A stretch of DNA of 61,541 bases, counting the filler. It is 9 parts of 9 records of this genome, joined end to end, with 100 filler letters (N's around TTAATTAATTAA, not from the genome) between each part and the next. Parts side by side here need not be neighbours in the genome. Positions count along the whole stretch, not along the records: positions 19,345 to 26,024 come from SRR31147125_73752; 8 more parts are not named here. One strand, 5' to 3'. Both the position numbers and the translations under genes were made by a program. Positions 1 through 61,541 of the stretch are shown here, one piece after another. Below the pieces are notes generated by a model. It saw nothing but the letters and a program-made list of their open reading frames with translations. It was not told the DNA's origin and searched no databases. Within the stretch, counting starts at the first letter, position 1, and each line of letters starts with the position of its first letter.

Positions 1-261
1 CAGTTTCTGGCGGTAGCGCTCGTCATGGGTATCCAATCGTTTTTCACCGGTCAGAAAATCTGTCAATTCTCCCATGACCAGGTGGTGGGAATCGTGTGAC
101 ATGGCCCTTCTCCCTCAATATACGGTTTAACCCAAGATAACCCCGGTTCCGGGCAAAATCAAATCCCAAAATCAATTCTGATCTGAAAAATCTTGATTTT
201 AGCACCGTACAGGGCTATTTAACCGGAAATATTCTCTATAATCTAAAGTGAGGAGAGCGTC

Positions 262-822
262 ATGGCCGCCCTGATTGATGATGTCCTGCCCGTATATGAC
301 CACAATGAAATCCACAGGATCACCATTTCACAGCCTGGGAGCCGGATATATCCCTTACTTTCCACCCTGGACATGAACCCCTCCAAGCTGATCAAAACCC
401 TGTTTCTGCTTCGGGGTATGCCGGCCCGGGACATCCGTCTGGACCGGATGATCAATGCCGGACCCTTTGCCGTTCTGGACGCGGATCCGGACAGGGAACT
501 CCTTCTGGGACTGCTGACCGACCATATTGTAACCCCTGTACCCATTGAAGAAAAGACCTGCTCTGCCAAGGCCTTTTTCAATGGATGGCAGCCGGACCAG
601 GGATTAAAAATCGCCTGGAACTTCAGCCTGGATACGGGGGACAGGCCCGGGACCACCCTGGTGACCACGGAAACCCGTATCAAATGCCTGGGCCGGAGGG
701 CCAAAACCTTTTTCAGGGCCTATTGGACGGTGATCCGGCCCTTTAGCGGCCTGGTCCGCATGGAAATGCTCAAACTGCTTAAAGCCGATGCGGAAAGCCT
801 ACCGGAGGAAGCGTCCGGCTAA
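262..822 (+). CDS. Conserved hypothetical protein (DUF2867-like)
   Basis: 186-aa ORF with GAGGAG RBS; C-terminal 'TETRIKC...FRAYWTVIRPFSGLVR' motif typical of this family. Confidence 0.6.
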   Translation: MAALIDDVLPVYDHNEIHRITISQPGSRIYPLLSTLDMNPSKLIKTLFLLRGMPARDIRLDRMINAGPFAVLDADPDRELLLGLLTDHIVTPVPIEEKTCSAKAFFNGWQPDQGLKIAWNFSLDTGDRPGTTLVTTETRIKCLGRRAKTFFRAYWTVIRPFSGLVRMEMLKLLKADAESLPEEASG

Positions 823-1100
823 GCCAGGGGATGTTCCAAAAAAATAAGTATTTATCCTACAGGAATGTCAGGCCGTCTGCCTACATGAATTTTAGGTTTT
901 TCACCGATTGCCTTACCACAACCGATTTGCCAGTCTGGATTAAACGCCAATACTGCAAAAGCCCAGAAGATTCCATTTTCTTGGGGCCAGGGTAGCATCT
1001 GCAGTTTCCCAGCGTTTTATTTAAATTCACTCGTTTTCATTATTTTTAATATGGTTCTTATGCCGCATTGGGGCAAATTCCTTTAAGAAAGGAGGCTATT

Positions 1101-2468
1101 ATGGGCATTCCAGAGTACAGCGTCGGTGAAACCACCATTGGCGGATTGGTGGATGCAGTGGCGGATCAATTCCCCCAAAACAGGGCAGTGGCCTATTATG
1201 AGTACAATTTGGAGCATACCTGGGACCAGTTCAGGGAAATCTGCAACCAGACGGCCAAAGCCTTGATGGCATTGGGCATTAAAAAGGGGGACAAGGTGGC
1301 GGTCTGGGCCAATAATGTCCCCCAGTGGCTCTATACCCAGTATGCCACAGGTAAGATGGGGGGCGTCCTGGTGACGGTGAACACCAATTATAAAAGCGTT
1401 GAACTGGAATACCTCATGGACCAGTCCGACGCGGCCACCCTGATCTTCATCGGCGGGGTCCGTGCCCATGATGAATACCTTGAGGTCATCCGGAAGATCT
1501 GCCCGGAGGTGGACACCTGCGAACCGGGCCGGCTGACCTGTAAAAATCTGCCCATGCTGAAAAACCTCATATTTATCGGGGATATAAAGGACAAGCCCAA
1601 AGGGGCGTTCGGGTGGGACCAGATCATGGAAATGGGGGCATCAATCCCTGATGGGGACCTGGCCGCCCGCCAGGCGTCCCTGGATCCGGATGAGGTCATC
1701 AATATGCAGTATACCTCGGGCACCACGGGATTTCCCAAGGGCGTGATGCTCACCCATACCAATATCATCGGCAATGCCAAAAGCATCGGCAAATGCATGG
1801 ATCTTTCCTCGGAGGACAACTTATGCATCCCAGTGCCCTTTTTCCATTGTTTCGGCTCTGTTCTGGGCACCCTGGCCTGTGTGGTCTCAGGGGCCACCAT
1901 CTCCCCTGTGGTCCAGTTCAGGGCGGACCTGGTCCTGGAAACGGTCCAGGCGTTAGGCTGCACCGCCCTTCACGGGGTCCCCACAATGTTTATCGCCGAA
2001 CTGGAAGAGATGAAAAAAAACGCCTATGACACCGCCACCCTGCGCACCGGAATCATGGCCGGTTCCCCCTGCCCTGTGGAGGTGATGAAAAAGGTGGTGG
2101 ACCTCATGGGCGCCCGGGAAATGACCATTGCCTACGGCCAGACCGAGGCCTCCCCTGTGATCACCCAGACCCGGCCAACGGATGGTCTGGACCTGAGGGT
2201 GACCACGGTGGGCCGGGCCCTGCCCGATGTGGAGGTCAAGATCGTGGATCCGGCCACTGGCAGGGAGGTTGATTTCGGGGTCCAGGGGGAATTGTGCACC
2301 CGGGGCTACCATGTGATGAAGGGATATTATAAAAATGGAGAAGCCACAAAGGAAGCCATCTGCCCGGAAGGCTGGCTCCACACCGGGGACCTGGCCGTCA
2401 TGGATGAATTCGGGTATTGCAGAATCACCGGACGGATCAAAAAAGCCGCCGAAATTGTAACGGCCTGA
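1101..2468 (+). CDS. AMP-binding acyl-CoA synthetase lacking the C-terminal subdomain (in-frame internal deletion)
   Basis: YTSGTTGFPKG, YGQTE, GWLHTGD and GRIK motifs; GGAGG RBS before ATG 1101; ORF ends 8 residues after GRIK. Confidence 0.9.
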   Translation: MGIPEYSVGETTIGGLVDAVADQFPQNRAVAYYEYNLEHTWDQFREICNQTAKALMALGIKKGDKVAVWANNVPQWLYTQYATGKMGGVLVTVNTNYKSVELEYLMDQSDAATLIFIGGVRAHDEYLEVIRKICPEVDTCEPGRLTCKNLPMLKNLIFIGDIKDKPKGAFGWDQIMEMGASIPDGDLAARQASLDPDEVINMQYTSGTTGFPKGVMLTHTNIIGNAKSIGKCMDLSSEDNLCIPVPFFHCFGSVLGTLACVVSGATISPVVQFRADLVLETVQALGCTALHGVPTMFIAELEEMKKNAYDTATLRTGIMAGSPCPVEVMKKVVDLMGAREMTIAYGQTEASPVITQTRPTDGLDLRVTTVGRALPDVEVKIVDPATGREVDFGVQGELCTRGYHVMKGYYKNGEATKEAICPEGWLHTGDLAVMDEFGYCRITGRIKKAAEIVTA

Positions 2469-2483
2469 TACCGGTATGGATAT

Positions 2484-2524
2484 AAAAACGGTCCGGCAGC
2501 CCTTTTGGCGGCCGGACCGTTTTT
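2484..2524. terminator. Bidirectional intrinsic terminator
   Basis: AAAAACGGTCCGGC...GCCGGACCGTTTTT hairpin between convergent genes. Confidence 0.85.
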
Positions 2525-2539
2525 CCTTTGGATCAGAAC

Positions 2540-4357
2540 CTAATCCAGAACCAGGTCCACAAATTCAGGGGGGTTGCCCGCCTTCATCTCCACCAGGCCC
2601 CGGTTGGAGAGCCTCAGTTCCCCCAGGACCACCAGGCCCAGCAGGCTCATGGTCATTTCAAAGGCCTTGTGGGGGCAGCCGATGGCACCCAGGGCCTTTT
2701 CAATTTCCACCACCTTGCCTGCAACATATTCTACCGGTTCAAGGCTCATGAGCCCTGCCAGGGGCAGGGGCAGATGGGCCAGGACCGCGCCGTTGTCCAC
2801 CACAGCAATCCCCCCTTTGGATTCAATGAGGGTATTGGCGGCCAGAACCATGGCCGCATCATCCATCCCCACCACCAACAGGTTGTGGCAGTCATGGGAT
2901 ACCGTGGAGGCATAGGCGGTGCCGGGCGTGAACCCGGTACCGGACACAAACCCCAAGGCCCGGGTGTTTTCCGCCCCATTGCCGCCCTTGTGCCGGTAGA
3001 ACATGGCAGCCTTGGCAATATCCCGGCCCGGATCGGCACAAAGCCCGCCCTCCCCGGCCCCAAGCTCCGCAGTTTCAGACAGGGTATGGACCCGGCCCGG
3101 GACCAGGCGGATCACCCGGACCGTTTTATTTTGCCCGGCATCTGCCTCAATGGAAAAATCCTTGGGCGACAGGGGGGAAAGATGAACGGTGTTCACAGCC
3201 CAGTCGGGATATTCATAGGTCCTGGGTGCATCGGTCAGCCGCCCGTCCCGGGCCGCCACTTCCCCGTCGGATATGACCGTTTCAATACTCATGGCGCTCA
3301 GATCATCCACAACCAGGATATCTGCGGCCCGGCCCGGGGTGATGGAACCGATCCACTGATCCTGTCCCAGAAGCTGGGCCGGATTCAAGGTGGCCATCTG
3401 GATGGCGGTGATGGGATTGAGCCCGAGACTGACGGCCTTTCTCACCACCCGGACCAGATGGCCTTCTTCCACAATGGTGGCCGGGGTCACATCATCGGTG
3501 ACCAGGGTGAAAAACCGGGTATCCAGGCCCGGGTTTTCAAGAACCGCCGTGATCAGGTTGGGCAGGTCCAGCCAGGCGCTGCCGTAGCGCTGCTGGACGT
3601 ACATCCCCAGCTGGGCCCGGGCCATGGCCCCTTCAGCCGTAGTGGTTTCATGGTCGGCCATCATGCCAGAGGCGATATAGGCGTTGAGTCCCCCGTTCAG
3701 GTCGTCACCGGCATAATGGCCGGTAAGGGCCTTGCCGGCCGAAAGCCCTTCTGCCGTAATGGCATGGACAGTCTTGTCCCCGAAAATGACCCCTGGAAAA
3801 TTCATCTGCTCCCCCTGTAAAAAGGCAAGGCCCGCCCCATAGGCGTCCCTGACATCCCCAGGGCTGATCTCGGCGCCGGCATCTTCCATGCCCGGAAGGG
3901 AGGGCACGCATACGGGCATGGCCGTCAACACTTTCAGGCCTAAGGATTCGGCCGTATCCTTAAACAGGGTCAAGGCATCCATGCCCAGGACATTGGTGAT
4001 TTCATGGATATCCGGACAGATGGTGGTGGTGCCGTGGGGCAAAACCCCGGCGGCAAAGGAGGGCAGGTCCACCATGGAGCTTTCCACGTGCATGTGGGAA
4101 TCAATGAACCCGGGGCAAAGGTATTTACCTGTGGCGTCAATAACCCGGGTCTCTTCTGTTCTCTGGACATGGGATGCGTCACCCACCAGGGCGATCACCC
4201 CCTGGTATACGGCGATGTCGCAGTTTTTCCGGATCCGTGCCGTACAGACATCGACAATATTTCCGTTTGTGATCAACAATTGGGCGGGTTTGCGGCCCAT
4301 GGCCACGGCAGCCAGTTCCCGGGTGATCCTGTGCCGGGTATGATATATTGGGTCCAT
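2540..4357 (-). CDS. ade: Adenine deaminase (amidohydrolase superfamily)
   Basis: PGFIDSHMHVESSM, DHE, VTDD and SHDCHN motifs; GGAG RBS before ATG 4357. Confidence 0.9.
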   Translation of the reverse strand: MDPIYHTRHRITRELAAVAMGRKPAQLLITNGNIVDVCTARIRKNCDIAVYQGVIALVGDASHVQRTEETRVIDATGKYLCPGFIDSHMHVESSMVDLPSFAAGVLPHGTTTICPDIHEITNVLGMDALTLFKDTAESLGLKVLTAMPVCVPSLPGMEDAGAEISPGDVRDAYGAGLAFLQGEQMNFPGVIFGDKTVHAITAEGLSAGKALTGHYAGDDLNGGLNAYIASGMMADHETTTAEGAMARAQLGMYVQQRYGSAWLDLPNLITAVLENPGLDTRFFTLVTDDVTPATIVEEGHLVRVVRKAVSLGLNPITAIQMATLNPAQLLGQDQWIGSITPGRAADILVVDDLSAMSIETVISDGEVAARDGRLTDAPRTYEYPDWAVNTVHLSPLSPKDFSIEADAGQNKTVRVIRLVPGRVHTLSETAELGAGEGGLCADPGRDIAKAAMFYRHKGGNGAENTRALGFVSGTGFTPGTAYASTVSHDCHNLLVVGMDDAAMVLAANTLIESKGGIAVVDNGAVLAHLPLPLAGLMSLEPVEYVAGKVVEIEKALGAIGCPHKAFEMTMSLLGLVVLGELRLSNRGLVEMKAGNPPEFVDLVLD

Positions 4358-4440
4358 TTTAAGATCTCCATTATTTTTATAGATGCATGGGGAGAGGTGC
4401 TGACTTGGGTCAGTTTTTTCCTGATGGTCTCTTTGGTGAT

Positions 4441-4469
4441 ATACTAATCCCAAGCCCCTTCCATGTCAA
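4441..4469 (-). promoter_or_regulatory. sigma70 promoter for ade
   Basis: TTGACA-17 nt-TAGTAT on the minus strand. Confidence 0.65.
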
Positions 4470-4649
4470 CCAGCAGGCCCGGCAGAAAAAACCCGGAGGC
4501 CAATCATTTCGGCCATCTCCATATTTTTATCGCCTCCAGGGGTTGACTTTATGCCAGGAATTCAGAGAATATTCGACACCGGCTTTTATCATTGCCCGAT
4601 TTGGGCCGGTTGTCTTGGAACGACTAATCCCATACAGGAGCCTTTCGTC

Positions 4650-5382
4650 ATGCTTAAAAAGGGAAAGAAAAAAACTGCCCTTCTATAAAAAACTTTTCAT
4701 GCGCATCCTGGCCGGTGGAGTCAACCGGGTGGACTTTGTCCGCCTCATTGAACGTATCGCCAATACCAGGACGGGACAAGGTCATCTGGAACAATACCAG
4801 ACCCTTCCGACGGACTGGGAAAACACCGCCGAAATCAGCGCACTTGCCGCCGAACTGACCATGAACCAGCTGGCAAGAGAGGGCCGGGAAGCCGACCCTT
4901 CCGAAATCCGGGACCTGATCTCCGAGATTGAAATCCAATACAGCCGGGAACTGCACATCAACGGGGCCGCCGCGCTCAAGACCATTTTTAACCAGGTCTT
5001 TGAGCACACCAGTGAAGACCTGCCCTTTGTCTCTGCCAACCAAAGGGACCTTAAGCATCTTGACACCTTAAAAGCCTACCGGGAACAGGGCCTGGGCGTG
5101 CTCTACCTTATCAACCACAACTCCCACCTGGACGAATTTATCTTTAATGTCCTCATGCAGGATATGGGCATGGGGCTTCCCGTATTTGCCGCAGGCCAGA
5201 ATATGATGGCCGTGAAAAGCATTGCCAAGGTCCTCATGATCGGCTCCTATGTGGTGCTCAGAAAAGGGGCCTCCCGCCACCAGATGGCCGCCCTCTACAA
5301 TTATTGCAGCGCCCTGAGCCGGAAAGGGGCCCAGCAGGGTATTTTTCTGGAGGCCTGGCGGGGCGGGGCCAGGACCCGGGAC
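4650..5382 (+). CDS. Glycerol-3-phosphate/1-acylglycerol-phosphate acyltransferase (PlsB/PlsC family), 3' truncated by contig end; 5' homopolymer frameshift
   Basis: NHNSHLD (HX4D), FAAGQNM and IFLE motifs; AGGAG RBS before ATG 4650. Confidence 0.8.
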
Positions 5383-5482
5383 NNNNNNNNNNNNNNNNNN
5401 NNNNNNNNNNNNNNNNNNNNNNNNNNTTAATTAATTAANNNNNNNNNNNNNNNNNNNNNNNNNNNNNNNNNNNNNNNNNNNN
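5383..5482. other. Artificial contig spacer (first of eight)
   Basis: N-run, TTAATTAATTAA, N-run; repeated at 10864, 19245, 26025, 34645, 40019, 48669 and 55016. Confidence 0.99.
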
Positions 5483-5574
5483 GCCCCTACACCCGCCACA
5501 TCCCATCCGATTTCGTCGAAAAAATCGTCCCTTCCCCAGCCAATTCCAGTGTTCCCTTGCGCGTGATTTCCGCA

Positions 5575-5706
5575 AAGGAACTTTATGTGGATGCGAGAAG
5601 GAAACGGCCTGAACGCTGGAGTGGCTCCATACGGGACTGGGAACCGACACAAGTGGTTTGTTTAAATCCGGGAAGAACAAAGCTGCCGGCGCGGAAAGCC
5701 GCGTAG
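5575..5706 (+). mobile_element. IS3-family transposase C-terminal remnant
   Basis: Manual translation KELYVDARRKRPERWSGSIRDWEPTQVVCLNP...* matches the 'LY..AR...PERWSG..R.W.....V.LNP' tail of IS3 transposases; absent from the ORF track. Confidence 0.7.
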
Positions 5707-5863
5707 AGTCCACAGGTAGGCTACCTATTTGGGGAGCATTTTATACGTAATCTGGAGAGGGGCCAGCCCTTTCCACCGCCGGGCGGGAGGTGCAAGTAGC
5801 CCGCAGGGCGCCTTGCACCGCCTGCACTGCGGAACCTGCCGGAGGCATTGCGCTGAAATATTC

Positions 5864-6286
5864 TCAGGAGCCAGAAATACCCAACATTCTAATATAAGGA
5901 TATTTGTGCTTATACACGAACTGGAAGAAAAGACCCGTGACAGACCCCACCCGGTTTTTGCCCAGACGTTCGAGATCAGGAATACGATCATCGTAGCGCG
6001 CATCGTCGATATACACTTTTTCCTTCCTGACAATATCAAGGATCTGGGTAAGGGTATCGTAGGTGACAGGTGAGATGCTGCGATAAGAAACCCCATGAGA
6101 AATCTTGACTTCTATTTTCTTTTCTTTAGTATTGATGATCCAGAAGATGCATCCTTTCGCCTCGGTTTTCTTTGTGATATTGGAGACAATACAATCCAGG
6201 ATCGTACCCGTATCGGTACCCGAGTGGATCGATTTGCTGATCTGGGCGAATGTTTCAAAATAGGCGAAATTGAAACTATCTTTCAA
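5864..6286 (-). pseudogene. GAF-domain protein, probably truncated
   Basis: GAF-like N-terminus (ILDCIVSNITKKTEAKGCIFW...YIDDARYDDRI) ends before the last strand/helix, next to mobile-element debris. Confidence 0.55.
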
Positions 6287-6339
6287 TTACGATTTAAAAC
6301 TATTTTCAAGGAAAAGGTCTTAGGATGAAAAAGGAAGGG

Positions 6340-6921
6340 ATGGAAAAACCTGCGCTGTTAATCATCGACATGGTCAAGGACACCTTTGATGAATCCCACC
6401 GGTTGCCGATTACCCCGCTGGCCAAAACGATCATCGAGCCGATCAACCGCCTGATCTCGGTTTTTCGCAAACAACAGTGGCCCATTGTTTTCGCCACCGA
6501 CGCCTTTCACGAAAAAGATTTTCTTTTCAAGGGCAGGATGAAGCCCCACTCGATAAGGGGTACCGAGGGTGCCCAGGTCATTGAGGAATTGGATCGTCAA
6601 GCGCAAGACTTGTGGCTGCCAAAACCAAAATTCTCCGCTTTTTTCGGTACCGACTTGAATGAATGGCTCACACAGCGGGACGTGACCCTTTGCGCCGTGG
6701 CCGGTATCGCCACCAATTTTTGTGTCCTGACCACCGCCATGGATGCATTGTGTCGCGATTTCAACGCTGTCATCCTGGAGGACTGCACCATGGCCGGCAC
6801 GCGCGAGCTACATTCCCAGACCCTGAATACCTATCGCCGCAATCCGCTGGACCCATTGTTGCGAGTACTGGATTCCCATCAGTTCATGAATAACATGGGG
6901 ACAAACCCTTCATCCGTGTGA
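6340..6921 (+). CDS. Isochorismatase/nicotinamidase-family cysteine hydrolase
   Basis: ALLIIDM, KPKFSAF and GIATNFCV catalytic D-K-C motifs. Confidence 0.9.
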   Translation: MEKPALLIIDMVKDTFDESHRLPITPLAKTIIEPINRLISVFRKQQWPIVFATDAFHEKDFLFKGRMKPHSIRGTEGAQVIEELDRQAQDLWLPKPKFSAFFGTDLNEWLTQRDVTLCAVAGIATNFCVLTTAMDALCRDFNAVILEDCTMAGTRELHSQTLNTYRRNPLDPLLRVLDSHQFMNNMGTNPSSV

Positions 6922-7019
6922 CAATTTTGTTTAGGTCACTCCAATGGTCGCCCCATGGCCGGCATCGCATCACATCATGCCCGCTGGAAGGTTTGATGGC
7001 ACCGCATCGGCAAAAAACA

Positions 7020-7070
7020 ACAGCGTCCCCGATGGGCGGCAGTACCGGCCCGACCCATCAGGGACGCTGT
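7020..7070. terminator. GC-rich hairpin between convergent genes
   Basis: ACAGCGTCCC.GATGGG...CCCATC.GGGACGCTGT inverted repeat. Confidence 0.6.
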
Positions 7071-7112
7071 CAATTCAAAGATTCCAATTTACGACTCGAT
7101 TGGAGCCTTGGC

Positions 7113-8675
7113 TCAGACCGCCGCCGTCTGACCGTTCTCCTCCTTCAGCATGAAGCGCTTGATCTTTCCCGTCGCCGTTTTAGGCAGATCATCTACAAAC
7201 TCGACCCAGCGTGGATATTTGTAATGGGCCAGGGCCTTTTTGACATAGTCCTTGATCTCCCTGGCCAGGGCATCGTTGGGCGCGTCGCCATTCTGAAGCA
7301 CCACATACGCCTTGGGCTTGATAAGGTTTTCGGCATCCGGCGCGCCGACCACCGCGCATTCCAGTACATTGGGATGTTCCATGATACAGGCTTCCACCTC
7401 GATGGGAGAGACCCATATTCCGCCAACCTTGAGCATGTCGTTGGAGCGTCCCACGTAAAAGAAATAGCCGTCCTCGTCACGGAAGAACTTGTCGTCGGTA
7501 TTGATCCACTCCCCCATCATGGTCGCCTTGGATTTTTCGTGTTTGTTCCAATAGCAAGCCGCCGTGCTGTCCCCTTTGATGAAAAGCGTGCCGATCTCGC
7601 CGTCGGGCACATCGTTGAAATCACCGTCCACGATGCGCGCCTCGTAACCGGGCACCAGCTTGCCGGTTGACCCCGGTCGCATGTCATCGACGCGGTTGGA
7701 GATGAAGATGTGGGATATTTCCGTGGATCCGATACCGTCCATGATGCCCACATCGAAGCGCTGTTTCCAGCGTTTAAGGATCTCCGCCGGCAGTGCCTCA
7801 CCGGCCGAGACACACACCCGCACGCGGCCCATGCCACCGTCGACGGTCAGCATGCTGCCGAACAGCGTGGGCACGCCATAGAAGATGGTCGGCTGATGGC
7901 GGGCAATGGTCTCATACATGGCATCGGGCGTGGGCCGCCCGGGGTGGTAGACAGCCGTGGCGCCGACGCTGAATGGAAAGTAGAGGCCATTGCCCAACCC
8001 ATAGGCAAAGAACAGTTTGGCACCGGAGAAGCACACGTCATCTTCCTTGACCTGAAGCACCTGCTTGCCATAGGTTTCGGCGGCATAGACGATATCATGC
8101 TGAAGGTGAACGGTTCCTTTCGGCAGGCCCGTGGACCCGGAGCTGTACAGCCAGAAACAGCTGTCACAAGGGGTCGTGGGCGCGGCCTCCAGCACATCGG
8201 ACTGCTCGGCAACCCATCCGTCAAACCCCAGGTCCGATCCTTCCGCCTGGCCGCCGACCACGATCACATGTTCGAGAAACATGGTCTTGGGACGAATCTC
8301 ATTGATGATCGGCAGGAGACTCTGGTCCACCATCAGCACGCGGGCACGGCTGTCGTTGAGAAAATAGAGGTAATCCTTGGGCCGCATCAGGGTGTTCAGA
8401 CAAATGGGCACCGCGCCGATCTTGATGGCCCCGAAAAAGGCCTGGGGATACACTTCGGTATCCAAAAGCAAGAGGGCGACGCGTTCTTCCATGCGCACAT
8501 CGAGGGTTTTCAGCCCGTTACCGACCCGGTTCATCCCTTGTTGAATCTCACCATACGTCGTTTGGCGGTCTTCACAAACGACGGCGATCTTGCCGGCACG
8601 CCCCTCGCGAATGTTGCGATCCACGAAATAATCGGCTGCATTGAATTCATCCGGCAGGTTTAACGTAAAGTCCAT
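7113..8675 (-). CDS. Benzoate-CoA ligase family protein
   Basis: FWLYSSGSTGLPKG, AKLFFAYGLGN, DGIGSTE and LPKTATGKIKRF motifs; AGGAG RBS before ATG 8675. Confidence 0.9.
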   Translation of the reverse strand: MDFTLNLPDEFNAADYFVDRNIREGRAGKIAVVCEDRQTTYGEIQQGMNRVGNGLKTLDVRMEERVALLLLDTEVYPQAFFGAIKIGAVPICLNTLMRPKDYLYFLNDSRARVLMVDQSLLPIINEIRPKTMFLEHVIVVGGQAEGSDLGFDGWVAEQSDVLEAAPTTPCDSCFWLYSSGSTGLPKGTVHLQHDIVYAAETYGKQVLQVKEDDVCFSGAKLFFAYGLGNGLYFPFSVGATAVYHPGRPTPDAMYETIARHQPTIFYGVPTLFGSMLTVDGGMGRVRVCVSAGEALPAEILKRWKQRFDVGIMDGIGSTEISHIFISNRVDDMRPGSTGKLVPGYEARIVDGDFNDVPDGEIGTLFIKGDSTAACYWNKHEKSKATMMGEWINTDDKFFRDEDGYFFYVGRSNDMLKVGGIWVSPIEVEACIMEHPNVLECAVVGAPDAENLIKPKAYVVLQNGDAPNDALAREIKDYVKKALAHYKYPRWVEFVDDLPKTATGKIKRFMLKEENGQTAAV

Positions 8676-8814
8676 CCATCGACTCCTTTCGGCGCTCCGG
8701 GGAGGGCGCGACCGAGGCCGGCCCTGATTTAAAAGGGCCCGCGACTGTCCGGCCACCACCTCGGAGTCATTATCAATATTTAAAAAATAGGTCATTGATT
8801 ATTGACGACAAGAA

Positions 8815-10347
8815 CTATGCATTGGCCAGCTCGCGCTCGACACGTTCACTCGTACCGCCGTTCAGTGACGGGTGGAAAAACAGGTCCAGGCTTTTCTTTT
8901 CCACTTTGCCGGGTTTGGTAACCAGACAGACGCCGAAGAACACCACGCCGGCGGCGATGAATGCGGCCAGGAAGCCATTGAGCTGAAAAAGATTGGCCTG
9001 GGGAAAAAGAACCATGCTCTTGCCGCCCCAGAAGAAAAATACAAGGTTCAACCCCAACCCGACAATGGTGCTGGCCATGGCACCGGCACTGGTGGCGCGT
9101 TTCCAGAAATAGGCGCCCCACAGGGGAAAAATGGTGACGGCCACGGTGCCGAAGGCCAGCACGGACAGTTCGGCCACCGGTGTATTCGGATTCCAGGCGA
9201 GGATCACGCACACGGCCATGATTGCGGCCACCGACCAGCGTGCCGCGCTGACCAACCCCTTCTGATCCGTATTGGGGGCGGCCAGTTTGAGCAGATCATT
9301 GGCCAGGTTGGTGGCATTCCCGAAAACCAACCCGTTGACCGTCGACATGGCGGCGGTGAATCCACCGGCAACCGCCAGGGCCGCCAGCCAGTCGGGGAGG
9401 ATACGGGATGCGACGATGCCGTATACTTTATCCGCTTCCACGCCTTTCAGCCCGGGAACGATGACGGTGGAGGCAATGCCCACGATGGTCGGCATGGTGA
9501 TGATGATCAGGCAGATCCCACCGAAGCCTAGCACCATGGCCTTGAAGCCCTTGGCCGTGCGACTGGAATAGGCGTGCATGTAGGGCTGTGGGAAGCAGAC
9601 ACATCCCAGGCACATGGCCGCGGCAAAACCGAAAACCATGGGGTAGCTCCACAGTTTGCCCCCCTTGGCGCCCAGTTCAAAGAGATGCGGATGGGCCTCG
9701 AAAACCAATTCCATGGTCGGCACGAAACCGCCGTTCTTGGCCATGACGGCAAAGAAGAGCACGAATACCATGATGGAGAAAAAGACGCCCTGGACCGTAT
9801 TGACCCAGGCCGCGCCTTTCATTCCTCCCATGATCAAATATAAGGAGATGAATACGGGTACGAAAAACATGCCCACATGATAGGGAATGGCCTTATGGCT
9901 GAGGGCTTCGACCATGATGCCGATGCCCTGCACCTGGGCCACCAGGTAAGGGATGGAGGCCAGTAGCACAACGATTGGAATCACGGTGCGCATCCCATTG
10001 CCGTAGCGTTCGCCGAAGGGCATGCCCATGGACATCCAGCCGCGCGCCCGGCCCAGGATGAATGTCTTGCGATGCATGTAGTACCATAGCGCCCCCAGGG
10101 GAACGAGATTCACGGTGAGCACAAACAGGGCGCCAAACCCGGTGCGGTACCCCAGGCTGGACATGCCGAACATGGAAAAGGCGCTTAGGAATGAGGCCAG
10201 CAGGCTGAAAATCAAAACAAAGTAGCCAAGACTGGAACCGGCCACGAAATAATCATCCGGCGTACGGGTGTATCCCTTACGAAAAGCCAAATAGCCGACA
10301 AAAACTGAAACCAAGCAGATCGCGGTAATTACACTGATGGCAAACAT
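8815..10347 (-). CDS. Sodium:solute symporter (SSS family)
   Basis: About 13 hydrophobic segments; DYFVAG, GGMKGAAWVNTVQ and AAMSTVNG motifs. Confidence 0.9.
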   Translation of the reverse strand: MFAISVITAICLVSVFVGYLAFRKGYTRTPDDYFVAGSSLGYFVLIFSLLASFLSAFSMFGMSSLGYRTGFGALFVLTVNLVPLGALWYYMHRKTFILGRARGWMSMGMPFGERYGNGMRTVIPIVVLLASIPYLVAQVQGIGIMVEALSHKAIPYHVGMFFVPVFISLYLIMGGMKGAAWVNTVQGVFFSIMVFVLFFAVMAKNGGFVPTMELVFEAHPHLFELGAKGGKLWSYPMVFGFAAAMCLGCVCFPQPYMHAYSSRTAKGFKAMVLGFGGICLIIITMPTIVGIASTVIVPGLKGVEADKVYGIVASRILPDWLAALAVAGGFTAAMSTVNGLVFGNATNLANDLLKLAAPNTDQKGLVSAARWSVAAIMAVCVILAWNPNTPVAELSVLAFGTVAVTIFPLWGAYFWKRATSAGAMASTIVGLGLNLVFFFWGGKSMVLFPQANLFQLNGFLAAFIAAGVVFFGVCLVTKPGKVEKKSLDLFFHPSLNGGTSERVERELANA

Positions 10348-10375
10348 GGATAACTCCTTTCGGTAGCGGGGCGGT

Positions 10376-10639
10376 TTATTGGATGTCCGTTTTGATGCGT
10401 TGGACGATGTCGGGCAATTGATCGTCGGTCAGCGCCAGTTTGGTTCCAAAGAGGTAAACCAACTCCACCACAAACATGATCGCGCCGATCAAAAGGGCGG
10501 TTACCGCCCAGTCGGGCATCCCCCATATCAGTGTTGGCGTGCCATAGGATCCGTAACCGATGGGGCACCAACACAGCAGGGTAAACACCGCAAATACCGC
10601 CAGAAATACAGCCTGTTTCAAACTCGTCCCGTTTTCCAT
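10376..10639 (-). CDS. Small two-TM accessory protein of the SSS transporter
   Basis: 87 aa, two TM helices with a 'WGMPDW' motif, GGAGG RBS, directly upstream of the SSS gene. Confidence 0.75.
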   Translation of the reverse strand: MENGTSLKQAVFLAVFAVFTLLCWCPIGYGSYGTPTLIWGMPDWAVTALLIGAIMFVVELVYLFGTKLALTDDQLPDIVQRIKTDIQ

Positions 10640-10720
10640 TGCGCCTCCTTCTCCATTGTGAGGGTAAGTCATACACAGCGTGCCGCTCCGGGCACCGTGG
10701 GCATTGATGGGCGATACCAT

Positions 10721-10736
10721 TGCAAATGAAATGCCT
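10721..10736 (-). promoter_or_regulatory. sigma54 (-24/-12) promoter candidate
   Basis: AGGCATTTCATTTGCA (GG-N10-GC) about 80 bp upstream of the operon, with an AT-rich tract further upstream. Confidence 0.6.
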
Positions 10737-10963
10737 TCGCATAATGAATTTCATCTATCGATTGTATTCTTCTTAATTAACTGGAATCTTGTATATTTTT
10801 CTATATTGCGAAGAACGGTGCCCTCGGCTGGCAGAAAGCCGTGGGCTGAAAGAAACTTTCCGGNNNNNNNNNNNNNNNNNNNNNNNNNNNNNNNNNNNNN
10901 NNNNNNNTTAATTAATTAANNNNNNNNNNNNNNNNNNNNNNNNNNNNNNNNNNNNNNNNNNNN

Positions 10964-12294
10964 CCTTTGATGTTCTTTCGTATTGGACACCTGAGGAGCT
11001 CCAAGAACTGGAAGGCACGGGATGTCTGGATCGGTTCAGGGCAGACATCAGGGAAGAAGAGTGCGTACAAGGGGAGATCGGGCCATGGAATGACCCAGGA
11101 GTCAGATTCTTTCGAATGCGCGTGCACCCCATTATTGAAGCACATCGTGATGTCTTTGGAGAGGGCGTCGATGTGCGTGGGGGCGTCCGATCAGATCAGA
11201 GGTTGACGTTGCGGACATTGTTGAACAGAACAGTGCTATGTTTCGTCTAGCCAATGCCCTGGTCATGTCCCGTGCCTTTCGGTGTGTGATCCATCCGTCC
11301 TGAATTCATTCTTATGGTATGCAGCAAACACGGAAAGCCATGCCTCGTCCCTTTGATCGATATGCTCAACAACAGCACAGAAGAGGGCCGTGCTGTTGCT
11401 TCGCTTGAATTTGATGAAGTGACGGGTGATGCTACAGTGGTACGGAAGGGACGGTACGAACCCGCGGGTCGATCCCAACACGAACATACCACACAGACTT
11501 TGATTGGTGATGTGGCACAGGGAGAACAGATCTTCACACTGTATGGACGGCTGGGCAACGCACGTCTGTTGGCTCGCTATGGCTTCGTTGAGGAGGGAAA
11601 TCCGTTTGACTCGGCCCTTCTTCCCACGGATCTTATTCTAGAAGTAGGATGTGGCGTACAAGATGGAGTGGAGGATGATGAGCTTGAACGTCGCTCCGAA
11701 CTGGTGGAAGATTGTGTGATCCCTGCTGACGCGTATCCTGTGACACGGGAAGGCGTGGCGATGGAAGTGATGGCAGCACTTGGTTTCTTTTCTTTGAATG
11801 CTGAGGAGTGCGCTGCCTTCGAGAAGGAAAAGGAAGGAGAAGAAGACATGTGGAGTGCCCTACAACAAGTCGTTCGTGATCGGGCGGCGTGGGAGCGTCG
11901 CCTGGATCGTGCTTTGCTTCTACTTCTTGCTGAACGTCTTACGGTCTTCCCTACATCCCTCGAGGAGGACCGCGCCCTTCTGACCAAGAACAATCTCCCG
12001 CCTCGCGTTCGCATGGCTATTATTGTGCGAATGGGGGAGAAACAAGTACTGGAACAGGCTATTGCCTCGATCCAATCTCGTCATCGGAAGAAAAGGGAAG
12101 GAGAAGGGGCAGGAAGGGAGACGGGTGAGAAGATAAGAAAGGGCGCCAATTTCAAATATTCAAAAAGTGGTCGGGGCCGCTCACTGTTGTTCCCCTCTCC
12201 TTTCCATGGCATCCACCCGTCGTCCAACGAGTGGAGTGGGCCTGACGGCAGAGCAGGAACAGCTCACGAAGCGGCTCAAGCCCGATTTCTATAG
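10964..12294 (+). CDS. Eukaryotic SET-domain lysine methyltransferase (SETD6/Rubisco-LSMT family), 5' partial, spliced; 3' end uncertain
   Basis: Removing GT-AG introns 11173-11228 and 11282-11324 (possibly also 11061-11105) gives WTPEELQELEGT...VMSRAF...LVPLIDMLNNS...GEQIFTLYG..GNARLLARYGF...TSLEED. Confidence 0.85.
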
Positions 12295-15200
12295 TAAGAC
12301 ACTCACGCGCCTCGGTTCGTCCTCCTACACACGTCTGTCTTCACCCACGAAACTTAACCTCCTCCAGGGGGACGCAAGGCACAAAACTTCATGAAGGACC
12401 TTCAAGGAGATGTTGCCGAACGACTTGAGGAAACACAGAAACGACTGGATGAGACTGAGAAAGATCTCATTGTGTCTGCGGGTGCGTTTCAAACTCAAAC
12501 CTCCCCAACACCGACATCATCGTCTCATGTGGCACAGAACTCGGTCAAGCGTTACTAGAGGCCAAGAATGACCTCATTCGAGAGAACGAAGAGCAAAAGG
12601 AAAAGGTCGTCGCTCGCACACGGATTGCATAGTGGTGGTTGGTCTGATGACAGCACAGATTTGTAATCTTGAGAAGGAAAATGCACGCCTGACCACCAAA
12701 TGTCTTCAAACAACGGATCTCGAAACAGAGAACACTTCTATTGCATCGGTCTTTGAAACAATACGATAAGCACTCTACACGGATGACTGATACGCCTCCA
12801 CAGCGATGCAAACTCCTTCAAGGACAACTTCGGTCCTCAGAGATTGCAGTGATCCAACTTCGCGAGGAGATACTCCAACGGTGTGTGTGTGTGTGCGCGC
12901 GCTGAATATCGCTCATTCTTGTATAGGGAGGATGAGATCCAACGACTTTCCACTGAGCTTTGTGGATTTAATGAACTCAAGGCAGAGTCAAAGCTGCTGA
13001 AGCAGGAGGTATGGGACTCTGTGGGGGTATACTGCCTTGGACTCACACGTAGCGCCAGTTGGAAGGCTACAAAACATCCCTGGAAGAGGCTGAAGGGATG
13101 GAAGATGAATTGGTTCACGAGAACAAGAGACGCAAAGCAGAAATCGAGCGCCTCACAAACGAGCTACGGACAGCCACGAGCGATTCGAACTGGGCCACAG
13201 AAGAAGTAAAACGTCTTCACCAGACCATGGAACTTCTTCAACAAATGACGAAGAGTTCAAAACTGCTTGAAAGCGATGTTATTGATGTGCGTGTGGCGTG
13301 GAAACCCACAATCCGTCCATCATCCTCACACAACTCATAATCCAGCTCAAAACACAACTGGATACGGAAAGAACAGCAAAACGAGAGCTTCAAGACCGAA
13401 TCGCGCAACTGGAGAGGGTTCATCGAGAGTTGCAGCACAAGTGGGGGCAAGCCAATGTCTTGTTGGAGAAGGTTGTATTTGATTGCCGTATCGCGTGTCG
13501 CGGAAGCTGACAACACACGCCAGGCCTACGGATCTGTTCCAGAGGATCTTTTCCTGTTGTCACTCTCTTCTCCTACTTCCCCCGAGGCATTTGAAGCTGC
13601 ACATCCCCACTATGCAACTCCAAGTCTTGCAGAAGAGACGGTCGCCTCGGCACAGCGAGATATTGCTATGGAAGCATTAGAAGCGCGAGCAAATGAGGCA
13701 GAAGATGCTTCGGCCTCACTCAAAGCGTCCCTTCGTGAGGCCGAGATACGAGTCGAGTCTCTGATGCAACGATTGCATGAGAGTGAGAATCGAGAGGAAA
13801 ATGCCCGTCAAAGGGCCCAGGAGGCGGAAGAGCAAGCGCGTGTCTTCGAAGCAAAGCTCTTTACCATGGAAGAGGAGGCTGCATCTTCGATTTCCCGACT
13901 TCGCGTTCTGCAACAGTCCGTGGAAGGTCTTTCTCATCAGATCCATGAATCGGAGGCTCGTGAGCGCGAGACAGCGAAGGAACGTGATGCATTGGTGGAG
14001 GAGTGTCGTGTGAAAACGTCAGCGATCGACGAGATGCGAGTAGGATGGCTGGAATCGGAGAAACAACTTGATGCGGCACGACAAAATGAATGCACCGCCA
14101 CAGAAGCTGCACATCAACGCGAGCAGGAGTTACAAGAGGCCCTCCAAGACCAGAGTGCTCGAGCCCGTGATACCATTGCACAACTGACTGCGGCCCAAAA
14201 ACGATTACAAGAAGTGGATACAGAAGTTCGGAGTGCAGGAAGGGCCGCTCGTACTCGAGAAGCTGATCGGAAACAACTTGAAGCCCTGACCGAGCAACTT
14301 CGACAGTCCGATGCTCGTATCGACGGTTTGGAGACACTTCTTCAAGAAACAACGCAGCGTGCACGCACCTCGGAGCGAAATGCGAAGAAACAACAGGAAC
14401 AAGCCGATCACTTCAAGGAAGACCTGTTGGCCGTGGAGACGGCAAACCGTTTGACGGAACGGGAGTTGAGTTCAAAGGAAACACAGTTAAAAAGACAACT
14501 GGAAAGGGGAAAACGTATGGCTGCAAAGCTTAAGAGTGCCGAATCTCGTGTAGCAGAACTTGAGGCGAAGATTCGCACACGAGAGGGAGAGTGGAGGAAG
14601 CGTGACGAACGATCTCGACCGGATGTGAATGCACTCAAGGCAGAAATTGAAGAACTGTCTGCAAGCAAGAAGGTATGTATCGGCTGTCCCATGTATACGC
14701 GTGCACACACACACACCATGTACACATACACAGGCTGTGGAGAATCTTGTCGAACTGAAGGAGGGAGACCTTCGGTGTCGCAATGAAGTCATTGCTTCTC
14801 TCTCTCGTCGCCAGCGGGTACGACGTGATGTCTCGACGTGCACGGCACGAATCTTGACGATTTTTGATGCACAGGATGACGCGGACAAGATTTCCTCTTT
14901 GTTGTCTCGTCTTCGTGCTGTTGAAGAAAGAGATGCCCATCATGGCTCTGCGGATGAGTGGAATCGTGAGATGCAAGCACTTCATGAGGAAGTGGCAACG
15001 CTCAAGGCGGAGCGGATCACGCTAGAGGAGGCCTTGCGAGTTGAACGTCAGGGGGCGATCGCCGCTCGACTGGCACGCGACGAAGCCATTGCAGCACGTC
15101 AATTGCAACCCAAACGGGATGAAATTGCTCTTCTTGAACATGATCTTGCAGCACGAATGCGAGATCTGGATGTCACCGACGAGCGATTGCGGGCCGCTGA

Positions 15201-18200
15201 GGACGAGAACGAGGAGTTGTGCTCTCGTCTCGAGGAAAGCGAGGAACGGGTTCGTGTGCAAGCTTCCGAGATCGAACGTGTGAAGAAGTGTCTGCAAGAA
15301 GCACAGGAACGGAGTGTCGATTATGAAGTGTTCATGAGGGATCTTGAAGCACAAGTCGGCGAAGAAATGGCAGCAGCTACCAAGGCTCGGGAACGAGCCG
15401 GACATCTCGAGGTTTCCTTGACCAACGCCCTCACTCGGCTCAAACAGGAAGAAGAGCATGCTCGATCGCTCGAAGAGCTCATGGTTGAGGAGGGGCACGA
15501 ATCAGAAGTGGAGCGTCTTAGTTATGAACTGGCTGTAGCCGAGCAACGAACGGTGGAATGGCGCACCAAGGCACACGAGGAGACGAATCGAAGACGAGCT
15601 GTGGAACAAGAGAATGTCGCCTTACAGAATCAAGCGCGATCAGCATACGAAGAGGCAGAGCGCCGGGCCGAATATGAAGAAGAGTTGGAGGAAATCCTTC
15701 GTGGCCGTCAGTCCCACCTCGCAGCCAAAGAGGAGCTTATTGCTGCCCAACAAGCGACCATTAGAGATTCAGAAGAGAGGTATGCATATGGGGGTAGGGG
15801 TGGAGTGCGCTGGCTCTGAAATATGGAATTAGATTGCGATCCCGTGATGCGGAACTTCAAGCCAAAGATGAAACAATTGAACGTCATTGTCTTCGAATTC
15901 AATCAACGGAGTCCCGTCTCACGGCCGTGAATGCACGTGCTGACGAAATGGAACGCAAGCTGGTCGAAACCCATGATATTGTCTCAACTAAGGACGAAAC
16001 GAACACCTATCTGAATACCAAGCTTCAAGAGAGCGAATATCAGGTGCGACACGTGAGAGAATCTGCACCTCTGATGTGTTTTATCCATCAGATTGCTCAA
16101 CTCAAGGAGAAGTTGCGTCTAAGCCAACAGAATGTAAGTGATCTTGCGGCTCGTGTGGTGGAGATGGAGCAACACGCACAGCGCATGGCAAAACTGTCCT
16201 CTTCGGAGGAGCAGTGCCACCTTCTGCAAGAGGAACTCAACAAGAAGGTGATTCTCTGCTCTGAATTCCATGGAACCCACTGTATTCACCAGGGAAATAC
16301 ACTGGAGACACTCCGAAACTCGTTGCAAGACCTTGAGAATCGAGCCTTGGAGGCTGAGAATCGATCACGGACCAAGAGTGATATGATCGAAATGCTTCAA
16401 GTGTGTACGGGCGGGCGGGCGGGCGGGCGGGTGTAACGCATCCCCTCGTTTCCAGACGTGGGTCGAGAATGCCGAACAAGAACTCCAGAAACAGGATCGT
16501 GAAATGGGTGATCTCGTTGCTCTTCTTCAGGGAGAAGAAGCCCGAAATGCTTTCAGAAGAGACATGGAACTGTATTCTGGAACGTATGCGGAGTATCGAT
16601 CGCCATTGTGCCACGAAGACTATCCACGATGGAACGTTCCCACTGAATCTGGATTCAACGATGCTCAAACTTCGCGAGTTTGAAGGGGAGGTGTGTTTTG
16701 CAGCTGATTTCAATTCCCAGTCTCTCACTCTTGACCAGCTGGGAGAGAAAAAGGCAGCTCTTGTTGATTACCAGAAGCGTATTCGTGTGCTGGAAGGGCA
16801 AGTGCAACGAAATGTCCAGCAACAGAAGATATACGAAGAGGCGTTAGAAAGTGCAGAGGTTGAAGTGAAGGAGAAGACCGAAGAGAGTCTGCGGTATCGC
16901 AGTGTACGTGTGATGGATCAATTCCAGAGACGAAAGGTGATGTGCCTTTCTCCGCCCCAGGTTCTTCAGATGCACCATATTGAAATCATGGGACCCGGCC
17001 TTGAAGGTGTTGAACTTTCTCCTGACACCCTGGAGGAAGTTCGTGGAGATTCACGTATGAAGAAGATTCTCCTCCTGGGACACCAGGTGAGGTTCTGCTT
17101 TTTTTTTCTTTGTTGTCTGATTTGAATTCTGCAGCTTCAAGAGAGTGAGAAGCAGGTATGCATTCTTAGTGAGAAGATACGGGATCTGGAAGAGGACCTT
17201 TGTTCGAAACTCAAAGAAAATGAGAGGTACATGCACGAGGTTTGTTCCTTTTCGACTCACACGCACCTTGTACAGTCTGAGGGAGAAGGCACGACAAGCA
17301 GAGGAACATCACAGAACAACACATGCCGTTCGTAACTTTATGGATCGAATGAAGGCTCAGACCGTGCGTTCGTTTCTTGGAATGGACGATATCAGTCAGA
17401 CACACATGGTACACAGGCTGAACCTTCGACGACGGATCCTGTGGAAAAAGCAGCAACACTTCGACGCAAACGAAGGGAACGTCTTTCTGTGTTCAACGCC
17501 TTCTCCCCTGCAGAGTATGTGTTGTATCTTGTGCTTGGGCATCTGTGTGTCTGATCAATCGATCCTTCAGACCTCTTGAAGCGCAAAAGGAGAAAGAGGA
17601 AAAAGACGACGACGACGAAGAGACTGTGATGAATGTGGTGAACAGTCCGGGATTCGGGGCTCACCGGCCCTCTCAACCTCCACGACAAAGCGTTGTGGGA
17701 ATCTACACGGAAACCGTTTCCCAAAGTCCCGTATCTTCCTTGCACCAAGCATGCGTGACTTCTCCGGGACCCGTTGTTGTAAATGAGGATGAGGAACAGG
17801 AGGAACAGGAGGAACAGAAGATACGGGAGATTCAACGTCCTGCAAAGCATCGGAAGTCGTGTGTCAAACTCCCTGGTATGAAGAAAAGCAAACGCAAGTC
17901 GGCCGTCCGCTTCTGCGAGAGTGTCGAAGTGGTGCAATGGGAAGAAGAAGAAGAGAAGCAAAAAGAAACTGATAATGCTCCGTGCGTTTTGTGTGTCCTT
18001 CTCGGCCTCCTTCTCTGCCTAACGATCGATCTGCAGGCATGACGCCCTGGACGCGAAAAAGGAAGAGCTTCTGCACACTCTTCGTGAACTCCTTCCTTCT
18101 ATGGATGCCGGGAGGTCGCCTCCTCCCACTCCCACGGAGAAGAAGAAGAAGAAGAAGAGGAAGGAGACGGCACCCCCAACAAAGGTGAATCGCTCCGCGA

Positions 18201-18340
18201 ACACGGAAAACAAGCAAGGTACACAGAACAAATCGACTCGATCCCCTTCGGCACGAAAGAGGCCGCCTCTTGGCGGGTTAGCCCTGGCACAAATGCAACG
18301 GATCGAAGCACGACTGGATCGATTCAACAAATTACCCTGA
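12206..18340 (+). CDS. Eukaryotic multi-exon giant coiled-coil protein, candidate dynein activating adaptor
   Basis: About 20 short GT-AG introns (e.g. 12294-12367, 12482-12537, 12606-12658, 12749-12803, 12881-12926, 13009-13058, 13287-13345, 13472-13523) join E/Q/R/L-rich heptad exons in frame; TGA at 18338-18340; one probable indel near 16530. Confidence 0.8.
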
Positions 18341-18393
18341 TCCCACAACTCCCCTTTCACTGGATGAAGAGGCAGTGTACACGATAAAATCCA

Positions 18394-19244
18394 TTATTCA
18401 TGCAACGGAATCATGAAGTCCTTGACCTCTCGAACCAGCATGGAAAGACACAGGGGATCCTTTGCGAACTCCTCAACAAGAACGGGGGTGTGGGAAGGAT
18501 TTGTCGTAACGACTGTAATTCGTCTGCAGCACCGTCCATCTGGGTGAGGGCGAGGAACACACTCGGTTCGCGCTCACCGTGTCGGATTCAAGAAATCGGT
18601 GAAATGCCGATGATATGCGTTCTGTACCGCCTCTGCGTCTACCAAGTCTAGCTGTTGTTCGTATTGGAGTATTTCTTCCATAGAAGAGAAGCCCTGGAGG
18701 ATGTCAGTAACTGAACCAGCCAGCCAACCAACCAACCAACCAGAAGGTGAGCACGTAGTGCACTTCGAATCACATGGGGTGCTGTGGATCGTGCGACATG
18801 AAGAACGTAGAGAAGAGATGCACGAGCCGCATCCATGCTGAGCGGATTGGTGATGTGATCCTCCACACGGCGCAAGATATCGTGGAAGATGGAAAGGGCT
18901 TGACATGGAGAAGACGATTCAAAAAGAGTAAACGAGAGCTGTCCTGTCCAACTGCAGAGATCCACTCGTGCATCATATGCATATCTGTGGCAAATGAATA
19001 TGATAACGAGTGTCGGATGCGCATGCACGCACCCCTTGCCACGAATCTCCTGAAAGATGGGTCCTTCTGAACGACTGAGGATTTCACACAGAAGAAGCAA
19101 GGGGAAGTAGTCCGGATCACCCAACTTCACCCAACACGGGATCGTCTGTTCCAAATACGATGAATCCACTCCTGAAATAGGGACAAGGAAGTTCTTTTCG
19201 CCAGTGGGAAACGTTGGGGCTGGAATGGAGTATTAGAAACAAAA
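18394..19244 (-). CDS. Eukaryotic M16 (insulinase/presequence-protease-like) metallopeptidase C-terminus, spliced, 5' partial
   Basis: EGPIFQEIRGKG|YAY motif restored by splicing; three GT-AG introns; TAA at 18394-18396. Confidence 0.75.
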
Positions 19245-19344
19245 NNNNNNNNNNNNNNNNNNNNNNNNNNNNNNNNNNNNNNNNNNNNTTAATTAATTAA
19301 NNNNNNNNNNNNNNNNNNNNNNNNNNNNNNNNNNNNNNNNNNNN

Positions 19345-20583
19345 AAAGGCGCAGGGCGGTTTCCGCCGGCATGATTTTATCGCGCTCCATGAAATCGATA
19401 TTGGTGCCGATGTTGTAAAGACCCAAAGGCAAGGATGCGATCAAAAGCGGCGTAAGGATCCCCATATCCTCCTGGAGCACGAACCCGCCTCCCTGGGAAT
19501 GCCAGATCCGACTGATCTGGGCGCAGTTGGTATCGATCTCCTCAGTCGAGCGGCCGATATTCCAGATGATGGGGATGACGCGCACGAAGGTGTTGCCGCT
19601 GATCAATTCCTTGGCCGCCCAACGATACTCGGCTTCCCTTTCGTTTTCCTTTTGACCGCGGACGCCTCTTTTTCCTGGCGGATCATCAATTCGGTCTTGG
19701 AGCGAATGCGTTTGGAAAGTCCCTCGAAAACAACATTCACGGTAACCCAGAACGGGCAGGTAATCTGATTGTTGTCATCAACGGCACCCATGATGCCGCC
19801 CATGATGCGATTCATGGTCAGGGGCTCGATCTCACCAATGGGCCATCCCTTCACGGTCTGGGCCTTCAGGTATTTCGGGGCACACCCGCCGCGTATTTCC
19901 ACATGGGTGAATTTGGCATCGATCATGCCGGCGCGGATGATTTGTTTGCGGATTTCCAGATCCGGGTCATAAGGGGAAAGCTGTGTATTGGCTTCGGTGT
20001 TGAGAATTTTTGACAACAGGCCGATCAAGCCGTTGGGATCCAAAGGCCTGGGATCCAGGCCAGCCCCCTTGAGTGCCTCGGCCAACGAAAGGGCGGCGAA
20101 TTCGAACTGGTCGCTCAGCGGTTCTCCCGGTGGAAACTTGAGGCTGACCAACAACCTGAAATTTCTCACGGGAATATTATTGGTGCTCCTCAGTCCAAAC
20201 TCGGCTTCGGAGAGATGATGAATCATGTTGTCGGTGAGGGTATCCAAGAATGGATTCTGGCGGTTTTTCAGCGACCGGTAATGGTCGAATAGGCCGGTAC
20301 AGTCCGGATCGGCGTACATCATGAACTGGAGCACGCTGCCCGACGGGATTCCGGTGTGGATGCACCCTTTCAGGTTCTCGAACACCTTTTCGGCGGCATA
20401 CACCAAAGGCGTGCATTCCCACACATAGCCGAAGGTGTCATCGGCGCTATGGTAAACACCGGCTTTCCTGTCCCAGGCCTGATAGGGCAGGTAGGCCGAC
20501 AGTTTGTCCCGATTGGCCAGGTTGACGAACCGCTTGGCGTTGAATGCGTCGCCCACACCCAATATTTTATCCAGTAGCAGCAT
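19345..20583 (-). CDS. traC: F-type T4SS ATPase TraC N-terminal part (frameshift near 19640, cut by contig end)
   Basis: LSAYLPY, GYVWECTPL and PVRNFRLLVSLK motifs; follows traV. Confidence 0.85.
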
Positions 20584-20587
20584 AAGC

Positions 20588-21046
20588 CTACTCTTCGATG
20601 ATATCCAGGATCCAGCGGGATCTGTCGCTTTCGAAAAAGATATAGCGTTGGCTGTAAAATCGATCCTCGCGGTTGTACCCTAAAATCAACACCCGCATCA
20701 ATTTGGCGGGAATCCGGACCGGTGTGATGGGGCGCCTTACCAGGCCGGCGATCTCCTGATACAGTTCGTTTTTGTAAACCTGATCCTGGTGCTGTTGGAA
20801 TGTTTCCCGGGTTTGGCTTGTCCGGGGGCGGTCCTTTATTAAAGGTGAATCATGCTGTGGATCGATGTCGTTGGCTTCCGTGTTTTTCGGATCGGCCTTG
20901 GATCGGCGGTAGGCGATGTCCATGGGGACACAATCGCCGTTGAACGGATCCGGACAGTCACTGGAGTCATCATAAGGGTTCAGTGTCTGACAGCCTGACA
21001 GTGATAGGAACACCGCCAGAATAAGCAATAGCCGTATCGTTTCCAT
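20588..21046 (-). CDS. traV: TraV outer-membrane lipoprotein
   Basis: Lipobox LSGC, Cys pair (DCP...DCV), PVRIPAKLMRVLILGY motif. Confidence 0.85.
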   Translation of the reverse strand: METIRLLLILAVFLSLSGCQTLNPYDDSSDCPDPFNGDCVPMDIAYRRSKADPKNTEANDIDPQHDSPLIKDRPRTSQTRETFQQHQDQVYKNELYQEIAGLVRRPITPVRIPAKLMRVLILGYNREDRFYSQRYIFFESDRSRWILDIIEE

Positions 21047-21047
21047 T

Positions 21048-22325
21048 TTATCCTTCCAGTTCCACCTTAGCGGTTTCTTGTTTTTTGATGGCGATATCCA
21101 CCCCCTCGCTGATCACAATGGTGATATTCTTGGTGGGGTGAACCTCGATGACCGGCAGGCTCTGCTCGGCCAGATCCAGATAGAATTGTTGAAGATCCTC
21201 GGCCACATTGACAATGCCCTGTCCGATACCGGCCTTAGCCAGGGTTTCCGGATCGGTGTCCTTGAACTGGCCGGTTCGAACGCCGGTATTGACACCGTAA
21301 GTGAATTCCTGCTGCCCCAGGCTCATGGCATCTCCCAAACCTTCCAGAAAGCCGGCGATCGCCACCCGGGCGATCTGCTGCCCGAATTTAGCGTAAACAT
21401 GACCTTTCATGCCCTCCTTGCCGTCGGTATCGACCACAAACCCCTTGATGGCCTGATCGATTACGGTACCCCCTTTCTGATTGATACAGGATAAGGACAA
21501 CAGGCGGGCGTGAACCCGTTCATCGGCCAGACTACCGTACCCCTCCGCCACGACGAAGCAGCCCTTGGTATTGCTTTTGACGTTGTTGGGCAGCACCGCC
21601 AGGTTATTGACCCGGATCAGCATGGGGATTGGATTGTTCCTGCCCACATCCGTGGCCGGTGCGGTGACGCCGTTGAGCAGGTTGGCTTCCATGAAGGATG
21701 GCGGCAGGTGAACCTCGATGTCATTGGCATCCTGTGAACCGGCTGCGGTAGCTTGAGGATTTTCAAAAACCGTAATCTGTTTGATCGGAAGCTGGTTTTT
21801 ATTGTTGCTCGAGGATTTTTTTGGCTACGACGTCCCTGGAAATAGTTTCTTTCAGGGGGATCACCTTCTTCCTCTGCATTTTTTCGACAACGGGAAGCGG
21901 TGGGGTAAACGAAAGGTTTTGGGGTGGGATCTTGCCAGTGGCTTTGTTTTGGGCAGGGGGATTTAAAAGGGCGTCTGACGTTCTCTTTTTTCTCCATACC
22001 GTTGTATTTTTTGGGCCGCCTGGAATTGTTCGGCAAGCGTGTCCCGCACCTCCTTTTTGAAAACCAGAAGTTCGTTTCGCAGATTGTCGACGTCCGCACG
22101 GGTCTTGTTATAGATGGTCTTCTCGAAGGTCCGCTTATCGAATTGCAGTGTGTTTTTCTTGGCATCCGTGCGGGTCGGGATCTGCCTGTCTTTGTCCTTG
22201 GTGAATTGATAGGCACTGAACACAACGACAACCAGCACCAAACCGATGGTAATTTTTACCAGCCGGTTTTTGTCCTTGCTTTTTAAGTCGCGAAACAGCT
22301 CGATGAGTTTTTTCATAGGATTCAA
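21048..22325 (-). CDS. traB: TraB/VirB10 pilus assembly protein, split by homopolymer frameshifts
   Basis: N-terminal TM and coiled coil (21963-22325), Pro-rich linker, C-terminal LLNGVTAP...GCFV...ERVHARLLSLSC domain. Confidence 0.85.
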
Positions 22326-23105
22326 TCAATCGGATGAATGTTCAACGATAAACAGGCGCATGTACTTGCCGGCGCGCAGGAGCGCCTTGCCGCCTGTAAA
22401 ATGCGCCAAATCCTGTCCCAGGCAGATGGCCGTCGGGTTGCGGGTCAGTTCCGGAACCAGAAAACTGGTTTCGTCCACCACCATCTCTTGCATGTCCGCC
22501 GAAGGGGTGAGGCTCACCAGGTATTCGTTCAGCCGAAGGGGAACGCCATCGATAACCACGATACGCCGCAGTCGGATTCTTAAATGCTCGATTCCATCGA
22601 TTTCCTGATCCTTGGAAATCACATTGAAGTTTTCGGGAATCGTGTCGGCGAAGGCGTTTCGAATCAGATCCACAGCAGCCGTTTCCTTATCAAGCCCGGC
22701 GAATCTGCGCTGGTTTTCCCTGGCTTTGCGGCTTTGCGACTCCAGTCGGATGGCCCTGGCCTTGAGACCCTTTTTGGGGATGATTTCCAGGGTAAATACA
22801 TCTCCGCTTTTCGTAATGACGTAAATGACCCCCTGTTTTGCGGTTTTACCCAGCGTAACGAAGGCATCGTTTCCCTGGTACTCCACTTCCATCTGCAGCC
22901 CTTGGGGAGCGTTGATGTTTTGGATGGGCTCGCTGCAATGGATACGGTTGATGGTTCCCGGCGTCATTTTGACCGGGGGCAGTTGTTCCGATACCCCGTA
23001 ATGGGTTGTCTGTTTTATGATCTGTCCGGATGCCTGGGACAGCGCCGGAAACAGTGAGGCGGCTAAAATGAGGACCAAATATTGGGATCGTTTTTTATGC
23101 TCCAT
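22326..23105 (-). CDS. traK: TraK secretin-like protein
   Basis: Signal peptide, INRIHC motif, position between traE and traB. Confidence 0.8.
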   Translation of the reverse strand: MEHKKRSQYLVLILAASLFPALSQASGQIIKQTTHYGVSEQLPPVKMTPGTINRIHCSEPIQNINAPQGLQMEVEYQGNDAFVTLGKTAKQGVIYVITKSGDVFTLEIIPKKGLKARAIRLESQSRKARENQRRFAGLDKETAAVDLIRNAFADTIPENFNVISKDQEIDGIEHLRIRLRRIVVIDGVPLRLNEYLVSLTPSADMQEMVVDETSFLVPELTRNPTAICLGQDLAHFTGGKALLRAGKYMRLFIVEHSSD

Positions 23106-23655
23106 TTTTTTGGGTTACTCCCGTAATCATGAAGGTACCATCATCGATTTCATATTCGATGATGTGGTTTTCGATTGATTCCTCGATGCGCACGTCATCG
23201 GCAAACTTGCTCCGCAGGCCGATCAACTCGATCTGGTTTGTAGTTCCCAATCTGGTAATCGTATTGACTTGAAAGGAGGAGCTGATCCTCAGGCGAATCA
23301 CCTCTTCGATGATTTTGTCGAGATCGCTTCGCATGGAGCTGAATACGCGAGGGGACGTCAGTTTTAGAAAATCGGAAAAGTTCTGCTCGGCGTTGCTCGG
23401 TGTGTAATCAAGCAGCAGCTTGATCGAATACCGGCTCATCAGTTTGAGATATTCATCATCGGCATCGTTGCCCCTGATTTCGATTTTATGATCCACCATC
23501 GGTGGTAGGATCACCACTTTCTGGTTGTTCATCGCGTGGTAGGCCACAAGTGAATTGACGATGGTGACACCCATCGTCAGCAACAGGCAGAACTTGAGGA
23601 GCCTGTTTTCGGCCATGGCATTGGCCAATTTTTCGCCGTAAATGGATAGCTTCAT
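23095..23655 (-). CDS. traE: TraE (VirB8-like)
   Basis: N-terminal TM, 'VVILPP', 'EYLKLM...LLDYTPSN'; ATG overlaps the traL stop. Confidence 0.85.
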   Translation of the reverse strand: MKLSIYGEKLANAMAENRLLKFCLLLTMGVTIVNSLVAYHAMNNQKVVILPPMVDHKIEIRGNDADDEYLKLMSRYSIKLLLDYTPSNAEQNFSDFLKLTSPRVFSSMRSDLDKIIEEVIRLRISSSFQVNTITRLGTTNQIELIGLRSKFADDVRIEESIENHIIEYEIDDGTFMITGVTQKNGA

Positions 23656-23924
23656 TCGATAAACCTGTTGGCAAAATAATCCGGATAATTGACGAACCTG
23701 TAAAATCCGCTGAAATAGGCAAGATGCCGGATAAACCCCCTGGGAAAATTGCGATTGAGCCAGATGAAGGATGCGACCATTACCAGATTGAGGATCAGGA
23801 CTATCCACTGAAATTGAAAGATCGTGCAAAAGTAGAAGGACAGAAGGCACATGATGAATTCATCGCTTTGCAGCCCGACAAACCGGACCTGCTCGTTTAA
23901 ATAGCGGGGTATCTGATATCGCAT
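23652..23924 (-). CDS. traL: TraL
   Basis: IPRYLNEQ...DEF...PRGFIRHLAYFSG motif. Confidence 0.85.
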   Translation of the reverse strand: MRYQIPRYLNEQVRFVGLQSDEFIMCLLSFYFCTIFQFQWIVLILNLVMVASFIWLNRNFPRGFIRHLAYFSGFYRFVNYPDYFANRFIE

Positions 23925-23950
23925 GAGTTAACCTCCATGTGACAACGTCG

Positions 23951-24265
23951 TTAAAACAGATATGTCGAGACGGTTATTCCAAGCGAGATCACGACATCCT
24001 CGATGAAGATGATCAGCCCGGCGCAGATGGCACAGACGATGGTGCCGAACACATTGCTGCGCACCGCCCAGAATATGGCGTAGAGGACTAATCCTGCGGC
24101 GATGGTGAAACCAATGGCGCCCGTCAGAATTTCGTTCATGAAAAGGTCGTAGACGCTGTACGCGAAACTTCCGGAGGCCGGCGCTTGGAAAGCGGATGCC
24201 ACCATCGGGTAAAATCCGATGGTTAAAACAAGCATGGCGATACTTAATTTTCGGACGGCTTGCAT
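23951..24265 (-). CDS. traA: Conjugative pilin (TraA-like)
   Basis: 104 aa, leader ending ASA, hydrophobic helices, GGAGG RBS, directly upstream of traL. Confidence 0.7.
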   Translation of the reverse strand: MQAVRKLSIAMLVLTIGFYPMVASAFQAPASGSFAYSVYDLFMNEILTGAIGFTIAAGLVLYAIFWAVRSNVFGTIVCAICAGLIIFIEDVVISLGITVSTYLF

Positions 24266-24269
24266 GACT

Positions 24270-24446
24270 TTAGTCCTCCCTTTGGCGATTTTGTTGATGG
24301 ATGATTTTACAATCGATGATATCGCTGCCATGAAAAAGCCTCGGCTCGGCGACATTTATTGTGGCGACTCTGTCGGCGGTGACCGGCTGTTTGGCGCAAC
24401 CGATCAACACGGCCATAGCAATGATTGCGTAAAGGATGTGTTTCAT
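24270..24446 (-). CDS. 58-aa small lipoprotein (below the ORF-track cutoff)
   Basis: MKHILYAIIAMAVLIGCAKQP...; lipobox LIGC; ATG overlaps the rep stop (ATGA). Confidence 0.7.
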   Translation of the reverse strand: MKHILYAIIAMAVLIGCAKQPVTADRVATINVAEPRLFHGSDIIDCKIIHQQNRQRED

Positions 24447-25861
24447 GGTGAGTCCCTGACGGTTTGACTTTTCAAAAGGCCGTAATTTCGGATGACCATG
24501 ATTTTCAAAATCCGATCGGCTTCCTTTTTGACGCGCTTTTTCCAGAGGTCGGTCAGCGGCGAGGGAAGGGGATACCTTTCCTGGATTTCCTTGAGCACCT
24601 GGTTATCCACCGCCCTGTGGAATCCGGGGTGATTCTCCCCCAACAGGTTGCCGATCGAGGCATGCACGGCTGCCTTGGCAACCTCAAAGAGGGTCTTTTG
24701 TTCGGGATCCGAAAGGGTGGACAACTTATCCCTTGCTGCCGCCAATACCTGGCTTTTCTGGCCTCTGAGACTGGGGACTTTCTTTTCGGCCTGCTGCCAG
24801 GCTTCGGTTTGGATGCGGCTTAGCTCCATCGGTGAGATGCACTCCAGGGTCTCCTGAACTTTCTGGTCGATCTGCCGATCCCGCTTTTCGATGTCGGCCA
24901 AAAGTTCCTGTTCGGCGCGCAGCGCTTCAAGGTCTCTTTCCTTTTGCCGGCGCTGTCGAATACGTTTCTCGTTTTGGGCTGCCTGCAGAACTTTCAGATC
25001 CTCGGTGCCCCAGCCATTTTCCAGCGAGCGTTTCAGGAATGCGGGAAATCCACCATTTTTGGTCGAATTGTGGGTGGCATAATCCAGCTCGGCGATGACG
25101 TACGACTTGCCGTGGGTTTTCAGGTATGCGTCGATGCTTGCCAGCACGTCCTTGTGGTCCTGGTAAATGTTGGGGATGCGGGATCGAATAGATTCTGGAA
25201 AATGATTATCAAAAGAAACAGCCGCCGCCTCGCCGGTTGTTGTTGTAGTCTCTGTAGTAATCTCTGTAGTGGTTTCTGTATACGTCCCCCCATTTTTTGG
25301 GGGGATGACCCCCAACTTTTTGGGGGGAGGTCCCCCATTTTTTTGGGGGGATATCCCCGTACTTTTTGGGGGGATATCCCCCAACTTTTTAGGGGGAGGT
25401 CCCCCTACTTTTTGGGGGGATCTGGATTTATTGGAAATTTTGATGATATTGTCGATGATCGGCTCGATATACATCACGTTGGTGATGGCAAGGCCGCTTC
25501 CCGTTTTGATATGGCGAAACTCGCGGGTGATCAGATTCTGGCTGACCAGATTGTCGATGGCGTTTTTAATCTGGTTTTTGGAAAAACCGAAGATGTCCGC
25601 ATATTCCTGGTAGGTTTTCTGGAGTTTGTCGGCCTGGAATTTTTGCTGAATACCGATCACATCGCCGGTGTGCTCGTCCCGGGTCATTATTGGCGTGTAC
25701 CAATAAACGATATCCGACAAGAGGATGATCGCGACAACATCAGGTTTACATGATGCGGTCAATATGTTACGAAACCAGCTGATCGGCGTGATATTTCCGG
25801 TCAAACGGCAGTTCAACATCTGCTGACAAACGGGATTGATTTTGGTGTCATTTTCGTTCAT
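24443..25861 (-). CDS. Phage-type replication initiator (winged-HTH, lambda O-like organisation)
   Basis: GNITPISWF...AIILLSDIVYWY...KFQADKLQKTY...LITREFR N-terminus, internal iteron array, then TETTTEITTET linker. Confidence 0.75.
   Translation of the reverse strand: MNENDTKINPVCQQMLNCRLTGNITPISWFRNILTASCKPDVVAIILLSDIVYWYTPIMTRDEHTGDVIGIQQKFQADKLQKTYQEYADIFGFSKNQIKNAIDNLVSQNLITREFRHIKTGSGLAITNVMYIEPIIDNIIKISNKSRSPQKVGGPPPKKLGDIPPKSTGISPQKNGGPPPKKLGVIPPKNGGTYTETTTEITTETTTTTGEAAAVSFDNHFPESIRSRIPNIYQDHKDVLASIDAYLKTHGKSYVIAELDYATHNSTKNGGFPAFLKRSLENGWGTEDLKVLQAAQNEKRIRQRRQKERDLEALRAEQELLADIEKRDRQIDQKVQETLECISPMELSRIQTEAWQQAEKKVPSLRGQKSQVLAAARDKLSTLSDPEQKTLFEVAKAAVHASIGNLLGENHPGFHRAVDNQVLKEIQERYPLPSPLTDLWKKRVKKEADRILKIMVIRNYGLLKSQTVRDSP
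25285..25420. repeat. Six tandem ~23-bp palindromic iterons (putative origin)
   Basis: Units CCCCC-N3-TTTTT-GGGGGGA-N3; the protein repeats only every 3 units (PPPKKLG 23 aa apart). Confidence 0.9.
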
Positions 25862-25878
25862 GGGAAATTCCTCTGGCT

Positions 25879-25899
25879 GGACATAAAGGCGGACATAAA
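25879..25899 (+). repeat. Direct repeat, putative integrase arm-type sites
   Basis: GGACATAAA-GGC-GGACATAAA about 95 bp from the att core. Confidence 0.55.
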
Positions 25900-25994
25900 T
25901 TGCCCATGAACTTAAGGATTTTTGAGCGGATGTTGAGCCCTATGAGACTGTAATTTCAGAAGGTTACTACAGTGATAGGGGGACTGGGAGGGAC

Positions 25995-26024
25995 CTCTCA
26001 CGCCGGTAACGGGGGTTCGAATCC
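25995..26024 (+). mobile_element. att core: duplicated 3' half of tRNA-Glu(CTC)
   Basis: CTCTCAC anticodon loop, GCCGG, TAAC, GGGGGTTCGAATCC T-arm; no 5' tRNA half upstream; contig ends inside it. Confidence 0.8.
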
Positions 26025-26219
26025 NNNNNNNNNNNNNNNNNNNNNNNNNNNNNNNNNNNNNNNNNNNNTTAATTAATTAANNNNNNNNNNNNNNNNNNNN
26101 NNNNNNNNNNNNNNNNNNNNNNNNTTTTTCTCTGGGTAACGTAAACGACCACTTTAGGTCAAGCAAAATCATCGCACCAAAAGATATCTATGTCCGTCCA
26201 TAAAAAGGATAGGCACGCG

Positions 26220-27196
26220 TCAGGCACATGATGCCAACCGGCGTTGACTTTTGCGTGGCAACCCGTTGATATTGGGCATGCAAAAAGAAAACTCATTGGC
26301 CGCAGAGCATTCCACGCAACGATAGGTCACCATCGCCGATCTGCATTTGACCGCATCGCGGATATCGGATTCACACTCCAAAAGTCCACCACAAGAACAC
26401 GAGCGGGGACCACGAAAACGCAGACGATCCCGCCAACGTCCTCTTCGAGGATGCTAACCTCGCCCAGCCCCAGCATGGTCCATTCTTCCGCCAATTCCGT
26501 ATAAAACCGTCGCGTGCGAATGCTTCTTTGTTTGGCCAGGGTCCTTCCGGTGGCCGTTTTTAGTGTATCCGGCGCATGATAGGCATAGGTCAGTTCGACG
26601 CTCATGCGGATCATCAGTTTATCATCCAGAAACTGGCGGCGCATGGCCTTTTTGGCAAAAAACTGGGCAACGCCCATATTTCCCAGTTTATCGAGACAAT
26701 CCGCATCGAAAACGATGCGGCCCACATCGTTGGTCACATCTCCGTCAAGGTAGCAGGAAAGGATGGCCTCCTTTATCGTCGGTATCCATTTTTCGTAAAC
26801 GCTTCCCGATAGAATCTGTTCGACAAGCAAAACCGCATTTTTCTCTTCCGGTGTGTCGTCCGCGTGATAGCTGCCATGGGCAAATTTTCCCATGTCATGG
26901 AAAAGCCCGGCCAGCAGTGCCGGTTCTGTTGGGCAGCCCTCCTTTTTGGCAATGTAAAGGGCGATGCGGCCGACTCTCAGGCTATGGGCCCAGAGGCTGG
27001 AAAAGGTCTCATCGGTCCACTGGTGTTGAAAGGCGGTTTCCTGTTCGGTCAGGGTCTGGCGAACCGCCTGCAACACATCCGGTGAAAGGGCTTGAAAGGC
27101 ATCCTCAGCGAACGGCGTCTCCGGCTGCCAAATCTGTGGACCAGCATTTTGAGAATACTTGGTCGATACCTTCTGTGGATCTTGCTTTTCGGACAT
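26220..27196 (-). CDS. HD-domain hydrolase with Cys-rich C-terminal tail (frameshift near 26405)
   Basis: AHSLRV, LFHDMGK and FDADCLD motifs; the alternative frame continues SCSCGG...KC...RCVECS...FCMP to TGA at 26220. Confidence 0.75.
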
Positions 27197-27304
27197 CGTA
27201 AAACGAGAGGCCGCGAACATTTTGGAAATAGATCGAATCATCTTGTTATTTTTTCTAATACACGTTCATCCATACAATGGATATGGAATTATAATAAACA
27301 AGCG

Positions 27305-28792
27305 CTAATCGGCGGGAAGCAACACCGTAAATGTGGTCCCCTTCCCAGGCACGCTTTCCACGTTGATACGCCCTTTCAGCGCTTCCACCAATCCCTTGAC
27401 GATGGGCAATCCCAATCCGGTTCCGGTGATAAAACGGGTCTTGTCGTTTTTCACACGAAAAAAACGATCAAAAATTTTATCCAGGTATCGTTCCTCGATA
27501 CCAAAGCCATTGTCGATCACCTGTACCCGCAGGTTGATGCCGGATAAATCGACCCTTACGGTAATTTCACCGCTTTTTTGAGTGTAATTGATGGCGTTGG
27601 CGATCAGGTTACCGAAAATGCTTTCCAGGGCCAATGGATCGGCTTTGATCGTAGGCAATGGGCCTTCCGGCCGATCCAAGGTCAACGCCTGGGATTTATT
27701 TTTGGCCCGTATGCTCATAAAATCCACAATATTGCTTAACAGTTCTTCCAGCAACACGGGTTTGGGTTCCTGACATGTGGTTCCCGATTCGATACGCGAC
27801 AGATCCAGCAGATCCCCGATGGTGGATATCAATCCTTGGGTCTTTTCCTTGGCCCTGGATAAAAGATGCTCTTCCGATTCACTGAGTTGGCCCATCAGGT
27901 CGTTGAGCACCAATGCCAGTTGCTCGTGAATGGTGGATAATGGACTTCTCAGTTCATGGGAAACCTTGGCCACGAATTCAGACTTGAGCCGGTCCAGCAC
28001 TTTCATGTTGGTTATATCGACAACGGTAACGACGGCCCCCAGACACTCTTTGCGTTCACCCAATACGGGTCTGCCACGGGCCATCAAAAAACGATCTCCG
28101 CCAGCGGAAAATTCGTACGTTGGAATATCGTCAAAATCCACATGACGGCCACCGGAAATTTCCACAATCAACTGACACAGCCCATCATCGGGGATATATG
28201 CCGATATTTGATCACCGGTAGTGATCTCCTCGTTTAGTGACAGAAGCCGTCTGAACGCCGGGTTCATCAACATCACCTGACCATCGGCATTGGTCACCAC
28301 AATACCGTTGGGAAGTGAATCGATAATGGTATGGACCCTGCTTTTTTCCGTTCCAAGGTCTGCGAGGGTGCGCCGGCGTTCCGCCTGCAGATTGGCGGCT
28401 TCTTTTTTAAGCAATATTTTTTCCAGCGCCCGATTGACCACGATGCGCAGTTGATCCGGCTCGAACGGTTTGGGGATAAAATCATAAGCTCCCCGTTTCA
28501 TGGCCTCGATGGCGGTTTCGATGGTGGCGAAACCGGTGATGATAATCACCAGGATATCCGGATTCATGGCCTGGATGCGTTTGAGTACCTCCATGCCGTC
28601 GATACCCGGCATTTTAAGATCCAACAGGACGATGGCCACGTCGGTGCGACCGACAATATCCAACCCATCTTCACCGTTTTTTGCCGTCAGCGCATGACAT
28701 CCCATGCGGTTGATTATTCGCGCCGATCCATCCCGGATACCCTTTTCATCATCTACCACCAAAACGGTTACAGGATCAGGCGTGCTCTGCAT
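27305..28792 (-). CDS. Hybrid REC-PAS-histidine kinase
   Basis: VLVVDDE/LLDLKMP receiver, SHELRSPL H-box, NLIANAINY and GTGLGL. Confidence 0.92.
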
Positions 28793-30271
28793 GGTCGGCT
28801 CCTTTTTCGATTTCATGGGTTATGGGAAGTTCAATGATAAAGGTACTGCCGCGGCCGGGAATACTTCGAGCGTATATATTTCCATTATGGTTTTCAATGA
28901 TACCATACACCACACTGAGGCCCAGTCCGGTTCCCTTGCCCTCCTCCTTAGTGGTAAAAAAGGTTCGAAAATATGCCTTAAATCCTCCGCCGGTATTCCC
29001 TGCCCGCTATCGGCGATTTCGATGATCACGCGATCTTTGTTGGCAGACTCCCGCGTATTGATACTGATCGTGCCGTTTCCGTCCATGGCCTGGGCGGCAT
29101 TGATGACGATATTCATGAAAACATGGCCGAGTTGTTGAGGGTCTGCCATTACCAAGGGAACGAAAGGGACCATCTGTTTTTGGACGCTGATATTGTGAAA
29201 CAGGGTCTGGTTTTCAATGAGGAAAAGTGTCCGCTCAATGGCTTTGTTGATATTCAGTGGTCGCATGAACTGGCGTGTCTGACGGGAAAATTCGAGCAAC
29301 TCCTTGACCGTTTCGCGGCAGCGTTGGGCATCCTTTAGAATACGGTGCAGATCTTCGCGGGCATTATCCTGGAGATCGTAATCCTCCAGCATGAGCTTGG
29401 TGTAAAGGGTAATACCGCCCAACGGATTGTTAAGCTGGTGTGCAACCCCGGCGGACAATTTTCCCAGGGATGCCATTTTTTCGGACTGGATCAGCTGGAG
29501 TTGGGTTTTTTCCAACTTTTTTTGAATATGGATACGCTCTCTTAAATCGTGGAAAAAACCGATGGAACCGGCTTCCTTGCCATTTTCGTCATAAATGATA
29601 GATGCGTATAGGCTGATGGGAAACGCCTCACCATTCTTTGCGATCGCATTGGTGTGGTATTTTTTCAGTTTTCCCTTACCGCCATAGGCTTCACTTCTCA
29701 ACCCACGCATTATTCTCCTGGCCCCATCGTTCTCATAAATTTCCCAGATATATAGCTTGTCCAGGGCCTCATCCACACTGTAGCCGGTCACCTGGGTGGC
29801 GGCATCATTGAAAATGATGATCTTACCGGTCATATCCGAGGCAACCACACCGTCACAGGCACTTTGCAAAATGTTGTATAAAAACGTGTTGGCCCGACGC
29901 AGTTCCTCCTCCAGCCCGTCGAGGGCGGGCAACTCGAAGTTAAAGATGGCCATTACCATTTGGCCGTCATCGTCCTCGATTGGATAGGCGTAAAGACAAG
30001 CGTGTTTTTGTTTACTCAGGGTGTTCGCGGAAAGATCCCGTAGCGAGGGGATTCCCGTATTCAACATTTTCTTGGCCGGGCACTTGTCACAGGGGTCGGG
30101 ACGATTGAAAAAGACCTCATGGCAACATTTTCCCGAAAGGGTATTCGTATTAATGGCAGCGTCGATTCCGGCGGATGCCAGAATACGAAAATTTTGCGAT
30201 ATTACAATTATTTTTCGATTGAACGCATCCAGCGCCTTAAGCAGTAAATTCCGCTCTTTGTCCGTGCGCAT
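28776..30271 (-). CDS. PAS-domain sensor histidine kinase (frameshift in T-run near 28958)
   Basis: [18 protein letters not shown] and DSGQGI; the corrected frame gives [15 protein letters not shown]. Confidence 0.9.
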
Positions 30272-30854
30272 CAGACCTCCCTGGGGGTTGAGGTTCCTGA
30301 AACACTCGTGGTCGAGCGATTAAAAGACAGATTGGTGGCATTGTCAACAGCTATGCAACGAAAAGCATGTTTCATTCTTGTTCGCCCCATGGTTTTCCAG
30401 GTGAATCAAAAACAATCAGGCCTTTTTTAAACAAACACCCATCGGAATCCGGTCAATAACTTTGGGGTTATGAACAATTTTTTCGCGATGAATAAAAATT
30501 CACAGTTATTGAGCCTCATATGGTTGATTTATTGACACTCAAAAACATAAAAAATTTAATAAAAATTAGGTGTTTATATATTTATCAACGGTTTATCAGC
30601 TCTTACTACAACTATTGTTTTCTTAAAAAATAAATTGTTGAATCCCCTAATTGTTTTTCCTTAATTATATTTCAACTGACTTAGTCAAGGCAGCCGCAAT
30701 TTATCATATCCGTTTTTGGCCATGGATTAAAAAAATAGTGGGTCCTACAGATGGTAACCGGAGAAAATAATCACGGAGGAGGATGTGTCGAAGTGTAGCT
30801 GCCGATAAAAGGAAGATATTATATAGCCTTGCAACTGTTTTCGCGTAATGAATC

Positions 30855-31150
30855 TTAACTGAGTTTAATTGATTGGAGGTAGGTTTCCCATTCCATGGGG
30901 AGCAGCTGTTTTTTTTATTGTTGCATGATTTACAGGCGGGAACCACATTTCCCTTGGATGTTTTTCCTCCCCTGGCCACGGGAACAATATGATCCATAGT
31001 CAACTCGGCTGGTGTCGTCGGTTGACCGCAGTAATAACAGTGGCCTTTGGCACAGCGACGTTTCCACCATTGGGAGGATCGAAGCTCTCGGGCTTTTTGG
31101 CGCTCCCGTTTGATATCCCGCTCATCCAGATCGTAAGCGTAAGGTTTCAT
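30855..31150 (-). CDS. Small HNH endonuclease (frameshift in A-run near 30912)
   Basis: CYYC...TMDHIVPVARGG...NVVPACKSCN. Confidence 0.85.
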
Positions 31151-32028
31151 GGTTTCTCCGTAGCGACAGGGTCCGTGGTTGGCGTGTTGATTTCCAATCC
31201 CAGGCCGGTCAGCCACTTGTCAATTCCATCCTGCAACATCGCATAGAAAGGCGCCGAGCCTCCCAAACCGGTTCTGCCGAAAAAATAGTTGATTTCCAAC
31301 ATCAACGGCCGCGGGTTGTCGCTTGGCAGATCTGATTCATGGAAAAGAATATCAAAACCGGCCAGATTTATTTTCGTTTGTTGGCAAAACCGTGTTGTCA
31401 GTGACAATGCCTCACGGCGGATCGCTGGACGCACCTTATGATCGATACGTGCGCCGTTAACGAGGCTGGTACCGAAACGTTCCGGGTTGTCCTGGATCCG
31501 CCAATAGGCTATCTGGCGTTGTCCGATGACAACGACCCGCAATGTCCGGTTTGCGTGGGGGACCATCGTTTGCAGGATAAATCCCCGTTGGCCGGATTTT
31601 TCGTAATCTGCCGTTTTTGCCAAGGCCTGGTCCAAATCAAAACGGGATCCGATCAGCTTGACGGTCTCGCCTTCGCCCCCCCAATCCAGTTTAAAGACCA
31701 TGGGAAAAACGATCGTTGAAGCGGTTTCCTGCCATCTATTTAGATGCGCCAGGTCATCAAACGTCCAGGTCTGCGGATGGGGAACGGTCATGGCTCTAAA
31801 CAGCCTGGCCTGACCGGTTTTTCCAGGGTATGCGAAGCGAGCATCGTAATTTGGGAAAACATGGCGGCAATGACTTGTGGCCATGTGGTAAAGCGTCTGC
31901 CGACACCCTTGGGGCAAAATCACGGCCGCAGCCTTTTTTATGGTTGCCAGATCATCGGCATCCGGATCCCTTCCCGCACACAGGTGATTGGTGTCGGCTT
32001 CGTAGCAAGGATGAAAGGAAATAATCAT
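31147..32028 (-). CDS. RimK-like ATP-grasp protein
   Basis: PMVFKLDWGGEG, FILQ, LRVVVIG, AGFD and LEINYFFG motifs. Confidence 0.8.
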   Translation of the reverse strand: MIISFHPCYEADTNHLCAGRDPDADDLATIKKAAAVILPQGCRQTLYHMATSHCRHVFPNYDARFAYPGKTGQARLFRAMTVPHPQTWTFDDLAHLNRWQETASTIVFPMVFKLDWGGEGETVKLIGSRFDLDQALAKTADYEKSGQRGFILQTMVPHANRTLRVVVIGQRQIAYWRIQDNPERFGTSLVNGARIDHKVRPAIRREALSLTTRFCQQTKINLAGFDILFHESDLPSDNPRPLMLEINYFFGRTGLGGSAPFYAMLQDGIDKWLTGLGLEINTPTTDPVATEKP

Positions 32029-32932
32029 CAGTATCCGAATTTGCGTAACGCCTTGGTATCCTTGGTCCAGTTTTTCTGTACGCGCACAAACAGTTTTAGA
32101 AAAACGCGGGTGTCCAGCATATCTTCTATGGCCTGCCTGGCGGCTTCGCCGATCTGTTTGAGCTTGACCCCCTTCCTGCCGATGACGATTCCCTTCTGAG
32201 AGTCACGCTCCACGTTAATGGTGGCGTGAATGCGGATTAGTGATCCGTTTTTTTCCTCCTTGAATTCGTCGACGGTAACCGCCACGGCGTAAGGAATTTC
32301 CTGACCGGTGAGGCGAAATGCCTTTTCACGGATTATTTCGGCGGCGATGAATCGCATGGGCAAATCCGTTAAACTGTCCATTGGAAAAAAAGGGGGACCG
32401 ACGGGAAGAGCCGTTTCCATGATATCCAGCAACTGACTCACCTGCTCTCCGCTTTTGGCGCTGATGGGAACAATACCCATGAAGGCAAACGCCGCTGACC
32501 AGCTTTCAATCTGACCGAGCAGTTCCGGACGCTTGATTTGATCGATTTTGTTGAGGGCTAAGAGGGCCGGTTTTTTTTGCTGGGCCAGTTTGCCAATCAG
32601 CAATGCCTCGGATTTTTTGTCCGGGGCATTGGCGTCGGCTACCATTAGGATAATATCCACCTCCGCCAAGGTGGCCAGGGCGGCGTCCACAATACGGCTG
32701 TTCAGCGGAGTCTTTGAGCGATGAATCCCAGGCGTATCCAGAAAAATGATCTGCGCCGCCGGGCGTTGAACCACGCCCAAAATGCGGTTACGGGTCGTTT
32801 GCGGTTTTTGGAGGTAATGGATATTTTCTGGCCCAGCATGCGATTGAGCAGGGTGGATTTCCCCGCATTGGGTGCTCCTAAAATGGCAACATAGCCGGAT
32901 CTGAACGGTTGGCTGGCTTCGGTCTCACTCAT
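32028..32932 (-). CDS. era: GTPase Era (frameshift near 32805)
   Basis: [17 protein letters not shown] and KH domain SQKGIVIG. Confidence 0.95.
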
Positions 32933-33521
32933 GGCATTGATCCAAAACGATCCTGTCGATGGCCGACCATACATCGGCTTTGCCCATCCGAGTTTTGGCG
33001 GAAAAAAGAATCAGGGCTGACGGATCCATATCCAAGGCGGCACCGATCGTCTGGCGCTTATTTTTTCGCGCGGATGTAGAGAGTTTATCGGCTTTGGTAA
33101 CTACGATAATGGCGGACCGGTGATAAAGTGCCAGCCAGTCAATGAAATTCTTTTCCTCGAGACCGGGTGTGCGGCGGATATCCAGAATTAAGACGACCGC
33201 TTTGAGGGGGTCACGGCCCTTCAGGTAGGTTTCGATCATCGGTCCCCATTTCCGTTTCACCGATGCGGGGACCTTTGCGTATCCGTAGCCCGGCAGATCC
33301 ACCAGGGAAAGCGCGCCATTGACCGAGAAAAAATTGATCAGCTGTGTGCGGCCGGGCGTTGAACTGGTTTTGACCAGCCGCTTGCGGTTGACCAGGGTAT
33401 TTATCAAGGACGATTTTCCAACATTGGAGCGACCGGCGAAGGCCACCTCGGGGTAGCCCTCCCCGGGATATTGGGATGGCTTGACCGCACTGGTGACGAA
33501 TTCTGCCGTTTTAACGATCAT
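32925..33521 (-). CDS. engB: Ribosome biogenesis GTPase EngB/YihA
   Basis: [20 protein letters not shown] and TKADK. Confidence 0.95.
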
Positions 33522-33536
33522 ATTGATGACACTCTT

Positions 33537-34644
33537 TTAATTGCGGGCCTTTAAATAGGATTCTAATCGATTTAATCCCTCGACGATATTTTCCATGGAG
33601 TTGGCATAGGAAAACCGCAGGTATCCTTCCCCATGCTGGCCGAAGTCGATACCCGGTGTGACCCCCACGCAGGCATTCTCCAGGATGTCGAAAGCCAAGG
33701 CATATGAATCGCCTGAAAGATGTTTGGCATTGGCAAACACGTAAAAGGCTCCGGTCGGCTCAACGGTGATTCCCAGCCCCATTTCCCTTAGCCGTTTGAT
33801 CATATACACCCGGCGCTCATTATAGATGCGTTTCATCCGCGCCACATCATCTCCGGCCTCCTTGAGGGCGGAAATGCCGGCTTTTTGGATCATGGCGTTG
33901 GCGGAAATGAAGAAGTTCTGTTGGACCTTTTGAATCGGCCGCATGAACTCTTTGGGGGCGATGAGGTAGCCGAGACGCAGACCAGTCATGGCAAAAAGCT
34001 TTGAAAATCCATTAAACACGAAGGCGCGGTCGGTAAACTCCAAGATGGAGTGCTCTTTACCCTCATAGACCAATCCGTGATAGATTTCATCGGACACAAT
34101 CCATGGCGACATGCCGGCGATGGCCGCCATGCGGGATTTGGAAAGCAGATTGCCAGTGGGGTTCGACGGCGAGTTGATGAAGATTGCCCGGGTACGGTCA
34201 GAGAGATTGGCTTCAATGGCTTCGGGCCGGTATTGAAAACCGTCTTCCTCGAATACCGGTACGGTCACCGGCTCGCCGCCGACAAACTTGATGAAATTCG
34301 GGTAGCAGGCGTAATGCGGGTCGGACAGGATCACCTGGTCGCCGGCTTCCAAAAGAGCGGCAAAGAGCATGAAAATCGCCGGCGAACTGCCCGAGGTCAC
34401 CACCACCTGGTCCGGATCCACGCTCACGCCATAGGTTTCATGGTAATACTCGCAGATGGCTTCACGCAGCTCCAGGATGCCCAGGCTGTGGGTGTAATGG
34501 GTAAACCCGTCCGCCAGCGCCTTACAGGCCGCCTCTTTGACGCATTCCGGCGTGTCGAAATCGGGTTCTCCCACCTCCAGATGCACAATATTCTTGCCTT
34601 CACACTCCAGGACACAGGCCCGTTCCAGCACATCCATGACGATA
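33537..34644 (-). CDS. Class I/II PLP-dependent aminotransferase, 5' partial
   Basis: GEPDF, NSPSNPTG, SDEIY and FSKLFAMTGLRLG. Confidence 0.92.
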
Positions 34645-34744
34645 NNNNNNNNNNNNNNNNNNNNNNNNNNNNNNNNNNNNNNNNNNNNTTAATTAATTAA
34701 NNNNNNNNNNNNNNNNNNNNNNNNNNNNNNNNNNNNNNNNNNNN

Positions 34745-35609
34745 TGCTCCACGTAAAGGTACATCGATAAAAATTCTTCGTTCGGATATTAAGCAGCGTC
34801 TCAAAGGTATGGGCATGGCAGAGATGGTTGGTTTTGCTGGCAGTATGGGAGTTTCAGTCAGAAGGGCAGGAAGTGCAGGCTCTGTTGAACCGCTCCACAA
34901 AGCAGGACTTGCTAGAGCTGAATTGGCTCAGAAGCCAAAAAGTGGTGTTGGAAATTCCGCAGGTGGCAGGTATGATGCTTATCTCTCTAAAATGGAAGAG
35001 GCTTCGATTACTATAAAGATTAAGGATGCTTTGAAGCGTTATATCTATATGAAGCTTGGAAATAATGTTCCGCTAGTACTTGATATTCAGGTAAGAAAGT
35101 TTGATATAGATGGTGTTGCCGGTGATAAATTTACTATAGAAGGTATTGAGCGTGGAGATTTGCCGGGAAGATGTGTCTTTGCTGCTTTAAGCTCTACTGA
35201 GGATGGTGAGATAAGTGGATATGCTACAGTCGAAGCGCAGATAAAACTGGAAGTAGATGCGCAGGTTCTGGGGAGAAATATCAGCAGAGGGCAGTCTATA
35301 CGCTCTCAGGATATTGTACTCAAACGAGTGACGTATAAACCTGGTATGAGTATTGAAAAGATTGATCCGGCTGCGCTGGATGGCAGAGTCGCTTTGCAGT
35401 CGCTGAGAGCTGGTGTGCCGCTGAGTCTGGCATATTTCGGCAGTCCTCTAGATGTGAAAAGAGGGCAGATGATTACTGTCTGTGTCTTAGGTAATGGCTT
35501 TACTATCAAGGAGATGGCTCTTGCTCAGGCTGATGGCAGTGTCGGTGATACTATAAAAGTAGAATCGGTTGTAAGTAAAAAAATCTATCCTGTCAGAGTG
35601 ACTGGATAA
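34745..35609 (+). CDS. flgA: Flagellar P-ring chaperone FlgA, 5' partial
   Basis: SAF-like region and VKRGQMITV...ALAQADGSVGDTIKV C-terminus. Confidence 0.85.
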
Positions 35610-35716
35610 GATATGGCAGATATGCCGATTGCAACAATGTAAGAGGCAGAGATTATAATAATAGCTGCCAGTATTTTCCATGATAAAACGTATATAATAT
35701 AAAGGGAGTGTGTAAC

Positions 35717-36493
35717 ATGCAGAGATTCGAAGGATTGAAATCTTTGATTATTTCCGGGTTGCTTGTCTCGGCAAACTGTTTTGCGGCAAATGACGGTTTT
35801 GGAGTGATAAGTCCGATGGAAAATGCACGTAGAATTCTGGAAGAGGAAGATATCGAGCAGAGTCTGGCTGAGGACAGGGTTGCAGCAAAGTTTTATGCGG
35901 CATTCGGTGGCTTTAAGAATGATATGATTAAGCCACGTGCAAGTAAAATACATGATAGAGTAACCTTTGTTATTGATGAGACTACCGAAAGTGAGATCAA
36001 GGCGAATACTGAGTTGACCAGTGAGACCGAGACTATCTGGAATCTTAATAACTGGTTTAACGTCAATAAGAACTCTGAAGGTGATACTAGAATTGAGCCT
36101 TATTCTATGAAGACTTCTGATGGTGCGATTGATACCACATATAATACAGATGATTATGCTCAGCTCAATATGAACACCAAGCATGAGCATGAAGGTGAAG
36201 GTAATACCAAAAGATCAAATACTTTGAAGACAAAACTGAGTGGTGAGATTATTCAGGTTCTGCCTAATGGTAACTTTGTAGTTGAAGCCAAGAAGACAGT
36301 AACTATCAATAATGAATCACAGGTAATTACTTTGCTCGGGACTGTTGATCCTGATGACTTGAATGAGAACTCAGAGGTTGCAAATGAGAAGATTATGGAT
36401 CTAAGTATTAAACTAACAGGAACCGGAGATGTAAGTGATACTATTAGACAGGGTTGGTTGGCTTCTCTAGTAAATAAATTCAAGCCATTCTAG
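35717..36493 (+). CDS. flgH: Flagellar L-ring protein FlgH
   Basis: DRVTFVIDE, QVLPNGNFVVEAKK, GTVDPDD and QGWL...PF. Confidence 0.88.
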   Translation: MQRFEGLKSLIISGLLVSANCFAANDGFGVISPMENARRILEEEDIEQSLAEDRVAAKFYAAFGGFKNDMIKPRASKIHDRVTFVIDETTESEIKANTELTSETETIWNLNNWFNVNKNSEGDTRIEPYSMKTSDGAIDTTYNTDDYAQLNMNTKHEHEGEGNTKRSNTLKTKLSGEIIQVLPNGNFVVEAKKTVTINNESQVITLLGTVDPDDLNENSEVANEKIMDLSIKLTGTGDVSDTIRQGWLASLVNKFKPF

Positions 36494-36577
36494 TACTGAT
36501 GGCATTGTGGTTGACTGTTTCTACTGTGGTTTGTTTCTCAAAAGAAAAAGATTTATCAAGGATGGGTGGTATTTCTC

Positions 36578-37710
36578 ATGGATAGTTGTATAAAGAGAGT
36601 TTACAAAGCAAAGTTAGTAATTATGCTGCTGTGTGTCGGTGGGTTTTTCTTTACCGCAAATCAGGCACATGCAGTTAAAGTGCGATCATTCTGTCGGCTG
36701 CTTGGTGCTGATGCTCTGAGGGTTGAGGGGCAGGGTATTGTTACTGGTCTTAACGGTACAGGTGATGGTGTTGATGCTTCTAAAATAATGATCAAGAAAT
36801 ATCTTGAAGCAAATAAATATAGCTTTTCCGAAGATGATTTATCAACAAAGAATATTGCTATTGTTAAAATTGATGCTGAGATCAGACCGTTCTCACGTCC
36901 GGGTGATAAAGTAAATTTGCGCGTCAGCTCGCTTGGTGATGCGAAGAGTCTTGATAGTGGTGTGCTTAAGAGCTGTTATCTCTCTTTCGGTACAGGAGAG
37001 GGTGCTATAGTCAGGGCTATGGGAAGAGTCTCTGTCGGTGATAATCCTACAACCGGTGTGGTCTCCGGCGGTGGTCTGCTTCTTAATTCCAAGATGCTTA
37101 ATAGATCTGTCTGGGATAAAAATGGGATGTTCAGGCTTATACTCAATAAACCTAATTTTCTTGATGCTGCAACAGTGGCGGCTAATATAAACGGTGACCG
37201 CAAGACCAATCCGGGGCTTTCAAAAGTATATGGCTTTGGTGATGATAATGCTGAGATTCCTAAGGTCGCTATTGCCAGTGATGCTAAAGAAGTTATTGTG
37301 CGTATTCCAGAGATGTATCGTGGTGAAAAAGTACGCTATATTGCTATGGTTCTTGATATCGATGTTGAGTTGCAGTCTGTGGCTGAGATAAGAATCAATA
37401 AGCAGCGAGGGTCGGCTATTGTTAGCGGTGATGTCGAAGTTATGCCGGGCTTTATCAGTTATAAAGGAAGAACAGTGACTCTGGCGCCAGCAGCTGCAGG
37501 GGCAGACCCCAAGTATGAAGTAAATGCTGATACCAGACGTTCTCTTGTCGATGTATTCGGTAGAATGAGTCTGGTGGTACGGGTCGAAGAAGTCTGCAGA
37601 GTCTGGTTGATACATTGGCGGCGATGCAGTGCGATACAAATGATATTATTGTTATATTACAGGAAATGAAATCGGCTGGACTGATACAGGCCGAGCTTAA
37701 GGTGGAGTAA
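36578..37710 (+). CDS. flgI: Flagellar P-ring protein FlgI (frameshift near 37560)
   Basis: GIVTGLNGTGD, KNIAIV and VSSLGDAKSL; the alternative frame ends MKSAGLIQAELKVE*. Confidence 0.88.
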
Positions 37711-37713
37711 ATT

Positions 37714-38109
37714 ATGGAAATGCCCGCATTATCAAATGTAGATTTACAGAACTATCAGTCTATCTCTTCTGCTGGCGGCAGTAAGAGTGAGATGATGAAG
37801 CTGGCAACTATGACTAAAGATGATTCTGAGGAAGGTCTTGAAGTCGCCGCCCGTGAGTTTACAGGTATGTTTATTGGGCAGCTCCTCAAAGAGATGCGCT
37901 CTACTGTTAAGATGGGTGATCTGGGGCATGGAGGGCAGGCGGAAGAGACTTTTCAGAGTATGGTTGATGATGAATGGGCTAAGAAGGTTGCGTATAATGG
38001 TACTGTTGAGAATGGTGGTAGCGGGCTTCTCAATACGGTTTACAATTCACTAAAACAGCGTGCTGTTACTCAGGCTTATAATCAGGCGGCACAGGTGGCT
38101 GGAAATTAG
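37714..38109 (+). CDS. flgJ: Short FlgJ (rod-binding domain only)
   Basis: AAREFTGMFIGQLLKEMRST...FQSMVDDEWA. Confidence 0.85.
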   Translation: MEMPALSNVDLQNYQSISSAGGSKSEMMKLATMTKDDSEEGLEVAAREFTGMFIGQLLKEMRSTVKMGDLGHGGQAEETFQSMVDDEWAKKVAYNGTVENGGSGLLNTVYNSLKQRAVTQAYNQAAQVAGN

Positions 38110-38212
38110 TAATACTATTGTTGTATTATAAGGTGTACATGGAGGATTGAACTTTTCGGTCAATAGAATTTATGGGGATAAATAACTGGAAAGTATTCAG
38201 GAGGATGGTCAG

Positions 38213-38710
38213 ATGAAGAGTGTACTTGAGAATTTAGAAGCGGTGCTGATGCATATTGCCGGGTTATATGCAAAATTGCTGGAAGAAGGCGAACTGAAGC
38301 GTACCGCGATAATAGAAGGCAATGTCGAATTGCTGGAAGAGGTTGTCGAGAGAGAGTATCAGATTCTTGAGGCGGTAGGAAAGGCTGAGCGAATTCGGCT
38401 TGCTCTTTCTTCTCAGGTGGAAGAGCAGTATGGTGTCCCTCAGGACGATAGGCCTGTGAAAATATCCTACCTCCTTACTCTGCTTGGTGAGAAAGGGGCA
38501 GGGCTGAAAAAGGCGCAGACAGTACTCAAAGATATGCTGACTCAGTTCCGCTTCCGTAACAGGCAGAATGAGGAACTCCTCAAGGCTTCTATAGAGCATG
38601 TGAATTCATTCCTCGGTATGATAAAGAATAGAGCAGGGGTCAATAAAACTTATAATCGTAAAGGTTATGGCAATAATGGCGGATTGAGTATTCTTGACCG
38701 TCGGGCATAA
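38213..38710 (+). CDS. flgN: Flagellar chaperone FlgN
   Basis: Helical protein with N..NEELL and C-terminal TYNRKG...LDRRA. Confidence 0.8.
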   Translation: MKSVLENLEAVLMHIAGLYAKLLEEGELKRTAIIEGNVELLEEVVEREYQILEAVGKAERIRLALSSQVEEQYGVPQDDRPVKISYLLTLLGEKGAGLKKAQTVLKDMLTQFRFRNRQNEELLKASIEHVNSFLGMIKNRAGVNKTYNRKGYGNNGGLSILDRRA

Positions 38711-38797
38711 GAGGTCTCTGCTGAGTAGTGTTGGGATTGTTGTATATACAGGAGAAGTGATTTAGGGTCTGGCTGAGAAGCCAGACCTAAATATTTA

Positions 38798-39862
38798 CTA
38801 CTGATAAGTAAATTGTTCATTCTCTTCCAGCATAAGCAGGAAGGTCTCGGCAATGTCCGGGTCAAACTGTCGCCCACGTTCTTCCTTGATAATACTGATA
38901 GCTGTCTCAAGTGGGAGAGTCGCACGGTATGGGCGATTGGTGCGCATCGCATTCCAAGTGTCACAGACAGAGATAATTCTTGCCAGAAGTGGGATATTCT
39001 CTCCTGTGATGTTGTCTGGATATCCTCCACCGGAAAAACGTTCATGATGATGTCTGATAGACGGTAGAATATTTTCAAACGAAGGTATCGGTTTGAGGAT
39101 TTTCTCGCCCTGAGTAGGGTGTTCCTGAATAAGAGCATACTCTGCATCTGTAAGGCGTGAAGGTTTGAGCAATACATTTTCCGGAACTGCGATCTTGCCG
39201 ATGTCGTGGAGTTGACCGGCAGTTCTTGCGTCTTCCTGGAATTCTTTAGGCATGCCCATCTTTTTACTGAGAGCTTCGGCAAGCTCGGCAACAGAGCTGG
39301 AGTGAGCAAAAGTATATTTATCTCGTGCATCAATAGCATTGGAGAGCGAGACCAGAGTTGCAATAAATAACTTCTGGTTTTCGAGCTTTGCCTCTTCAAC
39401 TTCTATCTTGAGTTTTTCATTATAATTAGCCAGCTCTTTACGGAGATTCTCGTTCTGCTTGCGCAGGCGTTCATTCTCGAGGATACGGCTTACTACTTCA
39501 ATCATTGCAACAGGCCTGAAGGGTTTCTGTAAGAAGAAATTAGCTCCGAGGTTGAGGGCGTCAGCAATTGCATTTATCTCGGCGTGTCCGGTCATGATGA
39601 TGAATGACGCTGTACGTCTGGTCTCTTTTGCCCAGCGCAGGAGATCTACTCCTGTCTCTCCCGGCATTACAACATCTGTAATAACCAGATCATAATCTGT
39701 GGATTCAATCAGCAGCTTGGCTGCTGTAACGTTGCTAGCTTCATCTATAAAGTAATCACAAGTACTGAGGGCTTCTTTTATAACAATACGGAGTGTATCG
39801 TCGTCATCAACGATTAATATCTTTTCATTCTCAGAATCAAATTGTAGAGGTATTGAGTCCAT
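38798..39862 (-). CDS. Response regulator with HD-GYP phosphodiesterase domain
   Basis: Receiver domain plus LHDIGKI, HHERFSGGGYP and DTWNAMRTNRPYR. Confidence 0.93.
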   Translation of the reverse strand: MDSIPLQFDSENEKILIVDDDDTLRIVIKEALSTCDYFIDEASNVTAAKLLIESTDYDLVITDVVMPGETGVDLLRWAKETRRTASFIIMTGHAEINAIADALNLGANFFLQKPFRPVAMIEVVSRILENERLRKQNENLRKELANYNEKLKIEVEEAKLENQKLFIATLVSLSNAIDARDKYTFAHSSSVAELAEALSKKMGMPKEFQEDARTAGQLHDIGKIAVPENVLLKPSRLTDAEYALIQEHPTQGEKILKPIPSFENILPSIRHHHERFSGGGYPDNITGENIPLLARIISVCDTWNAMRTNRPYRATLPLETAISIIKEERGRQFDPDIAETFLLMLEENEQFTYQ

Positions 39863-40118
39863 TAATGCCTTGCCTTTTTGATAATATATATATTCTGTAA
39901 ATTAATTACGTAAGTTGACAGCTTGCTGATCTGAGAACTTATTTGAGCATAGTCGCAATCCTATGCTAAATTTATTATCCGGTTTTTTTGGAAAAACGCA
40001 ATCAAAAGCAGGGAAAAANNNNNNNNNNNNNNNNNNNNNNNNNNNNNNNNNNNNNNNNNNNNTTAATTAATTAANNNNNNNNNNNNNNNNNNNNNNNNNN
40101 NNNNNNNNNNNNNNNNNN

Positions 40119-40871
40119 AGATACCCTTCCTCTGATTGGGTTGATAGCCAAGTCATATGCTTTTATGTAGTCTTCTTTAATCGTTTGAGCCTCTTCAATG
40201 GTTTTACCAATCATCATAGCATCAATGTCAGATCTATAAACTATCACTCTGTCAATCGCTCCAAATGCTGTTTTAAATGCAGTAATCTTCCCATTATTCA
40301 TATTAAGAAGCGCAGCAAAAGCAATTCTAGAAATTGCCAAAGCGTTTCTCTCGCCCACCTTTTTATAGTAATAATTTTCTAAATCTGTTTCCTTAATTAT
40401 TATTTCAACCAGTAACTCATCCGGTTTAAGAACAGTCTTGTTTCTGTCAAGATAAAATTCACAAATAGGTATCAATCGCTCGCCTTTTGCACTCATAAGG
40501 CGCAGCAGCGTATTTGTAATAAACAAAACCAGCGCAAAATCAGCCTTTGGTGAACCATTGCAGATATTACCTCCCACAGTTCCCATGTTCCGTATGGCTG
40601 GCGCCGCAATTTGCATAGTGGCTTCCTTCAATAATTGGGGGATATGCTCGCTTTCTATAATATCTGTAAAAGTGCATCCCGCACCAATACGCAAGGAATT
40701 CCCATCTTTTATGATTTTTCCTAATTCCGGTATTCTGTCAATAAATAAATAATTTGCGTCTTGATCATGCTCAACCATTAAATCCGTGCCTCCAGCATAT
40801 GGTGTAACTGTCTCTGCGGCAAGAATCTTCAATGCATCTTTTAAAGATGCAGGATGATAATTATTTACCAT
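40119..40871 (-). CDS. Xanthine dehydrogenase-family FAD-binding subunit, 3' partial
   Basis: AGGTDL and IRNMGTVGGN motifs. Confidence 0.9.
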
Positions 40872-41332
40872 AACCCCTTTCCCTCCTTCGCTGCAATCTT
40901 AATTGCTTCTACGATAGCGTTATATCCCGTGCACCTGCAAAGGTTGCCGGAAATACCTTCACGAATATCACTCTCAGTTGGGTTAGGATTCTTAAAAAGA
41001 ATACAATCCGAAGCAAGTATCATTCCGGGAATACAAAATCCACACTGTACCGCTCCTACAGATGCATATGCGTTATCCAGTACTTTGAATCGTTCTGTCT
41101 CTCGATATCCTTCAATGGTAATTACACTGCATCCCTCTATTCTCCCCATTGCAACTAGGCATGAATTAACCAATTTTCCGTCTATAATTACCGAACAAGC
41201 TCCGCATTCTCCTTCTTTGCAGCCGCATTTAACTCCAGTCAGGCGAAACTCATTTCTAAGAACATCGAGTAAACGTTCATTTGTATTTGCATTAGATGTT
41301 ACCTTTTGGTTATTCAGAACAAACTCAATCAT
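40865..41332 (-). CDS. Xanthine dehydrogenase-family 2x[2Fe-2S] subunit
   Basis: GCKEGECGACS, QCGFCIPG and NLCRCTGY. Confidence 0.95.
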   Translation of the reverse strand: MIEFVLNNQKVTSNANTNERLLDVLRNEFRLTGVKCGCKEGECGACSVIIDGKLVNSCLVAMGRIEGCSVITIEGYRETERFKVLDNAYASVGAVQCGFCIPGMILASDCILFKNPNPTESDIREGISGNLCRCTGYNAIVEAIKIAAKEGKGLW

Positions 41333-43443
41333 GCTTTTCCCTCCTTTATAACTCTCATGGTTTCTTCCTGCGTAACTGGAATCTTATTAATGCTGGATTC
41401 AAGGGCATTTTCAACCGCTTCAGCATAAGCAGGTGCAGGACCTACTGCCGGAAGCTCTCCCGCTCCTTTTGCACCATATGGACCATATGTATAAGGATTA
41501 TTTATTACGTCAGTGACAAGATTTTCAACGTCTAAAGATGTAGGTATCAAATAGTCGCTGAATTTATTGTTGCGGATAATCCCCTTGTCGTTGCACTTCA
41601 TCTTTTCGATTGAAGCATAACCAATTCCCTGCAGTATTCCTCCCTGCATCTGACCTTGAACAATATTCATATCAATTGGGATACCTACATCATATACCCC
41701 CCATGCTCCAAGAATTTTTGTCACTGCAGTTATAGTATCAACTTCCACTTCAACAACATTGGCACCCCATGAATAGTCCGGATATGCATCGCCTTCAAAT
41801 TTTTCTTTGTCAAATTGAATAACAAATTCCGGCTCAACATAATGCTCTTCAAAAACCTGCTCTTGACCGGATATCCATTGTTCTTTTAGCTTTTTTGAAG
41901 CTTTTTGCAGCAATGCGCCAACTACCATTATGGAACGGCTTGCAACTGTTGGTCCTGAATCGGGCACAAAATCAGTATCAGGGTTCTCGACAATCACGTC
42001 ATCATACGAAATTCCCAGCGTATCCGCCACAATTTTACAGAATGTAGTCTTTATCCCCTGCCCCATATCCGTACTACTTGTAAGAATTTCTACTTTATCA
42101 TTTGGATGTTTTTTTATCTTCGCTACTGCTTTAATCAGATCCCTTTCGCCGCTGCCGGTAAAACCGCAGCCATGGTAAAACAAGGACAAACCAATACCCT
42201 TACGGTATCTGCCCTTTTGATTTACATATTTAGCTCTCTTATTTCGATAATCGGATAGCTCGTTAATCCGTTCAATCATTTCCGGAAGGGGAATATGGTG
42301 GTGATACATACCGCTGGTTGATGTTTTATCACCTTGCTTAGCTATGTACTTTTCTTTAAATTCCAGTGAATCAACTCCCAGTTTATTTGCAACGTGATCC
42401 ATCATCATTTCTATTGAAAAGAATGTCTGCGGTGCGCCAAAGCCTCTAAAAGCACCGCATGGCACTGTGTTTGTTTTCACAGCACGACCTTCGACACGCA
42501 GATTCTCTATATTGTATACGCCGCAGGCTCCTATTAATCCCCTCTGCAAAACAACCAGCGACAGCGTTGTATATGCACCGCTGTTATATGTTACATCAAT
42601 ATCCATACCGATAATCTTTTTGTTTTTAACAGCGATTTTATATGTCGACAATGAAGGATGTCGTTTTGATGTGAATTCTATATCCTCTTCTCTGTCAAAC
42701 ACAACCTTAACAGGTTTATTTGCTTTTTTTGCCGCAACTGCAGCTTGGCATCCTAGTATTGATGGATAGTCTTCTTTACCGCCAAAAGCGCCACCTGTTA
42801 CATCCTGAATTATACGCACGTTTTTTTTATCATATCCTAAAGCTGCTGCGATTGCGCCATGCACATAGTAGGGGCATTGCATTGAGCCCCGTACGACAAT
42901 TTTTTTATCTTCAGGATATGCAACTAATCCATTTGTCTCCAAATACGCCTGCTCTTGGTATCCCGTTTGAAAAGTCTCTATAATGACATCATCCGCTTCT
43001 GCAAAGGCCTTGTCTACATCACCTTTTTCATACTTTTGATGAAAAAACACTTCCTTTGATTCCATCATATCTAAAATAGGGATCAATTCTTCATATTCTA
43101 CAACAATCTCATTTAACAATCGTACCACTTCATTGATATCTGGTCCGACAACCATAAGAATTGCATCGCCTACAAATTCAACTGTGTCTTCCACAAAAAC
43201 CGGCGTATCCTCTTGTACAATATGCACCTGATTGACACCCGATACATCTTTGTGATCGACTACAAAGTATCCATCTGGCAATTTCGGAATAATTATATTC
43301 TTAATTCTGGCTTTTGGCTTTACGGATCGTAAAAACTTCCCATGAAGCACACCATTTGCGTAGTAATCATCCACATACACAGCTCTGCCGGATGTCTTGG
43401 AACTATGGTCCTTTTTTTTGATTGATCTACTAATACGTTCCAT
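41329..43443 (-). CDS. Xanthine dehydrogenase-family molybdopterin-binding subunit
   Basis: QAYLET, GGAFGGK, AFRGFG, GQMQGG and GAKGAGE. Confidence 0.95.
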   Translation of the reverse strand: MERISRSIKKKDHSSKTSGRAVYVDDYYANGVLHGKFLRSVKPKARIKNIIIPKLPDGYFVVDHKDVSGVNQVHIVQEDTPVFVEDTVEFVGDAILMVVGPDINEVVRLLNEIVVEYEELIPILDMMESKEVFFHQKYEKGDVDKAFAEADDVIIETFQTGYQEQAYLETNGLVAYPEDKKIVVRGSMQCPYYVHGAIAAALGYDKKNVRIIQDVTGGAFGGKEDYPSILGCQAAVAAKKANKPVKVVFDREEDIEFTSKRHPSLSTYKIAVKNKKIIGMDIDVTYNSGAYTTLSLVVLQRGLIGACGVYNIENLRVEGRAVKTNTVPCGAFRGFGAPQTFFSIEMMMDHVANKLGVDSLEFKEKYIAKQGDKTSTSGMYHHHIPLPEMIERINELSDYRNKRAKYVNQKGRYRKGIGLSLFYHGCGFTGSGERDLIKAVAKIKKHPNDKVEILTSSTDMGQGIKTTFCKIVADTLGISYDDVIVENPDTDFVPDSGPTVASRSIMVVGALLQKASKKLKEQWISGQEQVFEEHYVEPEFVIQFDKEKFEGDAYPDYSWGANVVEVEVDTITAVTKILGAWGVYDVGIPIDMNIVQGQMQGGILQGIGYASIEKMKCNDKGIIRNNKFSDYLIPTSLDVENLVTDVINNPYTYGPYGAKGAGELPAVGPAPAYAEAVENALESSINKIPVTQEETMRVIKEGKA

Positions 43444-43587
43444 CTTCTCCTCCTATATTCACTTAAGAGCTTGCCAATTTTTTTGTAAGCAACTAACTTT
43501 CTTTGTATATCATTATATAACTATTCTACGGTATTTTCAAGGAACTTATAACTTAATCCGTATATTCAATCTTACGTGCTACATTGC

Positions 43588-44226
43588 TTATTCGTTGTTT
43601 TCTTTTACATCAATATAATTATATAGGGTATACTTTGAGATACCGAAGAATTTGGACACTTTATCACTAGATTTGGTAATTAAAAATGCGCCTTCATCCT
43701 GCAAATATTTAATTGCTCTGACTTTGTCTTCACGATTCATTTGTACTACTGGCTTATTAATCAGGTTTACCGACTGTTCAATAAGATCATCCAACAACGC
43801 ATTGACACTTTTGTTAATACGCTCAGGCTTCTTTTTGCTTTGAGTACTGATGAATTCCTGCAGAGTATAATCTGCCATCATAAAGCTGCTGATGTCATAA
43901 TTAATAGCAAAAATGCCTATTATTCTGCCTTTATCATCACGCAGGTAGATGGTTGTTGATTTTAACATTCTGCCGTCTTCTGTCTGTGTTTGATAATTAA
44001 TCATATCGTTCAGCTCGTCAGGATTTTTCCCCATCGCTTCCAGCACAACTCTAGATGAGCCATCTCCTTTTTTTCTGCCTGTTACATGACCATTTTCTAT
44101 ATAAATGATTGTATGCTCTGTTTCTTCGGTTAAATCGTGAATCACAACTTCACAATTGCTGCCAAAGTGTCCCGTTATACCCTTTGCCAGCTGTTCCCAA
44201 AATGGTCCTAGAAAAGTCTTGTTCAT
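43588..44226 (-). CDS. YheO-like PAS/HTH transcriptional regulator
   Basis: FGSNCEVVIHDL, NGHVTGR, LKSTT and GISKYTLYNY. Confidence 0.9.
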   Translation of the reverse strand: MNKTFLGPFWEQLAKGITGHFGSNCEVVIHDLTEETEHTIIYIENGHVTGRKKGDGSSRVVLEAMGKNPDELNDMINYQTQTEDGRMLKSTTIYLRDDKGRIIGIFAINYDISSFMMADYTLQEFISTQSKKKPERINKSVNALLDDLIEQSVNLINKPVVQMNREDKVRAIKYLQDEGAFLITKSSDKVSKFFGISKYTLYNYIDVKENNE

Positions 44227-44571
44227 TATGTGTCCTTTCATACGAGAGTATCCCAGATTTGTTTGTAAAACAATGGGAACACCCCCCACAATTTATTTAA
44301 ACTATGTAAATTGCGGCTACATTTTGCGAAAGCTCTATTTCTAGAAATATTACAGTTTTGAAAAAAATTTAATGAAAATTTTGCAAAGCAAAGTGTGCCG
44401 CCTACAATATACTGGCATAAACAGTTGATAATCTCTCTTTTCAACTATAAGCCTAGTAGAATAATTAAACTTAGGATAACCTCCTATTATTTTAACATAT
44501 ATCAATTGTAATCCCCAAATGTCTTTGTTATAATGATACGAATAGTGATAAAATTACAAGGAGGAACTGCA

Positions 44572-45159
44572 ATGAGAATGGGCTGCATTCTTCTAGCTGC
44601 CGGTATCAGCCAGCGCTTTGGCGCTAATAAACTCTTAACCAATATGCTTGGCAGACCTGTAATTGATTACATCTTATCTAATTTACCTGTCGAGCGTTTC
44701 GACGAATGTATAGCTGTAGTCTCAAACAAAGAAGTACGGAAGCATGTAGACAATTATAACATAAAAAGCGTTTTTAATAATATGCCGGAGGAAGGTATAA
44801 GCAGAAGTATCCGTCTGGGAATTGAATCACTCAAAAATGTTGATGCCTGCATGTTCTGTGTTTCAGATCAACCCATGCTGACTTCTAAGACCATCATCGA
44901 TATGATTGATGCTTATCAAGAAGATACCATAAGATCACTGTCCCATAAAGCTCAACGGGGAAATCCTGTAATATTCCCTTACTTGCTGCTAAATGAATTA
45001 GCCAGTTTGAAAAAAGGGGAGTTTGGTACAAAGGTGATTTACAATCACAAAGATATACTTGTATTGCACGAGACCATTGACCATACCCAGCTACTTGATA
45101 TTGATACTACAGAGAATCTAGAGTACGTTAAAAATCTAATTAGTCAAGCATCTTTATAA
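44572..45159 (+). CDS. mocA: Molybdenum cofactor cytidylyltransferase (MocA-like)
   Basis: LLAAGISQRFGANKL, SDQP, GNPVIF and DIDT; adjacent to a Mo-hydroxylase. Confidence 0.8.
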   Translation: MRMGCILLAAGISQRFGANKLLTNMLGRPVIDYILSNLPVERFDECIAVVSNKEVRKHVDNYNIKSVFNNMPEEGISRSIRLGIESLKNVDACMFCVSDQPMLTSKTIIDMIDAYQEDTIRSLSHKAQRGNPVIFPYLLLNELASLKKGEFGTKVIYNHKDILVLHETIDHTQLLDIDTTENLEYVKNLISQASL

Positions 45160-45648
45160 CACGCCTTAATATAGCATCACGGTTATTTTTATTCACATGC
45201 AATAACACTACATCATCTCTTTTACGAATACTGTCTAAAAAAAGATTATGCTTTTTTTGATGATACCGAGAACCGGAACATCACAATCAAGGCATTCGTG
45301 CACTTTCTTTTGAAATTTTACTGCATTTTTTTCTAGAACTCCTAGTTCATCCATAATTATCAAAGCAGGAGGAGTATTAAAAGTCATAATCTTAACTCCA
45401 AGTGTCTCAAATACATCATCATACCTTATCAGCGACCTATCAGGGAAGCAATCACCTACTTTATTTTTCTTGGACAATATCTTATGCTTGTCGCAAACAT
45501 CCACAATATACACACCGAAAAAATCATCTTCATCGGTTTTTTTGCGGATTGTTCTAAATCCTCCTACAGTTCCGGAATAATTCTGTAGATACCGGTGAAT
45601 AATAGTAGATTTCCCAGTATTAATTTCCCCTGTCAAAAATATGTTCAT
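45140..45648 (-). CDS. NTPase (THEP1/NTPase_1 family), frameshift near 45255
   Basis: NIFLTGEINTGKST, GGFRT and IIMDELG. Confidence 0.85.
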
Positions 45649-46426
45649 CCTTTTTTGGGCAGACAAAATAAATATTTGCCCCCGTTTTCATCCTCTCCGA
45701 AAATGGTTTGTATCGGCATGCCGTATGCCGATTTCATCGTATCATTAGATATAATATCCTCAATATTGCCAAAGCTCCCTTGTCCATCTTTACTCATTAA
45801 AAGCACTTTATCATCTTTAGAATAGGAATTAATGGCAGTGTGGGTAGACATAATTATAATATATTCTTGTTTTAATAGATTTCTCAGAGTGCATGTTACC
45901 ATGTCTTGATTTACAAAATCAAGGCTCTGCAGCGGTTCATCCATAATAATAATTTTTGACTGCTGACAGATTGCCCTAGCGATTAAAACCAGCTGCCGCT
46001 GACCTCCGCTAAGTTCTATATATTCCTTATTGGCAAGTTCATCGATACCCAGCATATTCAACGTATCCATGACAATATCGTAATCCTCTTTCTTTGGCAC
46101 TTCAACCATGGTCAAATGGGAAGCTCTTCCCATCACCACAATATCTTTCACATTATAATTGAATGCAGGAACATGATGCTGGGGGATGTATGCTATCATC
46201 TTTGCCCTTTCACGTTTTGAAAGATTATCAATATCCAGATTATTGATGCTAACTTTACCTTTCATTTTTTCTTTGTATCCGACGATAATATTAAATAAAG
46301 TGGTCTTGCCGCATCCATTTGCACCAAATACATACACCATCTCGCCGCTATTAGCACAAAAAGTGATATCATTGAATACGGTATTGTCACCGTAGCCGCC
46401 CTTTAATTCCTTTACATTAAAAGCAT
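45645..46426 (-). CDS. Type II ABC importer ATPase
   Basis: GANGCGKTT, LSGGQRQ and MDEP. Confidence 0.9.
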
Positions 46427-47429
46427 CTCTGCGTTTTCCTTTGCGAATTAGTATGAAGAAAAAGGGAGCTCCGATAAATGCTATCATAAGACCAATGGGA
46501 ATCTCCATGATAGAAATTGAGCGAACAATATTGTCCATCAAAAGCAGAAATATCCCTCCCATCATTGCAGATGTAGGCAGCAGCTTCGTATACTGGGGGC
46601 CGGTCATTGCTCTTGTCATATGAGGAATCATCAGCCCAACCCAGCCAATAAGTCCGCCAAGACAGACCGCCGCTGAACTAAGCATAGTTGCACCTATAAT
46701 AACAATCAGCATTGACTGCTTTGTATTTATACCTATAGTACTTGCTTCAATATCACTTAATGTAAGCACATTAATCCGCCACCGCATAATAAATAAAATT
46801 ATAAAGCCTACAGTCATAAATGGCAGTGCGAATAAAACAGAATCCATATCAACCTTAGATAGACTGCCCATGAGCCAATATGTTATCTCTGGAAGCTTGT
46901 CTGAGGTGTCCGCTAAATACTTTAGCATACTGGTTACTGAAAATGAAAGGCTTCCAACCAATACACCTGAGAGAATAAGGCTGACCCGGCTGTCAAACAT
47001 CACATGTTTGGCTATAGAATAAGTAACAAACACCGCAAATATCCCCGCTGCAAAGGCAAAAACTTGCACATACAGGCTGCTTAATCCTAACATGATAGCA
47101 ATAGCTGCACCCATTCCTGCACCTGACGCGACACCCAGAATATCGTGTGAAACCAGTGGATTTTTAAGTACTCCTTGATACGCCGCTCCAGATACCGACA
47201 ACGCTGCACCAATCAAGTATGCTGCAATTATGCGCGGCAGCCGGATACCAATAATGATCCAGCCATTTTGGTCGGTACTTCTGCCTAAAAGCACCCTAAG
47301 CACATCCCCTAAATTCATATGATAATATCCAAATCCAAATGATAAAACAATCAATATAAAGCTGACAAAAAGCAGCGCTATATTCAATGCCTTAGAATCT
47401 TTTATAGGATGATACCCGAATAGTCTCAT
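46417..47429 (-). CDS. FecCD/BtuC-fold ABC permease
   Basis: IRLPRI, NPLVSHDILGVASGA, GLIGWVGLMIPH and IGAPFF. Confidence 0.9.
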
Positions 47430-47471
47430 TGCTTCTCCTGTTGACAACTTTAATTAAGCATGATACGCTTT

Positions 47472-47501
47472 AAGCGTTGTTGTTTTGTAAACATAACGCT
47501 T
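47472..47501. promoter_or_regulatory. Palindromic operator resembling a ModE box
   Basis: AAGCGTT-N16-AACGCTT; 24-bp core CGTTGTTG-N8-ACATAACG; lies next to or over the -10 elements of both divergent promoters. Confidence 0.6.
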
Positions 47502-47542
47502 TTTTATATAAAAGTCAATAGAAACAGGAGAAATAAATAATT

Positions 47543-48595
47543 ATGACTGTTAAAATTAGACCAATTTTACTTATTATCATTGTATTAACACTACTTTTTG
47601 CAACAATAGGCTGCACTAAAACTACCACCGAGTCTAACGTAATCACCATTACAGATATGGCCGGAAGAACTCTGGATATACCAGCGGACATAGACAAAGT
47701 CTACTGTGCAGATTCTATGAGCGCCATCACAATGTATACATTGGCGCCGGATAAACTGCTGGGATGGTGTTATCAGCTCAACGAAAGCGAAGCAGCATAT
47801 ATTGTTGAAGATTATCGCGATCTTCCGGTATTCGGCATGAAAGATAACATCAATTATGAGGCCGTTATTGCATCAGAGCCGGACGTCGCTCTTCTTACCG
47901 GCACTATCGGCGATACTCTGATAGAAACAGCGGATAAAATGCAGGAACGTCTGGGTGTTCCCGTAATCATTCTGGACAACAGCCTTTCAAGCACCCCTGA
48001 TGTCTATACTCTGCTAGGCAATGTCACTGGTGATACTGAACAGGGCGAGGCGCTAAATACCTACTCAAAGAACGTACTGGAGGGCATCGTAGAAATACCT
48101 GAGGATGAGCGTATAAGTATCTACTACGCCAATGGCATTGATTCCTTGAACACTTCCTCAAAAGGCAGTGCTGCCTCCCAGATTTTTGATATGGTTTATG
48201 CTGATAATGTATGCAGTCTGCCATCAGAATCAGGTGACCGTATTCAGGTAACCGCTGAACATGTAATTGACTGGAATCCAGCATATATTTTTGTCAATGG
48301 AGAACCTGAAGAAGACCTTTCCGGCTCCAACGCTGCTGAAGAAATTCTTGACAATTCTCAGTATGCCAATGTACAGGCAGTTATAGATGGTAATGTAATC
48401 AGCATTCCTAAATCTCCCTTTGCATGGCTGGATAGACCAAGAAGCGTAAATCGCCTTATAGGTATAAGCTGGCTTGGCAGTATGATTTACCCTGAATACT
48501 ATACATTCTCAAATGAAGACATAAAAGAATTCTATTCACTTTTCTATCATCTGGAGTTAACTGATGAACAGATTCAGGAGTTGTTGGCTCAATGA
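47543..48595 (+). CDS. ABC substrate-binding lipoprotein (class III, BtuF/TroA-like)
   Basis: Lipobox TIGC, TITDMAGR, NYEAVIASEPD and PFAWLDRPRSVNRLIG. Confidence 0.88.
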   Translation: MTVKIRPILLIIIVLTLLFATIGCTKTTTESNVITITDMAGRTLDIPADIDKVYCADSMSAITMYTLAPDKLLGWCYQLNESEAAYIVEDYRDLPVFGMKDNINYEAVIASEPDVALLTGTIGDTLIETADKMQERLGVPVIILDNSLSSTPDVYTLLGNVTGDTEQGEALNTYSKNVLEGIVEIPEDERISIYYANGIDSLNTSSKGSAASQIFDMVYADNVCSLPSESGDRIQVTAEHVIDWNPAYIFVNGEPEEDLSGSNAAEEILDNSQYANVQAVIDGNVISIPKSPFAWLDRPRSVNRLIGISWLGSMIYPEYYTFSNEDIKEFYSLFYHLELTDEQIQELLAQ

Positions 48596-48768
48596 AGCCG
48601 GATGAAGATAATATGGAGAGCTTACGCTACTCTGTAAAGCTTATATTATATAAAGATACAAAATTTTTNNNNNNNNNNNNNNNNNNNNNNNNNNNNNNNN
48701 NNNNNNNNNNNNTTAATTAATTAANNNNNNNNNNNNNNNNNNNNNNNNNNNNNNNNNNNNNNNNNNNN

Positions 48769-49105
48769 TGACCTGGCCATCCTGGATATCATGGGGGTTT
48801 CCGGCTATGATATCCTGGATCTTGCCCGGAAAAAGGAGGTCCCCGCCCTCATGCTCACCGCCCATGCCCTAACCCCTGAGAATCTCAAAGAATCCATCCA
48901 AAAGGGGGCAAATGCCTATATACCTAAAGATGAACTGGCCAATCTGACCGATCATGCCGCCGATGTTATCCGGGCCCGCCTCCAGGGCGGCCAGGGTTCC
49001 TGGTTCTCCACCCTCAGGCCCTTTTTTGACAAAACCTTTGGCAAAGGCTGGCAGGACAAGGACAGGGCCTTTTGGAACACCTTTGATGATACCTATGGAA
49101 AATAA
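48769..49105 (+). CDS. Response regulator receiver protein, 5' partial
   Basis: LAILDIMGVSG, MLTAH and YIPK. Confidence 0.85.
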
Positions 49106-49194
49106 ACCTGGAAAAAGATCATTGAAAAGCCAAAGCCTGAAATGGTAAAGAAGACAAAAGGACTTTCAGTCAATTCAATCCTCGGAGGACTTAC

Positions 49195-51477
49195 ATGACG
49201 CGGGCAGGCTTCAAACTTTTTGTGGTGATCTGTGCAATTTTATTGGTAAGCGGATGCGCCTCAGACCAGGAAAAGGCGAAAAAATTCCTGGACCAGGGAC
49301 AATCCGCCTACGATGCGGCCAACTATAATGAGGCGGTGATTCAGGTTAAAAATGCCATCAAACTCACCCCCAAATCCATTGACGCCCAAAGGCTTCTGGC
49401 AAAGATCTACCTGAAACAGGGAGATGCCCGCCAGACCTTTGACACCCTTTTGAAACTTGAGCAGCTGGACCCCAATGACCTGGACAATACCGCCCGGGTG
49501 GCCTCATTCTATCTTCTGGGCCGCCAGCCCGACGAGGCCAAAAAACGGGTGGACCGGGTGCTGGCCGAAGATCCGGACCATATCCAGGCCCTTTTCCTCA
49601 GGGCCGGACTTCTCAGTTCCGATGCCGGCAACCTTGACCAGATCCAAAGGGTCTACGCCCGGATCCTGGACATTGACCCCAATCAGGCCCGGGCCCACCT
49701 GGCCCTGGCCCGGATAGCCGGCTCCCGGCAAAAGTTTGAGGATGCACAGGCCCATCTTCTCAAGGCCCGGGACATTGACCCGAAAAATATGAACATCCAG
49801 AAAACCCTGTTTGATTTTTACATGTCCCGTCGACAGCCCGACAAGGGTCTGGCCCTGCTCAAGGAATTGGCCGCCAGCCAGCCGGACAAGGCGGATCCCC
49901 ATATTTTCCTGGGCAACTTTTACATGGGCCGGGGAGAGGCAGACAAGGCCGAGGCCGAATACAAGGCGGCCATTGAAAAGGACAGCACCAATATCAGTGC
50001 CTATATGCGCCTGGCCCGCCTGCTCAACGCCAAAGGGGATGCCCAGGGAGCTGAAACCTATATCCAAAAAGCCCTGGCCCAGGAACCGGACAATTTCACC
50101 ATCCAGAACGCCTATGCAGAGTTTCATTTCAGACGCAACAACCTGACCCGGGCCAGGGAAATGGTGGATGCCATCCTGGAAAAACGCCCGGACTTTATGC
50201 CGGCAAAGGCCTTATCCGGCAAGCTGCTGATCCGGGAGCGCAAATTTGACCCGGCCGTTCAGCTGTTTACCGATCTGATCCGGGAGGAACCCGACGCCCC
50301 GGCCTATCATTATCTTCTTGGCTCCGCCCTGTTTGAAAAAGGAGAGTTGTCCCAGGCCAAAGGATCTTTGGCCAATGCCGTTGAAAAGAATCCCAACCAT
50401 ATCCAGGCCCGGGTGATGCTGGCCGACATCCACTTTCGGCAGCGGGACTATGACCTGGCACGGGACAATCTCACCCGGGTCCTTGCCCGCATCCCGGACC
50501 ATTACCAGGCCAACCTCATCCTGGGCAATATCCAAATGGCAGAACAGAAAACCTTAGCAGCCCGGACAACCTTTAACCGGTTGATTGCCATTGATCCGGC
50601 CAACCCCTCCGGCTATTACCGGCTGGGCATTCTTGACCGGGCCCAAAAACAATATGTTCAGGCAGAAACCCAGCTTAAAAAAGCCCTGGAACTTGCCCCC
50701 ACCCTCATGGATGTATTCTCAGCCCTGGTCTCTGTGTATGCCATACAAAAAGACTATGACAAAGCCTTGAACACCATTGATTCCCACCTGGCGGCCCACA
50801 GTGACCACGGGGCCGTGGCTGGGGTTCTCATGAACCTGAAGGGCAATATTCTGCTGTCCAAAAAAGACCTGGCCGGGGGTGAGGCAGCCTTTAAGGAGGC
50901 CATTGTCCAAAACCCAAGGTATGTCTCCCCCTATCTGACCCTGGCCAAGCTATACGGTGCCCAAAAAGACTGGGCAGCCACCGAGAAAATCTACCAGGAC
51001 CTCATTGAGAACCGGCCGGACCAGGCCATGGCCCACGCCCTTTTGGGCAGCCTTCATGAACGCAACGGGAAACAGGATTTGGCCGAGACCCACTATCTTA
51101 AGGCCCTGGAGATTAATCCCGATCAGATGACGGCCCTGAACAACCTGGCCTATCTCTATGCCCAGCAGGACAGGGAACTTAACAAGGCCCTGGAGCTGGC
51201 CCGGAGGGCCAAGGAACGCCTGGGACAGGTGCCGGCCATCATGGACACCCTGGGATGGGTCTATTACAAAAAAGGCTTGTTTGACAGCGCAGCCTCGGAA
51301 TTTGAATCCTGTACCCAAATCGCCCCTGATAATCCCATCTTTCACTATCACCTTGGACTGGCCTTTCATCAATTGGCAAAGGCTGACAAGGCCAAGGCTG
51401 CCTTGAACAGGGCTCTGGCACTGGACAAAAACTTTGACGGGGCCCAGGATGCCCGGGCGATTCTCGATACCCTGTAA
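49195..51477 (+). CDS. TPR-repeat lipoprotein (PrsT-like, PEP-CTERM/exopolysaccharide associated)
   Basis: Lipobox VSGC, many TPR units, ALNNLAYL...DTLGWVYY C-terminus. Confidence 0.85.
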   Translation: MTRAGFKLFVVICAILLVSGCASDQEKAKKFLDQGQSAYDAANYNEAVIQVKNAIKLTPKSIDAQRLLAKIYLKQGDARQTFDTLLKLEQLDPNDLDNTARVASFYLLGRQPDEAKKRVDRVLAEDPDHIQALFLRAGLLSSDAGNLDQIQRVYARILDIDPNQARAHLALARIAGSRQKFEDAQAHLLKARDIDPKNMNIQKTLFDFYMSRRQPDKGLALLKELAASQPDKADPHIFLGNFYMGRGEADKAEAEYKAAIEKDSTNISAYMRLARLLNAKGDAQGAETYIQKALAQEPDNFTIQNAYAEFHFRRNNLTRAREMVDAILEKRPDFMPAKALSGKLLIRERKFDPAVQLFTDLIREEPDAPAYHYLLGSALFEKGELSQAKGSLANAVEKNPNHIQARVMLADIHFRQRDYDLARDNLTRVLARIPDHYQANLILGNIQMAEQKTLAARTTFNRLIAIDPANPSGYYRLGILDRAQKQYVQAETQLKKALELAPTLMDVFSALVSVYAIQKDYDKALNTIDSHLAAHSDHGAVAGVLMNLKGNILLSKKDLAGGEAAFKEAIVQNPRYVSPYLTLAKLYGAQKDWAATEKIYQDLIENRPDQAMAHALLGSLHERNGKQDLAETHYLKALEINPDQMTALNNLAYLYAQQDRELNKALELARRAKERLGQVPAIMDTLGWVYYKKGLFDSAASEFESCTQIAPDNPIFHYHLGLAFHQLAKADKAKAALNRALALDKNFDGAQDARAILDTL

Positions 51478-51511
51478 ATGCCCCGTCCTCAAAGGCCGGC
51501 ATTGGCAGGTG

Positions 51512-52515
51512 ATGGTCGCCTGCACCCTTGCATTTGCCCTGGGCCTGGTTCTTGCCCCCAGCCCCCGGGCCAGGGAAACCCCTGTTGAAAAACAGGTCCT
51601 GGCCTATATCCGGGGAAAAAAGTTCAAGACCGGGGTTCAAGACCGGCAATGCCGGGACCAGACCCGATATAAAATCTATCTCATTGATAATTTTGAGCAG
51701 ACCTTCCCCCTGCTGCCGGAACTGATCACCACCCACGGGGACCTTCTGGTCCGACTTTTAAAATCAGGCCGGGAGGACATCCAGTCCGTGAATCTGAACA
51801 CCACCCTGACCCGGGGACTTGCCATGGTCATCCAGGACCTGTCCCAAGGCGGCTGCGCCGATGCAATTATCTCTTCCATTCCCGGTTCCAATTACACCTA
51901 TGATCAGATCAGAACCCTGCTGCCAAAGATCAGGGACCTGAACCCGGATACCCGGGTGGGGCACAGAAATGCCCTTAAACGCCTGCTCCGGGGGATTGCT
52001 TTCGATGGGTATCCTTCGGTGGCATGGGTCAGCCAGGCAGACATCAACCTGACCAAACTCAGGGAGGATGCAATGAAACTGGTCTTTATCCAGGCCCTGG
52101 GGCGCTTCGGGGTCGGGGTGATTCTCCCCTACGGCAATTCGGACGCCCCCCATAAAGGCCGCTCAAAAGAGTTCAACCTGCTCAGCCTGGCGGACAACGC
52201 CCTTGTTTATACCGGTTTGAACCAGTACGGGGAGCGGGTCAAAGGCTTTCCTTACAGCCCTTTGAGTTCAGGGGATGAAACCGCCGTCTACACCCTGACA
52301 GAATGCCTGGACCCAAACCATCCGGGCCAGGCCCTGCTGGATATCAACGAGGACGGATTCTTTGACTATACCTTTGCCCTGCCCCCCGGGGACGGGGTGC
52401 CTGTCCCCGGGATGCCAGGGGCTGCCGAATCCGGGGCCTTGTCCGGGGCACCTCGGTCATCCCTCCCCTTAAGGTAAAATCCCTTTTGCCGGTCCGATCA
52501 TCCAGCGCCCCATAA
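51512..52515 (+). CDS. Secreted divergent subtilisin-like (S8) protein; frameshift near 52385
   Basis: Signal peptide; YLID, THG and YGNS in the main frame; GTSVIPP in the shifted frame at 52447. Confidence 0.55.
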
Positions 52516-52671
52516 ACCTATTGGCAAGCGGACCATCCCGGGCGGCACCACCTGAGCCGGGACTTGCCCTGCCCGGCTTTATTTCGTCAAAATGTAGTAA
52601 AAATGTAGCTTGAATCTTCAGACAAATGGTGTAAAAACAGGCTGATTTTAAACCTGATTTGGAGAACCGCT

Positions 52672-54845
52672 ATGTCCTGCCACCCCTTTTTATCCTTCCC
52701 ATCTAAAATCGCCAAGCCCTTGATGGCATGGGATAGATCCCGCAGTCTTGCCGGTATCAGCCTTTTGCTTTGGATGCTTCTTATCTGCCTGGCCTGCCCT
52801 GTTCCTTTGGCCCAGGCTGGCACAGGCCTGGCACTGGACAGCACGAATTTTGTGTTGAATTCCTCCCTGACCATTACCGCTGACGATTCAGACAACAGCA
52901 TTGCCTACGGCGCAAAGCTGACCAATTCCTCTATTCTGTATAACTATGGCACGATATCGGCAACGGCCAGCACTGGGGAAAATGCCTTTGGCTTACACCT
53001 CACCGGCTCCAGCAGCGCCTTCAACTACGGCACCATCACGGCAACCAGCACAGCAACCGCCAGAGGGTTTACCTTGTAGGGTCAAGCTTTACCAACTACG
53101 GATCAATATCAGCCACCACCACCAGCAGCAGCAAGACTGCTGCAGGGCTGTACCTCAACAACGCCACGGCCTTCAATTACGGCACCATTTCAGCCAGCGC
53201 CGATTCAAGTACTGCCTATGGGGTGTATGTCGCCAGCTCTGTCTTTACCAACTACGGGACCATCTCCGCCTCCAGTGACTCAGGAACCGCCTATGCCATA
53301 TATGCCAACAGTGGAGCAACCACGAATTATGCCGAAGTGGTCCTTGGCACAGGGACCCAGATTCTTTCAGGGGAGGTCTACGGGGCCAACAGCTATACCA
53401 AGCTGACCCTGGACGGCAGCGGTACCATGGACTTTGACATCACCGGCACCTGGGCCTACCTGACCAAAACCGGGGACGGCACCTGGACCATTGCCAATGA
53501 TATCAGCGCCACTTTAGGCATCGTCTCCATTGAGGCCGGCACCCTGGCCCTGGATGCGGGGGTCAGCTTCTCAGCCACCACCTTGACCCAGGATTCGGGC
53601 AGCACCCTGTATATTACAGCCGGCTCCTCCCCTTCCATCATCATCAGCGGCACGGCCACCTTGAACGGGGACCTGGTGGTGGAGGCCTCTGCCGAATCCT
53701 TAGGCACCAGCACCATTCTCACCGCAGGGACATTGATCACGGGTACGGATTATTCAGCCGACTCAACCAGCAGCAATCCCAACTTCACCGTGGACATTGT
53801 CACCACCACCGGAGCAGACGGCACGATCACCGCCACCACCTCCTTCACTCCCCAGGATGATGAATCCTCCCTGGCAGCCACAGCCTCTTTGGCCTCGGTC
53901 CAGGCCTTTGCCGCCGTGGCCCAGGCCCGCAGCCTGACCCTGCTGGCCGATGCAGGAGACCAGGAGAACCAGGAGATCCTGGTGGCCTCAGCCGGATCCA
54001 TGGCCGGCCTGCTCGGTCCCCGGGTAAAGGAGACCCTCTGGGGGTATGTGCAGCCCGTGTACACGTCGGTCACCAGGGACGGAGACGGCGAAGGGTTTGA
54101 ATCTGAAATGCTCGGCCTGGAGGCGGGCATTGACCGCAAATTCGGGAAAAATGCCGTGGTCGGCGCCATGGCCGGCTGCGGCACCGGAACCATTGATTTT
54201 AACGGGTCCACCTTTGTGGACAATGACTATGAAAATCAGAATCTCTATGTGCTCGGGGCCTATGGCAGTTACCAGCTGGGCAACTGGATTTTTGCAGACA
54301 CCTTCAGCACCACCTTTATGTCCCACCAGTCCTCACGCAACGCCGGTCTGTCCGAAACGGCCACGGCAGCCTATGACTCCAGCCTCGTTGCCAACCAACT
54401 GACTGCCATCTATCAATGGATGCCCGCAGACAACTGGGAAATCGCCCCCAGGGCCGGGGTGAATTTAAGCTACCTGCACCGCAACAGCTTTTCCGAGTCC
54501 GGGGCCACCAATGCCGTGTCCTATGACGCCCTGGACGAAGTCTTTGCAGATGGATTCATCGGGGTGCGGGCCAAGTACCACCACCCTGTGGAGGGTAAAA
54601 TTCTCACCCCCTATGTGGGTGTGGGCGGCATCCACGCCCTCACCGACAACGACATCACCGTGAGCCAATATCTGTCCACGGCATCGGCCCAGGTCACCAC
54701 AGAAAACGATACCGACCGCCTCACCGCCGAATGCGGGGCAAGCTTGAGCAAAGACGCCATGTCCATCACCCTGGGGTACACCGGGGAATACGGCAAGACC
54801 ACAACCAGCAGCGCCATCTTCGGTATGCTGCGCATGGAATTTTAA
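52672..54845 (+). CDS. Autotransporter (type Va) with Ser/Thr-rich passenger; frameshifts near 53075-53150
   Basis: Five NYG(T/S)I(S/T)A repeats, LTKTGDGTWT motif, C-terminal beta-barrel ending ...LRMEF. Confidence 0.85.
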
Positions 54846-55115
54846 TCCGATTTTATAAAATTTGTGGCATTTTCTGATAGACTGCATTGAAGCAATTCTT
54901 TCTTTGTCAGATTTGATGATAAAAAAGATGACCCCTTGGGCGTTCAATTCCCAACTCTTAACCCGGCAGCAGCAGGGCAAGGGGGTCTTCGCTTAATTTC
55001 CGAAGGTCGTCCTGANNNNNNNNNNNNNNNNNNNNNNNNNNNNNNNNNNNNNNNNNNNNTTAATTAATTAANNNNNNNNNNNNNNNNNNNNNNNNNNNNN
55101 NNNNNNNNNNNNNNN

Positions 55116-55208
55116 TCAACAATACCTGGAACAGGTTTGCCAATGACCGTGATTAGCTCAAGACTTGTAACCGAACGTATAACCCAAGAGCATGGATCTT
55201 TATCTTAA
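55116..55208 (+). CDS. crtI: Phytoene desaturase C-terminal end (partial)
   Basis: STIPGTGLPMTVISSRLVTERI motif; overlaps the crtB start. Confidence 0.8.
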   Translation, partial: STIPGTGLPMTVISSRLVTERITQEHGSLS

Positions 55209-56025
55209 AAATAATCTGGCTTGTAGTAAAATAACTACTCAAAACTACAGCACTTCATTTTCTATGGGAGTAAGGGTGCTAAGTAAAAAGTATCGGATTG
55301 GTGTGTATAGTATATATGGTTTCGTGCGCTATGCAGATGAGATAGTTGACACCTTCTTTGAGCAAGATCAGCAAACAATTTTTGACGAGTTTAAGAAAGA
55401 GACTTACAAAGCGATAGAACGAAAATTCAGCATCAATCCTATTCTTCATAGTTTCCAATTTACAGTGAACACTTACAAAATCGATGCAGAGTTAATTGAA
55501 GCATTCCTTGAAAGTATGGAAATGGACTTAAGCTTAACAGCTTATAAGCCTGAGCTACTTCAGAAATACATTTATGGGTCAGCAGAAGTTGTTGGTTTAA
55601 TGTGCTTACGCGTTTTTTATGCTGATGAACCTGAGAAATATAAAAGCTTAATTAAACCTGCCCGTAAACTGGGAGAAGCGTTCCAGAAAGTAAACTTCTT
55701 AAGGGATGCTCAGGATGATCTTGAGAATAAAGGACGTGTTTATTTTAAAGATATCGATTTTAAAAACTTCGATCTGAAAGCCAAACAAAAAATTGAAGAT
55801 GAAATTGACCAGGATTTTAAAGAGGCATACCAAGGAATTAAACGATTAAAAAAGGAAGTACGCCTTGGCGTATACCTTGCATACATCTATTATTTGCGCC
55901 TTTTACGAAAAATTAAAAAAGCCCGGCCAAAAGATATTCTGAAGCAGCGATACCGGATTTCAAATGTGAAAAAAGTATATTTGCTCGCGAATGCATATGT
56001 AAAAAACACATTCAATATCTTATAA
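55192..56025 (+). CDS. crtB: Phytoene synthase
   Basis: YSTSFS, RYADEIVD, YIYGSAEVVGLM and NFLRD. Confidence 0.95.
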   Translation: MDLYLKNNLACSKITTQNYSTSFSMGVRVLSKKYRIGVYSIYGFVRYADEIVDTFFEQDQQTIFDEFKKETYKAIERKFSINPILHSFQFTVNTYKIDAELIEAFLESMEMDLSLTAYKPELLQKYIYGSAEVVGLMCLRVFYADEPEKYKSLIKPARKLGEAFQKVNFLRDAQDDLENKGRVYFKDIDFKNFDLKAKQKIEDEIDQDFKEAYQGIKRLKKEVRLGVYLAYIYYLRLLRKIKKARPKDILKQRYRISNVKKVYLLANAYVKNTFNIL

Positions 56026-56719
56026 ATGGAATTGAAAAATTATACTTATTTCGGACTTTTATTTTTTCAGTATTAATTCCTTTCATTCTAAGTTTTGATA
56101 AAAAAGTAGCCTTCTGGAAAAACTGGATTTATCTTTTCCCTGCAATTATTATTACGGCGATTCCTTTTTTAATTTGGGATGTAAAATTTACAGAATCTGG
56201 TGTTTGGAGTTTTAATCATGATTATACCATAGGAGTTAATTTTAAGGGACTTCCTATTGAAGAGTGGTTGTTTTTTCTTGTTATCCCTTATGCCTGCATG
56301 TTTATTTATGAGGTTTTAAAAAGCTATTTCAAAAATGTCAGTTTCCAAAACTTTTTGTAGCATTAAGCCTCATTCTTATTGTTGGTTTTGCATTATTATC
56401 TTTCTTGTATAGGGATAAGGCATACACTTTCTTAAACTATTTATTTTCTGCCGTTTTTCTCACATACATCATCTTTCGTAATCAATTCAAACAGCATCTC
56501 CCATATTTTTATTTGGCATACTTTGTCTCTTTAATTCCATTTATAATAATTAATGGAATGCTTACATACTTGCCCATTGTTGAATATAATTCGCAACAAA
56601 GCCTGCAATTATTCTTTTTTTCAATTCCAATTGAGGATTTTACATACCTTTTCTTGTTATTACTGATGAATACAAGCATATACGAAACTTTTAAAAGTCG
56701 GAGATTTTCACTCAAATAA
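56026..56719 (+). CDS. Membrane lycopene cyclase (two-domain CrtYcd type), broken by T-run frameshifts
   Basis: PFLIWD...GLPIEEWLFFLVIPYAC and a second domain ...IPIEDFTY. Confidence 0.8.
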
Positions 56720-56720
56720 A

Positions 56721-57159
56721 ATGAACCAGAACAAGCCAAATAGCAAACTTCAATTCTTAAAACCTGACCTTGAATCGGAGTCTTCCATTAACTATGCGGG
56801 TGGAGTAAATGCTGGGTTTCCATCGCCTGCAGATGATTATTTGGATATTAAGATTGATTTAAACCAAGAGCTAGTGCAAAATCCTGAAGCTACGTTCTAT
56901 GCACGCGTAAGAGGGAATTCGATGATTGATGCCGGCTTGAATGATGGCGACGTTCTGGTAATTGACAGAAGTCTTGACCCTCAGAATAACAGCATTGCCG
57001 TTTGTTTTCTTGATGGTGAATTTACTGTGAAACGAATAAAAATTGAAAAAGATTTTTGTTGGCTGGTTCCCGAAAATAAAGAATTCTCTCCCATTAAAGT
57101 AACTGAAGATAATGATTTTATTATTTGGGGAATTGTAGCCTATGTAATTAAAAGTATGA
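56721..57159 (+). CDS. umuD: UmuD-like S24 peptidase
   Basis: AGFPSPA, GNSM and EFTVKR motifs. Confidence 0.9.
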
Positions 57160-58406
57160 TTGCACTGGTTGATTGCAATAACTTTTATGCCAGCTGCGAA
57201 CGTGTGTTCCGACCGGACTTGATTGATAAACCAATCGTTGTTTTATCGAATAATGACGGATGTATTATTGCCCGATCAAATGAAGCAAAAAAATTCAATA
57301 TTCCCATGGCAGCTCCTGCTCATAAATGGGTAGATATCTTTGAAAAAAACAAGATCCATGTTTTTTCATCAAACTATGCACTGTATGGAGATTTAAGCCA
57401 ACGGGTAATGAATATTCTTGCCAACCACTCACCCGAAGTAGAAGTCTATTCCATAGATGAAGCTTTCCTTTATTTAGATGGGGTGCAAAATTTAAACTTA
57501 TTAGCAGCTAACTTGGTCGCTAAAGTGAAAAAATGGACAGGCATTCCAATAAGCATTGGTATTGCTCCAACAAAAACCCTGGCAAAAGCAGCGAACCGAA
57601 TTGCAAAAAAATTTCCGGAATTAAACAACTCGTATATAATTGACACCGAAGAAAAACGATTAAAAGCATTAAAATGGATGCAAGTTCAGGATGTATGGGG
57701 AATTGGTAGCCGACTTGCAGAAAAGATGAACTACTACGGAAGCAATACCGCATTTGATCTAAGTCAAAAAACGGATTCTTTTGTCAGAAAGCATTTTACA
57801 GTAACGGGACTTCGTACCAAAAAAGAACTTGAGGGTGAACGCTGTTTGGAATTTGAACACCAGCCTCCCGCTAAAAAAAGCATTGCCACAACCCGTAGCT
57901 TTGCAGAAATGCAAACTGAACTCCATCCCATAGAAGAAGCTATTTGTCATTACACCGAACTTAATGGACACAAACTACGCAAAAAGAAACTTTGTGCCTC
58001 AACCATGATGATTTTTATAAATACAAATCGGTTTCAGAATCTCCCACAATATAATGCTGGCTTTTCAGTCACTTTCCCTACGCCAACCAACAATAGTTCA
58101 GAGATGATTCAATACGCAAAAAAAATGGTGGAGAAGATTTACAAAAGTGGCTACCAATACAAAAAAGCAGGAGTGGTTGTAGCAGGGTTAATTCCTGAAA
58201 ACCAGGTGCAATTGAATATTTTCGATGAAGTTGACCGTCCAAAATACCAAAAGCTTTACAAAGTTATTGATCTGATTAATGAAAGCTATGGTAGAAACAC
58301 CATCAACATTGCATCTTCAAAAGGAAGTAGAAAGTGGAAGTTAAAACAGGAGAAACTAAGCAAACGCTTCACTACCCGATGGGATGATTTGCTCGATATA
58401 GAATAA
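57156..58406 (+). CDS. umuC: Y-family DNA polymerase V UmuC
   Basis: ALVDCNNFYASCE, LSNNDGC, YSIDEAF and C-terminal SKRFTTRW. Confidence 0.93.
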   Translation: MIALVDCNNFYASCERVFRPDLIDKPIVVLSNNDGCIIARSNEAKKFNIPMAAPAHKWVDIFEKNKIHVFSSNYALYGDLSQRVMNILANHSPEVEVYSIDEAFLYLDGVQNLNLLAANLVAKVKKWTGIPISIGIAPTKTLAKAANRIAKKFPELNNSYIIDTEEKRLKALKWMQVQDVWGIGSRLAEKMNYYGSNTAFDLSQKTDSFVRKHFTVTGLRTKKELEGERCLEFEHQPPAKKSIATTRSFAEMQTELHPIEEAICHYTELNGHKLRKKKLCASTMMIFINTNRFQNLPQYNAGFSVTFPTPTNNSSEMIQYAKKMVEKIYKSGYQYKKAGVVVAGLIPENQVQLNIFDEVDRPKYQKLYKVIDLINESYGRNTINIASSKGSRKWKLKQEKLSKRFTTRWDDLLDIE

Positions 58407-58499
58407 TTTTCTGATTTATTTCACTTTTTTCATTCAACAGATTCATTTACTTTGTAATGAACAAATACTCTTACATTCTAATAATTTAATATTCCCAGC

Positions 58500-59687
58500 A
58501 TGTACGGAAAAATTAAGCACGATTTACAACAAACCCTTGAAGAATTAAAGGAACAAGGACTTTATAAATCGGAACGTATCATTACGTCTTCACAAAGTTC
58601 AGAAATTTCTGTTGGAGATGGCAACTCAGTTTTAAACTTTTGCGCCAATAATTACCTGGGATTGGCTAACCATCCTGAAGTTGTAGAAGCAGCTCAAAAT
58701 ATAATGAGCGAATGGGGATTTGGACTTTCTTCCGTACGTTTTATTTGTGGCACACAGCAAATTCACAAAGAGCTTGAGCAAAAAACTTCTGAGTTTTTGG
58801 GTACTGAAGATACTATTCTGTATTGTGCAGCTTTTGATGCAAACGGTGGTGTTTTTGAGCCTTTACTTGGTGCTGATTCTGCAATTATTTCTGATGAGTT
58901 AAACCATGCTTCTATTATTGATGGAGTAAGACTTTGCAAGGCACAACGATTCAGGTACAAACACTCTAACATGGAAGAGTTGGAGCAATGTTTAAAAGAT
59001 GCTCAAACTGCAAAATATCGAATTGTAGTAACTGATGGTGTTTTCTCTATGGATGGTGATTTAGCTAAACTTCCTGAAATTGTTGAGCTTTGCGAAAAGT
59101 ACGATGCTTTGGTTATGGTTGATGATTCGCATGCAAGTGGATACATTGGAGCAACCGGCCGCGGTACTGCAGAACATTTTGGATTGCTTGGAAAGATTGA
59201 CATTATCACCTCAACTTTTGGTAAAGCATTAGGCGGTGGAAATGGTGGTTGTACTTCAGGACGGAAAGAAATTATTGATATGCTTCGTCAGCGATCACGC
59301 CCCTATTTATTCTCAAATACTTTGTCGCCGGCAACAGTTGGCGCTACTTTAAAAGTTCTGGAAATGCTTACGGCTTCTTCCGAATTACAAAACCAAACCA
59401 TGAAAAATGCCACCAACTTCCGCAACAAAATGGAAGCTGCAGGCTTTGATTTGGTGAAAGGTGACACAGCAATTGTTCCGGTTATGCTATATGATGAGCC
59501 ATTGGCAATTAAATTTGCCGACGAACTATTGAAAGAAGGGGTTTACGTAATTGGCTTCTGCTTCCCGGTAGTGCCTCGCAGTAAAGCACGTATCCGTGTT
59601 CAGCTTTCTGCTGCTCATACACCAGAGCAAATTGACAAAGCCGTAGAAGCGTTTATTAAAGTAGGGAAAGAGTTGGGTGTGATTTAA
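58500..59687 (+). CDS. kbl: Glycine C-acetyltransferase
   Basis: NFCANNYLGL, SVRFICGT, LRQRSRPYLFSN and ARIRVQLSA. Confidence 0.95.
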   Translation: MYGKIKHDLQQTLEELKEQGLYKSERIITSSQSSEISVGDGNSVLNFCANNYLGLANHPEVVEAAQNIMSEWGFGLSSVRFICGTQQIHKELEQKTSEFLGTEDTILYCAAFDANGGVFEPLLGADSAIISDELNHASIIDGVRLCKAQRFRYKHSNMEELEQCLKDAQTAKYRIVVTDGVFSMDGDLAKLPEIVELCEKYDALVMVDDSHASGYIGATGRGTAEHFGLLGKIDIITSTFGKALGGGNGGCTSGRKEIIDMLRQRSRPYLFSNTLSPATVGATLKVLEMLTASSELQNQTMKNATNFRNKMEAAGFDLVKGDTAIVPVMLYDEPLAIKFADELLKEGVYVIGFCFPVVPRSKARIRVQLSAAHTPEQIDKAVEAFIKVGKELGVI

Positions 59688-59692
59688 AAAAC

Positions 59693-59727
59693 GAAGGATG
59701 CCATCTTTCCCGGAGATGGCATCCTTC
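59693..59727. terminator. Hairpin terminator between convergent genes
   Basis: GAAGGATGCCATCT-N7-AGATGGCATCCTTC perfect 14-bp stem. Confidence 0.8.
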
Positions 59728-59749
59728 TAGAATATTACATTTAACTCTT

Positions 59750-61541
59750 TTAATGTAAATCTACCCAACCACCGGAAGTTTCTCCATAAATTAAAATAAA
59801 TGCAAGATCCATGTCAGCTACGGTTGTAACACTACCTAGAGCTCCTCTATAATGTGCTCCTCTAGGGTAAGCATTAGATCTATTTGTTGGAACAAATAGT
59901 CTATTCCCATTCGTAGATGTAAATTCTAAGTAATAAGTTATTCCTGAACTAAGGGTAAGGTTTGCGCTATTGAAAGTCCAGGTTCCAGAAACATACGAAA
60001 ATTCGGTAGCGTCCGAATCATGAATTGTATTATCCGATGTTGCCATCAAATTACCATTTGGTGCATCGTATATTTTTATTTGAACATCGCCAGCAGAAAA
60101 ACGAACTGCAACTTTTGCCTGGATTGATTTAAGAACACCTGACGATAAAGGTTGAAAGGTCTGTCCCATAGCAGGTCCATCGTAAGTCGCCTGTCCTTCT
60201 ATTGTGCCAATTCCATCTGTAGAAGGGCTCGTAGGAGAGGTATATCCTTGGAATTTGTTTTCAGTGGTATTCACTATCATCATCCCTACCTCGGGTGTTA
60301 ATGCATCTCGTTCTGTAGTTGTCATTGTAGGCACAATAAACTTTTTCAATTCATCGATTTCAGTCTGCATTGAGTTATCTTGTGAATCAACATAAGTTTT
60401 ATCGGCCTTTATGTTAAGCTCAGTATCAACATAAACCTTATCGGCTTTTAATGCAATTTCAGTATCAACATAAACCTTATCGGCCTTAAAATCTATTTGA
60501 GCATCTATACTTGAATGATCAACATTATCCATCGAAATATTACTTTCTATCCAGCTAATATCTGCACTAATTACTTGATCAGAAATGCTTATGCCAGATC
60601 CAGCCTGATAATTATTCAAATCATTTCGCTTACTCCAGGTAGTACCCATTGCAAAATGAGAACTTATTGTCCATATTGTTGAAATATAGCTATTACCTTT
60701 CTGTACCATAACTGAATTACCAACCGAAACTTCATCTGTAATATCACTATCAAAATCATCCGCCAGCTCCCATGAGGAATTTGTACGAGCTATCCAGACT
60801 AAATTTTGACGAGGATCTCCTTGTGCAGTTAATAATACACGATCACCATCCATCAATTGATACCCGTCAATACTCGGCAGTACAGCTTGTGGGGTAGCTA
60901 TATCTAAAGAAGTAGTCGCAACAACTTGTACATCCATTTTAAACTTATGTGATGCAGACTGTTGCACAGCTTGATTATCAACATAAGCTTTATTTGCAGC
61001 ATCAGAACTATTTGTTGGAGTAGACACATTGTTCAAAATATCAGATGTTACGAACCCATTATCTGACACAAAATCAACAACCTGCGTTTCTGTTAGTTTA
61101 GTATCAACGGTTGCAGCAGTCCAACTTAAATTTCCATCCCCATCAGTTGTCAGAACTTCATTTGCATCCCCATCATTTATCGGTAGAGTTAATGAATAAT
61201 CAGCAGAGATTGCCTGAGTTAGAATGGTAACTTTATTCGTTCCACTACCACTTGCTTCATAAATTGACAAATTGCCTGCTGAAGTACCATCCTTCAAATT
61301 TAAATTTCCATTGATAGTTAGTAGATCATTGTCAAATTCTCCATAAATTAATGGGACATCATTTCCAAGTGAATTTTCAATATATAATTTGTGACTTTCA
61401 GTCGTATTTGAATCATACCTACCTATAGATACGTTATAACTACCTTCTTGCAAATTGTGTGCAGCACCTGCCCCAACAAATATATTATTTGTCCCATTTG
61501 TTAAGCTGGATCCACTTTCGTTACCAATAGCCACATTAGAA
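59750..61541 (-). CDS. Mosaic tail-fibre/adhesin-like protein, 5' partial
   Basis: VLTTDGDGNLSW, DAANKAYVD, IDGYQLMDGDRVLL, 3x KADKxYVD and PTMTTTERDAL modules. Confidence 0.7.
   Translation of the reverse strand, partial: SNVAIGNESGSSLTNGTNNIFVGAGAAHNLQEGSYNVSIGRYDSNTTESHKLYIENSLGNDVPLIYGEFDNDLLTINGNLNLKDGTSAGNLSIYEASGSGTNKVTILTQAISADYSLTLPINDGDANEVLTTDGDGNLSWTAATVDTKLTETQVVDFVSDNGFVTSDILNNVSTPTNSSDAANKAYVDNQAVQQSASHKFKMDVQVVATTSLDIATPQAVLPSIDGYQLMDGDRVLLTAQGDPRQNLVWIARTNSSWELADDFDSDITDEVSVGNSVMVQKGNSYISTIWTISSHFAMGTTWSKRNDLNNYQAGSGISISDQVISADISWIESNISMDNVDHSSIDAQIDFKADKVYVDTEIALKADKVYVDTELNIKADKTYVDSQDNSMQTEIDELKKFIVPTMTTTERDALTPEVGMMIVNTTENKFQGYTSPTSPSTDGIGTIEGQATYDGPAMGQTFQPLSSGVLKSIQAKVAVRFSAGDVQIKIYDAPNGNLMATSDNTIHDSDATEFSYVSGTWTFNSANLTLSSGITYYLEFTSTNGNRLFVPTNRSNAYPRGAHYRGALGSVTTVADMDLAFILIYGETSGGWVDLH

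Follow-up and report, generated by a model that had tools for sequence, protein, structure and literature searches.

A 1684-residue coiled-coil protein with an intron-split CC1 box, a candidate dynein adaptor of a microbial eukaryote

A gene for a coiled-coil protein of about 1684 residues, carrying a CC1 box close to its N-terminus, was found on a eukaryotic contig at positions 10964-19244 of the window analysed here (the whole stretch of 61,541 nucleotides, filler included, which consists of nine parts joined end to end). The CC1 box is the short segment by which Spindly, TRAK and BICD-type adaptors grip dynein, and we estimate a probability of roughly 55%, judging from sequence features, that the protein is a dimeric CC1-box dynein adaptor of an unsampled microbial eukaryote. 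The analysis shows the structure of the gene, its expression as spliced, RNA-like contigs, a box that is homologous, and a coil-break-coil layout with its spacing.

To our knowledge, nearly everything learned about dynein activating adaptors comes from animals, together with the Hook proteins of fungi, and the coupling of cytoplasmic dynein to cargo in other eukaryotes is, as far as we know, much less understood. The protein of 1684 residues, an orphan coiled coil apart from its bona fide CC1 box, provides a concrete, expressible candidate adaptor, although the value of the finding is limited by the lack of an orthologue and by a host organism that is unsampled.

Gene structure and expression

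The gene, its first exon and an error in the window sequence are located as follows.

12206..18340, + strand: whole gene, about 1684 codons in 22 exons, with ATG at 12206 and TGA at 18338-18340
12206..12293, + strand: exon 1, coding for residues 1-29 and carrying one further base; predicted, outside the read-verified joints
16529..16530, + strand: 2-nt deletion in the window, GG missing from a G run in comparison with the X1 and X2 reads

The frame is open from start to stop when the 2-nt indel at 16529 is corrected, the missing GG being the cause of a false frameshift in the window sequence, and the predicted product is coiled coil for nearly its whole length. The contigs of data set X1 skip 15 listed GT..AG introns on this contig, of which 11 lie within the gene (21 introns in total), whereas those of data set X2, from the same sample, read straight through the introns. 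Because the introns are spliced out in X1 and retained in X2, X1 (labelled 'DNA?') is cDNA-like, and the gene is expressed, as judged by its spliced, RNA-like contigs. X1 and X2 represent one sample of one study, from which the window itself may derive, and no RNA dataset is listed as carrying the contig. The preliminary description had called for the splicing to be confirmed with transcript reads; this was achieved for the 15 listed introns, but the joint 12481/12538, at the intron that splits the box, is absent from the 15 joints listed out of 18 in X1.

The 15 read-verified introns (43-59 nt) were used to train a splice-site model combining donor and acceptor. Intron 1 (12294-12367) scores 7.2 bits in this model and, at 74 nt, lies above the verified lengths. 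Were exon 1 wrong, translation would start at M38 and the box would be still closer to the N-terminus. Intron 3 (12606-12658) has a low score of -4.2 bits, and its rivals alter five to eight residues. A version of exon 3 longer by two residues, in which E-N-A aligns with Capsaspora Spindly, was dropped because it breaks the heptad register (read by hand). Further downstream, the read-verified introns include 13009-13058 and 13287-13345 in the first coiled coil and 14818-14874, 16248-16292 and 16401-16455 in the second; the C-terminal part (16530..18340) contains six, and the 3' end of the gene lies under spliced contigs. The remaining contigs in the window look prokaryotic.

The CC1 box and the intron that splits it

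The box is encoded in two exons, as listed here.

12460..12481, + strand: CC1 box, first half: K61-A67 (KDLIVSA) plus the opening base of codon E68
12482..12537, + strand: intron 2, 56 nt, GTGCGT...CAG, interrupting the box within the E68 codon
12538..12575, + strand: CC1 box, second half: what remains of codon E68, then L69-L80 (LGQALLEAKNDL)

The exon 12368-12481 encodes ...EKDLIVSA and one further base at its 3' end, the exon 12538-12605 begins with two bases followed by the codons for LGQALLEAKNDL, and excision of 12482-12537 yields ETEKDLIVSAELGQALLEAKNDL. This intron scores 19.7 bits and ranks sixth among the gene's 944 GT..AG candidates with lengths of 40-75 nt, against 11.4 bits for its top local rival, and it is the sole GT/GC..AG intron of 35-109 nt that links both exon frames without a stop. 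The earlier claim that an intron here hides the box from the open reading frames is supported indirectly by this rank and by the uniqueness of the join.

Eleven CC1 boxes taken from Spindly orthologues in the literature were combined into a profile, on which the members obtain leave-one-out scores of 10.3-39.3 bits. Residues 61-80 score 32.7 bits on this profile, inside the range of the members, and no other window of the protein exceeds -2.0 bits; none of 100,000 composition-preserving shuffles reached 32.7 bits, the maximum being 22.8. On an HMM from eight environmental CC1-box ORFs, which is biased because its loci were chosen by a pattern modelled on the box itself, the box scores 30.4 bits (E-value = 5.4e-8), and the best of 5000 shuffles scores 9.4. 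It is identical to the box of Capsaspora Spindly at 14 of 20 positions and to that of Batrachochytrium at 11 of 20, and the flank 5' of it (L55, and E-K-D-L at about 59-62) also conforms to the family pattern. The preliminary description had named this segment a CC1 box and asked whether it would exceed random coiled coils on a CC1 HMM; the two scores and the shuffle maxima agree with that identification. On sequence grounds, the motif near the N-terminus can be called a genuine CC1 box, homologous to the boxes of the adaptors.

The strict pattern AAxxG has no match in the protein, and the site reads S-A-E-L-G. S-A in place of A-A occurs in four of the 11 Spindly boxes (Monosiga, Capsaspora, Allomyces and Batrachochytrium), and the S-for-A exchange, which had been described before as a variant, is by this comparison a natural form of the CC1 box. 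In the register read by hand, S66 occupies heptad position d and G70 position a; in BICD2, A43 and G47 are likewise at d and a, and the residues named for the pocket that takes up the LIC helix in BICD2 and TRAK2 (A43/A44/Y46/G47/V50/L51) are kept in kind as S66/A67/L69/G70/L73/L74. Direct similarity to BICD2 is less informative: seven of the 15 residues at BICD2 39-53 (sequence in PMC7655957) are identical to the box, a similarity that alone is not above background, and with BLOSUM62 the site scores 28 against the BICD2 15-mer, below an unrelated window at 35, so that this measure does not discriminate.

Coil, break and candidate Spindly-like motif

Downstream of the box, the following elements were recognized.

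12576..13471, + strand: remainder of coiled coil 1 (residues 81-291, exons 3-8); presumed dynactin-filament-binding segment
13524..13622, + strand: Pro/Ser-rich linker (coil break), residues 292-324, with five prolines at 297-324
13623..13640, + strand: SLAEET, candidate Spindly-like motif, residues 325-330, where the second long helix opens
13662..13676, + strand: IAMEA, alternative JxxE-Phi match, residues 338-342
13641..16529, + strand: coiled coil 2, residues ~331-1186
16530..18340, + strand: C-terminal 497 residues, with shorter coils, an acidic stretch and disordered lysine/arginine-rich stretches

LEKENARL occupies residues 94-101, the coil from G70 to K291 amounts to 221 residues, and the stretch 27-296 is free of proline. 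In the AlphaFold2 model of the exon 13524-14672, the linker has a pLDDT of 43-51 and is non-helical apart from a helix of seven residues; residues 292-310 and 318-325 are of low confidence and non-helical, and the long helix begins at L326, with helices modelled at 326-525, 532-652 and 657-673. SLAEE (13623-13637, residues 325-329) lies 259 residues past A67. The box is ~225 aa away from the coil break and 259 aa from the candidate motif, distances compatible with the published range of 233-293 aa; the mean given for box and Spindly motif is 260 aa, with 233 for Spindly and 293 for BICD2. LEKENARL after the box, a coil of about 220 residues, a Pro/Ser-rich break and SLAEE about 260 residues past the box, all noticed at the outset, were thus recovered in the spliced protein. 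The C-terminal 497 residues contain no recognisable domain and no CaaX, and end in ...RFNKLP.

The reading of SLAEE as a Spindly-like motif, in contrast, is weak. The motif is given as L-Phi-x-E-Phi, with an updated consensus of JxxE-Phi, and LAEET, in which three of the five positions are shared with LAAEI of TRAK1 and HOOK3, fails the final hydrophobic of both because it ends in T. L-Phi-x-E-Phi has no match in the whole protein, whereas at least one is present in 96% of shuffles, and SLAEE is not significant alone, since SL..E occurs somewhere in 85% of them. IAMEA is one of 10 JxxE-Phi matches in the protein, and is therefore not significant by itself; that pattern is matched in 100% of shuffles.

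Qxx[H/Y] (the CC2 box/HBS1, the heavy-chain site), which is expected 30-35 residues beyond the CC1 box, has no match in residues 67-373, and the homologous positions read R-L-T-T. The motif is not universal, because FIP3, NIN and HOOK3 are reported to depart from it, and in JIP3, as reported, contact with the pointed end of dynactin can be dispensable. Of the adaptor architecture proposed initially, the CC1 box, the coil-break layout and the spacing stand, and SLAEE is a candidate Spindly-like motif in a protein with neither L-Phi-x-E-Phi nor, at the expected place, Qxx[H/Y].

If the protein acts as an adaptor, its CC1 box (residues 61-80) would put the small residues S66 and G70 into the core of the coiled coil, and the coil of ~220 residues after it would run along the Arp1 filament of dynactin. 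Past the Pro/Ser linker, LAEET (326-330) or IAMEA (338-342), where the following helix begins, might contact p25 at the pointed end, and the last 1350 residues, comprising the long coil and the basic disordered tail, could hold cargo or serve as a scaffold. LIC binding, dynactin binding, motor activation and the cargo are inferred.

Comparison with known adaptors and alternative readings

The Spindly (SPDL1) orthologues of Capsaspora, choanoflagellates, chytrids, Allomyces and Coemansia have the same N-terminal CC1-box subtype, S-A included, and, like the protein described here, the non-animal orthologues continue with a coil of 230-300 residues and then a break. The initial statement that such proteins are characterised mainly in animals holds only with nuance, as a 2017 dataset (Dataset EV1, PMC5579357) already contains Spindly orthologues that have a CC1 box and come from choanoflagellates, Capsaspora and early fungi.

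In TRAK1/2, HAP1 and Milton, the HAP1_N profile spans the same kind of CC1 box, and the verified Spindly motif of TRAK1, LAAEI, resembles LAEET; however, QxxH of TRAK1, located at 163-166, is without a counterpart, and none of the exon pieces, between two of which the box is split, matches HAP1_N. The likeness to BICD2 and BICDR1 consists of the small residues at heptad d and a and of a Pro/Ser-rich loop just before a motif that opens the next coil, but LLSEL, the BICD2 motif, has the canonical form, from which LAEET departs, and Pfam BicD (PF09730) does not match the exon pieces.

The protein might be the founder of a family, so far unrecognised, of giant CC1-box adaptors within a deep lineage that is unsampled and probably related to opisthokonts; as far as the sequence goes, this is possible but doubtful. 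If it is true, the LIC-binding CC1 module would predate the animal adaptor families, would have become attached to cargo or scaffold tails of quite different kinds, and would be able to function in the absence of a canonical Spindly motif and of the canonical heavy-chain site.

A different function is conceivable for a protein of this size, namely that of a large structural scaffold of the spindle-pole, centrosomal, nuclear-envelope or Golgi type, which would bind LIC through a real box, so that dynein carries it or is anchored by it, and would not itself form a processive dynein-dynactin complex. The missing heavy-chain site and proper Spindly motif are in line with this, as are the ~1350 residues that extend beyond the module, and NuMA and pericentrin are described as large scaffolds with internal adaptor-like sequences, each a coiled-coil protein of great length that combines a short module for dynein binding with an extensive structural region. 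Here, however, the module is at the extreme N-terminus with no Hook domain before it, and the succession of an N-terminal box, a coil of the right length and a break is the arrangement of activating adaptors; moreover, the activating adaptors FIP3 and HOOK3 are reported to lack QxxH/Y, and the pointed-end contact can reportedly be dispensable in JIP3. We regard a scaffold of this kind as unlikely.

A strongly diverged Spindly orthologue, serving the host as a kinetochore dynein adaptor, would account for a box that is nearest to Spindly boxes (with Capsaspora at the 14 identities given above) and for a candidate motif that sits where the orthologues have their Spindly box, ~260-295 residues past the CC1 box. 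The Spindly box itself, written as [LV][FL]xE[VL][ED]..R, nevertheless fits all nine of the non-animal orthologues compared and has no match in the protein, and the family is reported to be defined by the exceptional conservation of this motif. All nine also have a C-x-x-Q farnesylation end, whereas the protein, with its 3' end covered by spliced contigs, ends in ...RFNKLP; Qxx[HY], present in the Spindly orthologues, is missing, and the length of 1684 aa is two to three times the roughly 600-900 aa of the orthologues compared. Since it has neither the Spindly box nor CaaX, we do not consider the protein to be a Spindly orthologue, and orthology by strong divergence is very improbable.

The candidate dynein adaptor was also compared with sequence collections at large. 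A HMMER search of 1.84 billion representatives with the 383-aa exon returned no matches at E<=1e-3, and word-index searches gave no candidate for the ORF 12358-12555 and, among longer proteins, 8000 scored candidates for the 383-aa exon with none at E<=10. A scan of one metagenome with the same exon returned 187 pattern matches and no relatives, and phmmer found no matches at E<=10 between the 22-aa exon piece and PDB sequences. When the spliced protein was compared with 34 retrieved loci by tblastn, similarity was confined to residues 42-89, all other HSPs having E>1. The Atlas neighbours of the 383-aa exon, generic coiled-coil clusters of TPR/Mlp, TMF and HMMR sharing at most 125 of 256 features, were regarded as noise; identification as a TPR/Mlp nuclear-basket protein, without Pfam support, and as a CM1 (centrosomin) motif for LEKENARL, whose exon has no Pfam match, was dropped.

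That the protein is an ordinary long coiled coil with a chance resemblance and no link to dynein fits these generic neighbours, the selection of the box by eye out of a very large scan, the frequency of SL..E and JxxE-Phi in shuffles and the presence of the relaxed pattern [AS]A..G somewhere in 51% of them, but is hardly credible against the score of the box on the independent profile, which none of the 100,000 shuffles equalled, the matching residues upstream of it, and the occurrence of the pattern extended with hydrophobics after the glycine within the first 150 residues of only 0.045% of shuffles.

In Pfam, the 13 exon pieces (E<=10 or E<=1) yielded only sub-threshold coiled-coil noise, without HAP1_N or BicD; in that scan one piece of 37 aa and another of 22 aa each held a part of the box. 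Outside the box, the protein resembles no known adaptor. On metagenome contigs, eukaryotic genes with short introns can in this manner conceal motifs from ORF- and Pfam-based annotation. Among the eight environmental CC1-box ORFs, in which the box is unsplit, six match HAP1_N (PF04849) over the box at E<=1e-3, at profile positions 64-115, and the unsplit boxes score 13.6-37.7 bits on this profile, the gathering score of which is 33.9 bits.

Gene model and splicing

The window pieces differ in GC content (0.35 to 0.60) and are separate contigs joined by eight N44-TTAATTAATTAA-N44 linkers. The piece at 10964-19244 is eukaryotic and looks like the only one of its kind; the remaining pieces, with long ORFs densely packed, look prokaryotic.

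5383-5482, 10864-10963, 19245-19344, 26025-26124, 34645-34744, 40019-40118, 48669-48768, 55016-55115: linkers
10964-12144: upstream gene, truncated at the contig end; methyltransferase of the SET type, also carrying a Rubisco-LSMT substrate-binding domain (Rubis-subs-bind, Pfam E 6.6e-15)
12206-18340, plus strand: coiled-coil gene
12460-12481 and 12538-12575: CC1 box, residues 61-80
18648-19232, minus strand: convergent gene fragment, cut by the contig end; weak sub-threshold Peptidase_M16_C match (E 0.0087, 16.4 bits versus a cut-off of 23)

Exons of the coiled-coil gene were chained from the three forward reading frames, giving 22 exons from the ATG at 12206 to the TGA at 18338-18340 and about 1684 residues. 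The contig is covered by two public sequencing runs (X1 and X2) of one sample and one study, neither of which is recorded as RNA; X1 is labelled 'DNA?'. Contigs of X1 skip at least 15 GT..AG stretches of 43-59 nt (at least four in the upstream gene and at least 11 in the coiled-coil gene), whereas those of X2 read through the introns unspliced. We infer that X1 is cDNA-like despite its label, and thus that the gene is expressed and spliced in the sampled material. A GG behind 16529 is present in both runs and missing from the window (16529-16530); when it is added, an apparent frameshift in the gene disappears and is therefore false. The read-verified intron 14818-14874 is 57 nt long, in frame and stop-free, so that an ORF-based caller would count 19 extra residues and miss it.

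Intron 12482-12537 interrupts the box within the E68 codon. The preliminary description had proposed a check of the splicing with transcript reads; this succeeded for at least 11 introns of the gene, but the joint across 12482-12537 is not among the X1 joints listed (15 of 18). Under a splice-site model (donor and acceptor) for which the 15 verified introns were the training set, the intron scores 19.7 bits, which ranks sixth of 944 GT..AG candidates (40-75 nt, within the gene) and exceeds the leave-one-out scores of all verified introns (2.2-15.8 bits); the best local rival reaches 11.4 bits. Among GT/GC..AG introns of 35-109 nt, no other connects both exon frames stop-free. Its removal is strongly, if indirectly, indicated by these features of the sequence. 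At -4.2 bits, intron 3 (12606-12658) scores poorly; choosing a rival instead would alter five to eight residues downstream of the box. For intron 8, a start 3 nt further on is possible and would add one valine. Introns 12881-12926 and 16401-16455 contain short microsatellites, (GT)n and (GGGC)n, and reads are cut at 12876-12909.

The CC1 box

The CC1 box has been given as AAXXG (10.1101/2022.03.17.482250; PMC11580933). In BICD2 it comprises residues 39-53; A43 sits at heptad position d and G47 at a, and because both are small, a pocket is left open that takes up the LIC1 helix (PMC7655957). Binding also requires the residue that precedes the glycine, which is Y in BICD2 but I in both TRAK2 and HAP1 (PMC8319186). 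The spliced protein contains no strict AAxxG and a single [AS]AxxG, S-A-E-L-G at residues 66-70, with S66 on heptad d and G70 on heptad a (register read by hand). The occurrence of [AS]A..G within the first 150 residues is a weak test, being found in 6% of shuffles, and by BLOSUM62 against the BICD2 15-mer the box is only second in its own protein (28 versus 35 for an unrelated window).

Reference boxes were taken from Dataset EV1, Spindly.fa, of van Hooff et al. 2017 (PMC5579357), in which orthologues of choanoflagellates, Capsaspora, five early-diverging fungi and animals are found. The 20-residue Spindly profile was built from 11 sequences with a recognisable box and represents a part of Spindly.fa; Branchiostoma (N-terminal truncation), the second Allomyces copy (box identical to the first) and, for want of a clear box, Drosophila, Anopheles, C. 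elegans, Brugia and Schistosoma were excluded. With this profile, residues 61-80 score 32.7 bits, a value reached by none of 100,000 composition-preserving shuffles (maximum 22.8); the next window of the same protein scores -2.0, and the profile members themselves score 10.3-39.3 bits when left out one at a time. Of the 20 box residues, 14 are identical in Capsaspora, 11 in Batrachochytrium and 6 in human. The SA-for-AA variant noticed earlier has precedents in this set, as S-A occurs in four of the 11 boxes (Monosiga, Capsaspora, Allomyces and Batrachochytrium) and S-G in one (Catenaria).

For a second profile, the box was turned into a degenerate DNA pattern and sought in JGI metagenome contigs, yielding 34 loci: 16 with a coiled-coil CC1 context (eight distinct peptides) and 18 in other contexts, mostly on high-GC contigs. 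The HMM of the eight environmental ORFs, a scan of the kind suggested at the outset, gave the spliced protein 30.4 bits (best of 5000 shuffles, 9.4). This test is biased, since the pattern by which the loci were picked had itself been derived from the box; the Spindly profile does not depend on that pattern. Pfam HAP1_N matched the box region of six of the eight ORFs at E<=1e-3, two reaching the gathering score, which gauges what an unsplit box alone gives. Judged by sequence, a genuine CC1 box is concealed here by an intron, as had been proposed.

Coil, break and candidate motif

The coil followed by a proline-rich break is borne out: residues 27 to 296 are proline-free and five prolines lie at 297-324. 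When exon 13524-14672 was modelled with AlphaFold2 from its single sequence (mean pLDDT 77.8), residues 292-310 and 318-325 came out disordered, with a long helix running from L326. SLAEE, earlier regarded as a Spindly-like motif, thus stands at the start of a second coil, 259 residues past A67; the box-to-motif distance averages 260 residues (Spindly 23/256, BICD2 43/336; Gama et al.). As a motif the sequence is poor: LAEET ends in T, and strict L-Phi-x-E-Phi has no match across the protein. The updated consensus of a 2026 preprint, JxxE-Phi, with LAAEI in TRAK1 and HOOK3, LLSEL in BICD2 and IETEL in NIN (10.64898/2026.04.25.720804), is matched by IAMEA (338-342) and by nine more sites in the protein. 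No CC2 box/HBS1, Qxx[HY] (10.1101/279398), lies between residues 67 and 373.

The coil-break-coil layout is consistent with a dynein-dynactin adaptor. On the other side, it lacks the heavy-chain site, and its Spindly-type motif is imperfect. We consider the protein to be probably a CC1-box adaptor that binds LIC (rough probability 0.55); given that, it is perhaps a fully activating one, to which we assign somewhat less than even odds.

The C-terminal tail (17572-18337, residues about 1448-1684) carries an acidic run, the K/R clusters K6RK and RRKRRER, which we take to resemble nuclear-localisation signals, and a KSAVRF stretch, presumably a loose likeness of the RVxF phosphatase-1 docking site.

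Relatives, environmental loci and host

A Spindly orthologue is rejected: the Spindly box and the terminal C-x-x-Q, present in all nine non-animal Spindly proteins compared, are both absent from this protein, the 3' exons of which are read-verified in X1. None of the 13 exon pieces gave a Pfam match at or above threshold. The 383-aa exon (13524-14672) had no homologue at E<=1e-3 among 1.84 billion representatives and no relative in the metagenome scan, word-index searches found no homologue, and tblastn of the spliced protein against the 34 loci gave similarity only at residues 42-89. Since CC1-box proteins beyond animals have already been published, the protein is not the first of its kind; it stands out by its size and orphan status.

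L005, L007, L011, L027, L031: very AT-rich eukaryotic contigs (GC 0.24-0.26), single-exon ORFs of 735-745+ aa
L029, 1-1302, minus strand: CC1 box at the ORF start, G-S-L-F-A-E-L about 375 residues on
L002, L004, L009, L019, L021, L024, L028, L030, L032: nine high-GC contigs (GC 0.65-0.68)

In the five AT-rich loci, a CC1 box at the N-terminus (HAP1_N E 2e-6 to 3e-6) is followed by a Ser/Pro-rich insert and, some 400 residues on, by an L-Y-x-E-L motif; they may represent dynein adaptors, so far unannotated, from an anaerobic fungus or protist. L029, the ORF of which has no Pfam HAP1_N match, has the classic layout of box plus Spindly motif. The nine high-GC loci share a near-identical, non-coiled-coil peptide around the match, seemingly a conserved bacterial gene read in another frame; they are rejected as chance pattern matches.

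Among named proteins, the upstream SET gene has its best matches in three Mucor species (31-34% identity), with a beetle and Mortierella next. Taken with a box like that of Capsaspora and with introns that are short, in the fungal style, these matches hint that the host may belong to an opisthokont-related lineage.

What the first reader, a model, noticed from the sequence alone, without database searches (positions are those of the whole stretch)
24270..26024. ICE whose conjugation operon is headed by a phage-type replication initiator placed against the att site
Seen: a tRNA-Glu 3' fragment, a GGACATAAA direct repeat, and about 135 bp from the core the ATG of a 472-aa protein. That gene is coupled by an ATGA overlap to a small lipoprotein, followed by traA-L-E-K-B-V-C. 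No clear sigma70 promoter is visible in the 135-bp arm. Known: characterised ICEs (ICEBs1, SXT/R391, Tn916) replicate by relaxase-initiated rolling circle, whereas HTH-iteron initiators are typical of lambdoid and Firmicutes phages. Inference: a phage-ICE hybrid that amplifies by theta replication, with rep and tra possibly switched on when excision brings a promoter across attP.
Basis: partly seen in the sequence, partly recalled or inferred. Interest (0 to 1): 0.8.

Follow-up and report, generated by a model that had tools for sequence, protein, structure and literature searches.

The report
Conjugative island with phage-type replication origin
The end of a conjugative genomic island of sulfate-reducing bacteria carries, right beside its integration site, a phage-lambda-style replication initiator gene with its own origin repeats inside it, which suggests the island can copy itself like a plasmid once it leaves the chromosome.

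Summary
The window is nine contigs joined by N spacers, and the "att site" lies at the end of a 6,680-bp contig (19345-26024).

- **What is there:** the tRNA-Glu 3' fragment, the GGACATAAA repeat, the 472-aa ORF, the ATGA-coupled lipoprotein and traL-E-K-B-V-C are all present.
- **The 472-aa protein:** it is a DnaD/lambda-O-like initiator. It has a conserved winged-helix N-domain, a disordered linker encoded by six 23-bp iterons plus conserved 12-mers, and a helical C-domain. This repeat array is present in 9 of 9 related genes.
- **Complete relatives:** in Desulfosarcina widdelii the element spans about 150 kb. It runs from an intact tRNA-Glu and integrase, through cargo, T4CP and F-type tra genes, to rep and the tRNA fragment.
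- **GGACATAAA:** it sits on both att arms, so it is probably the integrase arm-type site.
- **Not shown:** replication itself. No canonical relaxase was found.
- **The "promoter across attP" switch:** the integrase does point into rep across attP, but a terminator-like hairpin intervenes in 3 of 3 elements examined.

Dedicated Rep/oriV modules are already known in integrated elements (SGI1, some T-type ICEs). I rate this a new variant of a known kind, of moderate interest.

The parts
25994..26024 (+). tRNA-Glu(CUC) 3' fragment, from the anticodon loop to the T-loop. This is the att core copy (attR side). It is cut off by the contig end.
   Evidence: Logan contigs branch at 25994 and depth rises about 2.5-fold there.
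25879..25899 (+). Two GGACATAAA direct repeats 12 bp apart. Probably arm-type binding sites of the integrase (P arm of attP).
   Evidence: In D. widdelii, 5 of 5 copies in 170 kb lie on the two att arms, all in one orientation, against 1.4 expected. Four copies lie between int and the core in L008.
25856..25911 (-). Inverted repeat / leader hairpin that encloses the two repeats, the GAGGAA ribosome-binding site and the rep ATG.
   Evidence: I8; 21 pairs, 2 with changes on both sides among 4 sequences; z = -1.77. The evidence is weak.
24443..25861 (-). rep: a 472-aa DnaD/lambda-O-like replication initiator.
25424..25861 (-). N-terminal winged-helix DNA-binding domain (aa 1-146), the most conserved part of the protein.
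   Evidence: High pLDDT. Near-invariant across 25 proteins. Winged-helix fold matches.
25422..25461 (.). AT-rich tract (GC 0.27-0.37) flanking the iterons. Candidate unwinding region.
25284..25421 (.). Six tandem 23-bp iterons, each a 14-bp G5-AT-AT-C5 palindrome plus an A5 tract. They encode part of the disordered linker in all three frames.
   Evidence: The same array is present in 9 of 9 related genes. The linker has pLDDT below 50.
25241..25280 (.). About three 12-bp repeats of TACAGAGAYTAC type, encoding the T-E-x-T-T motif. Conserved at the nucleotide level in distant phage homologues.
24464..25207 (-). C-terminal helical part (aa 219-466). A DnaD-like segment (about aa 230-296) is followed by a clade-specific helical extension.
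   Evidence: Atlas leads only.
24270..24446 (-). 58-aa lipoprotein gene, translationally coupled to rep by an ATGA overlap.
   Evidence: Weak NGK_0946 family hit.
23951..24355 (-). Pilin-like (TraA-position) hydrophobic small protein. The likely true start is the internal ATG at 24265.
   Evidence: No family hit. Called a pilin by position and hydrophobicity only.
23652..23924 (-). traL
23095..23655 (-). traE
22326..23105 (-). traK
21048..22325 (-). traB. It reads as broken here only because of three single-base omissions in this assembly.
20588..21046 (-). traV lipoprotein
19345..20583 (-). traC (VirB4-type ATPase), 5' part only, cut by the contig end. There is one single-base assembly omission at 19668.

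Best explanation
The contig is the rep-proximal end of a tRNA-Glu-integrated, F-type conjugative element of Desulfosarcina-like bacteria.

**What the first gene is.** It encodes a replication initiator of the phage DnaD/lambda-O kind, and the origin lies inside the gene.

**Proposed mechanism (inferred).**
1. Dimers of the N-terminal winged-helix domain bind the six phased 14-bp palindromes (23-bp period, A-tracts between).
2. The bound array bends the DNA and opens the adjacent AT-rich / 12-mer region.
3. The DnaD-like middle segment and the clade-specific helical C-terminus recruit the host helicase. The element supplies its own RepB'-type primase, ParB and, in one relative, SSB.
4. The excised circle can therefore replicate as a plasmid, most likely theta-type, during excision and after transfer.

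**The att arm.** The 133-bp stretch between the att core and the rep ATG is the P arm of attP. Its GGACATAAA repeats are arm-type sites of the integrase, not replication signals.

**Shown versus inferred.**
- Shown: homology, domain layout, the conserved DNA-level repeat array, position at the att end, and element structure in relatives.
- Inferred: DNA binding, origin firing, the mode of replication, and the regulation of rep.
For: **Homology**
- PHROG 186 'DnaD-like helicase loader' 5e-12, PHROG 270 4e-11, PHROG 391 'O-like' 6.5e-8.
- The N-domain is 37-38% identical to proteins in 56 phage records.
- In 2 phages and 1 E. coli plasmid examined, the homologue sits in the lambda-O position, next to a helicase, helicase-loader-type or other replication gene.
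- BFVD best hit is the Bacillus phage PM1 DnaD replication protein, E 2.8e-13. GpO-N and 'replisome organizer' rows follow.
- hhalign against DnaD-domain homologues gives probability 100%, E 2e-53, over 258 columns.

**Origin inside the gene**
- Six 23-bp repeats; the period is not a multiple of 3.
- They fall in a linker that the model predicts to be disordered.
- The array is present at the same place in 9 of 9 genes, down to 47% protein identity, with 2.3 to 6 copies.
- An AT-rich tract lies beside it.
- The 12-mer is kept at the nucleotide level in 10 of 12 genes, including an Acinetobacter phage, an Exiguobacterium phage and an E. coli plasmid.
- Lambdoid origins have the same layout (PMC7466680, passages).

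**Element context**
- D. widdelii has an intact tRNA-Glu plus integrase at one end and rep plus the tRNA fragment at the other, about 150 kb apart, with T4CP, ParB, primase and a full F-type tra set.
- rep lies within about 0.13-0.35 kb of a tRNA or tRNA fragment in 9 of 9 loci.
- The rep family is intact in 25 full-length proteins of 44-94% identity.
Against: - No experiment or read evidence of replication or of an excised circle. No RNA run was available.
- No Pfam or NCBIfam family reaches its threshold for the protein.
- Fold matches to solved structures are generic winged-helix proteins. Initiators (4pta Z 7.1; 4pql, 4pt7 and 5kbj E 0.06-0.2; DnaD-N 2v79) are tied with repressors.
- No DnaA box in the contig.
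- No helicase or loader gene beside rep, unlike in the phages.
- On the opposite strand the repeats also fit a terminator-like pattern.
- The window itself holds only one att side and no integrase, T4CP or relaxase.
Confidence: 0.6

Rival explanations
1. The element is primarily a conjugative plasmid that sometimes integrates. On this view rep is its main vegetative replicon, not a transient amplifier of an ICE.
For: - In L008 the integrase, att core and rep are contiguous in the attP configuration, inside a 470-kb contig.
- The backbone carries ParB, primase, SSB, HU and RadC, as conjugative plasmids do.
Against: - In D. widdelii (complete chromosome) the element is integrated, with both att copies present.
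- Relatives L007 and L001/L002/L005 sit beside intact chromosomal tRNA genes; L007 also has housekeeping genes upstream.
- The L008 junction could equally be a tandem of two elements.
Confidence: 0.15
2. The protein is a DNA-binding regulator or insulator, not an initiator. It would bind the palindromes in its own gene to auto-regulate or to gate transcription of the tra operon.
For: - Solved-structure matches are mostly winged-helix repressors.
- The gene heads the tra operon.
- There is no adjacent helicase or loader.
Against: - Homologues occupy the initiator slot of phage replication modules.
- The protein has a DnaD-like second domain.
- The phased iterons, AT-rich tract and conserved 12-mers match origin anatomy.
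Confidence: 0.1
3. The repeat array is a stack of antisense intrinsic terminators that shields the element from read-in transcription from the chromosomal flank.
For: 15 of 17 terminator-like hits in 23900-26024 fall on the plus strand within the array, against 3.2 expected for the region.
Against: - Strict 23-bp phasing, with copy number varying from 2.3 to 6.
- The T-run is usually separated from the stem.
- Distant phage homologues have non-hairpin iterons at the same place.
Confidence: 0.03
4. A decaying prophage remnant captured by the island, with no present function.
For: The window shows frame breaks in neighbouring tra genes.
Against: - Those breaks are assembly omissions.
- rep is intact in 25 full-length proteins of 44-94% identity, with a near-invariant N-domain.
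- Its position is kept with three different tRNA targets and two T4SS types.
Confidence: 0.05

Closest known systems
Phage lambda O protein and ori-lambda (lambdoid and Stx phages)
   Same: - The origin lies in the middle of the initiator gene: 4-6 iterons with G-tracts and A-tracts, followed by an AT-rich region.
- Extra iterons add residues to a linker.
- The N-domain binds the iterons.
- Sources: PMC7466680 (passages).
   Different: - No Pfam Phage_rep_O hit; only a PHROG 'O-like' match at 6.5e-8.
- No P-like loader or helicase gene downstream.
- The gene resides in a conjugative element, not a phage.
DnaD-like phage replication proteins (PHROG 186; Bacillus phage PM1 DnaD; Acinetobacter, Exiguobacterium and enterobacterial prophage 'replication protein')
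   Same: - The N-domain is 37-55% identical.
- The T-E-I-T-T motif and its 12-mer DNA repeat are shared.
- Element-specific repeats of about 22-23 bp lie upstream of the 12-mers.
- A DnaD-like second domain is present.
-.
   Different: - There is an extra helical C-terminal extension of about 170 aa, found only in the Desulfosarcina-type clade.
- The gene context is att + tra rather than cI/cro + helicase.
SGI1 Rep/oriV (integrative mobilizable element)
   Same: - An integrated element with a dedicated rep and an iteron origin that replicates after excision.
- rep sits near int/xis.
- Source: PMC7433901 (abstract and passages).
   Different: - The SGI1 Rep is of RepA_C type, with oriV downstream of the gene and a DnaA box.
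- SGI1 is not self-transmissible.
- Here the origin is inside the gene, no DnaA box was found, and the element has its own T4SS.
ICEs with predicted theta replicases (mostly MPF-T) and SXT/R391 (MPF-F)
   Same: - Integrase + T4SS + partition/replication genes.
- The T4CP is of SXT_TraD type.
- The gene order is F-type.
   Different: - Cury et al. found 16 of 200 ICEs with theta-type proteins: 15 in MPF-T, 1 in MPF-G and none in MPF-F (PMC5587801, passages).
- SXT replicates from oriT by its MOBH relaxase (PMC4489591, listing and abstract only).
- No MOBH relaxase is present here.
RepA_N plasmid initiators (pSK41/pTZ2162)
   Same: - The origin repeats lie inside the rep gene, between an N-terminal DnaD-like winged-helix domain and a host-specific C-domain. 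This layout is recalled, not taken from a call.
- Weak structural matches: 4pql, 4pt7, 5kbj and 4pta.
   Different: - No sequence-family hit.
- The structural scores are no better than for generic winged-helix repressors.
Tn916 (tra expression only after circularisation)
   Same: Gene order places a recombination-module promoter upstream of the transfer genes across the joint. This is recalled, not taken from a call.
   Different: Here a terminator-like hairpin lies between int and the core in 3 of 3 elements, so read-through is not supported.

Membership tests
Integrative and conjugative element (ICE) | Site-specific integrase at one end | tested here: met
   Not in the window. Relatives have tyrosine integrases beside the tRNA or fragment: D. 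widdelii L009:9857-11083, L008, L018 and L019.
Integrative and conjugative element (ICE) | Direct repeat of the target (attL/attR) flanking the element | tested here: met
   D. widdelii has an intact tRNA-Glu at 5149467-5149542 and a 3' fragment at 5299215-5299290. The window holds only one side, cut by the contig end.
Integrative and conjugative element (ICE) | Mating-pair formation genes including a VirB4/TraC ATPase | tested here: met
   TraL, E, K, B, V and C in the window. TraW, U, TrbC, F, H and G in D. widdelii.
Integrative and conjugative element (ICE) | Type IV coupling protein | tested here: met
   SXT_TraD-like T4CP in D. widdelii and G003. Not on the window contig.
Integrative and conjugative element (ICE) | Relaxase and oriT | tested here: inconclusive
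   No relaxase family was found among ORFs of the D. widdelii and G003 elements. No PF07514 hit lies inside the element. A conserved Integrase_1/Phage_int_SAM_2 protein is a candidate atypical relaxase, by analogy with MpsA (PMC6414798, abstract and passages).
Integrative and conjugative element (ICE) | Excision and transfer | not testable with these tools
   All runs were contigs, and no excised-form joint was seen.
Lambda O family (Pfam Phage_rep_O) | Match to the family profile | tested here: not met
   No Pfam hit other than a sub-threshold winged-helix match. The only support is PHROG 391 'O-like' at 6.5e-8 and a BFVD GpO-N row at E 1.1e-3.
DnaD-like phage replication proteins | Homologous N-terminal origin-binding domain | tested here: met
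   hhalign probability 100%, E 2e-53. PHROG 186 at 5e-12. 56 phage records.
DnaD-like phage replication proteins | DnaD C-terminal (Pfam DnaB_2) domain | tested here: inconclusive
   The profile alignment places aa 230-296 opposite the DnaB_2 domain of P0062 (residues 193-268), with low column confidence. Pfam does not score the window protein.
Iteron-type replication origin | Three or more phased direct repeats next to or within rep | tested here: met
   Six copies with a 23-bp period. Present in 9 of 9 homologous genes.
Iteron-type replication origin | Adjacent AT-rich unwinding region | tested here: met
   GC 0.27-0.37 at gene nt 401-440, and 0.37-0.43 over the 12-mers, against 0.51 for the whole gene.
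Iteron-type replication origin | DnaA box | tested here: not met
   No TTWTNCACA in contig 19345-26024. There are 4 matches elsewhere in the window, against 5.5 expected.
Iteron-type replication origin | Initiator binding and origin activity | not testable with these tools
   Needs EMSA or footprinting and a replication assay.
RepA_N plasmid initiators | Sequence or fold membership | tested here: inconclusive
   No family hit. 4pta scores Z 7.1, tied with generic winged-helix proteins. 4pql, 4pt7 and 5kbj score E 0.06-0.2.

The most novel reading that the evidence does not exclude
A family of Desulfobacterota conjugative elements combines three unusual features.

- **Replicon.** It is a phage lambda-style 'origin-inside-the-initiator-gene' module sitting directly on the P arm of attP. 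Integrase arm sites overlap the rep leader, so integrase occupancy, or integration itself, would gate replication and tra expression.
- **Portability.** The same int-attP-rep cassette is linked to at least two T4SS types (F-type and VirB-type) and three tRNA targets.
- **Relaxase.** No classical relaxase is present. A conserved tyrosine-recombinase-like protein may serve as an MpsA/TcpM-type relaxase in a self-transmissible element.
Probability: 0.18. Interest if true: 0.7.

Novelty: new variant of a known kind. Interest (0 to 1): 0.5.

Why it matters
- A survey of 200 ICEs found few or no dedicated replication systems in F-type ICEs (PMC5587801, passages). Characterised F-type ICEs are described as replicating from oriT by their relaxase.
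- A conserved phage-type initiator with an in-gene origin, heading the tra operon of an F-type element, would extend the ICE-plasmid-phage continuum into sulfate-reducing Desulfobacterota.
- It would also provide a compact candidate replicon (rep with its internal origin) for genetic tools in organisms that have few.
- The element carries large metal-resistance and defence cargo in D. widdelii, so its maintenance mechanism bears on how such traits spread in sediments.
- The 12-mer conserved at the nucleotide level from Firmicutes phages to this element hints at an unrecognised origin element of the whole DnaD-like initiator family.

Tried and rejected
**Searches that gave nothing useful**
- The window's own genome is not held.
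- The sequence search of the PDB, with the single protein and with a 25-sequence profile, gave nothing meaningful.
- Foldseek against the PDB gave no hit at E <= 0.001. VIA-wide gave only generic winged-helix and single long-helix matches, all with Z below 8.
- The MOBH relaxase family (PF07514) was not found inside the elements of three genomes. The only hits were weak and elsewhere.
- Pfam on the C-terminal half alone gave only chance-level hits.
- The ESM Atlas gave only unnamed clusters at 0.91-0.92. Rep C-domain families scored 0.80-0.82, which are leads only.
- No RNA holder was listed among the public runs. Contigs cannot show transcript starts or an excised circle, and no attP joint was seen.
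- A literature search for Desulfosarcina + conjugative + integrative gave 5 papers, none about this element by title or abstract in the listing.

**Weak or negative structure and promoter results**
- The consensus terminator scan did not list the hairpin after the D. widdelii integrase. The hairpin was found by folding.
- The leader hairpin over the rep start has only z = -1.77, and 2 pairs with changes on both sides among 4 sequences.

**Readings I rejected**
- The frame breaks in traB and traC are not real pseudogenisation.
- GGACATAAA is not a replication signal.
Full report
**1. What the window is**

The 61.5-kb window is nine contigs joined by N44-TTAATTAATTAA-N44 spacers, with GC ranging from 0.365 to 0.559. 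The finding lies at the right end of contig 19345-26024 (6,680 bp). Whatever follows 26024 in the window is therefore unrelated DNA, and the 'att site' is seen only up to a contig end. No whole genome is held for the window.

**2. The observation**

All genes on the contig are on the minus strand:

| Gene | Coordinates |
|---|---|
| 472-aa ORF (rep) | 24443-25861 |
| 58-aa lipoprotein | 24270-24446 |
| Hydrophobic pilin-like ORF | 23951-24355 |
| TraL, TraE, TraK, TraB, TraV | 20588-23924 |
| TraC, 5' part | 19345-20583 |

- The lipoprotein has an L-I-G-C lipobox. Its ATG overlaps the rep TGA as ATGA.
- TraL to TraC are confirmed by Pfam and NCBIfam. The pilin-like ORF has no family hit.
- ARAGORN finds no tRNA. 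Even so, 25994-26024 equals tRNA-Glu(CUC) from the anticodon loop to the T-loop.
- GGACATAAA occurs at 25879 and 25891.
- The simple scan finds no sigma-70-like site in the 133-bp arm.

Laying Logan contigs of four public runs, one of them probably the source, gave three results:
- The long contig ends at the same base as the window contig.
- Short high-depth contigs branch at 25994 into intact-tRNA sequence, and depth rises about 2.5-fold. This is what a repeated att core does to an assembly graph.
- The apparent frame breaks in traB and traC are four single-base omissions of this assembly, at 19668, 21815, 21854 and 21985. The missing bases are present in the source-run contig and in other runs.

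**3. The 472-aa protein**

*Sequence relatives*
- No Pfam or NCBIfam family reaches its threshold.
- PHROGs gives 186 'DnaD-like helicase loader' (5e-12, aa 52-333), 270 'replication initiation protein' (4e-11) and 391 'replication initiation O-like' (6.5e-8).
- The large protein search gave 109 hits among 8,000 scored candidates:
  - Full-length relatives of 44-94% identity, from Desulfosarcina and related metagenomes.
  - Many 260-430-aa proteins that share only the first 130 or so residues at 38-55% identity. These are named 'replication protein' or 'DnaD/phage-associated'.
- tblastn finds the N-domain in 56 phage records and 21 plasmid records. None covers 80% of the query.
- In the three records I opened, the homologue follows cI/cro-type regulators in two (the third follows recombination genes). 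It precedes a replicative helicase, an ATP-binding loader-type protein or another replication protein, which is the lambda-O slot.

*Structure*
- An AlphaFold model built from 71 sequences has three parts:
  - A confident winged-helix domain (aa 1-146).
  - A disordered linker (aa 147-218).
  - A helical C-terminal part (aa 219-466).
- Against viral models the best hit is the Bacillus phage PM1 DnaD replication protein (E 2.8e-13, 333 columns). GpO-N, 'replisome organizer' and 'replication initiator' rows follow.
- Against solved structures only generic winged-helix proteins appear. RepA_N initiators and DnaD-N are among them but not above them.
- A profile-profile comparison with ten DnaD-domain homologues gives probability 100% and E 2e-53 over aa 9-296. 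Positions 230-296 lie opposite their DnaB_2 domain.
- The last 170 or so residues are specific to the Desulfosarcina-type clade.

**4. The origin inside the gene**

- The linker is encoded by six tandem 23-bp units at 25284-25421. Each unit is a 14-bp G5-AT-AT-C5 palindrome plus an A5 tract.
- A period of 23 is not a multiple of three, so the repeat is read in all three frames. It is therefore a DNA-level feature.
- The same array sits at the same place in 9 of 9 genes examined (the window plus L001-L008). Copy numbers are 6.0, 6.0, 6.0, 6.0, 4.7-5.6, 5.9, 5.9, 2.3 and 3.9, down to 47% protein identity. Linker-length differences among the proteins track the copy number.
- Upstream lies an AT-rich tract (GC 0.27-0.37). 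Downstream lie about three 12-bp repeats of TACAGAGAYTAC type.
- That 12-mer is kept almost letter for letter in 10 of 12 genes, including those of an Acinetobacter phage, an Exiguobacterium phage and an E. coli plasmid. Their upstream repeats of about 22-23 bp are different and element-specific.
- No DnaA box is present in the contig.

**5. The element**

Eight related loci were recovered from species-representative genomes.

*Position of rep.* rep lies 0.13-0.35 kb from a tRNA or tRNA fragment in 9 of 9 loci:

| Loci | Neighbouring tRNA feature |
|---|---|
| Window, L003, L004, L006 | tRNA-Glu 3' fragment on the opposite strand |
| L001, L002, L005 | Intact tRNA-Lys(CUU) on the same strand |
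| L007 | Intact tRNA-Thr(CGU) |
| L008 | tRNA-Glu-like fragment with an integrase on its other side |

*The complete element in D. widdelii PP31.* The intact tRNA-Glu (5149467-5149542) and the fragment (5299215-5299290) lie about 150 kb apart. Between them, in order:
- A tyrosine integrase, immediately beside the tRNA.
- An HTH protein, HU, and a second recombinase-like gene (Integrase_1/Phage_int_SAM_2).
- About 130 kb of cargo: copper, mercury, zinc and RND efflux genes, restriction/DISARM-like and ubiquitin-like defence genes, and IS elements.
- RadC, a RepB'-type primase, ParB and an SXT_TraD-like coupling protein.
- TraG, H, F, TrbC, U, W, C, V, B, K, E and L, then the pilin, the lipoprotein and rep.

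*Other relatives*
- The 29-kb backbone from rep to the Integrase_1-like gene is collinear in the two tRNA-Lys elements, with SSB and DUF932 in one.
- Their integrase ends appear on other contigs, beside tRNA-Lys 3' fragments.
- Of 7 loci examined for genes downstream of rep (L004 and L005 were not examined):
  - 5 have F-type tra genes (the window, L001, L002, L003, L006).
  - 1 has a VirB4-B6-B8-B9-B10-B11 set (L008).
  - 1 has only metal-resistance cargo within 10 kb (L007).
- No relaxase family was detected in either fully scanned element. The conserved Integrase_1-like protein is a candidate atypical relaxase of the MpsA/TcpM kind (PMC6414798, abstract and passages). This is inference only.

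**6. The att arm and the proposed switch**

*GGACATAAA as integrase arm sites*
- In 170 kb of D. widdelii, GGACATAAA occurs 5 times, against 1.4 expected.
- All five are in one orientation, and all lie within about 0.3 kb of the core. Three are on the integrase arm and two on the rep arm.
- L008 has four copies between the integrase and the core.
- The tRNA-Lys elements have a different repeat (GACAAGG type) near their cores.
- I therefore read GGACATAAA as the integrase's arm-type sites.

*The switch*
- In the circular form the gene order is int, attP, rep, tra, all co-directional. This is deduced for D. widdelii and seen contiguous in L008.
- However, a stable hairpin followed by UUUUAU lies between the integrase stop and the core in 3 of 3 elements folded:

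| Element | Energy (kcal/mol) | z |
|---|---|---|
| D. widdelii | -20.6 | -4.74 |
| L008 | -16.5 | -2.55 |
| L018 (whole 94-nt stretch) | -21.1 | -2.06 |

- The consensus scan did not list this hairpin.
- By my own reading, the arm holds a conserved weak -35/-10 candidate (8 of 12).
- A conserved inverted repeat could sequester the rep ribosome-binding site and AUG. The evidence is weak: z = -1.77, and 2 pairs with changes on both sides among 4 sequences.
- No RNA run was available.
- The switch is neither shown nor excluded. Simple read-through from int is not favoured.

**7. Comparison and novelty**

- The protein works like lambda O, but it does not meet the Pfam O family.
- It is a member of the DnaD-like phage replication protein group by its N-domain. 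The DnaD C-domain is placed only by profile alignment.
- Dedicated rep/oriV modules in integrated elements are already known:
  - SGI1 replicates from an iteron oriV after excision (PMC7433901, abstract and passages).
  - 16 of 200 ICEs carry predicted theta replicases: 15 in MPF-T, 1 in MPF-G and none in MPF-F (PMC5587801, passages).
- A search for Desulfosarcina with 'conjugative' and 'integrative' returned 5 papers. None is about this element by its listing.
- My verdict is a new variant of a known kind.
  - It is a phage-type initiator with an in-gene origin.
  - It is fixed at the attP junction and heads the transfer operon of an F-type element.
  - It is conserved across three tRNA targets and two T4SS types.
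- Replication itself remains to be shown.

Noticed in passing
window 1-61541: The window is nine contigs joined by N44-TTAATTAATTAA-N44 spacers, with GC from 0.365 to 0.559. The bin may be heterogeneous, and neighbouring segments say nothing about each other.
   Followed up: partly
window 19668, 21815, 21854, 21985: Four single bases are missing relative to Logan contigs of the probable source run and of other runs. They create false frame breaks in traC and traB.
   Followed up: yes
window 25241-25280; L027:2998-3027; L028:2968-3007; L029:3028-3059: A 12-bp repeat (TACAGAGAYTAC type, encoding T-E-x-T-T) is kept at the nucleotide level between Desulfosarcina elements, an Acinetobacter phage, an Exiguobacterium phage and an E. 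coli plasmid. It may be an unrecognised origin element of this initiator family.
   Followed up: partly
L009:12597-13607; L020:16892-17854; G002:C25 about 50623-51570: No canonical relaxase was found in these elements. A conserved 320-336-aa Integrase_1/Phage_int_SAM_2 protein at the end of the backbone could be an MpsA/TcpM-like atypical relaxase.
   Followed up: partly
L008:6899-21122: A 53%-identical rep homologue follows integrase + arm sites + a tRNA-Glu-like fragment in an attP-like arrangement. It heads a VirB4/B6/B8/B9/B10/B11-type T4SS instead of F-type genes, inside a 470-kb contig.
   Followed up: partly
L007:9596-21288: A 47%-identical rep homologue sits beside an intact tRNA-Thr. 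It is followed only by thioredoxin/DsbD, ArsP/ArsR and RND efflux genes, with no T4SS within 10 kb. This may be a reduced or mobilizable relative.
   Followed up: no
G001:C1:5151000-5275000 (L009-L015): The D. widdelii element carries about 130 kb of cargo:
- Copper oxidases, CopB, P-type ATPases, MerR/MerT, ZIP and RND/Cus-like efflux genes.
- Cytochrome c biogenesis genes.
- A helicase/methylase defence cluster and a ubiquitin-like (E1/E2/JAB) system.
- Several IS elements.
   Followed up: no
window 25856-25911: A conserved inverted repeat could fold in the rep leader to occlude the ribosome-binding site and the AUG. It also brackets the two integrase arm sites.
   Followed up: partly
L014:14967-19590: In D. 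widdelii an IS21 copy (istA/istB) sits between a 178-aa HTH_36 ORF and a 522-aa ORF with no family hit. This may be an interrupted gene.
   Followed up: no
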